Assembly: GCA_038496445.1 (NCBI GenBank)
Contig: JALMLS010000486.1
Coordinates: 1-64,000 of the forward strand
DNA: 64,000 nucleotides
Source: Trichosphaerium sp. ATCC 40318
Lineage: Eukaryota > Protista > Tubulinea
Reading direction: 5' to 3'
Shown: in pieces, positions 1 through 64,000 of the stretch
Layout: each line of letters opens with the position of its first letter
Position numbering within the stretch: the stretch's first letter is position 1
The notes under the pieces: model-generated
What the model was told of the DNA's origin: nothing
What the model saw: only the letters and a program-made list of their open reading frames with translations
Databases searched by the model: none
Translations under genes and position numbers: made by a program

Positions 1-214
1 AAATATAATCACTTGTTAGAAAACTGTTAAATGCTTTATTTGTTGAAGCCAGACTAAGCAACGATCTATTGTCCAATATGAAGTCGCCTGATATTAACAT
101 TAGCTTAATACCATTAAGCCAATTATCGAAATACGTGCTCAAGTATTTCATCATTTCGTTGGGTAGTACAACTCCATTATTAGTTTCAAAGCCTTCAGCT
201 TGTCTTTTAATCAT
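1..214 (-). CDS. F-box protein, 5' part (copy of 49081-50243), cut by window edge
   Basis: Reverse complement of 49081-49294: MIKRQAEGFETNNGVVLPNEMMKYL...DNRSLLSLASTNKAF. Confidence 0.6.
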   Translation of the reverse strand, partial: MIKRQAEGFETNNGVVLPNEMMKYLSTYFDNWLNGIKLMLISGDFILDNRSLLSLASTNKAFNSFLTSDYI

Positions 215-620
215 TTTTGAAATATGTTGCGCGCGTGTCGGGGATAAATGAATAACAAGAGCAGGTGTTGATGATGTTACGATTGCTATAAATGAAAATA
301 TTACGCAACTTTGTACCACAGTCTCGTAGATTCAATACTTTTCAAAATCATTGATAGCAAGCACACGATAGAAATGGGCTTAGTAAACATGCTCGCACAA
401 ATACACCTAGATAAATAGCAGTTCATTTCAGATTGCCTTTTAAAAAAGTGTAATTCCGTGTCAAATATTCGGTGAATAATTAGTACATTGTACTACATTT
501 TGAATATCTCTACACTTCACTGCACGTTCCTTCACCATTTCAAAAAAATACTGACTTACGATTTCTGATTTCAATATCTTTTATTTACATGGCACGTTTT
601 AGTGGTGGGTTTCGTTCCGC

Positions 621-2279
621 TCAAGGTTTTGCAGTACACGTCAATTTATGTTTCGGCCTTTTGAAAAAAAAAAGGTAGAAAGTAAAACGAACTTGACTGA
701 ATATTTTGACGTACCATTGCAAGGCTTGGCATTCTCTAGAACAATATCTTAGACTTACATCTAGCACATCTGAAAAGGTCTTGTGACTTGCAACATACAT
801 CACATTGCATTGATAAATCAATATTGAAAAAATTAGGAACAACTTTCATTTCTTTGAAAAAAGTGCCAATGAAAGGATGTGGATGCAATGCACCCTGATC
901 AATAGTCCAAGATTCCCATTTCTTTATAAACTTTGAAAGAAAATTAGGGTCTCTGGCAGCATAATTGCTACGATTTGATACATTTGATAGCTTCTTTACC
1001 ATATCCTTTCTTATAAAAGTCATATGGTACATTTCAACTGAAGACCTGTCAAAAGCGTGAAACTTTTTGTAATTACATATCCGCCTAAAGAAAATATCAG
1101 TGGTCATTCTTAGTCGTGGAACAGTCTCAAACAAAAGGTCTGATGTTGGTTTGCGGTATTTTTTTCCAACTGATAAGAAATCGAGTTAATGTGATTTTAC
1201 CTTGTAGGATCTATTGTCGTAGGGCAAGGATGAGCAAGCCTAAAAGGCATACTTTTGCTCACTTTATAAATGAACGATACCGAGTTTGTTTCGTCCTTTG
1301 GGTGATACTCCCACGTTGGATACTTTGCGAATATGCGCATCCTAGAATGGTTTCAGAAAAGGCCACGAAAAAAACGAAATAACAATAAAGCTTGCAACTA
1401 AAGTTAAAGTGCTCACGTGATTTTTATTAATAAAAACCTATAACTAAAAGAACGATTCAACGTACTTGCAAGTTGTGACATCATAGTCATTCTGTAGTAC
1501 AATAACTTTTGCTCGAGATAGTTCTTCTTCTTTATAATATTCATCAGCATCAAGCGTCATAAAATGTGTACATCCCGCAGCCATACACCTGTTTCAAGAC
1601 AGTGAGTACTTTATATTTAAAAAAAAACCGCTAAACTTTATGTGTTGAAGCACAAAGCACAAATCCATCTTCGATACGAAGATAATGTCAAAAAAAGAAC
1701 AAACAACTTTTCAAACACGTGCCTTAGCCGGCCAAGCTCACGTTTCCATATCTCGTTTATAAATTGATCACCTATGGTACCTGGCGGTCCACCAATATCC
1801 GTTTCTCTACAATTAAAAATAAGCACGGCTGAATGTAAGCTTGAAAAGCAGTGAAATGGTGTCTCAATACGTTATTGGCATTGTTGGCTATTCATTTAAA
1901 GTGCAACCCAGCCAAGAAACCGTACGTTACTTGAGGTGATACCACAGCTGCCTTTTGAGCGTTTGTAAATGTTTTAGGCTCGTAAAACAGTAGTTCGTCC
2001 ACCAAGCCAATATCTTTTAGCCAGTTTAATAGAGAAACTAGTTTAGGGCTCGCCTATAACATATTTGTTAACCAAATCGTCTGTTTTGTCTGAATATTCA
2101 CCTTGTCACCAAAATTTGACGTTGTCTGGTACACAACAACGATGTGTTGAACTTGAGAGCGTATAGACCGAATAGAAGACTCAAGGAGCTCTTCGCAATC
2201 AAATACTGCATTAAAGCGTTAAATTTGCTTAAAAACAGTGCGTACAATTGTAACACGCGCCAAGCTTCATTGCAGCCAT
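621..2279 (-). CDS. GT-A fold glycosyltransferase-like protein with C-terminal MYND zinc finger (this copy has a 2-nt deletion near 750)
   Basis: Spliced MKLGACYNLFDCEELLESSIRSIR...THFMTLDADEYY (DxD motif)...CDVC...CARC. Frameshift relative to the copy at 47002-48665. Confidence 0.75.
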
Positions 2280-2665
2280 CTTTAATTCACTGTTTTATGT
2301 ACCACAAGACTTAACGCGCTGACATTTTATTTACAAACAGTGTTCTACTCAAAAAAAGCTTATTAGGCCATCATTGCATCACCACCTTATTCACCATTCG
2401 CGTGTTTGTAAGGTTATTTTCTTTTCACACTCACTGGCGGTAATTGATATTTCCAGTCATCTAATTGGTTGTTAGAAGAAAGAACAATACTCTGCGAAAT
2501 CTACTGCTACCTGAGGTGTGACACCAATAGCATTGCCCCTATAAGCTTGACCTACCATCGCTGTGCGATGTATAGGTTGTTGCTGACGCAACATTTGTTG
2601 TTGTTGTAAAGTACGGTTGCGTCTGTCAGCTAAACGAATAAAATGAGATTTTTCCTAAAAATGGT

Positions 2666-3218
2666 TTAATTTGACTTGCCCTTTTTCTTGTCGAGTAGTT
2701 GGCGCTCTTCGGTGTAGAGTAACCGCTGCATCAATAAGTCTTCTTCCTCTGCAACACGTCCTTCAAAAGCAAGGAGGCGTTTAGTAATCTCATCTTGAAG
2801 CTCTGTGGTTTTTTTAATCAAATCTTTTGACTTTGTTTCTAATTCTGTGTTCTCCGCTATTTTGAAATATGTGAGTGTTAATGGCGCCTCTATTATACGC
2901 GATACGCACATTTTTTACGCTCTTCATCATCCTTTTCAATAAATATGTGAAATGCTGCTAACCGCTTCCATTTGTCCTTGGGGCGTATGGTAAGTAATAT
3001 AATACAAATAACAAGAGATAATACCTCATTTGACGTGAATGGCGTCTTATAGTCTGGGCTGAACGCATTTTTGACATCTTGATTTATGGCTAGCTTTAAC
3101 CTTCAGGTTTAGCGCATACAAGATTAAATTAAATAACATACTTTCGCTTTTTTGTCTTTTCGGCTTCCTGTGCTACAGTGACGTTCTCAGCCGCATAATT
3201 TTGAGTGGTAGGCTGCAT
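2666..3218 (-). CDS. GLTSCR1/BICRA conserved-domain protein (start uncertain)
   Basis: Spliced AFSPDYKTPFTSNEDKWKRLAAFHIF...EEDLLMQRLLYTEER matches the GLTSCR1 motif PDYxTPFxSxxDxxxRLxxxH. Confidence 0.7.
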
Positions 3219-3503
3219 CTGATCAGTTCTTGCTATAGCAGATAGAAAATGTGCTTTTCGGTTCCCAGAGCTCAGTTACCAACGTTTACGTAGATAACCG
3301 TCTGTTTTTTGAACAATTTAGCAGCAACTGCTTCAAGGGCAAGTGGTGTTCGTTTATAACGCTAATACTTGTATACCAACCTGTTGTAAGGGTAGTAAAG
3401 AGCGCTCTTGGCATAAAAAAAAATCTGGCGCAAAAATATTCAAGATATTTCAGTATTGAATTTTTTGTTTTAGGACGCAACCCACCTCAATATCCGTATC
3501 ACG

Positions 3504-4295
3504 ATGGTACGTTTTACAATACATACCTACAAACGATGTCATCCGTAGTAACGCTCAATTCTAGGCGTCTATTACCTATCCAAATGATCCTGGTTTTACA
3601 TACATTCTACGTATTATGAACACAAACGTAGACGGCAAAAGAAAAGTCGATCACGCCATGACCGCTATCAAGGGTATTGGCTACCGTTTCTCTACTCTCG
3701 CTTGCAAAAAAGGTACGTGCTTCGCTATACACACTATGGGCGCTGCAAAGCGATACTCAGGAAAAACTTGAGGAAATCTGTTGTTCCGGATTGTTTCTTC
3801 GTATTTATGCTTATAAACGCCTAAAACGTATGTAGCTGAGATCGATCTACGCAAACGCGCTGGTGAATTGTCCCAAGAGGAAATTGAAAGGCTTGTAAAC
3901 GTTTTCCAACACCCAAAACAATTTGGTATTCCAAACTGGTTCCTCAACAGACAAAAGGATTTCAGAACTGGTGAATTTTCTCAAGTACTTGTCAATGGTC
4001 TTGATGTAAAAATGAGGTACGCTGTCACTGCAGCTTTTGTTTTTTGGAAGTGTAATTGTAACGCAACGACAAAACGCTTGCCAAATTTAAATAATTTCTA
4101 ATTTACCGCCACGTATATACTCACTACACGCGACAACGAGCTTACTTTGTTTCTTTTAGAGAGGATCTCATTCGCCTTAAAAAAATCCGTGCACACAGAG
4201 GTCTTCGTCATCACTGGCGCCTCCGAGTCCGCGGTCAACGCACAAAAACAACTGGCCGTCGTGGTTCTACCATTGGTTTCCAAAGGAAAAAGTAA
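3504..4295 (+). CDS. RPS18: 40S ribosomal protein S18 (uS13), 4 exons
   Basis: Spliced [29 protein letters not shown]...AIKGIG...KRAGEL...[11 protein letters not shown]...[24 protein letters not shown]; GTACG donors; TAA at 4293-4295. Confidence 0.97.
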
Positions 4296-4549
4296 AAAAA
4301 TTGATAATAATAAACAGCCGTATATTAATCCTGGCAACCATCTGTTTAACTTTTGTACAGTTTTCTTTAACGTTATGCAACAAAGAAATATGTCACCTTT
4401 TTTTGGCACGAAATTAACGCGGCGTAAAATCTCAATGGCAAACGGCTGTCACAAGGGCTCTCAAAGTAAAGCGCTCGTTTGATAATCGTTGACTTTTTCG
4501 ACGTCACCCTTTTTTTGTTTTTTTGTCAAGCACCTACAACCACAACACA

Positions 4550-5804
4550 ATGTCGAAAAAAGACGTACAACTCAACTTTGCTGAGGATTTCCTCCTCTCC
4601 GGTATTGCTGCCGTAACCTCAAAGACATGCGCTGCTCCAATCGAGCGTGTGAAATTGTTGGTACAAACCCAGGACGAAATGATCAAGTCTGGCCGTCTCC
4701 AGAAACCATACAAAGGTTTGATAGATTGTTTCACTCGTGTAGCCTCAGAGGAAGGTACGTAGGCCACCAGCTATCATTGTAGCTTCATTTGCGAACGAAC
4801 CGAGAACCCAGACTTGATCGAACGCTGGATCGTAAAAAGTCACTAAAAAAACTTTTCTTTCAACCTTTTGATACGCCAAATCGCTAGCAACCTCACTAAA
4901 TCTTTGCTAGGTATTGTTCCTTTCTGGCGTGGAAATTTAGCTAATTGCATTCGCTACTTCCCAACCCAAGCTCTTAACTTCTCCTTCAAGCCTCGCTTTA
5001 AGAAGTTGTTCGGTATGAAGAAAGAGAAATACGGTTACCCACTCTTTATGCTCGGTAACATCCTCTCTGGTGGTTTCGCTGGTACCGCTTCCCTCTTCTT
5101 CGTGTACTCCCTTGATTTCGCTCGTACACGGTACGTACATTCCTCCCAAAACGCTTTTTTTGATTTAATTTACACTTACGTTCCCATTTTCTTTAATAAA
5201 CTCACTTTTCTTGTAGTCTCGCTTCTGACGCAAAGAGCGCAAAGAAGGGCGCTGGTGAACGCCAATTCAACGGCCTTGCCGATGTCTACAAAAAGATCTA
5301 CAAGGCTGATGGTATCCAAGGTCTCTACAGAGGTTTCGGTATCTCATGTGCTGGTATCTTCATCTACCGTGGTTTCTACTTCGGTCTTTACGATTCCGTC
5401 ACTGCCGTTCTTCCTGAGAACATGCAGGGTAACTTCTTCATCAAGTACGTGATTGTCTCGTTTTTCAGTTGTGTTTTGTTTTGAAAATACCTTATTTTTG
5501 CCTCTCTTTTGTATTTATCGGCTAATTTGCCATTAGCTTCGCCATCGGTTGGGTTGTCACCACCACTGCAGGTCTTATGTCCTACCCTGTCGATACCGTT
5601 CGTCGTAGAATGATGATGTCTTCAGGAGAAAAGGTCAAATACAACAGCACCATGGAGTGTGCTCAAGCCATCTTGAAGAACGAAGGTGTCCCATCTTTCT
5701 TCAAAGGAGCTGGCGCCAACGTCCTCCGTGGTGTCGCAGGTGCTGGTGTACTTGCTGGATTCGATGTACTCAAATCCGCCTACATTTCTGCTACTAGATC
5801 TTAA
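4550..5804 (+). CDS. ANT: Mitochondrial ADP/ATP carrier, 4 exons
   Basis: [41 protein letters not shown] and the RRRMMM signature. Confidence 0.97.
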
Positions 5805-7816
5805 GTATGCTTTATAAATACTGCTTGACAGTTCCATTAGTACAACTACGGTATACAATTTTAAGTTACAATAAACGGTGCTTCGTCTTTTATTTCGTTC
5901 AGTTATTTGCGAAGCTTGCAAGTTGCCGCGGCCGCTTTGTCGGTTATTTAATTTACTTTCATTGCGTTGTGCAGGTAGTGTAATTGAGTTGTTGAACGAC
6001 CTGACGTCACTGGACATGTGCGACTTATCTTGGCGGCTTGTATGGTTGCCTTTACTTTGTTGGCAGCAACGGTTCACTTCAAGGACCGTTCCAGTTTTCG
6101 GGTATTTTCCGAAACAGCAAAGGTTGGCCATTTAGTTTGCAGATGGGAATGTCATGAAATTGACATTGTTTTTGCACTACATGTTAGTCCAGGATTAGGT
6201 ATTTCTGGTCAGTTTTTGCCTAAAAAAGTCGCGGCCTACCACGGGCCTTTTGTCCTGCAGAGACTTGATATTTTATACAGGCGTACTTTTACTGTGATTT
6301 CCATCATCCATCTTACACCTAGGGAACGTACCTTTATTGTGACGTCCGTCCATCTTGTATCTATAGGGACTAGACCAAACGTACCTTTTAATGTATCCCA
6401 CTGAAGTCCCATGGCCCTTAATAGACACTACACACCTTTGAAGACCTACTCGGATAGTGCACATTAGGTTCTAGAATATAAATGGCTACTTTCGGTCCGT
6501 GGCTGGGTGTCCATTGAAGGACAGATCAGCACCTCTCAGATGCGATCCAGTACAAATAAAAACTGTTCACCTTTTGTCACCGTCAAACTATCCAAAAAAT
6601 AAATAGTGGTTTTTAATATTCCAGGACGATAGCACACACAACATAGAGTATTTTCATGGGGTAAACGCATTGGTGCAATTGATCTAGGTACTGCGGTGGA
6701 TACAAATTTCACAGAAATTTCTATCGAATTCGACAAATATCTTGACAAACGACACAAATATGTGTTGTCATTGAGCACGGTGACCCTCCCGCACACCTTT
6801 ATTTATCATCTACAGTAAAACCTAAAAGACATGAAGTAGAATTGCGGACTAATCTGTTGTGAACCGGCATTTGATACCGTTGATGCTTTTAAACATGGGT
6901 TTCAAGCGAAATCTATTGTTTTCTTGAGGTTTGTTATTCGACTGGAGACGTATTTCGTTGCAATTAGCCATGCTTTGTAAAGTCATCAATGGCGACTATT
7001 GGATCGACTCTATGGCTACGAACGTAAAGACCGCTGTTTTTAGTGAGAGCAAAAACAATATTTGAATATTATTTTCACACCCTTCCAATATTGCACACCA
7101 AGTTAGCAAGGCACGTACCGCTGTTGGCTTTGAGATCCTCCCGCCTGATACAAAATTAGTTTATAAAGCGGGCGTTCACAGTATCCGTATGCCACCCAAC
7201 GCACGAAGGCCTACACGCAGAAGGTATCAAAGGACGCAAGTAAAATACCACCCAGCACTACCCAGAGTAATGCTCCTCATGTTCATGCTACACGTTTGTC
7301 AACCTTACGACGAGGTATGAAGGGATACTTAAATAATAGTTGAAGTTAAGTTCTACGTGCTTACAAATCTTCAACCACAAGAAAAGATGCAATAACGCCC
7401 TGATTTCCAGTGGTGACTTCGCAAAACTATTACAAAGCATGTCATGCGTCTAGTGTAGATGTGACTATAACTCTAACTCATCAGTTCAATAACACACTAT
7501 AAATGATCGTTGTTTCGGCCACTATGTTAATGCGAAGTATACATACCGAACCAAAATGACGTGCACAGCTGTTTTTGACCTAAACGCCACCAAAAAAAGG
7601 ATCAAACGGCGTCTGACGCTATAGTACGCGTTCTTTAATTATTTTAACCCACATGTAATGCGTTTTTGCCAGCTAACACAAAAAAAAAAAAGGTCTATAA
7701 ATGAGAAGATCACGTTTTTTGAAACGGGGTATTAACAAATAGCCTAAAAACAACGTGACTTTATTTTGCCGGTTAACTGTTACATTTTCTTCTTTTGTTG
7801 TTGTTGCTGTAACAGT

Positions 7817-8002
7817 TTATGCAGCGAGGTGAGCAGGTTGTCTGTTGTCATTAGCAGCTTCTGGTTTGTGTTCATTTTGATTTTGTTTTCTGCTTCCTTC
7901 ATCCTTGCCTGATGGCGGCTTTGTGTCCTTTCTCTTCCCTTTGTTTTTGCCTTTGCCTTTTCCTTTCCCCTGTCCACTTTCACCTTTTGGTTGGCTTGAC
8001 AT
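7817..8002 (-). CDS. Small Lys/Gly-rich hypothetical protein (61 aa)
   Basis: ATG-initiated ORF MSSQPKGESGQGKGKGKGKNKGKRK...; lies in a segment absent from the inner tandem units; no recognisable domain. Confidence 0.35.
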   Translation of the reverse strand: MSSQPKGESGQGKGKGKGKNKGKRKDTKPPSGKDEGSRKQNQNEHKPEAANDNRQPAHLAA

Positions 8003-8460
8003 TTCGTAGAATATTTGTTCGAATACTGTGCTGTGAGTGGTTGTTGATATTGAATGTATGATTGCAACTATCACGTGAATTTGGTAAACTAATTGATCAC
8101 AACATCTTTATTGTTCGCAACAGCTAGTGTCTTGTTATGATGTACTTCATGCGGAGTTACATTTCTTGGTAGTAAACTTGAATACGTGAATTGGTGATGG
8201 TTTGGCTTCCGTTTGGTCATTTGTGTTTGCTCTGGTACTATTGGAAAACTGCCACACTCTTCAACGACGTTTGTTCACTACTATTCAACGGCCTGTCATT
8301 TGTACTAGTAGATTGTTCTTATCTCATCTCACTATTCATTTGTCAGATATTCTGAGTTAATAACAAGACACGTGCTTCAAAGTATTGAATAAGCACGACT
8401 AACTTGCATACAAAAGTTCTAACTATAGTAATTTCTTTTCTTGGGGTTGTGCAGTAACTG

Positions 8461-10191
8461 ATGAATTTGTATCTGTCCTTTTGTGGTTTTTTGGCGCTAT
8501 TATTAATGTGCGGGAGCGCATTGAATCAAGATGTGCCTTCAAAACAGAGCACGATCCTCTTTATTGTTAGTCCTTTTAGTACAACAAAATTTATGTTTTT
8601 AAACGCTAATTTAGTTTCGAAGTTCTTTTAACTAACCTGTATTTCGCCAGGTACAAGACTGCGGCAATGATACAAGTCTCAGTGACAAGGTTGTTTTGGA
8701 AATTATAGAGGGCGACGGATTTAATGTGGAGTGTACTACGGGCGCGGATTTACGGCACAAGAGCGTTGAACCGCTAAACGAATACGGAGCAATAGTGAGT
8801 CGCCTTTTTACCCTTTTTTCTTCCCAAGCCATAGTTTGAATGCATATTTGTTGCGCTTCACGTGGTGACGGCTCACCAAAAAGGAAAAAAGATATTTTTC
8901 TATCCACTGATTTTCATACTTTAGGTAATATCAGAAAGTATTACAAGTCATCACCTAGATGAATCCATTTTTCAACTTGACGTACCCATTTTGTGTTATG
9001 AAGTTTCTCTATACCATCGTATGCAACCTGATTCGTCCGGGGAAAGAGGAGGTAAGTCCTATGAGCCAGTAAAACTAGTTTCGTAACAAAAACAATAGTA
9101 ACGAACAGTTTCACGGACAGTATTACTATAGTCGACTCGGAGAGTATTCTTGCAGCTGGATTTCATGGGAACACGACAGTTCTTAATAAAACATGGAGAT
9201 TAAACTCTATAAACTTGAAGGGGAACCTTTCACAAGGTGGTAGAGTTATTGCAAGAGCAACATTTGCGCCGTACAAACCTTCGTACTTTGTATTTGAAAA
9301 GGTACATATATCACGTGTTTCTGTTGTTCAAATAAATGCAATATTTAACTTGTGTAGGGTGACCAAATGAACTCAGGTCCAGCAGTTAATTGTAGAATTG
9401 GGTTCTTCATTGGCGATGACTCTGGACAGTTTTTGAATGAAAACGGAAAAAAATTGTTACTTGCTGCTGTAAGATACACATTTAATTGTAGTAGTGGTTG
9501 TATAGACGAAAAGCCTTACGAAAACGCTGTATGTAAAGGGGAAGAATGGATTGTCAACAATACTGTAATATTGGGAAACAAGTCAATTGTAATTAATACT
9601 ACTTTGACAATTATCGGAAATCTGGTTGTTGATTCAACAAGTGTCCTTACTATCGAGTCTGGGGCTACAGTTACGTCTCACAATATCCCTTGATATATTT
9701 GAATCGATACTAACATAAATATTTCAGCTGATAGTCACAGGATGTGTAGATTTACAAGGGACTATTATTGTTGATGGCACATTTAACAATGGATCAAACA
9801 TTACATTAGTTTCCATTGAAAACGAAGTATGTGTTAATATAGACAATGTAACAGTGATAACTAAGTCGGGTGATCAATGCGTGAATATAGCAGTGCGAAG
9901 CAAGGCAATATTATTACATTTATGTCTAGACCCAGAACAGGTAAAACAAACCAAAAAACTTAGACTGTTTTTTTTTTCTTACTAGTTTTTTAACAGAATG
10001 GCGACCTTGATGATTCAGGATCCAAGTATTTTATTGCTATTGTTGTAGGCGTTTGTGTATTCATTCTGTTAGTAGCGATGATTTTGATCATAACAAGTTT
10101 ATTCATACCTCGTGTGAGAGAGAAGGTTTTTCCTTTCAGAGCATACAATAAAACAATGGTTGATAAGAATGTAAATGTACAAACAACGTAA
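8461..10191 (+). CDS. Type I membrane protein, tandem copy L1 (signal peptide, alpha/beta ectodomain, beta-rich stalk, TM, short tail)
   Basis: Spliced MNLYLSFCGFLALLLMCGSA...IVISESITS...VPILCYE...ILAAGFHG...RIGFF...LNENGKKLLLAAVRY...YFIAIVVGVCVFILLVAMILIITSLFI-PRVREKVFPF; GT-AG introns keep the frame. Confidence 0.8.
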
Positions 10192-11350
10192 TAATAAAAC
10201 TTATAAAGAGCAGTGTTATGGTTACAATATGTTATATAGCGGAGTGAAACTATAGGTTATATTGTTTCGCATTCAACTAGCCAAAACTTCCAAGTTTCCA
10301 CCTGGTGTGGTTGGTGCATGGTAAAGAAAGAAATTCGTATGAAGTTTCTGTTTTGTGATGTTCAGTAGCCTAAATCACGGTCTTTTTCTACCACTGGTTG
10401 AGATTGTAAGGCACAATTCATAGTACTTGTTTGCGGTACAAAAACATCTTATCGGTGATTGATAATCGCAAAGCGAATTCCTAGAAGTGTTGGTTATCAG
10501 TTGCTAATTTTTTTCCAGGTTTTTTTTTCTATTGGCAATATTATTACACAAAGTCACTATAACTTTTATAAGTTCCAAATGTTGTAAACCTTTACTGAGT
10601 ATTTATCCTACATGCATGTGTTTTTACAGCTACCCAGAATATGGTTGAGGTGCTGAAATTTAATGGGAAAACTTTTTGAAAGAAGCAGCTATTATTTTGC
10701 TTCTCTGTATCAACACATCCTCATATTTCGCTATGCTGTCCGCTTCAACGTAAAAATCCTCGTGAAAATTTTTCAAAATTGGTTAATTTTGTGCATTGTA
10801 AACCCAGCCTTAAGTTCTACGTGCTTACAAATCTTCAACCACAAGAAAAGATGCAATAAAACCCGATTGTACGTTCCATAAACCATTACAGATTATTCGT
10901 CATAAGAAGCGTGATTTCAATGGTGACTTCGCAAAACTATTACAAAGCATGTCATGCGTCAGTGCAGGTGTGACTGTAACTCTAACTCATCAGTTCAATA
11001 ACACATTATAAATGATCGTTGTTTTGGCCACTAAGTTTGCGACGTATACATACACCGCATGGTTTGGCTTCCGTATGTTTATTTGTGTTTGCTCTGTGGC
11101 AATTCCACTGTTGGAAAACTGTCATACTTTTCAATGACATTTGTTACATTGAACAGCCTGTCATTTGTACATGTGAACAGTATCCAGTTAGAGGTGAAAG
11201 GAAAGTAGTTGCTATATTGTTCTCATCTCACTGTTCATTTGTCAGATATTCTGAGTTAATAACAAGACACGTGTTTCAAAGTATTGAATAAGTACGACTA
11301 GCTTGCATACAAAAGTTATAATTTCTTTTCTTGGGGTCGTGCAGTAACTG

Positions 11351-13097
11351 ATGAGTTTGTATCTGTCCTTTTGTGGTTTTTTGGCGCTATTATTAATGTG
11401 CGGGAGCGCATTGAATCAAGATGTGCCTTCAAAACAGAGCACGATCCTCTTTATTGTTAGTCCTTTGAATACAACAAATTAAATTTGAAAACGCTAATTT
11501 AGTTTCGAAGTTCTTTTAACTAACCTGTATTTCGCCAGGTACAAGACTGCGGCAATGATACAACTCCCAGTGACAAGGCTATTTTGAAAATTATAGAGGA
11601 CGATGGATTTAATGTAGATTGTACTACGGGCGTGGATTTACGGTACTCGAGCCTCGAGCCGTTAAACGAATACGGAGCAATAGTGAGTCGCCTTTTTACC
11701 CTTTTTTCTTCCCAAGCCATAGTTTGAATGAATATTTATTGCGCTTCACGTGGTGACTGCTCATACCAAAAAGGAAAAAAGATTTTGTTTATCTATCCAC
11801 TGATTTTCATACTTTAGGTAATTTCAGAAAGTATTAGAAGTCATCACCTAAATAAATCCATTTTTCAACTTGACGTACCCATTTTGTGTTATGAAGGTGC
11901 TCTATACCATCGTATGAAACCTGATTCGTCTGGGGGAAAAGGAGGTAAGTCCTATGAGCCAGTAAAACTAGTTTCGTAACAAAAACAATAGAAATGAACA
12001 TTACAACGGACAGTATTACCATAGTCGACTCGGAAAGTATTCTTGCAGCTGGATTTCATGGGAACACTACAGTTCTTAATAAAAAATGGAATTTATACTC
12101 TATAAACGTGAATGGGAGTCTTTCACAAGGTGGTAGAGTTATTGCAAGAGCAACATTTGCTCCGTACAAACCTTCGTACTTTGTATTTGAAAAGGTACAT
12201 ATCACGTGTTTATGTTGTTCAAATAAATACAATATTTAACTTGTTTGTAGGGTGACCAAATGAAGTCAGGTCCAGCAGTTAATTGTAGAATTGGGTTCTT
12301 CATTGGCGATGACTCTGGAACGTTTTTGAATGAAAACGGAAAAAAATTGTTACTCGCTGCTGTAAGATACACTTTTAATTGTAGTAACGCTTGTATTGAC
12401 GAAAAGCCTTACGAAAACGCTGTATGTAAATGGGGGGAATGGATTGTCAACAATACTGTAATATTGGGAAACAAGTCAATTGTAATTAACACTACTTTGA
12501 CAATTATCGGAAATCTGGTTGTAGATTCAACAAGTGTCCTTACTATTGAGTCTGGGGCTACAGTTACGTCTCACAATATCCCTTGATATATTTGTATCCA
12601 TACTAACGTATATATATTTCAGCTGATAGTCACAGGATGTGTAGATTTACAAGGGACTATTGTTGTTGATGGCACATTTAACAATGGATCAAACATTACA
12701 TTGGTTTCCATTGAAAACGAACTATGTGTCAATATAGACAATGTAACAGTGATAAATAAGTCGGGTGATCAATGCGTGAACATAGCAGTGCGAAGCAAGG
12801 CGATATTATTACATTTATGTCTAGACCCAGAACAGGTAAAACAAACCAAAAAAACTTACACTGTTTTTTTTTCTCTTACTAGTTTCTTAACAGAATGGCT
12901 ACCTTGATGATTCAGGATCCAAGTATTTTATTGCTATTGTTGTAGGCGTTTGTGTATTCATTCTGTTAGTAGCGATGATTTTGATCATAACGAGTTTATT
13001 CATACCTCGTGTGAGGGAGAAGGTTTTTCCTTTCAGAGCGTACAATAAAACAAGGTCAATGGTTGATAAGAATGTAAATGTACAAACAATAACATAA
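11351..13097 (+). CDS. Type I membrane protein, tandem copy L2
   Basis: Paralog of 8461-10191 at a 2890-bp period with the same exon structure. Confidence 0.8.
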
Positions 13098-13520
13098 TAA
13101 AACTTATAAAGAGCAGTGTTATATAGCGGAGTGAAACTATAGGTTATATTGTTTCGCATTCAACTAGCCAAAACTTCCAAGTTTCCACCTGGTTGGTGCG
13201 TGGCAAAGAAAGAAATTCGTATGAAGTTTCTGAAAAGTGATGTTCAGTAGCTCCTACATCACGGGTCTTTAACCGCCACTGATTGTAAAAGCACAATACA
13301 TAGCACTGGTTAGCGGTACGCACAAACCTCTTCGTCTCTGATTGATAATTCTCAAAGCGAATTCCTAGAAGTGTTGCTTGGCAGTTTTAATATCATTTTC
13401 AGATAATACCGACTCTTCTCTATTAAGTAACGTGCGAATAAAATAAGCCACATTTGATGAGTCATTTTTAAACTTTCAAGTACATCAAAAGCACCTCACC
13501 AAAAAAAAAACCCAACGAAA

Positions 13521-13829
13521 ATGAACGGAAGACCAAATCAAAGAGAAGAAAACTTGTTGCTTGAAAACGCAGCTTGGTTTCACCAGATGGGAACGAGTAC
13601 AGTAAAAAGAACAGAGCGAAACAAGAATGCTAGAGCTATGAGAGCTAATAGAAGGAATACACGTCAAAACAACACATACCAGCAAGAAGAAAACCAAAAT
13701 ATGATTGAAAACGATCAACCTCAAAGAAACCATGAGCAACAACAAAAAAAGGAAAAACCAGTTCTTCAGCGTTCAGATACCTTTGATGGAGTGTTTACAA
13801 CACCTCTAGTAATACTTCAAGAATTATAA
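13521..13829 (+). CDS. Hypothetical Asn/Gln/Arg-rich protein (102 aa)
   Basis: ATG-initiated single-exon ORF, identical in both arms; no recognisable domain. Confidence 0.45.
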   Translation: MNGRPNQREENLLLENAAWFHQMGTSTVKRTERNKNARAMRANRRNTRQNNTYQQEENQNMIENDQPQRNHEQQQKKEKPVLQRSDTFDGVFTTPLVILQEL

Positions 13830-14350
13830 TTACAATATCATAGCCGGTAAACGGTTTTTGCTTGAAACCTTGTAAACTACTAAATAAACTCTGAAAACAA
13901 TGTACAACCGAAAGAATTTTTTTTCATAGAATAGTACACAACTGGTTAAAACCGAAAACAAAACGAGTGCATGAAACCGAAATATTTTGATTGAAAAACT
14001 ATTTTTCCTCTACTTTCTCCACTCAGTACTATCTTTCGAGAAATAATATTAAAGCCTAGAGAAAGGACTCCGGTTTTAAAAAAACCCCACACGTATGCGT
14101 TTTCTGTGTTTTACAAAGGAAGGAAGCCTCGGTTGAAAAATCAATACAGTTCAGTCAAATTCTTTTTTCCAGTACTTGCAAGTTCAGGGTAAAAACAAGT
14201 TGAAGAATTTGAAAGATTTGAACTGTAAATGCTCAAAAACCAAAAAATCTGATTGGTAAACTGTTTAATGATACACTGTACAACTTAATATAAAAGATCC
14301 TACTTCCCATCGACAAGAAGCATACAAAAAATTACTCTACATTTGTATTT

Positions 14351-15867
14351 TTACCATCTTCCTCTGTTATCACTCCTATGACTTTTATCATTCTTCTGAT
14401 GGTTTCTATCATTTTGCTGGTTTCTATCATTATTGTTACTACTGTTTCTATTCTGTCTGTGGTGATTATCATCGTAATTCCTGTATTGTTGTCTACTTTC
14501 ATTTCTTTGTTGTCTTCTTGTATTGTTATAGTTACTGTTATTATATCCTCTTTCTCCTCGTCCTCCTCGTCCTCCTCTGTGATTATTATTATTTCTTTGT
14601 TGATTTCTATTTATTATATTGTTTAAGCTGTTAAGACTGTCTTCTAAGCAATCTCTTAACTTGTACTTATCGCCCTGTGCATAATTCAGGAGAACAGACA
14701 TTAGATTCCTTCCATTACCATTACTCAAAGCATTACGTAGATTTATATCCTAAAAAAAAGGGTCAAAAAAAAAAACCAAAACAAAGACAAAAAAAATATC
14801 CCAAAGAAGCTTCTTTATGGTTCTGTGAAAACCATAATTTCGTTGTGGACACTCAATGATGTAAAAATAAAATGGTGTAATTTGAATATCATAAATAAAA
14901 TGGTTGCGAGTGGCATAAGCGTCCACGAGAAGATAAAAAGAAGAAAAAAAACGGAAAAAAAAAGTACGTACATTTGGTAATGTGAAGGCATCATCCCTGA
15001 ATACGCTCTCATCATCCAACTGAAGTAAAGTCTGTAGCCGGTTTTTAACAGAATAAGATGACATAATAGTATGTGCAAAGTTATTAAAACTACAATCATG
15101 TGGAGATTGATATAAATGTAAAATAGGAACCCAACAAAGAGCAATAGGCGTAGACTTTGTATCATTACTGGTCTTTTGAAGCCTTACTTGTGATACATCC
15201 ATGTAAGGTACTTTACAAAAGAACAAGTAATACTTCCCAGACGATATATATATGCCATTATAAGGGAATCCTTGGCGTGTTCTCTGAAGCATAAGGCTTT
15301 TTATGTTGATAAAAACGTTTGATGTTTCCTCGTGAAATTCACGGAGAGCGGTGTTAATAGGGTCGCCACTATCCTGCTGCTCTATTTTACCACCTGGTAG
15401 GCTAAGACCATTTTTAGTGCGGTCGTATTTTCTATCTTCGCTAAAATACTGCTTAGTTATCGTCTTTTGGTGTAAATGAGCCATACAGAGGCGTTTTGGC
15501 TACTTTTTTAGTCTTAAGGTGTTATTCCGTCAAATGGACGCGAAATTAGACTATTAAGAGCTCTGTGCGCGTACCTGATGAACAGTGCCATTGATTTGTT
15601 CGTTTCTGGATGTCGTGCGTAGGCCAGTATGCCAGCGGCTTTAAACTCATGTTTATGGCGGAATGGGTGCGTATTAGCTTCTTGTACATCGTAATTGTCC
15701 CAAGTTTGTTGTTGATGTCCTGGGTTTGCGTGTCGCGTTGCAGCCCATTGCGAGTGATCAGCTCCTCGTGGTATGAACTCTTGGGATCGTGAAAGACGCT
15801 CTATAAAAAAACCAATTAACCTGACGAATCAACACTGAGCTAAACTACCATAAGGAGCGTGTGCCAT
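14351..15867 (-). CDS. Nudix hydrolase with C-terminal RGG and Asn/Gln-rich low-complexity tail
   Basis: Spliced FKAAGILAY...LSLPGGKIEQQDSGDPINTALREFHEETS (Nudix box with a short insertion); last exon has RGGRGGRGERG and an N/Q/R-rich tail. Confidence 0.85.
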
Positions 15868-15902
15868 TGCGATTTATTGTTATAATGATGTGATAAAATT
15901 GA

Positions 15903-18106
15903 TTATTTATTTTTTGTGTAGCTTGTTAAGGCAGCCCAAAACATAATTGAACTTGGCCGCCAAACTTGTATTTACATGCTCATGGCAGGGAAAGTAAAAA
16001 AAAAACCCCCTTAAGCGGTGCATTGATAACACACGTTATTTTTTTTCTACATTGAAAGCGCTACATACCATCTGTTGGTGATTTTAATCCAGTAGCAATA
16101 AAACTGACACGGAGTGTCTCTCCTAGTTCGTCGTTGTATGTTATACCATTCTTGATATGTGCCTCGTCGATTGCCTTATGAAAGAGTAAGTATTATCCTT
16201 CATTGTAGACTAGAATAGCTTCATGCACGTTACAGTACGACGAGTTATAACGAAGTTGATTCATTGACTTATTAACTTTGGTTCACGTACTTGCTCTCGG
16301 AAGTATTCCATGATTTGCTCTACTTCCATAAGACCAAGTGAATCCTTGGAAGCGCTAATATTTACAAGAACGCCTATAGCTACGCGTAAGAAACACTTTT
16401 TTAAACGTCTTCTTGATACTACATACCGCTAGCGCCATCAATACCCTGTACGTTATTCAATAGTGGCGTTTCAATTGCTTGTTCAGCAGCTTCTATTGCT
16501 CTATTCTCTCCAGATGATTCGCCAATACCTTAAACAACAGTATGAGTACTACCAAGTAGACACATTCACGTACCAAGCTTAGCAGTGCCTTTCTTCTTCA
16601 TTACTGCTGCCACATCGCCAAAATCAATATTAATATGACTCACATTAAACATCAAGTCCATAACAGTTTTAACGCCTAGCAAGTAACACAATCAGCAAAA
16701 AAAGTCTTTTGTACAAAAAAAGATCCTACCCTTTAGAAGTACTTTATCGACTATGCCAAAAGCATTTGTAAGTGTTTCATCCTCTGCCAAGGGTTTCTAA
16801 GCAAATGTCAGAAATCAAAAAAAAAGTTACAAAATTACCAATTTTGCGTTTGGTATGACAACCATTGTGTCTACAGCTCCCTCAAGTTGCTTAACGCCTT
16901 CTTTCGCTTTACGCATACCTAATATATGAGTTAGATATACTGTCATTGCTTAATAGTTATCTTCAATAACGTACGAACGTTGCCTTCATGAGGGAAAGGC
17001 AGGGTAACAAAAGCAATTTTTATAATATCAAGTTCGGAAAGTGCCCTTCCAAGTACTGGTGAAGCACCAGTACCTGTTCCACCACCCATACCAGCAGCAA
17101 TGAACACCTACTATACGTTAAAAAACGATCACCACTTGGAACAGTGAAACGAAAAGGAAAAGCAGAGTTTTCTTTGATTGCTTGGGAGGTAATAATCTCA
17201 TCTGAACGGGTACAGACGCAATTGAAAAGAATAAAGGAAAATACTTGATTTTGGGGTTATTGCTCAGAAAGATAAAGAAAAAAGGAGTTGTTGTTCGTGG
17301 GGGTACCATGTGGTGATCTTTGAATTTTTTTTTTAGGTCTTCTACTGATTCACGTGCTGCTTTTTCTCCTTTCAATGGATTACCACCTGCACCGTTACCC
17401 TTTGTCAGTTGAGGGCCTAGTAGCATTGTTTCAGAGGCTCTAGATTTCCTAACAAAATATTACCAACAACGAAAGAAATGTTGGTTTTTTTCTTCAAAAG
17501 ATATGACTAAGAATCGTACGTACTCTAAGTCTTGAATGTCAGTGTTCAGAGCAATGAAATCTGCGTCAATGACACCTGATTTTATCATGTAGTTTACAGC
17601 ATTACCTTTACGTTATAAGTTGGTGGGTTTGAGACGCTTGGTTGCGTTTTTTTTTGGTTTCTTTTGGAAAGAAATGTGAAGGACTTTGTTTTTAGCCGTT
17701 GTCACTTTAATAGTGATACACTGCGTAATTCAAATGCTTTCGGGCTGTTTTTACGTACCTCCACCGCCACCGACACCAGCAATTTTTATTTTAGGTATAA
17801 AGCCCTTGGAATATGGCGTATTGTTCGCGTCGTACTCTTGTTCGTTTGCTGTATAAAAACTGAGGCTGTCGCTAAATTCTGGTCGGGAAGGAGACAAAAC
17901 GTCGCGTGCAGGACCATTTAGCCTTGTACATCTACGAACAGAGTTCATAGTATGGAAAACTGTTCGCTTGGGATTAATACCTTGAAGTCAGTTATAAACG
18001 CCGTTTTGCGCAACTATAGAGTACACATACGTTTATAGCGAATTTGCTTATCTGTAAATTTGCAATGTACCAGAGGCGTGTAGCACAAAGGTCGTAGGGC
18101 CAACAT
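15903..18106 (-). CDS. ftsZ: Nuclear-encoded, probably mitochondrial FtsZ
   Basis: Spliced [17 protein letters not shown]...ALNTD...GNGAGGNP...[17 protein letters not shown]...PFPHEG...INIDFGDV...LRVSFIATG; N-terminus [15 protein letters not shown] resembles a transit peptide. Confidence 0.93.
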
Positions 18107-18889
18107 CGTTGTGAACTTGTTTCCTACACCTTTGCCTGCTTTGTCACAAAAAACAATTAAAAAAACCGTCTACTTTTTTGGCTGCCAGTCAACGCTTATT
18201 CTTCATCTACACATGCGCAAAACATGGATTGGATCCAAAAAATCTGAGTACAACGAATGTCATTCACTTACATCTGGAACACTAAACTCACTGTGGGAAC
18301 TGCAATCATTTATTCTTGGTTTTGCTGGTTTTCCAAGCACGTTCGTTGTGAGATACCAACGGCAACGTATAGCCGTATCTCTCGAAGGAATCTTTGTTCC
18401 AAAGACATATTTTCATCTGCACGCCAGCTGAACGTAAAGCTGTTATGCAAACACTTGATTCTAGAAAAAAATGAGATACCTCTTGCTACCCACATAGAGG
18501 TTGTAAACGCGTATCTACAACCGTCAAAACAAGTATCACGACCTACAAAGTACTTGTTGATACTGACAAGTTGTTGCCGGTTTATTGAAAGCATACAGCT
18601 CTACAAAGAAGTTACGAGACAATGACCTATGACCTTTCTTCAAATGGTTTCCTTTAATTTTTATCCACCTAGTGTTTCACATTTAAAACAGATTAGGACC
18701 AGTTATTTATTTAAAAGCATTAGTGGAACTATTGTGATCCAACAGATCTCGTTCTTGCCTAGTTAACAATGCAATGGTGAATTCATGGTCAAATTTATTT
18801 CTACACTTTTTAGGGCTGTTTGGTTTTGGATCCTTCGAAGAACAAGAACAAGAAGGTCCAGTAAGAGGTCAGTAATGGTTTTGTTTTTT

Positions 18890-21800
18890 TTATGCTGCCC
18901 ATGCAGTCATGCCCTCACTATCCATTACATCCAATATTGGTCCACAAGCACGTTTAAATTTACTGTACTTTGAGGAATGCGAGAAGAGTTCTGGTTCAAC
19001 ATAATCAGATACTTTACCTTCAACGATATTCAAACTATTTCTTCCTTCTCCTTTCGCATTAGGTACTCCGTAAGTAGTTTGTCCGAGAACACCTGTTACA
19101 AGTCATAAACATAGGGGTTGTTATAGTTAAACGTACCATGAGGGTATGGACCTCCTTGTTTTGTGTACTTTGACCTCAAGTTGACGTGACAAGATGAGTG
19201 TTGACTTGAAGAAAATCTGAACTGAAATTGATAGCCATAAGCTGTTGTGAGAACAGTTTTTTTGTTTGCTAATCGGCTCCTATTTTATAGAAGAATGTTA
19301 AGTAGATGCTATATTGTAATTAATACCATACCTCTTTACCATCAACGGTTTACCAAAGTCATATTTTGAATTTTTTTCGATGTCAACAGTTGTTCCATTT
19401 TTGAACGAAACTTCAATTTTTTGCTGGTTCAAGCTTCCACGCTCACATGAGAATAAGAATTTAATTGGTCCATATAGATGGTGACAAACTACAGCGCAAT
19501 TAGCCGGTGGATAAAGTTCAGATTTGTTGTAGGGCACTGGTGGCTAGACATAATTTCGAACTGTTTTGTTCTAACGTTGAGATAAAAATGTTCTCTTTAG
19601 AAGTACCTTTAATAGCGATAGCACCCATATAAGTCTTCGTTTTTTGAACTCGTAGATCAGCATCAACAAAATGAGAATTCATATGTAATCCAGTATCTGT
19701 AACGATGCTACACATATCTCAATTAGAATTTAACCAAAAAACAAACCCCCGAAAATCTCCAGTATTTTGAGACTTCATGTGCACGTGTTACGTAATTAAA
19801 TATTACTCCAAAAATACAAAATTCATTGTAATTAGTTTGAAGCTATTATTATTAAAAGCGGAAAGAAAACGAGCTTGTAAGTAGAAATACAACTGAAAAA
19901 AAAAAAAAGAAAAAAAGTTGGAAAAAACTTACTTGTAGATATCTCCAGCAAATCCATGAAAGTCATACCGTTGGTTGCGGAAACCAACAAAATGAGGGTC
20001 ACCAGAAATTTGTGCTTGTTGAAAACTGAAGACAAGCGCTACTCTTTGAGGTGGTGCACTTCTTCCAAAATCAACATCAATCACAAGATTCACGGGACCT
20101 AACAATTGCCAATCAGACTAAGAACAAAAAAAAAAAAATCACGTGTTTTCAACAAATAGGATGAAAAACATGTGTTAGCTACGTACCGCTTACAGGAACG
20201 AAGGCATTACTTTCAAATGGTGTAAATATGGCATTGTTTGTATCGCCGTTTACATTGAATATGACGAAATCAGCTCCCAGTGAAGTAACTCTTATACGGA
20301 CAGAATTTGTTACAAGCGTTGACAAGTCAATGATATCACCATCGTTGAGCCCTGTAATAGGAGTACCCGTCAATGCATCGGTAAGCCATACTGTTACAGT
20401 AAAAAATGACTCAGTCGGTGCAAGTGTAGTTGGTGGAGGTGTTGGTGTAGCTGTCGTGGGTGTAAGTGTAGTTGGTGGAGGCGTTGGTGTAGGTGTCGTG
20501 GGTGTAAGTGTAGTTGGTGGAGGCGTGGGTGTAGGTGTCGTGGGTGTAAGTGTAGTTGGTGGAGGCGTGGGTGTAGGTGTCGTGGGTGTAAGTGTAGTTG
20601 GTGGAGGCGTGGCACTCACACATGTTTGTATGTTAGAGTTAAATATCCAGCCAAGAGCTATGGTAGTCAGTATGAAAATAAGAGATATGTAATACATTGC
20701 AGGATAGATCCCTCCACAGCCAAATATTCTCTACGTGTAGATCCTCCAGCAAGTGTAGGGTTCATAACAACACCTGCAAGACCTGTAGGGTCCAAATGTG
20801 ATAAGCTAGCTCCATCCCTTCGAAGTATTTTAGAATAAAATTTGCAAAAAAAGTTTGTTGTTGACTTACTGGAACGTGCCAGGTGTAAAAATAACTGCTG
20901 TATCAGTACACATAGCAAGTTCTGTGTTTGTAGCTACTATTTGTCCTTGTGCTCCCCTATAACAGTAGTTAAATGATCGGCGTATAATACAAAAATCTAA
21001 ACAAAGAAAATAAATTTGCGTTCAGGGAATCAAAGTTGTTTGTTTTTAGTGAGATGGAAGGTCGGAATATAAGGATTTGTGTTCATTTGTTATCAAAACG
21101 GATCCTTATTAGATTTTTTTAAGTACGTTGTAAACGATGCAGGTAAGTTCAGGCCACCGTTAGCAGCATATACATCCATCATAGGGGTTGTTGCAAAAAA
21201 CAATCTGTCAAACGTTGATCTGGCGTTCACCTGATATAAAATAAGTTTGTACATAGTCAACAAGTATTTAAGTGTTAATTAAAACGAATTCTACAACATG
21301 AAGGGAAAAAGGAAAGACAGTGTCTGTTTTGTTACTGCCTTTTTGTGAATGGAACTTTTTTTTTTCGATGTATTTGTTTTCAAGAGATTTGACACGCACC
21401 ACATTAAATTGGGATGTTCCATCCTCTCCTTAATAAGGTGTTAATAAATAAAACTTAATATACATAATTTATTAAAAAATACGTACTTGTAAGCGAGATA
21501 AATCCAAGAGAATGAGTGAATTCATGAAGCATTAAGGAACTTTATTGAAAACCAGATTAGTACAAAAGGGATAGTGAGTTTGTTTTGTTTCAAAACGTAC
21601 TAGAAATCGAATTGATTACCAGCAGGAGTACCAGTCAACGTTGGATCAAAGAAGTAGTCTAAAATACGTAAGTATTTCGGAAAAAACAAGGAAAAACTTG
21701 TTAAAAGTGGTTGTCAAGGATTACGAGTATGTATGAGATTTTTTGGCAAAAGCGAGATAAAACCAGGATAACGAAACACGTGTATCAAAATTTGCGTTTG

Positions 21801-22878
21801 ATATAAGCACATGTGGATATGGTTCGCTCCTGTACGAGTTTTTCATTGTTACAGGAAACTTCTCAGTTTTTGAGAATTTAAAAAAGGGTCACGTGCTTTG
21901 GCCAAAATTAACAGTTGCAAAGATATCGGGGTTTGTTGGTAGTGGATCTGTTCCTAGTACATAATGGCGCAAGGAGAATCTATAGGTAAATCTTAGGTAA
22001 ACAAAGATCAATGGTAGTGTGATTTCGAAAAAGCAAAAATCGATAGAGCGTACGGATCATTGAAAGAGTTTGCCAAGTTAGAGAAGAATGTACCAGCAGT
22101 CGCTAGTGTTTGACCGCCCATAATGTTTTGTGAATCTCTAAAAATCACTTCGAATTGGCGTTGCGCTAGCGAAACAAAAGGTCAGAAAAGGACAGTTCAT
22201 AAGAAAGCAAAAGAGATACAAAATTTTTTGATCGAGGAAAAAGATCTATGAGTGTGATCGCGTACTCGACCCCGAAGGGAATTCAAGGGCATTTCCAATA
22301 TAGCTAAGTACTGCTGCAACAACTGCTTGTGCCTAGAAAGAAAATAAATAAAAAAACACGAAATGTTTTTAATCGATTACTTGAGGTCCGACAACAGAGT
22401 CATCAAACCCAATAGTAGTAGCATTCAAGCAATCATAGTATATTATAGTCCACTGTATAACTGGTGTAGAAACCTAAAGATAACTCAATAAAAACTAGGC
22501 CTTTTGGAAAAAACACGTCTCCTAAATCACGTGGGTTTTTATCACGTGATTTCTAACAACAATATGACCAGAAAGCTTAATTTTTAGTAGGTCTTTTACA
22601 TAAAATACCCGTGCTTTGACGTACTACATCGATAAATCCGCCTCCTACGTTTCTGGATATATCATTTGCTTCCGCTGCGTCAAAAGAAGGGTAATTATCG
22701 CCAGCAATAGTACATCCTTCGTCGGTACATGCGTATATAGTCTCCTCAGTATCAGCCAATGCTTTGCGGTCATTAGAATAGGTACAAACACAAAATCAGT
22801 TGTAAAGGTAGTATGCTTGCCAACTTGAAAACAGAGCGCAGTAGTAAGCGCTAGTAGCAAAAAAACTCTAGAGGCCAT
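18890..22878 (-). CDS. Secreted multidomain zinc metalloprotease: signal peptide, HExxH zincin, Pro/Thr linker, Ig-like domain, GDPH (VWD-like) domain
   Basis: Spliced MASRVFLLLALTTALCF...DIFATVNF...DFYSLMLHEFTHSLGF...GASLSHLD...MNP...LGW, then (TPPPTTLTPTTPTP)n, LTDALTGTPITGLNDGDIIDL, ISGDPHFVGFRNQRYDFHG...GVLGQT; TAA at 18890-18892. Confidence 0.8.
20422..20611. repeat. 42-bp coding tandem repeat, ~4.5 copies (Pro/Thr mucin-like linker)
   Basis: Unit aagtgtagttggtggaggcgtgggtgtaggtgtcgtgggtgt starts at 20422, 20464, 20506, 20548 and 20590. Confidence 0.95.
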
Positions 22879-23525
22879 CTCAAGAGCTTTGTTTTAAGGG
22901 AATAAAGAATATGTAAGACAAGTTTTAATTTACAACGCTAAAACAATCCTTCCAGTTGGTTTTCTTACTAAAAAAGAAGAATGAGTTTGGCTTAATTTAA
23001 GATAATTTCGAGATTGTTCTACTTTATAACAGTCATGTCACTCACTACCACTATTGTGACATAGACTCTTACACTTTTGACGCTCAACTGCAATTCTGCG
23101 ATAACTCCGAAACCTGCGAAGCACAGAGTGCCTTTTGGGTCGTTGGATCATATTGACAGCTGTATGAGAACTCGAGATAACTATCACAATGAACTTACTG
23201 CAGTTTCATTGTATCGGACGTTATGCAGTTTTGTGGAAATATATGGCGGCAATGTAGTACATTTTGTACATTTTGAGTGGTAGAAGTTGCCACTGTGCTC
23301 GAGGTGTTTCTTGTTATCTGACAAGTCATGATCATGGACAAACATCCTAGCCACTAAAACTGCAACCTCACGTACTATATGTGCAGAGAAGCGTATCCAC
23401 AACGCCTGGTGATGGGAAAGATTTGAACAAATCAGGTTGGATCTATCCTGTTGGAATACTTCAGACAATAATGATTTGGTCTTGTTCAGTCACACAACTT
23501 TCACGCCGGCAGTGTCAAATTAGTC

Positions 23526-25512
23526 ATGAGCTCTGCAAAGAAGCGACGCGCTTCTCAAACGCCTAACACTACGTTTGAGAATGTCAGAGTGTATTTACTT
23601 GAGCATATCAGACAATCAACGTCTGTAAGTGTAGCATTCCAGGTACAAAGATAAACTAGCGTATGCACACGCATCACTAATCAGAAAAATGCAGAGTTAC
23701 AACAACTTTTTATTCAACGCCTATTTTATGGCTAGTTCGCTACTAGGAGAACAATTAACGTATGTCGTTGCTCTTCCTTTCTTGTGTTGGCAGTACGATT
23801 CACGATTGGGTCGTGTTTTCTTATTTCTGCTGTGTATAGGTATCTAACGCCATGTTTTATGCGTCTAAATCATTTTTAGGGACGACTGTAGGCAGTTTCC
23901 TTAAAAATTTATTTGCGCTTCCAAGACCACCTTCACCGCCTGTACGATACTGTATTTATGTCAAAACTGAGCAGAGTTACCATTTTTTCTGGTTTTTATA
24001 CTCCATTTCTCTGATTAACGCTTAACGTCATTCTAGGTGAAGAAAAGTAGTTATACAGACCTCAAGGGTACACTTTAAGACTTGATTTTTTTCCCCGTTT
24101 ATTAAATCGCACTTCAGACTTTGGATTTCCATCAAATCACTCCTTGAACTCTCTTGCTCTCCCTCTGTTTCTGGCTATTTACCATTGGGATAACTATGAT
24201 TTAAATAGGTACACACAAATAAGAAAATCACGTGGTACAACCGCTTGGGAATGAGTAACAAAGGTTCCTTTAGTGACACCAAAGTGTTGGTATTTTTATT
24301 TTTACCAACAACTTTTTTCCCGTTTTACCCAACCTAACGTTGTCACGTGATGAATTTTCAATATTTTATTAATATAAATTAGAAACTTGATTCATCTTGC
24401 ATTGGTTGCATGGTGGAGTCTATCGATGATGGCATCTCGTTTGTATCTAGGAGCACAGTACGTTTTCTTTCTTTTTTTTTTGTTTTGTTTTGGGCTTCTC
24501 TCGATTTGTTTGACGTTTCGGTAGTTCTCTTTTAGATGTTGTTGCAGGTGGAATTGTAGGATTAGTGGTTTCTGTTGTTTGGGGATTTTGCTATGAAACT
24601 TTTGATACCTGGGCTTTAACTAACGAACAAGGTTCGTCCAAGAAGCAATTACTAAAACATCAAAGTTCAAATTCCATTTCCGTTTACCATCTACTAGCCC
24701 CAATTTATGTTGGTATCATTTCTCTATGTGTAATCGCAATACACCCAAGATCTAGAATCGGAGCACCAAGTTTCAAGTACACTGTTGCACTCATGGGACT
24801 GCTTCCAGGTAACAACTTTTCGAATCTATTTATTTAAATAACACGTTTTCAAGGACTTGTTTTTGGAGCATGGTACGCGCAGAGACATCTTATGGATGTC
24901 GAACAAAGGTATAAATTTATTATTTTGTACACAAAGCATCTAATTAACATTATTCAGGTATGACATTAAGGGGTGGTTTGCTGAAAATGCTCCTTGGTTG
25001 AAATTAACAGAAACAACAATTTTAATCATAAAGACTTTCCTTGGTACGCCATAAGACATTTTACAAAATATGATGTATGTAGTAACTTATGTTTATACTA
25101 AGGTATATTTGTACTGGAACTATTTAACTTGCTATCAAAGCAAGGGACAAGAATGATTACAGGATTATTTTGTTCTATCCCAGTTCTTGGAAAAGGTTTA
25201 ATGTACCTTGCTGATCTCACAGAGGTTTTTGCTGTTCCTCATGGAACACCACTTGATAATACTGATTACCCTCAATTCAAAGAAGCCATTGAAGATATGG
25301 AATATGTCCGTGAAGGTACGATAAACAAAGCATGATCTTGTTTGAAAGAAGACTGAAAAGTTGTTTGCTAATGAGGTTCTTTAGGTATTCATTTACCTGA
25401 TTGGGTTCGTGCTTTCACTATTGGTGCAAGTATTATGTTTTTTGTACCAGCGTACTTTATATATTGCGGTTTGGATACAGGGATGTACGAAATCCTACGC
25501 TTAAAACAGTAG
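23526..25512 (+). CDS. PAP2-family lipid phosphatase, sphingosine-1-phosphate phosphatase-like (start approximate)
   Basis: Spliced motifs KNLFALPRPPSPP, DFGFPSNHS and SRLYLGAHS plus several TM segments. Confidence 0.88.
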
Positions 25513-25699
25513 AAACAACAAATGCACATGTGGCAATCTTTTTTCAAAAAAAAACAAAATTAAAACAAAGATCAATCTTTGAAAATAGTTTACAGATACT
25601 GTACAGCGTCTGAAACCAAATAGCAATAAAATAATCAAGTGGTTTTAAAAACTTGTATCGTGACTTTGCTTGCAATGTATCTCGAGATAAAACAAAAGA

Positions 25700-25772
25700 A
25701 GATCCTGCTCGGAATTGAACCGAGATCACCAGATTCAAAGCCTGGTATGCTAACCACTTACAACACAGGATC
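25700..25772 (-). tRNA. tRNA-Gln (UUG)
   Basis: Acceptor GATCCTG/CAGGATC; anticodon arm CCAGG-CTTTGAA-TCTGG; T-arm CTCGG-TTCAATT-CCGAG; followed by T-runs. Confidence 0.93.
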
Positions 25773-25783
25773 GTGAGGAAGAT

Positions 25784-25855
25784 AGGAGACTCCGGGAATC
25801 GAACCCGGAACTCGAGAGCCACATTCTCATATGTTACCATTGACACCAAGTCTCC
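25784..25855 (-). tRNA. tRNA-His (GUG)
   Basis: Acceptor GGAGACT/AGTCTCC; anticodon arm TGAGA-ATGTGGC-TCTCG; T-arm CCGGG-TTCGATT-CCCGG. Confidence 0.9.
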
Positions 25856-26506
25856 TTCTGTTTATTTGTTTATCAGGTTCGAATAGACCGGTCTTAAAGA
25901 AAAACTAGCACACTTGCAAAATTAAAACCAACTGCTAAAAAAGTGAACACAAAGTACGAATCCAATCAGAATAAGAAAGATCTCATTAATATTGTTAATG
26001 GTGGTACCAATTGTGCGCTTTGTGATGGAGCTGTAGCTCTAAATGTTTTAGCCTATTTTAACTTGCTTTACCATGCATTTCTTCTGCTACTGCACTCAAC
26101 AATATTACTTTAACAACTACAAATAAAATATCCTCATAAAAACGTTGTAAATTCTAGAGAAGTAATATTACACTATCAACGGTCTACAATGATATATTTT
26201 TTGTTATAATCGATATCTAAACACTAATGGTTTTAGTGCTGTTAACAACTTGACTTTAGTTGAAGTCAAGCCGAAGATCATTGCTTTTTTTGAAATGTTC
26301 TTGACATTTCCTTGCGATAGTTGTTGAATACTTTACAGCCTGATCATGGTGTACTTGTTCTCTAGAAATGTATATATTTACTAACCCGTTGCTTTAGTGA
26401 AGATTAGCGCTTACTTAGTAAAAGTTCAAAGAAAACAGAAGTGCTTCTTCTTGTGACACATATTTTCAAATAAAATTGACATAAAAAATTACAACATAAA
26501 CCATAA

Positions 26507-29500
26507 ATGTATGGTCTTGTTTCAAAATCGGGTGAAAAGAGTCATCTATTGAGCGTTGATGTTGATGGTATTTTTACAGGCACGTTTGGTTCTTTAAAAA
26601 CGCTAGTAGTTTACTGTATCATGTAGATGCTGTTGGTACCATCGCTGTAACGCAAGTTTATCAAAATAAGGGCTCTAACCCAATAGAATGTGTCTACTCC
26701 TTCCCTAAGCATGCGGCTATGCCAATAACTGGCTTTTCAGTAACAATTGGAGACAAGATAATAAAAGGTAACTTAATACAAACGTTTTTCTTTTTCTTTT
26801 CATAAAAAACTGTTAACTTTTTTTGAACAGGAAATATTTCTTCTAAAGAGGAAGGAAAGATTGAGTATGATATTGCTGTTGCAAAAGGTAAAGGTGGTTA
26901 CTTACTAGAACAAGTTTCAGAGGACATTGTTAAAATGTCAGTTGGTACGGAACTGGTGACTAGTCTTAAGAAAGTTTTTGAAAAATAACTTTTTTCTGAA
27001 AAAATAGGCAATCTCAATCCTGGAGAAAAAGCGTCTGTCAAAATATCTCTTTTATGTACAGCATCTTATGAACTTGGTAACACAATGCGAATTGGGGTTC
27101 CATTAACTTTTGGTCCTCGATACGGAAAGCGTAAGTGACAAAATGATTGAAATTGTGAGGAGCTCAAAATTTATTATTTGTTACAGCTGCTGACAACATT
27201 GGAACTGTGACTTATACTGACTCTTCCCAGTATGATTACAACGCTAAATTTAAGGTCAATATGCCTTGTGGCATCAAAGATGTCACATCACCATCACACG
27301 AGGTCAAGGGTACCCTAATCATAAAGTACAAAATAGTCATGGGTTTTTTTTTAGCTGTGCTTGACGCAAAAGATACTGTTGCAAATATTTCACTAAGTCC
27401 GAGTGATGGTAACAATTGGGCAGATATTATCATCCTTGTAGAAATGAATTATTCAAATGAACCTACTATTATTTGCGAGACAACACCAGATAAACACAGA
27501 GCAGTATGTATATCGCAAGTGAAGTTGTTGTTGACACACTCCATCCAGGTTTATGTTTCTTGTAAACCCAACTTCAAGACACCTAAAGATCTTGGCTTGT
27601 CACATGAGTTCATATTCCTTCTTGATAGAAGTGGTAGCATGGCAGGACATCGGTATACTTTTAAATTTACATATTTAATGAACTGACTGAGGTTGTAGAA
27701 TGAGGATGGCAAAAGAAGCACTTCAAATTTTTCTTAGAAGCTTGCCTACAGATTGTTCTTTTAACATCGTTGGTTTTGGGACTTCCCATAACACGCTCTT
27801 TGAAGAAAGCAGAGAATATAATGATGAATCTCTTCAAGAAGCTTCTAATCACGTCAAGTCACTTAAAGCCAACTTTGGTACACAAGTCGCACTTGGATTG
27901 TTTTCTCAATTTTTGTAAACAGGCGGAACGGAGATACTTGCTCCTTTGAAGGCTATAATGACAAAACATCCTAAGACTGGTCATGAAAGGGTTATCTTCC
28001 TTCTTACTGATGGAGAGGTACATAATACAAAGTCTGTTTGCGACTTTGTATTACAACACGTGGCGCACACTCGAGTTTTCACAAGCACGTTGCCTTTATA
28101 GCGATCAACTTTAACAAAAGCAATAGTCGGTGTTGGGAAAAGTGCTTCTACTGCCCTTGTGGACGGTGTAGCCAAGTCAGGTAATGGAATGCCTACTTAC
28201 GTAAGCAATACGAAGAATATGAGCACCAAGATAATTCGCCAGGTAACTACTACATAGAACGAAATGCGAAACCAAAATAGTAACTTGAAAACATAGCTCA
28301 AAAACGCGTGCACGTGTTTAACGGCCGTGTGGAAAAACCTCAAAGTCAACAGCTACCCCAACGAAGATATATCAATACCATATAGTCCAGGGGATACTAT
28401 ATCTGTACTAGGATTAGTAGAAAGCGACGAAGACTTAGAGTACAAATAACTTAATCAGATTTATTTAACTAGTGTTTAGGCATGCATCTTTGGAGCTTTG
28501 TACAACTTCACTCCCAGCCCAAACGTATGAAATAAGCCTCAAGAATGCATTACATACAAATGGGATGCACATACATCAACGGAGTGTTCATGTTATGTTG
28601 CCTTTCAGAGAAAAAAGCGAAATAGTTGATAACAGTTTGAAATACCAGATACTAACAAAATACACTTGCTTTGTGGCAGTTGGTCAAGAGAAGAAAACTG
28701 TCAATGGTCAAACTACACAAGTTGATATCCCTCTACCACTTCTATCCGCCCGTCCACAACAAAGAGCATCTAACTCCGCAGGAGTGTCTGTATCTCGTGG
28801 CGGTAATCGCTTCCGTGAAAGCAGTGTGGTAAATAGGAAGTTAGTTACCTTTATTTACTAATCAATTATTTCTAGTGTACCATTGGCGCATCTTTCCATT
28901 ATAGTACTGTTAAGCTTGGAGATGGGAAAACTATGAAATCTCAGTTTTGGGTAAGGAGCTAGAGCAACCACTAAGCACTATTTTCTAAATTTTTTTGTAC
29001 TAGGATACAGCAGGCCAGGAGCGATATAACTCACTAGCTCCAATGTATTATCGAGGAGCAACGCTTGCAGTAATATGTTACGATGTTACAGATGAGGATT
29101 CGTTTATCAGAGTAGATCATTGGCTAGCCGAAGTAACACGTGGCTCAAATTCTGCCATAATCCTTGTTGGAAACAAAGTACGTATTTCTGACGTGACAAC
29201 AAACAATAAAAGGATTAAAATTACAATATAGGTTGACTTGAAGGATGATCGTGAAGTCAGTTATACACGTGCTTTGAACTATGCCAATAAAAACGATGTT
29301 TCCTTTTTTGAAGTTTCAGCGAAAACAATGGAAGGATTAGATCAGCTAGTGTCAATCATGTACCAAGGTACTAACATCACCGTACTTTCGGCTTTACCCC
29401 TCCTTTATATCTATGCTTACTTACCTGTCCATACAGAGGCATACCTTGCTATTGATTCACCCGACAAGGATATCAAAAGTACGTCATTCTTTTTTTGGAA

Positions 29501-30242
29501 TTGTGATGAGCGTTTTTTTTTCAGTTGTTTATTTTTTTTGTAGTTGTATTAGTTGGAGAGCAAGGTGTCGGTAAAACCACTATTGAGCAGCAAATCTCTA
29601 GTTATCGTGTCGATTTGACAGAATTTTGTAAGAAAAATCCTAAGCGGAGTCAACCAACAAACAAGCAGCAGCCAATCACAGAAAACAATCAAGAAAATAG
29701 CGGGTTTTTTGGATATATTGCATCCGCTTTTGGCTCTTTTTTTGGAGCAAGTCAATCAGTAGAGCAACCAAACACAGCCTCAGAGCCAAAAAAACAACTT
29801 AAAAGATCATATAAAACCCCAACACGTCAACATACACAACAATCTGCAAGTACAGATACAAAAAAAATAAACAAGAAAGAAGTAATTAATGTGATGGACT
29901 TGATCATGTTACAAAAGGCAGATGGTACTTGGGATTTAACAGATACATTTGCTAAATGTATGTTGACTACCAAAGAAGCATTATTCAAAGCAATACCGCC
30001 TGAGGTACAAATAACAATTACATTATATTTTCTCCAAACTTTTTTCTCAATGTACTTTTTAGATGTCATCAAAAGAAAGGCTTTGGGCAACATTGCTTGC
30101 TATCACATACCTCGAATCTATTGAGACTGAAAAAGAAGCTAGACAGTTAGTTATATCAAAGGCAAAGGTTCATATATCATTATATAGTAATTGTAGTATG
30201 CACGCTAGAACCTTTCTGAATTTATGACAGGCAAAACACTAG
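26507..30242 (+). CDS. VWA5A-like VIT-VWA protein with an inserted circularly permuted Rab-like GTPase domain (last exon uncertain)
   Basis: VIT (TQVYQN...PIECVYSFP...GNLNPGE), VWA with MIDAS (FLLDRSGSM...LLTDGEV...FTIGVG), ILTKYTCFVAV, Rab motifs G2-G5 then G1, and the family C-terminal LIMLQKADGTWDL...LWATLLAITYL. Confidence 0.88.
28802..29610 (+). other. Circularly permuted Rab5-like GTPase domain (G2-G3-G4-G5-G1) within the VIT-VWA gene
   Basis: CTIGASF (28876), WDTAGQE (D at 29004), GNK/VD (29172-29237), EVSAK (S at 29316), then KIVLVGEQGVGKTT (P-loop 29555-29578); all joined in frame by GT-AG introns. Confidence 0.85.
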
Positions 30243-30619
30243 CTTTAAAATTTCCTGAAATAAACCTCAATGGCGTTTCCATTTACTTGCGTATCACCTT
30301 CTACCATTGCAGTGCCTTCAATACCAAGTCTTGAAAGGGCACGTTGCGTTTATTAGACCCACATTTAAAAGTTGCTGCAGCCTTGATAAACCCAATTAAA
30401 ACTTGACAGTAAATACAAAAATCGAACAATTTTTTTTTAATACTTTTTCGACATCGTCAACGTACTGGTTGAGTGAAAGTAATGACTATATTACACGTAC
30501 TAAATGCCTATATAGTAACTGAAGTACCATTTACCTTAATAGTACGGCCTCCAGCAAGTACCATAAGAAAAAAGAAATACGAAATTGCAAAATAACTGTA
30601 GCTTCATTTGTATTCCTTC

Positions 30620-31812
30620 TTACATCCATTTGAGTTCAACTACTAGCAATTTATGATCTGTAACCTTCTCTGCATCTATTTGAGTACATGTACTATTATC
30701 CCAGTCAATTCTCTTTGCTATATCTTGACTTATCCAAATGTAATCAATGCGTGTACTATATCTGCATGTTTTAGCATCAATATCCTTCTTTTCAGGATTA
30801 AGACATTTCCAGCAATCCACAAACCCTCTTCCTTTCATAAACTGTGTAACATCTGTTCTTGGAGGCTCCCAACCTTAATTAAACATCAGAAAACAAATAC
30901 AAAAGAGGAACAAAGTAGTACAGGTAAAAAAAACTAAAAAAAATGATTAAATAATGACCACAAAGCCATATACTCACCAGACATATTTCTTCTATCTACA
31001 ATAGTATCTTCCCAAAACCTTCAAACAAAGAGAGATAATTGTAAGTTCTCTCAAAGATGCTTATTATTTAAACAGTTTCAAGCACAGAAAAATGACTCAA
31101 ATGTTTTTGGACAGAGTTGTCACGTGATTGTCACATGTCATCAAAAAAAAAAGTCAGCGTACTCATCTGTGTAATCTTCTCTTGTCAGGGCATTAAAATC
31201 TCCAAGTATTATAGCTGGACCTTTGACCATATCCAAGATTTTTTTGATTTGAATCAATCGAACATTTTCGTCTTTGTGACATAAATGTGTCACAACAATG
31301 TCTCCAATTTCATGTTTAATTATCGTAGCATTACGCGTTTCCTTCCCAGGGACCTTTTGCGAGGAGTATCAACAAAGATAAGACGAATTTCAGTTAAAAA
31401 ACAAAGGAACAGCCTTGTGGTTCTTGTAATAAACGTACCTCTAGTTTAATGCTTTCCCACGCACTCACGATATCTCCTTTGATTATAAAAGCGTTTCCAA
31501 GCGTAGGAGAGTCTCCTGGTCCAAAATATGGCTTATAGGCTTGGCCCAACGCCGCAGCTATGCTCAGTCAATACAATATAGATGTAGTAGTAGTTACAGA
31601 AGCTTTCTGGCGTTGGCATGTAAGTTTGTCGCGGATTCTTTACAACCTACGCTAAATAAGTTAATATATCTCTCAGTTAAATCACTGACCTCTTGTAAAC
31701 CTATAATGTCGATATTTAACGGTTTTAGCTTTGCGACAAGTCCTTTCTCATTAATCTTCCATTCATCATCGCTCCACGCGTGTACGTTCCACGAGGCAAT
31801 ACTTAACGTCAT
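30620..31812 (-). CDS. Endonuclease/exonuclease/phosphatase (EEP) family protein
   Basis: Spliced IASWNVH...DIIGLQE...VTHL...ILGDFNA...RIDYIW...TDHKLLVVEL. Confidence 0.9.
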
Positions 31813-31857
31813 TTCACTTGCTAAAAAGCGTATTACCACTTCTGACTTTGACCGACA

Positions 31858-32068
31858 ACGAGGAGAAAGAGGATATAATAACAGTAACTATAACAATACA
31901 AGAAGACAACAAAGAAATGAAAGTAGACAACAATACAGGAATTACGATGATAATCACCACAGACAGAATAGAAACAGTAGTAACAATAATGATAGAAACC
32001 AGCAAAATGATAGAAACCATCAGAAGAATGATAAAAGTCATAGGAGTGATAACAGAGGAAGATGGTAA
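31858..32068 (+). pseudogene. Orphan 3' fragment of the Nudix-RGG gene copied by the duplication
   Basis: RGERGYNNSNYNN...RGRW* is identical to the end of 14351-15867; catalytic exons are absent. Confidence 0.85.
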
Positions 32069-32588
32069 AAATACAAATGTAGAGTAATTTTTTGTATGCT
32101 TCTTGTCGATGGGAAGTAGGATCTTTTATATTAAGTTGTACAGTGTATCATTAAACAGTTTACCAATCAGATTTTTTGGTTTTTGAGCATTTACAGTTCA
32201 AATCTTTCAAATTCTTCAACTTGTTTTTACCCTGAACTTGCAAGTACTGGAAAAAAGAATTTGACTGAACTGTATTGATTTTTCAACCGAGGCTTCCTTC
32301 CTTTGTAAAACACAGAAAACGCATACGTGTGGGGTTTTTTTAAAACCGAGTCCTTTCTCTAGGCTTTAATATTATTTCTCGAAAGATAGTACTGAGTGGA
32401 GAAAGTAGAGGAAAAATAGTTTTTCAATCAAAATATTTCGGTTTCATGCACTCGTTTTGTTTTCGGTTTTAACCAGTTGTGTACTATTCTATGAAAAAAA
32501 ATTCTTTCGGTTGTACATTGTTTTCAGAGTTTATTTAGTAGTTTACAAGGTTTCAAGCAAAAACCGTTTACCGGCTATGATATTGTAA

Positions 32589-32897
32589 TTATAATTCTTG
32601 AAGTATTACTAGAGGTGTTGTAAACACTCCATCAAAGGTATCTGAACGCTGAAGAACTGGTTTTTCCTTTTTTTGTTGTTGCTCATGGTTTCTTTGAGGT
32701 TGATCGTTTTCAATCATATTTTGGTTTTCTTCTTGCTGGTATGTGTTGTTTTGACGTGTATTCCTTCTATTAGCTCTCATAGCTCTAGCATTCTTGTTTC
32801 GCTCTGTTCTTTTTACTGTACTCGTTCCCATCTGGTGAAACCAAGCTGCGTTTTCAAGCAACAAGTTTTCTTCTCTTTGATTTGGTCTTCCGTTCAT
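32589..32897 (-). CDS. Hypothetical Asn/Gln/Arg-rich protein (copy of 13521-13829)
   Basis: Identical translation. Confidence 0.45.
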   Translation of the reverse strand: MNGRPNQREENLLLENAAWFHQMGTSTVKRTERNKNARAMRANRRNTRQNNTYQQEENQNMIENDQPQRNHEQQQKKEKPVLQRSDTFDGVFTTPLVILQEL

Positions 32898-33320
32898 TTT
32901 CGTTGGGTTTTTTTTTTGGTGAGGTGCTTTTGATGTACTTGAAAGTTTAAAAATGACTCATCAAATGTGGCTTATTTTATTCGCACGTTACTTAATAGAG
33001 AAGAGTCGGTATTATCTGAAAATGATATTAAAACTGCCAAGCAACACTTCTAGGAATTCGCTTTGAGAATTATCAATCAGAGACGAAGAGGTTTGTGCGT
33101 ACCGCTAACCAGTGCTATGTATTGTGCTTTTACAATCAGTGGCGGTTAAAGACCCGTGATGTAGGAGCTACTGAACATCACTTTTCAGAAACTTCATACG
33201 AATTTCTTTCTTTGCCACGCACCAACCAGGTGGAAACTTGGAAGTTTTGGCTAGTTGAATGCGAAACAATATAACCTATAGTTTCACTCCGCTATATAAC
33301 ACTGCTCTTTATAAGTTTTA

Positions 33321-35063
33321 TTATGTTATTGTTTGTACATTTACATTCTTATCAACCATTGACCTTGTTTTATTGTACGCTCTGAAAGGAAAAACCTTCT
33401 CCCTCACACGAGGTATGAATAAACTCGTTATGATCAAAATCATCGCTACTAACAGAATGAATACACAAACGCCTACAACAATAGCAATAAAATACTTGGA
33501 TCCTGAATCATCAAGGTAGCCATTCTGTTAAGAAACTAGTAAGAGAAAAAAAAACAGTGTAAGTTTTTTTGGTTTGTTTTACCTGTTCTGGGTCTAGACA
33601 TAAATGTAATAATATCGCCTTGCTTCGCACTGCTATGTTCACGCATTGATCACCCGACTTATTTATCACTGTTACATTGTCTATATTGACACATAGTTCG
33701 TTTTCAATGGAAACCAATGTAATGTTTGATCCATTGTTAAATGTGCCATCAACAATAATAGTCCCTTGTAAATCTACACATCCTGTGACTATCAGCTGAA
33801 ATATATATACGTTAGTATGGATACAAATATATCAAGGGATATTGTGAGCCGTAACTGTAGCCCCAGACTCAATAGTAAGGACACTTGTTGAATCTACAAC
33901 CAGATTTCCGATAATTGTCAAAGTAGTGTTAATTACAATTGACTTGTTTCCCAATATTACAGTATTGTTGACAATCCATTCCCCCCATTTACATACAGCG
34001 TTTTCGTAAGGCTTTTCGTCAATACAAGCGTTACTACAATTAAAAGTGTATCTTACAGCAGCGAGTAACAATTTTTTTCCGTTTTCATTCAAAAACGTTC
34101 CAGAGTCATCGCCAATGAAGAACCCAATTCTACAATTAACTGCTGGACCTGACTTCATTTGGTCACCCTACAAACAAGTTAAATATTGTATTTATTTGAA
34201 CAACATAAACACGTGATATGTACCTTTTCAAATACAAAGTACGAAGGTTTGTACGGAGCAAATGTTGCTCTTGCAATAACTCTACCACCTTGTGAAAGAC
34301 TCCCATTCACGTTTATAGAGTATAAATTCCATTTTTTATTAAGAACTGTAGTGTTCCCATGAAATCCAGCTGCAAGAATACTTTCCGAGTCGACTATGGT
34401 AATACTGTCCGTTGTAATGTTCATTTCTATTGTTTTTGTTACGAAACTAGTTTTACTGGCTCATAGGACTTACCTCCTTTTCCCCCAGACGAATCAGGTT
34501 TCATACGATGGTATAGAGCACCTTCATAACACAAAATGGGTACGTCAAGTTGAAAAATGGATTTATTTAGGTGATGACTTCTAATACTTTCTGAAATTAC
34601 CTAAAGTATGAAAATCAGTGGATAGATAAACAAAATCTTTTTTCCTTTTTGGTATGAGCAGTCACCACGTGAAGCGCAATAAATATTCAAACTATGGCTT
34701 GGGAAGAAAAAAGGGTAAAAAGGCGACTCACTATTGCTCCGTATTCGTTTAACGGCTCGAGGCTCGAGTACCGTAAATCCACGCCCGTAGTACAATCTAC
34801 ATTAAATCCATCGTCCTCTATAATTTTCAAAATAGCCTTGTCACTGGGAGTTGTATCATTGCCGCAGTCTTGTACCTGGCGAAATACAGGTTAGTTAAAA
34901 GAACTTCGAAACTAAATTAGCGTTTTCAAATTTAATTTGTTGTATTCAAAGGACTAACAATAAAGAGGATCGTGCTCTGTTTTGAAGGCACATCTTGATT
35001 CAATGCGCTCCCGCACATTAATAATAGCGCCAAAAAACCACAAAAGGACAGATACAAACTCAT
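33321..35063 (-). CDS. Type I membrane protein, tandem copy R1 (mirror of L2)
   Basis: Near-identical to 11351-13097. Confidence 0.8.
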
Positions 35064-36221
35064 CAGTTACTGCACGACCCCAAGAAAAGAAATTATAACT
35101 TTTGTATGCAAGCTAGTCGTACTTATTCAATACTTTGAAACACGTGTCTTGTTATTAACTCAGAATATCTGACAAATGAACAGTGAGATGAGAACAATAT
35201 AGCAACTACTTTCCTTTCACCTCTAACTGGATACTGTTCACATGTACAAATGACAGGCTGTTCAATGTAACAAATGTCATTGAAAAGTATGACAGTTTTC
35301 CAACAGTGGAATTGCCACAGAGCAAACACAAATAAACATACGGAAGCCAAACCATGCGGTGTATGTATACGTCGCAAACTTAGTGGCCAAAACAACGATC
35401 ATTTATAATGTGTTATTGAACTGATGAGTTAGAGTTACAGTCACACCTGCACTGACGCATGACATGCTTTGTAATAGTTTTGCGAAGTCACCATTGAAAT
35501 CACGCTTCTTATGACGAATAATCTGTAATGGTTTATGGAACGTACAATCGGTTTTATTGCATCTTTTCTTGTGGTTGAAGATTTGTAAGCACGTAGAACT
35601 TAAGGCTGGGTTTACAATGCACAAAATTAACCAATTTTGAAAAATTTTCACGAGGATTTTTACGTTGAAGCGGACAGCATAGCGAAATATGAGGATGTGT
35701 TGATACAGAGAAGCAAAATAATAGCTGCTTCTTTCAAAAAGTTTTCCCATTAAATTTCAGCACCTCAACCATATTCTGGGTAGCTGTAAAAACACATGCA
35801 TGTAGGATAAATACTCAGTAAAGGTTTACAACATTTGGAACTTATAAAAGTTATAGTGACTTTGTGTAATAATATTGCCAATAGAAAAAAAAACCTGGAA
35901 AAAAATTAGCAACTGATAACCAACACTTCTAGGAATTCGCTTTGCGATTATCAATCACCGATAAGATGTTTTTGTACCGCAAACAAGTACTATGAATTGT
36001 GCCTTACAATCTCAACCAGTGGTAGAAAAAGACCGTGATTTAGGCTACTGAACATCACAAAACAGAAACTTCATACGAATTTCTTTCTTTACCATGCACC
36101 AACCACACCAGGTGGAAACTTGGAAGTTTTGGCTAGTTGAATGCGAAACAATATAACCTATAGTTTCACTCCGCTATATAACATATTGTAACCATAACAC
36201 TGCTCTTTATAAGTTTTATTA

Positions 36222-37954
36222 TTACGTTGTTTGTACATTTACATTCTTATCAACCATTGTTTTATTGTATGCTCTGAAAGGAAAAACCTTCTCTCTCACA
36301 CGAGGTATGAATAAACTTGTTATGATCAAAATCATCGCTACTAACAGAATGAATACACAAACGCCTACAACAATAGCAATAAAATACTTGGATCCTGAAT
36401 CATCAAGGTAGCCATTCTGTTAAAAAACTAGTAAGAAAAAAAAAACAGTGTAAGTTTTTTGGTTTGTTTTACCTGTTCTGGGTCTAGACATAAATGTAAT
36501 AATATTGCCTTGCTTCGCACTGCTATATTCACGCATTGATCACCCGACTTAGTTATCACTGTTACATTGTCTATATTAACACATAGTTCGTTTTCAATGG
36601 AAACTAATGTAATGTTTGATCCATTGTTAAATGTGCCATCAACAATAATAGTCCCTTGTAAATCTACACATCCTGTGACTATCAGCTGAAATATTTATGT
36701 TAGTATCGATACAAATATATCAAGGGATATTGTGAGACGTAACTGTAGCCCCAGACTCGATAGTAAGGACACTTGTTGAATCAACAACCAGATTTCCGAT
36801 AATTGTCAAAGTAGTATTAATTACTATTGACTTGTTTCCCAATATTACAGTATTGTTGACAATCCATTCTTCCCCTTTACATACAGCGTTTTCGTAAGGC
36901 TTTTCGTCAATACAAGCGCTACTACAATTAAATGTGTATCTTACAGCAGCGAGTAACAATTTTTTTCCGTTTTCATTCAAAAACGTTCCAGAGTTATCGC
37001 CAATGAAGAACCCAATTCTACAATTAACTGCTGGACCTGAGTTCATTTGGTCACCCTACACAAGTTAAATATTGCATTTATTTGAACAACATAAACACGT
37101 GATATATGTACCTTTTCAAATACAAAGTACGAAGGTTTGTACGGAGCAAATGTTGCTCTTGCAATAACTCTACCACCTTGTGAAAGACTCCCATTCACGT
37201 TTATAGAGTATAAATTCCATTTTTTATTAAGAACTGTAGTGTTCCCATGAAATCCAGCTGCAAGAATACTTTCCGAGTCGACTATGGTAATACTGTCCGT
37301 TGTAATGTTCATTTCTATTGTTTTTGTTACGAAACTAGTTTTACTGGCTCATAGGACTTACCTCCTTTTCCCCCAGACGAATCAGGTTTCATACGATGGT
37401 ATAGAGCACCTTCATAACACAAAATGGGTACGTCAAGTTGAAAAATGGATTTATTTAGGTGATGACTTCTAATACTTTCTGAAATTACCTAAAGTATGAA
37501 AATCAGTGGATAGATAAAAAAATCTTTTTTCCTTTTTGGTATGAGCAGTCACCACGTGAAGCGCAATAAATATTCATTCAAACTATGGCTTGGGAAGAAA
37601 AAAGGGTAAAAAGGCGACTCACTATTGCTCCGTATTCGTTTAACGGCTCGAGGCTCGAGTACCGTAAATCCACGCCCGTAGTACAATCTACATTAAATCC
37701 ATCGTCCTCTATAATTTTCAAAATAGCCTTGTCACTGGGAGTTGTATCATTGCCGCAGTCTTGTACCTGGCGAAATACAGGTTAGTTAAAAGAACTTCGA
37801 AACTAAATTAGCGTTTTCAAATTTAATTTGTTGTATTCAAAGGACTAACAATAAAGAGGATCGTGCTCTGTTTTGAAGGCACATCTTGATTCAATGCGCT
37901 CCCGCACATTAATAATAGCGCCAAAAAACCACAAAAGGACAGATACAAACTCAT
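36222..37954 (-). CDS. Type I membrane protein, tandem copy R2 (chimeric)
   Basis: 5' exons match L2/R1; 3' exons and tail (KGEEW, KTMVDKNVNVQTT) match L1. Confidence 0.8.
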
Positions 37955-39175
37955 CAGTTACTGCACGACCCCAAGAAAAGAAATTATAACTTTTGTATGC
38001 AAGCTAGTCGTACTTATTCAATACTTTGAAACACGTGTCTTGTTATTAACTCAGAATATCTGACAAATGAACAGTGAGATGAGAACAATATAGCAACTAC
38101 TTTCCTTTCACCTCTAACTGGATACTGTTCACATGTACAAATGACAGGCTGTTCAATGTAACAAATGTCATTGAAAAGTATGACAGTTTTCCAACAGTGG
38201 AATTGCCACAGAGCAAACACAAATAAACATACGGAAGCCAAACCATGCGGTGTATGTATACGTCGCAAACTTAGTGGCCGAAACAACAATCATTTATAAT
38301 GTGCTATTGAACTGATGAGTTAGAGTTATAATCACATCTGTACCATACGCATGACATGCTTTGTGATAGTTTTGCGAAGTCACCACTGAAATCGCACTTC
38401 TTGTGACGAATAATCTGTAATGCTTTATGGAACGTACAATCAGGGCTTTATTGCATCTTTTCTTGTGGTTGAAGATTTGTAAGCACGTAGAACTTAAGGG
38501 TGGGTTTACAATGCACAAAATTAACCAATTTTGAAAAATTTTCACGATGATTTTTACGTTGAAGCGGAGGACAGCATAGCGAAATTATGAGGATGTGTTG
38601 ATACAGAGAAGCAAAATAATAACTACTTCTTTCAAAAAGTTGTCCCATTAAATTTCAGCACCCCAACCATATTCTGGGTAGCTGTAAAAACACTTACATG
38701 TAGGCTAAATACTCAGTAAAGGTTTACAACATTTGGAACTTATAAAAGTTATAGTGACTTTGTGTAATAATATTGCCAATAGAAAAAAACCTGGAAAAAA
38801 ATTAGCAACTGATAACCAACACTTCTAGGAATTCGCTTTGCGATTATCAATCACCGATAAGATGTTTTTGTACCGCTAACAAGTACTATGAATTGTGCCT
38901 TACAATCTCAACCAGTGGTAGAAAAAGACCGTGATTTAGGCTACTGAACATCACAAAACAGAAACTTCATACGAATTTCTTTCTTTACCATGCACCAACC
39001 ACACCAGGTGGAAACTTGGAAGTTTTGGCTAGTTGAATGCGAAACAATATAACCTATAGTTTCACTCCGCTATATAACATATTGTAACCATAACACTGCT
39101 CTTTATAAGTTTTATTATTACGTTGTTTGTACATTTACATTCTTATCAACCATCTCTGAAAGGAAAAACCTTCTC

Positions 39176-40821
39176 TCACACTATGAATAAACTTGTTATG
39201 ATCAAAATCATCGCTACTAACAGAATGAATACACAAACGCCTACAAAAATAGCAATAAAATACTTGGATCCCGAATCATCAAGGTCGCCATTCTATTAAG
39301 AAACTAGTAAGAAAAAAAAAACGGTTAAGTTTTTTGGTTCGTTTTACCTGTTCTGGGTCTAGACATAAATGTAATAATATTGCCTTGCTTCGCACTGCTA
39401 TGTTCACGCATTGATCACCTGACTTAGTTATCACTGTTACATTGTCTATATTAACACATAGTTCGTTTTCAATGGAAACCAATGTAATGTTTGATCCATT
39501 GTTAAATGTGCCATCAACAACAATAGTCCCTTGCAAATCTACACATCCTGTGACTATCAGCTGAAATATACATGTTAGCATGGATACGAATATCAAGGGA
39601 TATTGTTAGACGTAACTGTAGCCCCAGACTCAATAGTAAGGACACTTGTTGAATCAACAACCAGATTTCCGATAATTGTCAAAGTAGTATTAATTACTAT
39701 TGACTTGTTTCCCAATATTACAGTATTGTTGACAATCCATTCCTCCCCTTTACATACGGCGTTTTCGTAAGGCTTTTTGTCAATACAACCGCTACTACAA
39801 TTAAATGTGTATCTTACAGCAGCGAGTAACAATTTTTTTCCGTTTTCATTCAAAAACTGTCCAGAGTTATCGCCAATGAAGAACCCAATTCTACAATTAA
39901 CTGCTGGGCCTGAATTCATTTGGTCACCCTACAAACAAGTTAAATATTGTATTTATTTGAACAACACGTGATATATGTACCTTGTCAAATACAAAGTACG
40001 AAGGTTTGTACGGCGCAAATGTTGCTCTTGCAATAACTCGACCTCCTGGTGAAAGAACGCCATCCTCGCTTATAGAGTTTAATGATGCCATTTTAGTAAG
40101 AACTGTTGCATTTCCATTAAGTCCAGCTGCAAGAATACTATCCGAGTCGACTATAGTAATACTATCCGTTGACCTGTTCAATTCTATAGTTTTGTTACGA
40201 AACTAGTTTTACTGGCTCATAGGACTTACCTCCTTTTTTACCGGACGAATCAGGTTGCATACGATGGTATAGAGCACGTTCATAACACAAAATGGGTACG
40301 TCAAGTTGAAAAATGGATTCATCTAGGTGATGACTTGTAATACTTTCTGATATTACCTAAAGTATGAAAATCAGTGGATAGAAAAATATCTTTTTTCCTT
40401 TTTGGTGAGCCGTCACCACGTGAAGCGCAACAAATATGCATTCAAACTATGGCTTGGGAAGAAAAAAAGGGTAAAAAGGCGACTCACTATTGCTCCGTAT
40501 TCGTTTAGCGGTTCAACGCTCTTGTGCCGTAAATCCGCGCCCGTAGTACACTCCACATTAAATCCGTCGCCCTCTATAATTTCCAAAACAACCTTGTCAC
40601 TGAGACTTGTATCATTGCCGCAGTCTTGTACCTGGCGAAATACAGGTTAGTTAAAAGAACTTCGAAACTAAATTAGCGTTTAAAAACATAAATTTTGTTG
40701 TACTAAAAGGACTAACAATAAAGAGGATCGTGCTCTGTTTTGAAGGCACATCTTGATTCAATGCGCTCCCGCACATTAATAATAGCGCCAAAAAACCACA
40801 AAAGGACAGATACAAATTCAT
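39176..40821 (-). CDS. Type I membrane protein, tandem copy R3 (divergent exon 4, tail truncated)
   Basis: 5' end matches L1; exon 4 reads AGLNGNATVLTKMASLNSISEDGVLSP; a deletion after the TM gives SLFIV-TGA at 39176-39178. Confidence 0.75.
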
Positions 40822-41279
40822 CAGTTACTGCACAACCCCAAGAAAAGAAATTACTATAGTTAGAACTTTTGTATGCAAGTTAGTCGTGCTTATTCAATAC
40901 TTTGAAGCACGTGTCTTGTTATTAACTCAGAATATCTGACAAATGAATAGTGAGATGAGATAAGAACAATCTACTAGTACAAATGACAGGCCGTTGAATA
41001 GTAGTGAACAAACGTCGTTGAAGAGTGTGGCAGTTTTCCAATAGTACCAGAGCAAACACAAATGACCAAACGGAAGCCAAACCATCACCAATTCACGTAT
41101 TCAAGTTTACTACCAAGAAATGTAACTCCGCATGAAGTACATCATAACAAGACACTAGCTGTTGCGAACAATAAAGATGTTGTGATCAATTAGTTTACCA
41201 AATTCACGTGATAGTTGCAATCATACATTCAATATCAACAACCACTCACAGCACAGTATTCGAACAAATATTCTACGAA

Positions 41280-41465
41280 ATGTCAAGCCAACCAAAAGGT
41301 GAAAGTGGACAGGGGAAAGGAAAAGGCAAAGGCAAAAACAAAGGGAAGAGAAAGGACACAAAGCCGCCATCAGGCAAGGATGAAGGAAGCAGAAAACAAA
41401 ATCAAAATGAACACAAACCAGAAGCTGCTAATGACAACAGACAACCTGCTCACCTCGCTGCATAA
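41280..41465 (+). CDS. Small Lys/Gly-rich hypothetical protein (copy of 7817-8002)
   Basis: Identical translation. Confidence 0.35.
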   Translation: MSSQPKGESGQGKGKGKGKNKGKRKDTKPPSGKDEGSRKQNQNEHKPEAANDNRQPAHLAA

Positions 41466-43476
41466 ACTGTTACAGCAACAACAACAAAAGAAGAAAATGT
41501 AACAGTTAACCGGCAAAATAAAGTCACGTTGTTTTTAGGCTATTTGTTAATACCCCGTTTCAAAAAACGTGATCTTCTCATTTATAGACCTTTTTTTTTT
41601 TTGTGTTAGCTGGCAAAAACGCATTACATGTGGGTTAAAATAATTAAAGAACGCGTACTATAGCGTCAGACGCCGTTTGATCCTTTTTTTGGTGGCGTTT
41701 AGGTCAAAAACAGCTGTGCACGTCATTTTGGTTCGGTATGTATACTTCGCATTAACATAGTGGCCGAAACAACGATCATTTATAGTGTGTTATTGAACTG
41801 ATGAGTTAGAGTTATAGTCACATCTACACTAGACGCATGACATGCTTTGTAATAGTTTTGCGAAGTCACCACTGGAAATCAGGGCGTTATTGCATCTTTT
41901 CTTGTGGTTGAAGATTTGTAAGCACGTAGAACTTAACTTCAACTATTATTTAAGTATCCCTTCATACCTCGTCGTAAGGTTGACAAACGTGTAGCATGAA
42001 CATGAGGAGCATTACTCTGGGTAGTGCTGGGTGGTATTTTACTTGCGTCCTTTGATACCTTCTGCGTGTAGGCCTTCGTGCGTTGGGTGGCATACGGATA
42101 CTGTGAACGCCCGCTTTATAAACTAATTTTGTATCAGGCGGGAGGATCTCAAAGCCAACAGCGGTACGTGCCTTGCTAACTTGGTGTGCAATATTGGAAG
42201 GGTGTGAAAATAATATTCAAATATTGTTTTTGCTCTCACTAAAAACAGCGGTCTTTACGTTCGTAGCCATAGAGTCGATCCAATAGTCGCCATTGATGAC
42301 TTTACAAAGCATGGCTAATTGCAACGAAATACGTCTCCAGTCGAATAACAAACCTCAAGAAAACAATAGATTTCGTTTGAAACCCATGTTTAAAAGCGTC
42401 AACGGTATCAAACGCCGGGTCACAACAGATTAGTCCGCAATTCTACTTCATGTCTTGTAGGTTTTACTGTAGATGATAAATAAAGGTGTGCGGGAGGGTC
42501 ACCGCGCTCAATGACAACACATATTTGTGTCGTTTGTCAAGATATTTGTCGAATTCGATAGAAATTTCTGTGAAATTTGTATCCACCGCAGTACCTAGAT
42601 CAATTGCACCAATGCGTTTACCCATGACAATACTCTATGTTGTGTATGCTATCGTCCTGGAATGTTAAAAACCACTATTTATTTTTTGGATAGTTTGATG
42701 GTGACAAAAGGTGAACAGTTTTTATTTGTACTGGATCGCATCTTAGAGGTGCTGATCTGTCCTTCAATGGACACCCAGCCACGGACCGAAAGTAGCCATT
42801 AATATTCTAGAACCTAATGTGCACTATCCGAGTAGGTCTTCAAAGGTGTGTAGTGTCTATTAAGGGCGATGGGACTTCAGTGGGATACATTAAAAGGTAC
42901 GTTTGGTCTAGTCCCTATAGATACAAGATGGACGGACGTCACAATAAAGGTACGTTCCCTAGGTGTAAGATGGATGATGGAAATCACAGTAAAAGTACGC
43001 CTGTATAAAATATCAAGTCTCTGCAGGACAAAAGGCCCGTGGTAGGCCGCGACTTTTTTAGGCAAAAACTGACCAGAAATACCTAATCCTGGACTAACAT
43101 GTAGTGCAAAAACAATGTCAATTTCATGACATTCCCATCTGCAAACTAAATGGCCAACCTTTGCTGTTTCGGAAAATACCCGAAAACTGGAACGGTCCTT
43201 GAAGTGAACCGTTGCTGCCAACAAAGTAAAGGCAACCATACAAGCCGCCAAGATAAGTCGCACATGTCCAGTGACGTCAGGTCGTTCAACAACTCAATTA
43301 CACTACCTGCACAACGCAATGAAAGTAAATTAAATAACCGACAAAGCGGCCGCGGCAACTTGCAAGCTTCGCAAATAACTGAACGAAATAAAAGACGAAG
43401 CACCGTTTATTGTAACTTAAAATTGTATACCGTAGTTGTACTAATGGAACTGTCAAGCAGTATTTATAAAGCATAC

Positions 43477-44731
43477 TTAAGATCTAGTAGCAGAAATGTA
43501 GGCGGATTTGAGTACATCGAATCCAGCAAGTACACCAGCACCTGCGACACCACGGAGGACGTTGGCGCCAGCTCCTTTGAAGAAAGATGGGACACCTTCG
43601 TTCTTCAAGATGGCTTGAGCACACTCCATGGTGCTGTTGTATTTGACCTTTTCTCCTGAAGACATCATCATTCTACGACGAACGGTATCGACAGGGTAGG
43701 ACATAAGACCTGCAGTGGTGGTGACAACCCAACCGATGGCGAAGCTAATGGCAAATTAGCCGATAAATACAAAAGAGAGGCAAAAATAAGGTATTTTCAA
43801 AACAAAACACAACTGAAAAACGAGACAATCACGTACTTGATGAAGAAGTTACCCTGCATGTTCTCAGGAAGAACGGCAGTGACGGAATCGTAAAGACCGA
43901 AGTAGAAACCACGGTAGATGAAGATACCAGCACATGAGATACCGAAACCTCTGTAGAGACCTTGGATACCATCAGCCTTGTAGATCTTTTTGTAGACATC
44001 GGCAAGGCCGTTGAATTGGCGTTCACCAGCGCCCTTCTTTGCGCTCTTTGCGTCAGAAGCGAGACTACAAGAAAAGTGAGTTTATTAAAGAAAATGGGAA
44101 CGTAAGTGTAAATTAAATCAAAAAAAGCGTTTTGGGAGGAATGTACGTACCGTGTACGAGCGAAATCAAGGGAGTACACGAAGAAGAGGGAAGCGGTACC
44201 AGCGAAACCACCAGAGAGGATGTTACCGAGCATAAAGAGTGGGTAACCGTATTTCTCTTTCTTCATACCGAACAACTTCTTAAAGCGAGGCTTGAAGGAG
44301 AAGTTAAGAGCTTGGGTTGGGAAGTAGCGAATGCAATTAGCTAAATTTCCACGCCAGAAAGGAACAATACCTAGCAAAGATTTAGTGAGGTTGCTAGCGA
44401 TTTGGCGTATCAAAAGGTTGAAAGAAAAGTTTTTTTAGTGACTTTTTACGATCCAGCGTTCGATCAAGTCTGGGTTCTCGGTTCGTTCGCAAATGAAGCT
44501 ACAATGATAGCTGGTGGCCTACGTACCTTCCTCTGAGGCTACACGAGTGAAACAATCTATCAAACCTTTGTATGGTTTCTGGAGACGGCCAGACTTGATC
44601 ATTTCGTCCTGGGTTTGTACCAACAATTTCACACGCTCGATTGGAGCAGCGCATGTCTTTGAGGTTACGGCAGCAATACCGGAGAGGAGGAAATCCTCAG
44701 CAAAGTTGAGTTGTACGTCTTTTTTCGACAT
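43477..44731 (-). CDS. ANT: Mitochondrial ADP/ATP carrier (second copy)
   Basis: Reverse complement of 4550-5804. Confidence 0.97.
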
Positions 44732-44985
44732 TGTGTTGTGGTTGTAGGTGCTTGACAAAAAAACAAAAAAAGGGTGACGTCGAAAAAGTCAACGATTATC
44801 AAACGAGCGCTTTACTTTGAGAGCCCTTGTGACAGCCGTTTGCCATTGAGATTTTACGCCGCGTTAATTTCGTGCCAAAAAAAGGTGACATATTTCTTTG
44901 TTGCATAACGTTAAAGAAAACTGTACAAAAGTTAAACAGATGGTTGCCAGGATTAATATACGGCTGTTTATTATTATCAATTTTT

Positions 44986-45777
44986 TTACTTTTTCCTTTG
45001 GAAACCAATGGTAGAACCACGACGGCCAGTTGTTTTTGTGCGTTGACCGCGGACTCGGAGGCGCCAGTGATGACGAAGACCTCTGTGTGCACGGATTTTT
45101 TTAAGGCGAATGAGATCCTCTCTAAAAGAAACAAAGTAAGCTCGTTGTCGCGTGTAGTGAGTATATACGTGGCGGTAAATTAGAAATTATTTAAATTTGG
45201 CAAGCGTTTTGTCGTTGCGTTACAATTACACTTCCAAAAAACAAAAGCTGCAGTGACAGCGTACCTCATTTTTACATCAAGACCATTGACAAGTACTTGA
45301 GAAAATTCACCAGTTCTGAAATCCTTTTGTCTGTTGAGGAACCAGTTTGGAATACCAAATTGTTTTGGGTGTTGGAAAACGTTTACAAGCCTTTCAATTT
45401 CCTCTTGGGACAATTCACCAGCGCGTTTGCGTAGATCGATCTCAGCTACATACGTTTTAGGCGTTTATAAGCATAAATACGAAGAAACAATCCGGAACAA
45501 CAGATTTCCTCAAGTTTTTCCTGAGTATCGCTTTGCAGCGCCCATAGTGTGTATAGCGAAGCACGTACCTTTTTTGCAAGCGAGAGTAGAGAAACGGTAG
45601 CCAATACCCTTGATAGCGGTCATGGCGTGATCGACTTTTCTTTTGCCGTCTACGTTTGTGTTCATAATACGTAGAATGTATGTAAAACCAGGATCATTTG
45701 GATAGGTAATAGACGCCTAGAATTGAGCGTTACTACGGATGACATCGTTTGTAGGTATGTATTGTAAAACGTACCAT
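44986..45777 (-). CDS. RPS18: 40S ribosomal protein S18 (second copy)
   Basis: Reverse complement of 3504-4295. Confidence 0.97.
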
Positions 45778-46062
45778 CGTGATACGGATATTGAGGTGGG
45801 TTGCGTCCTAAAACAAAAAATTCAATACTGAAATATCTTGAATATTTTTGCGCCAGATTTTTTTTTATGCCAAGAGCGCTCTTTACTACCCTTACAACAG
45901 GTTGGTATACAAGTATTAGCGTTATAAACGAACACCACTTGCCCTTGAAGCAGTTGCTGCTAAATTGTTCAAAAAACAGACGGTTATCTACGTAAACGTT
46001 GGTAACTGAGCTCTGGGAACCGAAAAGCACATTTTCTATCTGCTATAGCAAGAACTGATCAG

Positions 46063-46615
46063 ATGCAGCCTACCACTCAAAATTATGCGGCTGAGAACGT
46101 CACTGTAGCACAGGAAGCCGAAAAGACAAAAAAGCGAAAGTATGTTATTTAATTTAATCTTGTATGCGCTAAACCTGAAGGTTAAAGCTAGCCATAAATC
46201 AAGATGTCAAAAATGCGTTCAGCCCAGACTATAAGACGCCATTCACGTCAAATGAGGTATTATCTCTTGTTATTTGTATTATATTACTTACCATACGCCC
46301 CAAGGACAAATGGAAGCGGTTAGCAGCATTTCACATATTTATTGAAAAGGATGATGAAGAGCGTAAAAAATGTGCGTATCGCGTATAATAGAGGCGCCAT
46401 TAACACTCACATATTTCAAAATAGCGGAGAACACAGAATTAGAAACAAAGTCAAAAGATTTGATTAAAAAAACCACAGAGCTTCAAGATGAGATTACTAA
46501 ACGCCTCCTTGCTTTTGAAGGACGTGTTGCAGAGGAAGAAGACTTATTGATGCAGCGGTTACTCTACACCGAAGAGCGCCAACTACTCGACAAGAAAAAG
46601 GGCAAGTCAAATTAA
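46063..46615 (+). CDS. GLTSCR1/BICRA conserved-domain protein (second copy)
   Basis: Reverse complement of 2666-3218. Confidence 0.7.
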
Positions 46616-47001
46616 ACCATTTTTAGGAAAAATCTCATTTTATTCGTTTAGCTGACAGACGCAACCGTACTTTACAACAACAACAAATGTTGCGTCAGCA
46701 ACAACCTATACATCGCACAGCGATGGTAGGTCAAGCTTATAGGGGCAATGCTATTGGTGTCACACCTCAGGTAGCAGTAGATTTCGCAGAGTATTGTTCT
46801 TTCTTCTAACAACCAATTAGATGACTGGAAATATCAATTACCGCCAGTGAGTGTGAAAAGAAAATAACCTTACAAACACGCGAATGGTGAATAAGGTGGT
46901 GATGCAATGATGGCCTAATAAGCTTTTTTTGAGTAGAACACTGTTTGTAAATAAAATGTCAGCGCGTTAAGTCTTGTGGTACATAAAACAGTGAATTAAA
47001 G

Positions 47002-48665
47002 ATGGCTGCAATGAAGCTTGGCGCGTGTTACAATTGTACGCACTGTTTTTAAGCAAATTTAACGCTTTAATGCAGTATTTGATTGCGAAGAGCTCCTTGA
47101 GTCTTCTATTCGGTCTATACGCTCTCAAGTTCAACACATCGTTGTTGTGTACCAGACAACGTCAAATTTTGGTGACAAGGTGAATATTCAGACAAAACAG
47201 ACGATTTGGTTAACAAATATGTTATAGGCGAGCCCTAAACTAGTTTCTCTATTAAACTGGCTAAAAGATATTGGCTTGGTGGACGAACTACTGTTTTACG
47301 AGCCTAAAACATTTACAAACGCTCAAAAGGCAGCTGTGGTATCACCTCAAGTAACGTACGGTTTCTTGGCTGGGTTGCACTTTAAATGAATAGCCAACAA
47401 TGCCAATAACGTATTGAGACACCATTTCACTGCTTTTCAAGCTTACATTCAGCCGTGCTTATTTTTAATTGTAGAGAAACGGATATTGGTGGACCGCCAG
47501 GTACCATAGGTGATCAATTTATAAACGAGATATGGAAACGTGAGCTTGGTCGGCTAAGGCACGTGTTTGAAAAGTTGTTTTTTCTTTTTTTGACATTATC
47601 TTCGTATCGAAGATGGATTTTTGCTTTGTGCTTCAATACATAAAGTTTAGCGTTTTTTTAAAATATAAAGTACTCACTGTCTTTAAACAGGTGTATGGCT
47701 GCGGGATGTACACATTTTATGACGCTTGATGCTGATGAATATTATAAAGAAGAAGAACTATCTCGAGCAAAAGTTATTGTACTACAGAATGACTATGATG
47801 TCACAACTTGCAAGTATGTTGAATTTTTCTTTTTTATTGTAGGTCTTGCAAAAAACAAAAGTAAAAATCACGTGAGCTTTAGCTTTTGTTGCAAGCTGAA
47901 TGTTTTTTTTTCGTAGCCTTTTCTGAAACCATTCTAGGATGCGCATATTCGCAAAGTATCCAACGTGGGAGTATCACCCAAAGGACGAAACAAACTCGGT
48001 ATCGTTCATTTATAAAGTGAGCAAAAGTATGCCTTTTAGGCTTGCTCATCCTTGCCCTACGACGATAGATCCTACAAGGTAAAATCACATTAACTCGATT
48101 TCTTAACAGTTGGAAAAAAAAATACCACAAACCAACATCAGACCTTTTGTTTGAGACTGTTCCACAACTAAGAATGACCACTGATATTTTCTTTAGGCGG
48201 ATATGTAATTACAAAAAGTTTCACGCTTTTGACAGGTCTTCAGTTGAAATGTACCATATGACTTTTATAAGAAAGGATATGGTAAAGAAGCTATCAAATG
48301 TATCAAATCGTAGCAATTATGCTGCCAGAGACCCTAATTTCCTTTCAAAGTTTATAAAGAAATGGGAATCTTGGACTATTGATCAGGGTGCATTGCATCC
48401 ACATCCTTTCATTGGCACTTTTTTCAAAGAAATGAAAGTTGTTCCTAATTTTTTCAATATTGATTTATCAATGCAATGTGATGTGTGTTGCAAGTCACAA
48501 GACCTTTTCAGATGTGCTAGATGTAAGTCTGTAAGATATTGTTCTAGAGAATGCCAAGCCTTGCAATGGTACGTCAAAATATTCAGTCAAGTTCGTTTTA
48601 CTTTCTCTACCTTATTTTTTTTCAAAAGGCCGAAACATAAATTGACGTGTACTGCAAAACCTTGA
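47002..48665 (+). CDS. GT-A fold glycosyltransferase-like protein with intact MYND finger
   Basis: DADE DxD motif; C-terminal CDVC...CARCKSVRYCSRECQALQW/PKHKLTC. Confidence 0.82.
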
Positions 48666-49080
48666 GCGGAACGAAACCCACCACTAAAACGTGCCATGTA
48701 AATAAAAGATATTGAAATCAGAAATCGTAAGTCAGTATTTTTTTGAAATGGTGAAGGAACGTGCAGTGAAGTGTAGAGATATTCAAAAATGTAGTACAAT
48801 GTACTAATTATTCACCGAATATTTGACACGGAATTACACTTTTTTAAAAGGCAACTCGGAAATGAACTGCTATTTATCTAGGTGTATTTGTGCGAGCATG
48901 TTTACTAAGCCCATTTCTATCGTGTGCTTGCTATCAATGATTTTGAAAAGTATTGAATCTACGAGACTGTGGTACACAAAGTTGCGTAATATTTTCATTT
49001 TATAGCAATCGTAACATCATCAACACCTGCTCTTGTTATTCATTTATCCCCGACACGCGCGCAACAACATATTTCAAAAA

Positions 49081-50243
49081 ATGATTAAAAGACAAGCTGA
49101 AGGCTTTGAAACTAATAATGGAGTTGTACTACCCAACGAAATGATGAAATACTTGAGCACGTATTTCGATAATTGGCTTAATGGTATTAAGCTAATGTTA
49201 ATATCAGGCGACTTCATATTGGACAATAGATCGTTGCTTAGTCTGGCTTCAACAAATAAAGCATTTAACAGTTTTCTAACAAGTGATTATATTTGGAAAC
49301 GTACGACATAGCGGACTATCATCAAACACTAAAACAGAATTTTTTAGGAAAAACTCTTGACACGTTTTGCCACACAAATAAACTAGCTGAAGAGGATTCG
49401 TTTCACAAGACATACTCACGTTATCATAAGGTATCAAAGCAATGTATTAATAACATGAACTAAACTAACAAATTAGAGGAACGTTATACAACAACAAGTT
49501 ATTACAGTTCCTGCTATTACAATGCTCCTGAACGGAAAAAAGGATCTCGTCATTTGTGTACGTTTTCGCTACTACTTTCGGAGGTTATGAAGTAATATAA
49601 CTCGTTAGTCTACCGGTGATGAAGATGTAGAAATTGACATCAACGATTCTTTTGTGACAGATGTGAAAACAGAACGTTAGCAAGCTAATTTAAAATTTCT
49701 ATTGACAAAATCATCGTTTAGATGGATTCTTTACGGAGGGGTGGCTAACATCAAAATTTAATGATCTTATTGGGCAGTCTTATGATAAGTATAAAAAAGA
49801 CAGTGTCTTCGAAGCTATGGAACGCGTTGACCCTGTTTGCTACGGGATAGATATAAACTGTGAATGTTTGAATGAGAGGCAAATGCGGTGTGGTCGACGA
49901 ACAAATTGTTCAAGTTACACCCAAAAGTGCTATACATTGAGGATTAAAGTGACTTACAAGGAAGCCATCATGGCAATCTGGACGCAAAAAGTAGTGATTG
50001 GGTACACAGGTGCTTGCAAACGACTAGAAAAGCCTGTATTGAGCAGTGAGTTTGCTGCTGAGCATGCTTTGAATGATTGTGTTTTGTATATCGACAGGTG
50101 CGTTAACATCTGTACAAGAAGAGTCTAACTTTACTAAAAAATGATGTAGGGCTAAATCTCACTTTTTTGTAATGTGGAATAAGAGACATGAATGGAATCC
50201 TGTGTCCACAGATTTTGTACTGTTTCCAACAAAGTATGAGTAA
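49081..50243 (+). CDS. F-box protein
   Basis: LPNEMMKYLSDFILDNRSLLSLASTNKAF...DYIWK F-box pattern; downstream exons unassigned. Confidence 0.65.
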
Positions 50244-50418
50244 AGTTTTATAGATGTCCTCCGCACTGCAAGCATTAAAATGACTTATTGTTTTTTTGGT
50301 GAAACGAAATTTCGTTGTTTTTTGAATTTAAAACGCACAACGCTGCTTAAGATGGTTGTTGTATAGAATACCACAATATGTAGATCAGTTGGTACGCTAC
50401 GAAGCCGTATTTGAGGGC

Positions 50419-53053
50419 ATGTCAAGAAAATTAGCGTTTCAAAGACCTAAATCTCTTAAACGTGCGTGTTATTGTTAAAAGAGGTGTTAATAGTTATATT
50501 AATGTACTGTTACGTTTAAAATTAATGACGTACAATATAGAAGCTATAAGTAAGGCTACTAAGCGTAAGCCGTTAAACTACTGGTTTAAACGGTCAAATC
50601 AGAGGGCTTTATTCAATAAAATTGCAAGTGAGCTTGATGTTAAGGTATTAGACGACTGGTATAGATTCCACAAGAATGACGTTATCGCTCGTGGTGCTAC
50701 GAACGTTCTAGAGAAGTACGATGGTTCTAATACCATAATTTTTTTTTTCTCTCACTTTGCATGCGCTCAATCTTCCTCTAAAGGTTTCACTATGGATCAT
50801 TCGTTCTGGCAATGCAAACATTATATCCGAAGCACAACTGGGTAGGCAAAAACTTCAGGTACTTGACCCTCTGGAAGAGGTCATTTTGTACTATTTAAAG
50901 AAGATTCCTTGAACTCAATTTTTTTTTTAGAAGTGCACCACAACGATACTGGCAGAATAAGATTCACCAGTACAGTGTTTTAAATGAAATAGCAGAAAAT
51001 CTTACAATAAAAGAACTTGATGATTGGTATAAAGTATCGACAGACAACTTCATTGCAGCGAAAGGATACGGTTTACTCTCCATGCACGTGACTGTTTTTT
51101 TTTCAATGAACTTTTCGAAAAAAATAAAGAACTCTTACGCTCTAGGAGCTCAAGACGTTTTATACGTTTTCTTTATTATTCAATCAATTGTATTTATTTG
51201 GTGTGTAGGTACAATAGTTCTATATCAAGTATTTTAGAATCACATTTTCCTCAACATCATTGGCAAATATGGAAATTTAAAAAAGTACCTCAACATCATT
51301 GGGACAGTAAAGATAACCGTTATAAAACTATAAATGATATAGCTGAGAGGCTTGGGATAAAACATCTTGACCAATGGCATAATTTTAACAACGCTGACAT
51401 TGCCGAAGAAGGAGGGAATAAAATCACAACGAGGTAACCTCCTTTTCTTTTTATTCCGCCATTATAAAATACCGTTGTAGGTACATGACTTCTTTGATGG
51501 GATCTCTACAAGATCTTTTTCCTGAGTTTGAATGGGATGAGAAGCGGTTTAAAAGGTTCGTTGCTTACCGATTTGTAGTATACCAAAGACTACTTTCTCT
51601 GAGCGTGTCATACATTGCAATTGAATTAGGATTGATGCATTGCATTTATCGTTGAAAATGCAAGACCATGATACTGTTTTTTCTCTTTGTTTCCCTTCGT
51701 TCTTTTTCTCACATGTTATCGGATTTAGAGCTCAAGTCGTCAATCGTTTGATTAATCATCACGACATTGATAACCAAAGGGCCAAGTTTGACTATATCGC
51801 TGAGACTCTCGGTGTTAAACATTTGGGTCAATGGCAAGAGATTTCATTTGAAGATATGAGGTCTATGGGTGCTTTACGTGTCCTTAAAAAATATAATGGA
51901 TCTATTGAGAAGGCAGTAAAACGTATATATAGTGGTTTCAAGCATCCAAAGTGGTTTGGTTTTTGGCAAAAAGAGCAACAATTGAAGTTCCTTAAATTTG
52001 TTGCTGGAGCATTAAAAATCAATAATTCTGAGTCTTGGTTAGATCATTCATGTATTGACTTTTATGCCTTCTTACTTCGTTTTAGGTACCGTGTTTCAGC
52101 ACCACAGATATCAGCCTTGGGTGGTATATCTTTCTTACAGTACTTCCCAAACGCCTTGAAGCTTATTGACCCAAAATTTCCATGGGATTTTAAGAAGTTT
52201 GGTACTTCATCAAAGAAGCATCAACTGTAAGTGTTTTTTTTATTTCACGTTTTTTAATTACCACGTGCCCATTGTGACCCTTGTTTTCTACCAAAAAACG
52301 TAGATTGCACTTGTTTGCGATTATTTGAGACTCATCTGTAAAGCGGTTGTTGACATTCTGATGCTTGCCACTTTGTTTTTTTTGTTTATTCAATTTAGTC
52401 AGATGAAAAACTTTGTAGCTTCTCTCTTCCCTGATATTTCTGTTGAAGAAGAGCATTATATAGGTACAAAGGATTCAACGGGCACTATTCTTACAGTGGA
52501 TGTCTTTGTACCTAAACACAATATCGCCTTTGAGTATCAAGGTAACAATTTTGTTTTTTCTATTTAGTTATTGCCTCGTTTAACTTCAAGAAACAGGGGA
52601 ACACCACTTCCATGATAATCCGTTTCCACATGCTTTACCTGTTCTAGCTCACCACGTTAGTGATATTGAAAAGACACATGTGTGTAGTGAACAAGGTACA
52701 GAATTAGTAAAGGAAACGATTTTACATTCCGTTTTTTTTATGTACTTTGTGAGTTCTTGGAATTTTAAAGAAAGTCTAGGTATTACCTTGATTACAGTAC
52801 CTTATTGGTGGCGTGGTGATATAGATACTCTAGCGGCTACCATTAATGATCGTGTCCCTCATTTGAACCTTGCTACAAGTCCTGAAGCTACTCCACTTTC
52901 TCAAGTACCTCCTACATCAGGCAAGCTTTTTTTTTATATTGTTTGCAAGAGTTATTCGTTTGTACTTACTTTATTGTAGAATCACTTGCAATCATGGCTC
53001 CTGTACAAACAATGTTTGCAAGTAACCTTTCAGTACCGAGACAGGCAGTGTAA
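50419..53053 (+). CDS. Trp-rich helical-repeat protein with C-terminal PD-(D/E)XK/RAP-like domain
   Basis: About five repeats W..NQR.F..IA..L.(V/I)K.LD.WY....D....G...L..Y.GS; then LTVDVFVPKHNIAFEYQGEHH...GITLITVPYWW. Confidence 0.78.
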
Positions 53054-53244
53054 ATAAAACCTGAAAGACTGTTGAGCTAAAAAATTTACGAGGTTATTCT
53101 AAATCTTTTGTTTTTTGATGTTATAAACAATCCTTATTGACCAATCTTGAAAATAGTATTAAATGAAATCCAAAAACACGTGAGAATTCTACAGCACTTT
53201 TGTTATTCAACATCCTACGCAGTATATTTAATTATTAGAAGCAA

Positions 53245-54381
53245 ATGGACCCAAAAACAAACAGTGAGACTTGTTTAAAGGATAGTAACGAGTTATCAAG
53301 TAATGTAGAGATATTAGACATTCCAACAGAGGTAATCGCCTATTTACTTGAGTTCCTGGCTATTTCTGAGCGGTTTACGGTTTCTCAAAGCTGTAAGCTT
53401 TTATCAGAGGTAATACACCATCACGTTGGATACGGAGTAATCAAAGTTCGATCGTCTCTTGATTGCTCCCTCCTCTGTGGAAGTCCGCTCTTAAAAAATA
53501 CAGAAATATGGTTCAAGGAGTTCGCTGATGTACAAGACAAAGACTTGACATTTCTATCTGGTGCTAGGAAATTATACTTCTACCATAATGAACGTATAAC
53601 AGACTCAGGAATGAAGTCTATACACGGTGTATGTGACTTGATAATATCAGGTTGTCCAGGTATCACTGACAGAGGAATAATACCACTAGTGAAGCAACTC
53701 AAGTCTATTTATTTGTATAACTCTGGTATAACAAATATGGGCATGAAAGCTCTTGCTGGAATTCCAGATATTAGCTTTCCGTTTTCAGGAGTGACAGATG
53801 AAGTATTGCACGTGTTATCTGGAGTACATACAATCAATTTGTATCGTTGTAGGCTCATTACAGATGCAGGAGTTTCAAGCTTAGCTGGAGTTCATACAAT
53901 AAATTTGAGTGACACGTGTATAACAGATGAAAGCCTTAAAGCGCTAGCTGGTGTTCATACAATACATCTTGCAGGTTGTAATGGTATCACTGGATCATGT
54001 ATGGAGTATCTAGTAGGTGTTCATGAAATTGATCTATCCTGTTGCAAAAATATAAGCAAAGAATGTATGAAGCATCTAGCAGGTGTACATATTATCAATT
54101 TATCATGGACAAGAGCAACAGATGAATGGATTGCTCCTCTTTCTGGTGTTTATCAAATTAGTCTATCAGCATGTGGTGGTATCACTGTATCATCTATGAA
54201 ATATCTTTCGAGTATTCGTATCATTAGTATATTATATGTACATGTAACAGATAAGTGGCTTTATTCACTTCCCACGTGTGTAAAGAAAATAGACATTGGT
54301 GATGCTAAGTCTGTTTCGGAGAGATGCAGAAAAGATCTCAAAGCGAGAGGTGTTACAATAAAGGAATACATAGATGACTGA
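53245..54381 (+). CDS. F-box/LRR protein, intronless (378 aa)
   Basis: ILDIPTEVIAYLLEFL F-box; ~22-aa repeats L.GVHTINL..C..ITD. Confidence 0.9.
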   Translation: MDPKTNSETCLKDSNELSSNVEILDIPTEVIAYLLEFLAISERFTVSQSCKLLSEVIHHHVGYGVIKVRSSLDCSLLCGSPLLKNTEIWFKEFADVQDKDLTFLSGARKLYFYHNERITDSGMKSIHGVCDLIISGCPGITDRGIIPLVKQLKSIYLYNSGITNMGMKALAGIPDISFPFSGVTDEVLHVLSGVHTINLYRCRLITDAGVSSLAGVHTINLSDTCITDESLKALAGVHTIHLAGCNGITGSCMEYLVGVHEIDLSCCKNISKECMKHLAGVHIINLSWTRATDEWIAPLSGVYQISLSACGGITVSSMKYLSSIRIISILYVHVTDKWLYSLPTCVKKIDIGDAKSVSERCRKDLKARGVTIKEYIDD

Positions 54382-55594
54382 ACATGAGGTATTTCAGGTA
54401 TTTGAACAGAGATGACCAACCAACCAGACATCCATCAACAGACAACACCCAGTCTGCCCAGCGGAAACTATGCCTTCTTTTTTTGTTTCAAAATCTTTAT
54501 TTTCTTTACACTCGATCATTATGTAAATAAACCATTCACCCTTGCTTTGTGCTTGAGCTATCAGGGACAGATATGTTCCTTTCCTTCAAGACTGTCTTTG
54601 TTGCTTATTGGGCAAATGACTTGTCTAGATATATTTATTCATCCCTCATGTCGTATAACTTAGCTAAGGTTATAAGACGAGTTGTTACAGGCACGTGGTA
54701 TGGAGAATTCTGGTTTTATTAACTTTATTACATATACGACACATAAATCAAAATTCAATGTAAATGTAGCTTCGCTGCTTGTTACAACAAGTCTAACGAG
54801 TAATCTCATCTTATTCCATCATCTGGAAATTTCACAAAGTTTTAGCCACAATTTAATTCTTTGGAGGTTTATTCACGTTAAATACCTCTTTTCTTCCCAA
54901 TACTAATAGAGATGCATAGTAGATGTGCCCCAACATCCCCACCGTGGCATTCCCGGTATTATACTTCGATGACGATTCAACTGAATACATCGGGATGCCA
55001 ATGTAATTGTTTATACTTCGAACGACTGTCTCTGACACAATTACATTCATGCGTTGGGGAACCATACTTCGTTGCTCAGGCAACGAAGGAGCAAGTGCTT
55101 CTTCGTAATTTAGGCACTCTGTATGGTGCAAAAGCACCATCAGAGTCCATCATACCATGGGGCACGCTACGCTACCACCTCTTTTTTTTTCCATTGTCTT
55201 TCTTGCTATTATGATAAATAACAAGGATATTAAAACATGGGTATGGTGGGTCACAATTACATTAGTAAAGTGTAGATGATATTGCCATGCGAGGGCAATA
55301 ATGGACTTACAAAAAGGTAGCCTTGCAGATTTTTTTTCATGTTCTTTTTTATAAATACAGTTCCAAGAAAAACAGTTCTTCAAGAGCGCTAACTAGCTTG
55401 CTTGTTACTTCCTCAACTATAGTGTTTTCAATTGTAAGAGATTATAGAAGGTTATTGGTATTATTCAGTTCTACAAGCGTTTGGTACCACACCACAGGAA
55501 ACTTCACAATTGTGTTTCAATTTTATTTGAAAGCACATGCTGACTTGTTCTCTTTACGATGTCAAAAAGGAGCATTTATTTATCAGCCAGTTAA

Positions 55595-57946
55595 TTAAAC
55601 AAATGTTACTTTGTTATGCTTACGACATGCCATGATACTTGGTATAAGTAATGCAAAGAAGATAAACATCAAACCAAGTACGCCAGCAATAGTAGTCTGC
55701 AAAACAAAATATATTAGTTTTTTGAGAAAAAAACCCCATCTCTTCGATGGTCATTACTTTGTACGTACCCAATGTTTTGTTACATAAGACGTATAACCTT
55801 CTTCTTTATTGTGATTTGGATCATAACCGACGGCAATCAATTGAGCTAGCAAGTCGTCATGAACAAAAATCCAAAGAAACATGGAATGTATTCAAATAAT
55901 CTTTAAGTTGGGTTTCATTTCAACATACCTGAAGAGTCGCTAGCGACGATGATACAGTCTCCATAAACACACTTTGTAATACCAATACCAACAAATCTAT
56001 GAGGCCATTTGATACGCTCTGGGTCTAAAGTAATCCGAAGAATTAATAATTTTTTGTAACTTATTCGAAAAGTATCATGCCTCTTGCTCCAGGACCCTCG
56101 TATTGGAGGAAAGGATGACGTTCCTTTGGGTATTCGTTCTCAATATCCAAATATTCTACTCTAAACCCATCTGCAGGATTCCTATTCCATGAACCTCTGA
56201 ATGACACAAAAGCACCTGAAAGCAAACAAATGAGAATACACTTTTTTTTCTTTTTGGGTCGTACCGCTTTTATAAAATTCAGGGAAAGATAGATCCGATT
56301 TAGATCCTGAGAAGATAATGTCCATTGGTGCTGTATGTGCAGGGAAGCTAAAAAGCGAGTTAGATTTAAACTTACATAAAGTTGAAGTACTTGAAAGCAG
56401 GAGGTACGTTGTTTCCAGTGTTACGACACCAAGCATCACTAAATTATGATAAGAATAAATGTATGCGATTATACTGATTGTATAATGCTCAAAAAGTTTC
56501 TTTAATCGACTACTGCATCACCAGAAATTCTCAATAAAAGAAGTGTATTTTTTTGAAATAACAATTGAGAGAAGTTTCACGTGCGTGTAAGGTGCTCCAA
56601 AGTCCGATTCAACCCATTGAGTACCAACAGGTGCCGACGTATATTGAATATCCAAAAGGTACTGAGACCAGCAATAAGGGTAACCATAGAACTTTCCAGG
56701 TTCGCCAAGAATGTTCACTTTAAAAAAAATCGAGTAAGTTGTTGATCAAATAATGTATTATTGAGTGTTCGTACCTTCCTCTGATGGATTGTCTTGATGA
56801 ATATCACCTAAAATTCGCATTAGATTGGAACTATGTGATGACTTCTGATGAAGACAAGTGCTGGCATACCTCCTAGATCGGCGCGGTATAGGTTATCCAT
56901 TCCGTTTTCAACACCCCAAATAACATCCCATGGTGTTTTTCTCAATGCAATTTCGTTTCTCAATCCATCGGCATATACGTAACCTTGTTCAAACAAAACA
57001 AAGTAAGTTATCATATCTTTTTACTTGTATCTTTTTGTACCTGAGTCCCAGGATACAGGGAATGTAGAGCTTAGTTCAAAACGGACAACACGTGATCTGA
57101 TTGAAGTTGGGTCGATATTACCTGCTGATCCACAACTAGAAAGAAATCTTAGGCTCTTTCTTTTTCTTTTCCACTTGAACGTACCTGACATATATTCTAT
57201 CATCGTTATCAAATTCCAAAGTCCTTGTATAGTGATTACCACGGCTAGGCATACCAGTAATGATTGTCTGAGCCTGACCAAGATCTTCTCTTTGACCTGT
57301 AATGTAACGCCAGCTATTTTTGTTTAATCATGTGACAAGATGTGCTTATTGTTGTCTTACCGATATACTGTAGTATCGGAAGATGCGTATAAGAATCCCT
57401 TATGTATGTTAATACCATGATTAATGGATGGGGCACCAGCAAGCTTCGCTTTGAGGCGTTGACCATTTTCTTCCCAAATAACAGTCACCTTAAAAGTCAA
57501 TTAGCTTTTCCATTCCTATCGGTTACCAAGTAATGATAAGTATGCTTACTTCTTGTTTACCACGTTCTACTACAAGTACATCACCATTATCTGCTACAAC
57601 AAGTCCACGAGGAGAACTCAAACCTTAACTTTGTTTAGCAAAAAAAGTTTTTGATTTTTTGATTTTGAAGATACGAATACGTTATTTCACGTGATCGCTT
57701 TTTTCTGGTTGATAGACAACAATGATTGTGTTATTAATGGTACCTTCTTCCCAAACAAATGGACAGAAACCTTCCGGTACAGAAGCGTATGGTAGCTCTT
57801 TTTCAGAAGTAACGCATGCTAATAAGTGCGGTTAATTAAAACTGACTGTTATGGCCAAAACACACGTGACATTACTTTGGTATACCTGAACGTGTGCCAA
57901 TTATGAAAGCGAATAATAATATAATACTTACAAAACCAAACCTCAT
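55595..57946 (-). CDS. PQQ-dependent glucose/sorbosone dehydrogenase-like beta-propeller with signal peptide and C-terminal TM
   Basis: Spliced VPEGFC...PRGL...NHGI...SCGSAGNID...ADGLRNE...WGVENG.D...HQDNPSEE...YGYPYCW...PAHTAP...FRGSW...RPH..VG. Confidence 0.88.
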
Positions 57947-58279
57947 AGTTACGATGTGAAAAGGTTTCAGAAAAGTAAACTATAAGTCATTGTTAAGTTA
58001 GCTTAATTTCAACTCGCTGTGAAGGTAATACTCACGGCAATTTGGTAGTGGCATTTTTCGCCATAAACCAGAATAGACTGGACATATCAAGTAAAACTAC
58101 AAGTTATATTGTGACAGCTCCAGTGAACTAAAAAAGGCGAGTTTTCTTACCACATAAATAAACCGGCCTCAACAAAGCAGCTATCAAATAAAGGAACATT
58201 AGATCTCTAAAAATACGGGTTTTATTTTCTTTTTTTCTCCCTTCTCTTTTCTACTCTCGCTACCAAAAAAAATTGATGT

Positions 58280-59640
58280 CTACCGGAATAGATCATCTAT
58301 ATCCCAGTTCTTAAACTCTAAAAACTCAAAGGATAAAACCTTTCTACCGCTAATACAGAACGCTGATGGGACAGGCAAGTTCGTAGAAACAGTTGAAGCA
58401 GATGCGAGTTGTGCAAGAATAGCCTTGCTTTTCTCATCTTGTTCCCTTATCATGGCTTCTAGAGTGTCTAAGACATCCTCTGGTTCTAGTGTCTCATCTT
58501 TTTGGACACATGGTAGATTCATTACATCAGCGACTTCACGAGGAAGTACTGTAGGTTTTTCAAACCGAGGGAGGGGATCCTTCATGTTTAGAGCTACATC
58601 TGATGTCGACTTTACAGGTGCATCTAAAAGTTGCTTCCTCTTTTTCTTAAACGAAATACGCCTCTAAAACAGGCGACAAGTTAGTGTAGTAAAAAAAAAC
58701 CAAAAAATTTTCAATGAGTTTTTCTGAAATGCGAAAACGTGTTGTTCGACGTACAGGTGATGAAGATGCAGATCCAGAACGACGAGTCATATCACCCCTT
58801 GATTTTGACTTACGCATCTTACGCTGGTTCATTGGGTGACTAAAATTGTTACTCTTGCTTCTTGTGTGACGACGAGATTTTTTCTTCTTTTTCTCTACTT
58901 TATATGGTTCTTTGAATGATGAACTCAAAAACCCTCTTGTAACAGGTAGACTCTTCCCTCTTGAGTCTTGAAGTTTCTCTTTAAGCCTCTTTATCCTCTT
59001 CATTATAACACGTGCGTTTACAACGCTCTGTGCTTCTTTTAACTTGAAAGTGACATGAACCATTTCACCAACTAGAGTGACATGTATAACAGCAGGAAAA
59101 GAAAGGCTTGCAGGAAGAGGGTCTTCGCTGAATGTCAACGAAGATACATACTCTGCAAGTAACTCTAAAAGCCAACACATCAGTACGAGCAAAGAGGACA
59201 AAAATAAAAGGTTGTGATGAGGGTGAAGAAATAAAAAAAAACCAAACAAATGGTGTTTTTTCCAAAAACGTAAAGCAATGCGCACGTGGATGTCCCAAGG
59301 GTTTAAAAATCGCGTGCTCAACGCGTAAGTTTGTAGAATCAGGTGAGTCTACTGTGAGCATGCCTCCATCACATGCAGTATCAAGGTTTATCTAGTTTAG
59401 CGTCAGGAAAGCGTGCAAGGGAGATATTAAACGTTTTTGACAAATTTTGGTGATTTTGCACAGCCGATAAATGCGTACGTCGTAAAATGTAATGGACACG
59501 CCTCGCTCTAGTAGCCTGTCACCCGTTTTAAATTGTTTTATTGGTTTTGGTATGAGAGATGAGCGTCGTGATCTACTCTTGTTTGATCTGCTACTAGATG
59601 AAGATTTTTGGGATCTGGAGTGCTTTCGTGAGCGGGACAT
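58280..59640 (-). CDS. Hypothetical Ser/Arg/Lys-rich protein (multi-exon)
   Basis: Colinear minus-strand ORFs (59392-59640, 59065-59361, 58647-59321, 58280-58585) with splice-like junctions; no domain recognised. Confidence 0.6.
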
Positions 59641-60319
59641 CTAGTTGAAGTTGAAAGTTAGAATAAAAATGCGGTACGAATAGGAAATCACTTCAAGAGA
59701 GTTTTATATACATAAAGGCGCGAGGTTAAGCAAGTTATATGATTTTCGTCTTTTACCGCGCAGGGGAAAAGTTAATGATAGTCTAAAACTTCACTAACCA
59801 CCGTATTGGCCTCGTATTTAGTGCGTATAGTAAAAATTGTAAATTAGGGTACAACGCACCTTTGAATCTTTGACTACTCCGCTTAAAAATTGCCTAAAAG
59901 ATGGCTTGCGTACGCTGTTGCCTGGTTTCCCGGTATACAACTCCGCTTAGTCCAGTTGAGTCAATTTAAATTTGTTAGCCTGAGTTCCACCAAATTAAGG
60001 CTCACTGTATGGTCCAAACAATGTTTTAGCAATAACCATTACTGCTGCATCCCAAAAACGGAAACCACGCAATAAAGCTAATCATTGATTGTTTATTCTG
60101 CGCTAAAAAATACGTACAACTGCCTAAAGTTCATATAAGACGCAATATTTATTGTACTAAACGATGCAACATGTCACTACCCACGTTTTTAGGCACTCTT
60201 TACGCGTAGCACGTAAGATGTTTACTAGCAGGTCATTACATACTGAAACCGGTTTCATTCTCGTTCACTTAAAGTGGGTAGCATACAAGTCTTAAAAGTT
60301 ATTCTACAATTGTTTGAAA

Positions 60320-61821
60320 ATGAGGAACACGCTTCATGTACTCAATAGCATCACTAGTAATAGCACTGCTCCATCAAAACCTTATGTATCAGACGATAAC
60401 TTATTTTACCTGTATACAGCATCTTCTAGCTTATCTCTTATAGCTAGCACCGTAATGGTAAGTGTAACAACAAAAAAACAATCACGTGATATACAATGAA
60501 CCCACATCAACAAAAACTAATATCTCTACCAGCTTATGAACATTATATTAAAAAGAAAGGTACAGACGCGACCTCAGCGTCTTGTACTTCAAGTTTTCAT
60601 AATAGACTATCTCATTGGATGTACAGACTTACTATCAGCCTATACGTACTGGCGCGAAGAAGACGGTACAAAAAAGAGACAACAAGAAAGTAATTCTTCT
60701 TATTTAAATTCTTTTTAGCTTTCTGCCACGTGCACGCTTACTTGGTGAATGCTAGTGAGCTTCTTCAACCTTTCATATCTGTGGTTATAGCCATAAACGT
60801 TTATTTCTTTTTGGTTAAGAAGAGGTACGCTTGGTACATACCTGTACCGGTCTTTTAAGGTGTTTTTGTAACTGTGTCCCACAGTCGCACGTCCCGATTT
60901 TCAGAACTATGTTTCGCCTTAGCAATCATACTGTTGGCTTTGTTCTTGAGTGCTTTACCATTTTTTGGTAATACGTATGGCAAGGATTATCCGTAAGTAG
61001 TTTACTGCTTTAACTTTGTTTTACCCACAAAGTACACTTTAGGTATTGTTGGATTAAACAGGATTCGGGCAACATTGGCATTGTGCACGTGATTTTTATT
61101 TCGCGGTGATGTAGCTCATATTGTTTTTGTTTAGTTGGGATTTGACAGCTTTCGTGATACCTCTCATTCTATCTTTTCTTATAATTGTCTTTTTGAACTT
61201 GCATGGCGTGTGCCACTTGCACCTCCGTACAAAGGTACTAAAAAAATCCTTTTTGGAGTAGTAAACACTCTTGTCTTGAGCTGAAGAATTTTGGTTTTTT
61301 AGGAGATGAGGTCAATGCACCATGTACGACAAATGAAGTCTTTGGCTTTCTTTAGACTTGTGGGATACCCTTTCATTATGATGTTGGTTTGGACCGGTAC
61401 ACTAGTGAGATATATAGGATATGACATGAGGGATGTAACTCCTGTACGTTTTGTTACTGTTAAATCTATTCTAATCATGTTTTTTAAGCCTTCTGGTTTG
61501 CTTATTTACATCTTTTGTACACGTCCACTTGTTGGTTTTTTCGATGCCTTATTTTATAGTGTCAGCCAACGGTTTGTTGTTCTCGGAGCTTGTTCTTGGT
61601 GTTGTACGCGTGTTTTCCCTTTTTTTTTTTGAAATGTTCTATTGTACAGTATAAGCGTTAACTCCTCTTTTTCTTTAGTCAATGAGCGAAAGCGTTCACG
61701 AAACAGCTCGTATTACGATGGTTTTTCAACTGGTGGGCGTTTAACCTTTACACAAGATGAAGATCCTTTGATTAGTCCTACTGGCCAAGCTCAAGCTCAC
61801 GCCAACAAAACGGTTAACTAA
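60320..61821 (+). CDS. 7-TM receptor, cAMP receptor-like (Dicty CAR/Crl-type)
   Basis: Spliced SSSLSLIAS (TM1), FCHVHAYL, IAINVY, YG...YCWIK, RLVGYPFIMMLVW, GFFDALFY. Confidence 0.83.
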
Positions 61822-62270
61822 AAAAAATCAGAGAGTTTGCGTAGACTACACGTACGTAAACAGTTGCATCCAATTTTACTTTCTTCCTGATCTTCTTTTT
61901 TTCCGTTCTTCAATCTACAAAATTCATCTTTGTGCCAATACCAATTCTTATCTAGCATGTCTCGCTCTTTTTATGTACATAGCAGCCTTTTTGTACAAAA
62001 ATTATGGCGCCATCTTGGATTACGCGTGTCTAACCTGCCAATACACGCGCCGGTCCATTGGGCAATCTAAATAAATGTTAGAGGATGCGGGATTTGTGAA
62101 TCCTTTAAGAATCTTTCTTTTTGCCTGTGACACTTGCACTAACAAGTGATCGCGATAAATCACATCTCAAATCACTGAGGTTTGACACGCACTACAAAGT
62201 TATTTTTGCCTTTCTGATAATAGCTCGTTAAGTGCATTCTTGCTTACCGTGTCACTATCCTTTTAAGCGT

Positions 62271-63667
62271 ATGGCCCAGTCACGCCGCTCATTAGGAGAC
62301 GAAGATAGCTATTGGTCCATTTCGGAAAGCGAAGATGAGGTAAAAGAAAAAAAAGCAATAAAAGACGTCAAGAAGGCTACAACACGCGTAACCACAAAGG
62401 AAACAAGAGTAAAGGTCACCAAAAAAACAAAAAAACAAAAACAAGAGCGAGTACGCTCAACTAATACCATGGTGATATTTACCGCATGTGTAGCTCCCAA
62501 TATTAGCTGTTCACACTCCCAAAGACGTTACAGTTAAATTAAACGTTGGCGGCCGAAAATATCAAACAAAAACCTCAACACTAACCATGGTACGCCTCTC
62601 AACGCGTTTTCGCGTATCTAAGCTATTTTAGTACCCAAACTCGCTCTTAGCGCGAATGTTTTGCAATGAAAATCTGGCAAGCATTACACAGCCCAACAGT
62701 GACGGAGAATACTTTATTGACAGGTACAATAACGTTGACAGCCGAAAAAACAAACCGATAACGAAAAAATATTACAACCAAATCACAAGCACTTCAAATA
62801 GCTTACGTTCGTTTGACAAGCCAATTTTTACAAAAAAACAACTAATGTGCACTCAGAAACGGTCGTTATTTCGAGTACATATTGGACTTCTACCGGATAG
62901 GCAAGATGATAGGTACGCAGTCACATCACTGTTGTTTTATATGCATCTGAACTAAAATTGATGAAATTAAAAACAGTCGGTTGTAGTTTGTTAACAAACA
63001 TTTTTTAGTACCAACGACAGTACCTACAGAGGCTCTACAAGAGGAAATTGACTTTTTTCAGTTACCCATCTCCGTTGATGAGTTGCAGAGCTACCCACGA
63101 GGTTAGATTGCTTTAAAGTAAGCTTTTACTCTTAGTCTAATACATTGATAGGTGTCAGGTATTCTAAAATGGCATTCAGGAAGGTGAGCTAGGATGACAG
63201 AATGTAATGTTGGTATAACGAGTTAATTAGGCTTGTGAGCTATGTGGGGAGAAGTTTAAAGGTTTAGTAGAGGTAATACGAGCATGTACGTTTAATGCAG
63301 CAAAGAATGGATGCTTTCAATGTAAGATTGATTTTATGAAATCCCACGCTTACAAGCGAGCTGTGGCAGGTACGTAGCTCATTTAACAGCCTCGAAAATA
63401 AGCTCGGCTACGCGTGATAGTAAACTTTGCTTAGGCCAACAGCACGGTGGAGGCATTTGGCAAGCTAATGTTATTGATTTATGGGCAGTGGAATTCCTTC
63501 AAGACGATCAAAACCAGCGTATACTTAAACGATATCTAGAAAGAGATGGATATGACTTTATTCTACAACAACCTGTTCTAGCGTTGTTCTCTTTGAGTAT
63601 ATTATTTTTTGGCGAGCGAGAAGTAAAAAGGACCGTTGTAAAGGGTCCAAAGAAGGGTGTAAATTGA
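62271..63667 (+). CDS. KCTD-like BTB/POZ protein with Lys-rich N-terminus (3' exons approximate)
   Basis: IKLNVGGRKYQT...YPNSLLARMF...DGEYFIDR/NGRYFEYILDFYRIG...EEIDFFQL. Confidence 0.88.
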
Positions 63668-64000
63668 TTTGTAAAATACAGTTGGGAGTACCAACTACAA
63701 AACCTCTAAAGTGCTGTGATATTAGTAGTGCTAGTGCTACACGTTTCTCGTTATTTGATAGCACGTAAACGTGTAGATGTACAAGTTTGTACTAACATTT
63801 GATAAGCGTCGTTGATACGATCGTTGTTAGATAGAAAACTCAGTAATTTTCAAGGTAGTTTTTGTGGGAGAATACTGGTTGTGGTTTTTGGGAGTATTTT
63901 TGAACTAATGTGACTTTCTTTTTTCAAGTTTTGTTTACTAACGATAAGATGCCAATTCGTGGGTTGCAAAGTGCGGTAATATTGTAAAGTAGGCGTAACA

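Follow-up and report, generated by a model that had tools for sequence, protein, structure and literature searches.

The protist Trichosphaerium (Amoebozoa) carries what we read, with a probability of about 0.78, as a real and expressed circularly permuted GTPase of the Rab5 group, here called cpRab. Its motifs run G2-G3-G4-G5, followed by helix alpha5, a linker and then beta1/G1/alpha1, and this putative GTP-binding domain is set in the tether of a VIT-VWA protein. Whereas canonical Rabs, single domains of ~170 aa, follow the order G1-G2-G3-G4-G5, here G1 comes after G5. A single mRNA encodes cpRab together with a cytosolic, Vwa1/VWA5A-like VIT-VWA protein, in whose disordered tether it lies, and the same permutation is present in an unrelated environmental transcript, P0049.

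The host protein contains, in order, a VIT domain, a VWA domain with MIDAS, the conserved core end, cpRab at about residues 584-770, a low-complexity linker and a C-terminal tail (Table 1). The MIDAS is intact, with DRSGS at 27624-27641, GGT, and TDGE at 28000-28017. The core ends in TKYTCFVAV, the 'TxYTSFVAV' motif of relatives, which is the last motif shared with VIT-VWA relatives and behind which the variable tether starts; alignment with P0241-P0243 places cpRab after this motif, inside the tether. Introns from 27504 onward are backed by cDNA contigs, and the gene model across 26507-27305, a stretch without RNA cover in both runs used, rests on Pfam VIT and VWA_3 matches to exons. By inspection the N-terminus (MYGLVSKSGEKSHLL...) is not hydrophobic, indicating a cytosolic type without signal peptide; by contrast, P0241 and P0242, relatives of bacterial type, have a hydrophobic N-terminus. 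At the other end the translated protein finishes in ...ARTFLNL, with no C-terminal Cys prenylation motif. The tail intron is represented in run X1 by a joint at 30002/30061, with contig cover reaching 30220. The initial annotation had assigned this tail to a VWA5A-type C-terminal domain: where it lies, and its Q[KN]ADGT[WF] motif, fit the ~100-aa domain conserved behind the disordered loop of Vwa1/VWA5A-like proteins, but the tail has zero Pfam matches and its BLAST match to the VIT-VWA relative P0243 is not significant (E 1.4), so that the assignment holds for position and short motif only.

Table 1. Coordinates of the cpRab gene and its parts within the window (the whole 64-kb stretch of DNA analysed).
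Feature	Position	Strand	Details and evidence
Whole gene	26507..30227	+	18 exons, 945-aa protein
Exon with VIT domain core	26627..26767	+	Pfam PF08487 VIT, E 4e-8
VWA (VWA_3) domain exons	27549..28242	+	Pfam PF13768, E 3e-12; aligned with VIT-VWA proteins P0241-P0243
GC-AG intron within VWA domain	28085..28126	+	joint 28084/28127 in contigs from both runs
Conserved VIT-VWA core end, TKYTCFVAV	28655..28681	+	alignment with P0241-P0243
GTPase entry, SAGVSVSRGG then NRFRESSV	28775..28828	+	Rab5 HMM alignment begins at NRF, profile position 35
Five GTPase introns	28829-28875, 28951-29003, 29178-29231, 29368-29436, 29479-29543	+	spliced contigs
Exon with switch I/G2 (CTIGASF), strands beta2-beta3	28876..28950	+	gene model, contigs, Rab5 HMM, AF2 model
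Exon with G3, switch II, G4 up to GNK	29004..29177	+	Pfam Ras E 1e-18, profile positions 54-113
Exon with G4 end (VD), G5 SAK, helix alpha5	29232..29366	+	Pfam Ras, profile positions 114-154
alpha5-to-beta1 linker EAYLAIDSPDKD plus IK	29367..29478	+	joints 29365/29435 and 29478/29544, both runs
Relocated beta1, P-loop G1, helix alpha1, exit YRVDLTEFCKKN	29544..29638	+	Rab5 HMM positions 12-31; Rab5A residues 7-23
Low-complexity linker, ~85 residues, to C-terminal tail	29639..29881	+	sequence composition
C-terminal tail (LQKADGTW..., WAT..)	29882..30227	+	intron 30005-30062; stop 30225-30227

The initial annotation, which described the GTPase as nested in one polypeptide and interrupted by five introns, had proposed an RNA check across them. 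All five are GT-AG, and each is bridged by spliced RNA-derived contigs from two public runs. In run X2 (2023), a single 1,934-nt contig, 100% identical to the window and carrying a template-switch oligo on its 5' end, extends unbroken from 27306 to 29779, leading from the VWA domain through G2-G3-G4-G5 to the P-loop exon with zero extra exons; one mRNA therefore carries the VWA domain through the P-loop exon, as had been supposed. Run X1 (2015) contains the same joints in a variant copy (95-99% identity), and an independent source, the MMETSP protein P0001, is 94% identical with the same motif order. The absence of beta1 and a P-loop ahead of switch I was likewise borne out: across the whole window and in any frame there is no second GxxxxGK[ST], GEQGVGKT being the sole Walker A. 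On the contigs together with this single motif, an upstream P-loop exon was rejected.

The spliced reading contains G1 to G5 in full (GEQGVGKT, the T of CTIG, DTAGQE, GNKVD and SAK), in agreement with the earlier claim that all G motifs and the catalytic Gln are kept. The Phe in NRFRESSV is the equivalent of Ras Phe28, G3 reads WDTAGQE with its catalytic Gln, G4 is assembled as GNKVD across a splice joint, and G5 lies at 29316-29324. Within the range given for the linker, base 29367 closes the preceding exon, and the intron at 29368-29436 is followed by a small linker exon at 29437-29478. Helix alpha5 is thereby joined through 12 residues, close to the short linker first proposed, to beta1, the P-loop (29555-29578) and alpha1, and no Rab-like sequence was found after alpha1. 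The break lies exactly between helix alpha1 and the Phe28 equivalent, with nothing lost or doubled: every secondary-structure element and every nucleotide-binding and catalytic residue is present once.

Profile comparisons divide the domain at this same point. The Pfam Ras match (E 2e-41) covers profile positions 22-159, all of it upstream of the P-loop, while a Rab5 HMM built in this analysis aligns the core to positions 35-172 (173 bits) and the P-loop segment to positions 12-31 (11-15 bits; E 1.5e-5 alone), as expected from the proposed opening between alpha1 and switch I. Out of 20 shuffled P-loop controls, 19 added at most 1 bit and one added ~3 bits, while the real segment contributed ~7 to 11. 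Rab5A in the PDB is matched with E 9e-36, a second stretch of that match placing the P-loop on residues 7-23, and the nearest canonical relatives are Rab5/RHN1 at ~50% identity, which upholds the Rab5-group identity. A tree puts cpRab within the Rab5/22 group (SH-aLRT 85), on a very long branch and with other Rab subfamilies thinly sampled. The Pfam profile of RsgA, itself a permuted GTPase, bridges G4-G5-G1 with E 1e-6 and 26-29 bits, below its cut-off of 30.

Structure prediction with overlay on Rab5, also proposed at the outset, gave a concordant picture. AlphaFold2 (AF2), supplied with an alignment in which natural tandem-Rab rows served as bridges, models a single domain of six strands and five helices (pLDDT 81.9, pTM 0.80). 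The strand and helix of the P-loop segment are built at pLDDT 85-91, and the linker forms the loop between H132-146 and E153-160. When the alignment rows for the P-loop segment were withheld, both elements were still built (pLDDT 73 and 60, pTM 0.71); switch I is of low confidence in both models. Rab5 structures superpose on the cpRab model with an rmsd of 1.6-2.0 Å and Z of 15-16, and a predicted cpRAS overlays it from G3 through G1 (model residues 34-179, TM 0.65). These comparisons, of one predicted model with another, suggest that the P-loop packs into the Rab fold. The 15 residues directly ahead of the GTPase have a pLDDT below 50; the entry is low-complexity over ~25 residues and the exit is the low-complexity linker of ~85, which indicates that cpRab sits on flexible tethers after TKYTCFVAV. 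The earlier proposal that, through a tether to switch I, the nucleotide state could mechanically control the MIDAS module is not supported by this layout, since both connections are long and flexible and rigid coupling is accordingly unlikely.

A second case of the permutation comes from P0049, a single 1-kb contig (JGI sample 3300012469, contig L001). It has the order G2-G3-G4-G5-G1 and is co-linear with the Trichosphaerium domain across the junction (185 residues, 39% identity, E 3e-41); the two also resemble each other in the length of the alpha5-beta1 linker and in the exit motif, SS..DL[ST]E[FL]. P0049 differs in stopping 23 residues past the P-loop, without a C-terminal tail, and in having no VIT-VWA in its ORF, which is open at the 5' end. 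Unlike Trichosphaerium cpRab, it also still has a P-loop, decayed yet recognisable, in the ancestral place (Rab5 HMM positions 17-34), which suggests an origin by duplication and decay. The SAGVSVSRGG region of cpRab gives an ungapped match to the region of this remnant and is possibly a fully decayed relic of the old P-loop/alpha1. In a core-only tree P0049 is not joined to the Trichosphaerium domain, and a clade of the two is not rejected (AU p 0.25).

We next consider three other explanations of these data. A pseudo-GTPase, in which the permutation is real and the domain, no longer binding or hydrolysing GTP, is either in decay or of use only for structure or interaction, seems to us improbable, although several observations lean that way: long branches in both trees, the low confidence of switch I in both models, TIS in place of TIG in G2 of P0049, and a GTPase domain that changes more quickly than the adjacent VWA part. 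Identity between the two Trichosphaerium copies is 93% in the GTPase domain, 98-99% in the flanking VWA part and 89% in the low-complexity linker, the fastest-changing part. The differences within the domain, however, comprise ~10 non-synonymous and at least 7 synonymous changes, synonymous changes being over-represented relative to neutral expectation; by a rough estimate dN/dS is 0.3-0.5 in the domain against ~0.8 in the linker. The P-loop Lys and Thr, switch I Thr, DTAGQ Gln, NKxD, SAK and Phe28 equivalent are moreover intact in both Trichosphaerium copies, and also in P0049 at 39% identity save for the Gly of TIG; the window copy, P0001 and, with the same exception, P0049 retain the G1-G5 motifs as a whole.

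Far less probable is a downstream P-loop standing outside the Rab fold, either as a chance Walker A or as the start of a STAND-like NTPase, with the Rab part a truncated relic. The P-loop exon does give weak Pfam matches to nSTAND3 (E 0.004), AAA_5 and others, and the low bit score of the isolated segment against Rab5 might be read in the same way. The sequence after the P-loop helix, however, is low-complexity and has no Walker B, and on this, with the early stop in P0049, the start of a separate NTPase was rejected. The segment also fits Rab5 beta1/P-loop/alpha1 just where the core match stops, its spacing is kept in the independent lineage of P0049, and AF2 packs it with confidence whether or not alignment rows are supplied for it. 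An artefact, whether misassembly, a chimeric transcript or Rab and VIT-VWA genes wrongly joined, is the least probable of all: no evidence for one was found, the only gap being the RNA cover missing from the 5' third of the gene in both runs. Against it stand an exon order that is the same in the genome window, the identical 2023 transcript, the 2015 variant copy and the MMETSP protein, canonical splice sites, one contig spanning the junction, and a co-linear homologue from an unrelated soil or environmental sample.

In line with the further permutation proposed by the initial annotation, cpRab can be told apart from both cpRAS and YlqF by the order of its motifs, by the GTPase family to which it belongs and by its host protein. 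The YRG/YlqF/RsgA proteins, an ancient ribosome-assembly family (TRAFAC) and not Ras-like, are also natural P-loop GTPase permutations with G1 after G5; their order, however, is G4-G5-G1-G2-G3, whereas in cpRab G2 and G3 precede G4. Rab5, Rab22 and Rab21 share with cpRab ~50% identity over G2-G5, an identical switch II signature and the same fold. They end in a hypervariable tail with C-terminal Cys (CC/CXC), while cpRab has neither and is internal and permuted. cpRAS (CPRas; Elias & Novotny 2008, PMC2430557) has the order G3-G4-G5-G1-G2, being opened between beta2 and beta3, and its protein consists of an N-terminal cpRAS, a linker, a zinc finger and a Sec23/24-trunk VWA. Like cpRab, it is a eukaryotic Ras-superfamily domain whose alpha5 is joined to beta1/P-loop by a short loop, within a large protein that also holds a VWA-type domain. 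In cpRab, by contrast, the opening places G2 and beta2 ahead of G3; cpRAS belongs to the RAS family (TIE) and cpRab to the Rab5 group (TIG, Rab5-type switch II), and cpRAS is N-terminal to its VWA and zinc finger, whereas cpRab lies behind a VIT and VWA_3 core. According to the citation in PMC2430557, Anand and colleagues considered only one permutation of the GTPase fold viable, a claim overturned by cpRAS.

Dictyostelium Vwa1 and human VWA5A resemble the Trichosphaerium host in lacking a signal peptide and in having VIT, VWA with MIDAS, the conserved core end and then a long disordered loop before a C-terminal tail. In Vwa1 this loop is at the place of cpRab, and the C-terminal domain is predicted to dock on the vWFA (PMC10539598). 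A GTPase in the loop is absent among the few close relatives found and from the VIT-vWFA family as described (PMC10539598).

These comparisons suggest a route in which, by partial tandem duplication, alpha5 would have come to be followed by another beta1/P-loop/alpha1 and the first, N-terminal copy would have decayed, a decayed copy being still visible in P0049, before the permuted domain, its ends now side by side, was taken into the tether of a VIT-VWA gene. cpRab is predicted to bind and hydrolyse GTP like a Rab and, as it has no prenyl tail, would take no part in GDI-mediated membrane cycling. Its role could be that of a docking or regulatory module built into the protein and dependent on the nucleotide, with a switch II of Rab5 type allowing GTP-dependent binding of Rab5-type partners; alternatively, it may modulate an interaction proposed for Dictyostelium Vwa1, in which the C-terminal tail docks on the VWA domain. 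Only tentatively do we combine these elements into a fuller scenario, doubtful as a whole, in which cpRab adds a third natural permutation type to the GTPase fold and is the first such case among Rabs: a GTP switch arisen via partial duplication, with P0049 a surviving intermediate, that gates tail docking or recruits Rab5 effectors in an autoinhibitory tether.

A third break point, at the alpha1/switch I junction and adjacent to the nucleotide, would mean that the GTPase fold tolerates far more rewiring than had been supposed, and P0049 would offer a rare view of a permutation between duplication and loss. With its ends side by side, cpRab may provide a natural template for engineers inserting a GTP switch into another protein. 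If the reading is true, a Rab works here without lipid tail or GDI cycle, inside a scaffold protein whose human relative, VWA5A/BCSC-1, is poorly understood.

The order G2-G3-G4-G5-G1 is so far represented by two lineages, Trichosphaerium and P0049, and we found no description of it in the searchable literature, consistent with the novelty first suggested. With the P-loop/tail exon as query, an exhaustive HMMER search covering 1.84 billion representatives returned P0001 as the sole find, which suggests that close relatives are lacking elsewhere; the conserved part of this query is short enough for distant ones to escape. Word-based searches, for which P0001 was taken both whole and as residues 1-233, revealed three weak VIT-VWA relatives and no other protein combining VWA and Rab in the length window of 272-866 aa, full-length homologues of ~945 aa falling outside it. 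In metagenomes, a DNA pattern requiring G1 29-38 residues behind G5, with some codons fixed and failing over introns, gave 51 loci and zero cpRab; nearly all were EngA/Der (tandem GTPase domains), two were RsgA and several were chance matches, about half of these in canonical Rabs. Looking up P0049 in a protein atlas yielded generic Rab clusters. AFDB clusters and the ESM Atlas, searched by fold for the permuted topology, returned canonical Rabs, a single cpRAS and a single model from a sea cucumber, A0A2G8JZ34, which aligns with cpRab through G1.

The gene encoding cpRab, a permuted Rab5-like GTPase domain inside a VIT-VWA protein, was rebuilt as 18 exons separated by introns of 38-69 nt, with a 945-aa product; none of the contigs compared covers its first 800 nt, where the model is based on Pfam VIT and VWA_3 matches. 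The public run X2 (2023) contains one 1,934-nt contig with 100% identity to the window and all introns spliced out. This contig begins at its 5' end with the template-switch oligo and is therefore cDNA, joining the VWA part to the P-loop exon in one molecule. The five-intron spliced reading of the initial annotation matches both the rebuilt gene and these joints exactly, and identical joints, plus one further downstream, were found in X1 (2015) in a variant of 95-99% identity. The proposed lack of a P-loop ahead of switch I was likewise borne out: in the spliced contigs the G2 exon directly follows the VWA/middle exon, and a six-frame search of the whole 64 kb found no second GxxxxGK[ST]. The cpRab observation is real and robust.

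Coordinates of the cpRab gene, its transcript evidence and related features
Feature	Position	Strand	Source
cpRab gene model	26507 to stop at 30225-30227	+	
Span of X2 contig	27306-29779		X2
Unusual GC-AG intron, 42 nt, inside VWA domain	28085-28126	+	spliced contigs of two runs (X1, X2)
Splice joints in X2 contig	28827/28875, 28949/29003, 29177/29232, 29365/29435, 29478/29544	+	spliced contig
Additional splice joint	30002/30061		X1
Sole GxxxxGK[ST] match	29555		
Apparent intron-containing gene, tail-to-tail, just downstream of cpRab gene	30300-31500	-	
P0049 coding stretch	L001:56-775		

In reading order, the domain comprises a 12-residue stretch, CTIGASF (G2), WDTAGQE (G3), GNK/VD (G4), SAK (G5) and alpha5, followed by the 12-residue linker EAYLAIDSPDKD and then by IKIVLVGEQGVGKTTIEQQISS, which supplies beta1, P-loop and alpha1. 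In P0001, an MMETSP protein with the same domain, Pfam Ras matches residues 238-375 at profile positions 22-159 (E 2e-41), and the profile of RsgA, a permuted GTPase family, gives a weak match bridging G4-G5-G1. The closest canonical proteins are Rab5/RHN1, with about 50% identity across the G2-G5 two-thirds of the query; among solved structures human Rab5A ranks first (E 9e-36), and a second stretch places the P-loop segment on its residues 7-23. A Rab5 HMM constructed from 115 hits reproduced the order G2-G3-G4-G5-G1 and the proposed opening between alpha1 and switch I: the core falls on positions 35-172 with 173.5 bits, and the P-loop segment after it on positions 12-31, scoring 11-15 bits (E 1.5e-5 by itself). 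Shuffled segments gained at most 1 bit in 19 of 20 controls and ~3 bits in the other, as compared to ~7-11 bits for the real one. The 12-residue stretch at the GTPase entry aligns without gaps to the HMM (...gefkefqestig), and its Phe lies seven residues ahead of the switch I Thr, as does Ras Phe28. The HMM split and the position of this Phe therefore place the cut between alpha1 and Phe28. No part of the domain is lost and none is doubled. Circular permutation is well supported as a reading of cpRab, the more so given P0049, an independent second member; the function of cpRab is predicted.

An AlphaFold2 model, for which natural tandem-Rab proteins served as bridging rows in the input alignment, contains the full Ras-fold complement of six strands and five helices (mean pLDDT 81.9, pTM 0.80). 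Strand 153-160 and helix 166-175, the relocated elements, reach pLDDT 85-91; the initial 15 residues stay under 50. Both elements were still built from a control alignment with zero rows for the P-loop segment (pLDDT 73 and 60, pTM 0.71). Solved Rab5 structures superpose on model residues 8-148 at 1.6-2.0 Å rmsd (Z 15-16). Placement of the downstream P-loop segment in the beta1/P-loop slot finds its best support in a prediction-to-prediction overlay, in which a predicted 'circularly permutated Ras protein 1' matches model residues 34-179, G3 through G1 (TM 0.65). A 385-aa AlphaFold DB prediction named 'Ras-related protein SEC4', A0A2G8JZ34, also superposes on the model with its residues 204-384, starting at beta2 and reaching as far as the relocated P-loop (TM 0.69-0.72); this protein may have a further G2..G1 arrangement, or else be a gene model wrongly joined within a tandem Rab array.

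Naturally permuted small GTPases are a kind already known, of which cpRab is a new form. The cpRAS proteins of the RAS family have the order G3-G4-G5-G1-G2 and lie N-terminal to a Sec23/24-type VWA (PMC2430557), and YRG/YlqF ribosome-assembly GTPases read G4-G5-G1-G2-G3, whereas cpRab reads G2-G3-G4-G5-G1. It lacks the defining features of both, as the initial annotation held. No description of this order, of a permuted Rab or of this Trichosphaerium protein was found in the literature searched, most subscription journals lying outside it.

The host protein has a VIT domain and a VWA_3 domain whose MIDAS is intact, shows no signal peptide on inspection, and aligns with VIT-VWA relatives as far as TKYTCFVAV; the GTPase lies beyond this motif. 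One cDNA joins the GTPase to the VWA part; the 'VWA5A-type' C-terminal domain is a candidate on the strength of its position and a short motif. In the region that holds the GTPase here, Dictyostelium Vwa1 has a long disordered loop, after which comes a C-terminal domain docked onto vWFA in the AlphaFold prediction; autoinhibition was proposed for it (PMC10539598). Both cpRab tethers are of low complexity (~25 residues at entry, ~85 at exit); the domain is therefore unlikely to push rigidly on the MIDAS module and so to control it mechanically by its nucleotide state, as had been suggested. We favour a built-in, non-prenylated Rab5-type switch. Since its switch II is Rab5-like, cpRab could offer GTP-dependent docking to Rab5-type partners; alternatively, it might modulate docking of the tail to the VWA.

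When the P-loop exon was searched exhaustively, a single protein matched: P0001, a partial sequence of 495 aa from MMETSP0405 (Trichosphaerium sp. ATCC 40318, Amoebozoa), which shares 94% identity and the motif order with window residues 351-843. At the nucleotide level, what sets the X1 variant apart corresponds exactly to the amino-acid differences of P0001. In places X1 also carries the form identical to the window, so one culture expresses two diverged copies. These are most alike in the VWA part (99% identity) and the middle (98%), less so in cpRab (93%) and least in the linker (89%). Within cpRab we counted ~10 non-synonymous and 7 or more synonymous changes, giving a dN/dS of roughly 0.3-0.5 as compared to about 0.8 in the linker, a rough estimate because differences near contig ends are absent from the listing. 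G-motif residues are intact in the window copy, P0001 and P0049, except for TIS in place of TIG in P0049.

Picked out among Rab hits by its G1 after G5, P0049 is a 239-aa environmental protein (JGI sample 3300012469) encoded on a 1,009-nt contig by an intron-free ORF, open at its 5' end and stopping 23 codons past the P-loop. Its alignment with the window protein stays co-linear through the junction for 185 residues (39% identity, E 3e-41). At the ancestral site it retains a decayed P-loop, GGQGEGKV (Rab5 HMM positions 17-34), without hydrophobic beta1 and with alpha1 four residues short, together with an intact downstream copy (positions 12-34), as expected of a duplication-and-decay route to circular permutation. 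Window SAGVSVSRGG aligns to this remnant with equal spacing, its Lys gone, and may be a relic of the ancestral P-loop. A G2-G5 core tree sets P0049 apart from the Trichosphaerium pair, and forced grouping was not rejected (AU p 0.25); both one origin and two are therefore allowed. The called N-terminus of P0049, MEANGCCGASC, in an ORF open at its 5' end, is Cys-rich and might be acylated.

Beyond P0001 and P0049, no further members were found by the exhaustive P-loop exon search, length-limited searches, fold searches, a protein atlas or a targeted metagenome pattern, each with blind spots. The metagenome G5-to-G1 spacing pattern returned EngA/Der, RsgA and chance matches (L003-L050) and zero cpRab, a yield that is a useful negative control. 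Most matches were marine bacterial EngA/Der of ~443 aa with two tandem GTPase domains, and two (L017 and L038) were RsgA-type permuted GTPases. Two Tulasnella proteins of ~665 aa (P0122 and P0123) carry three or four tandem Rab-like domains, in which alpha5 is truncated and the linkers are very short; the name they bear in the source, 'Insulin-like growth factor 2 mRNA-binding protein 3', looks like a misnomer.
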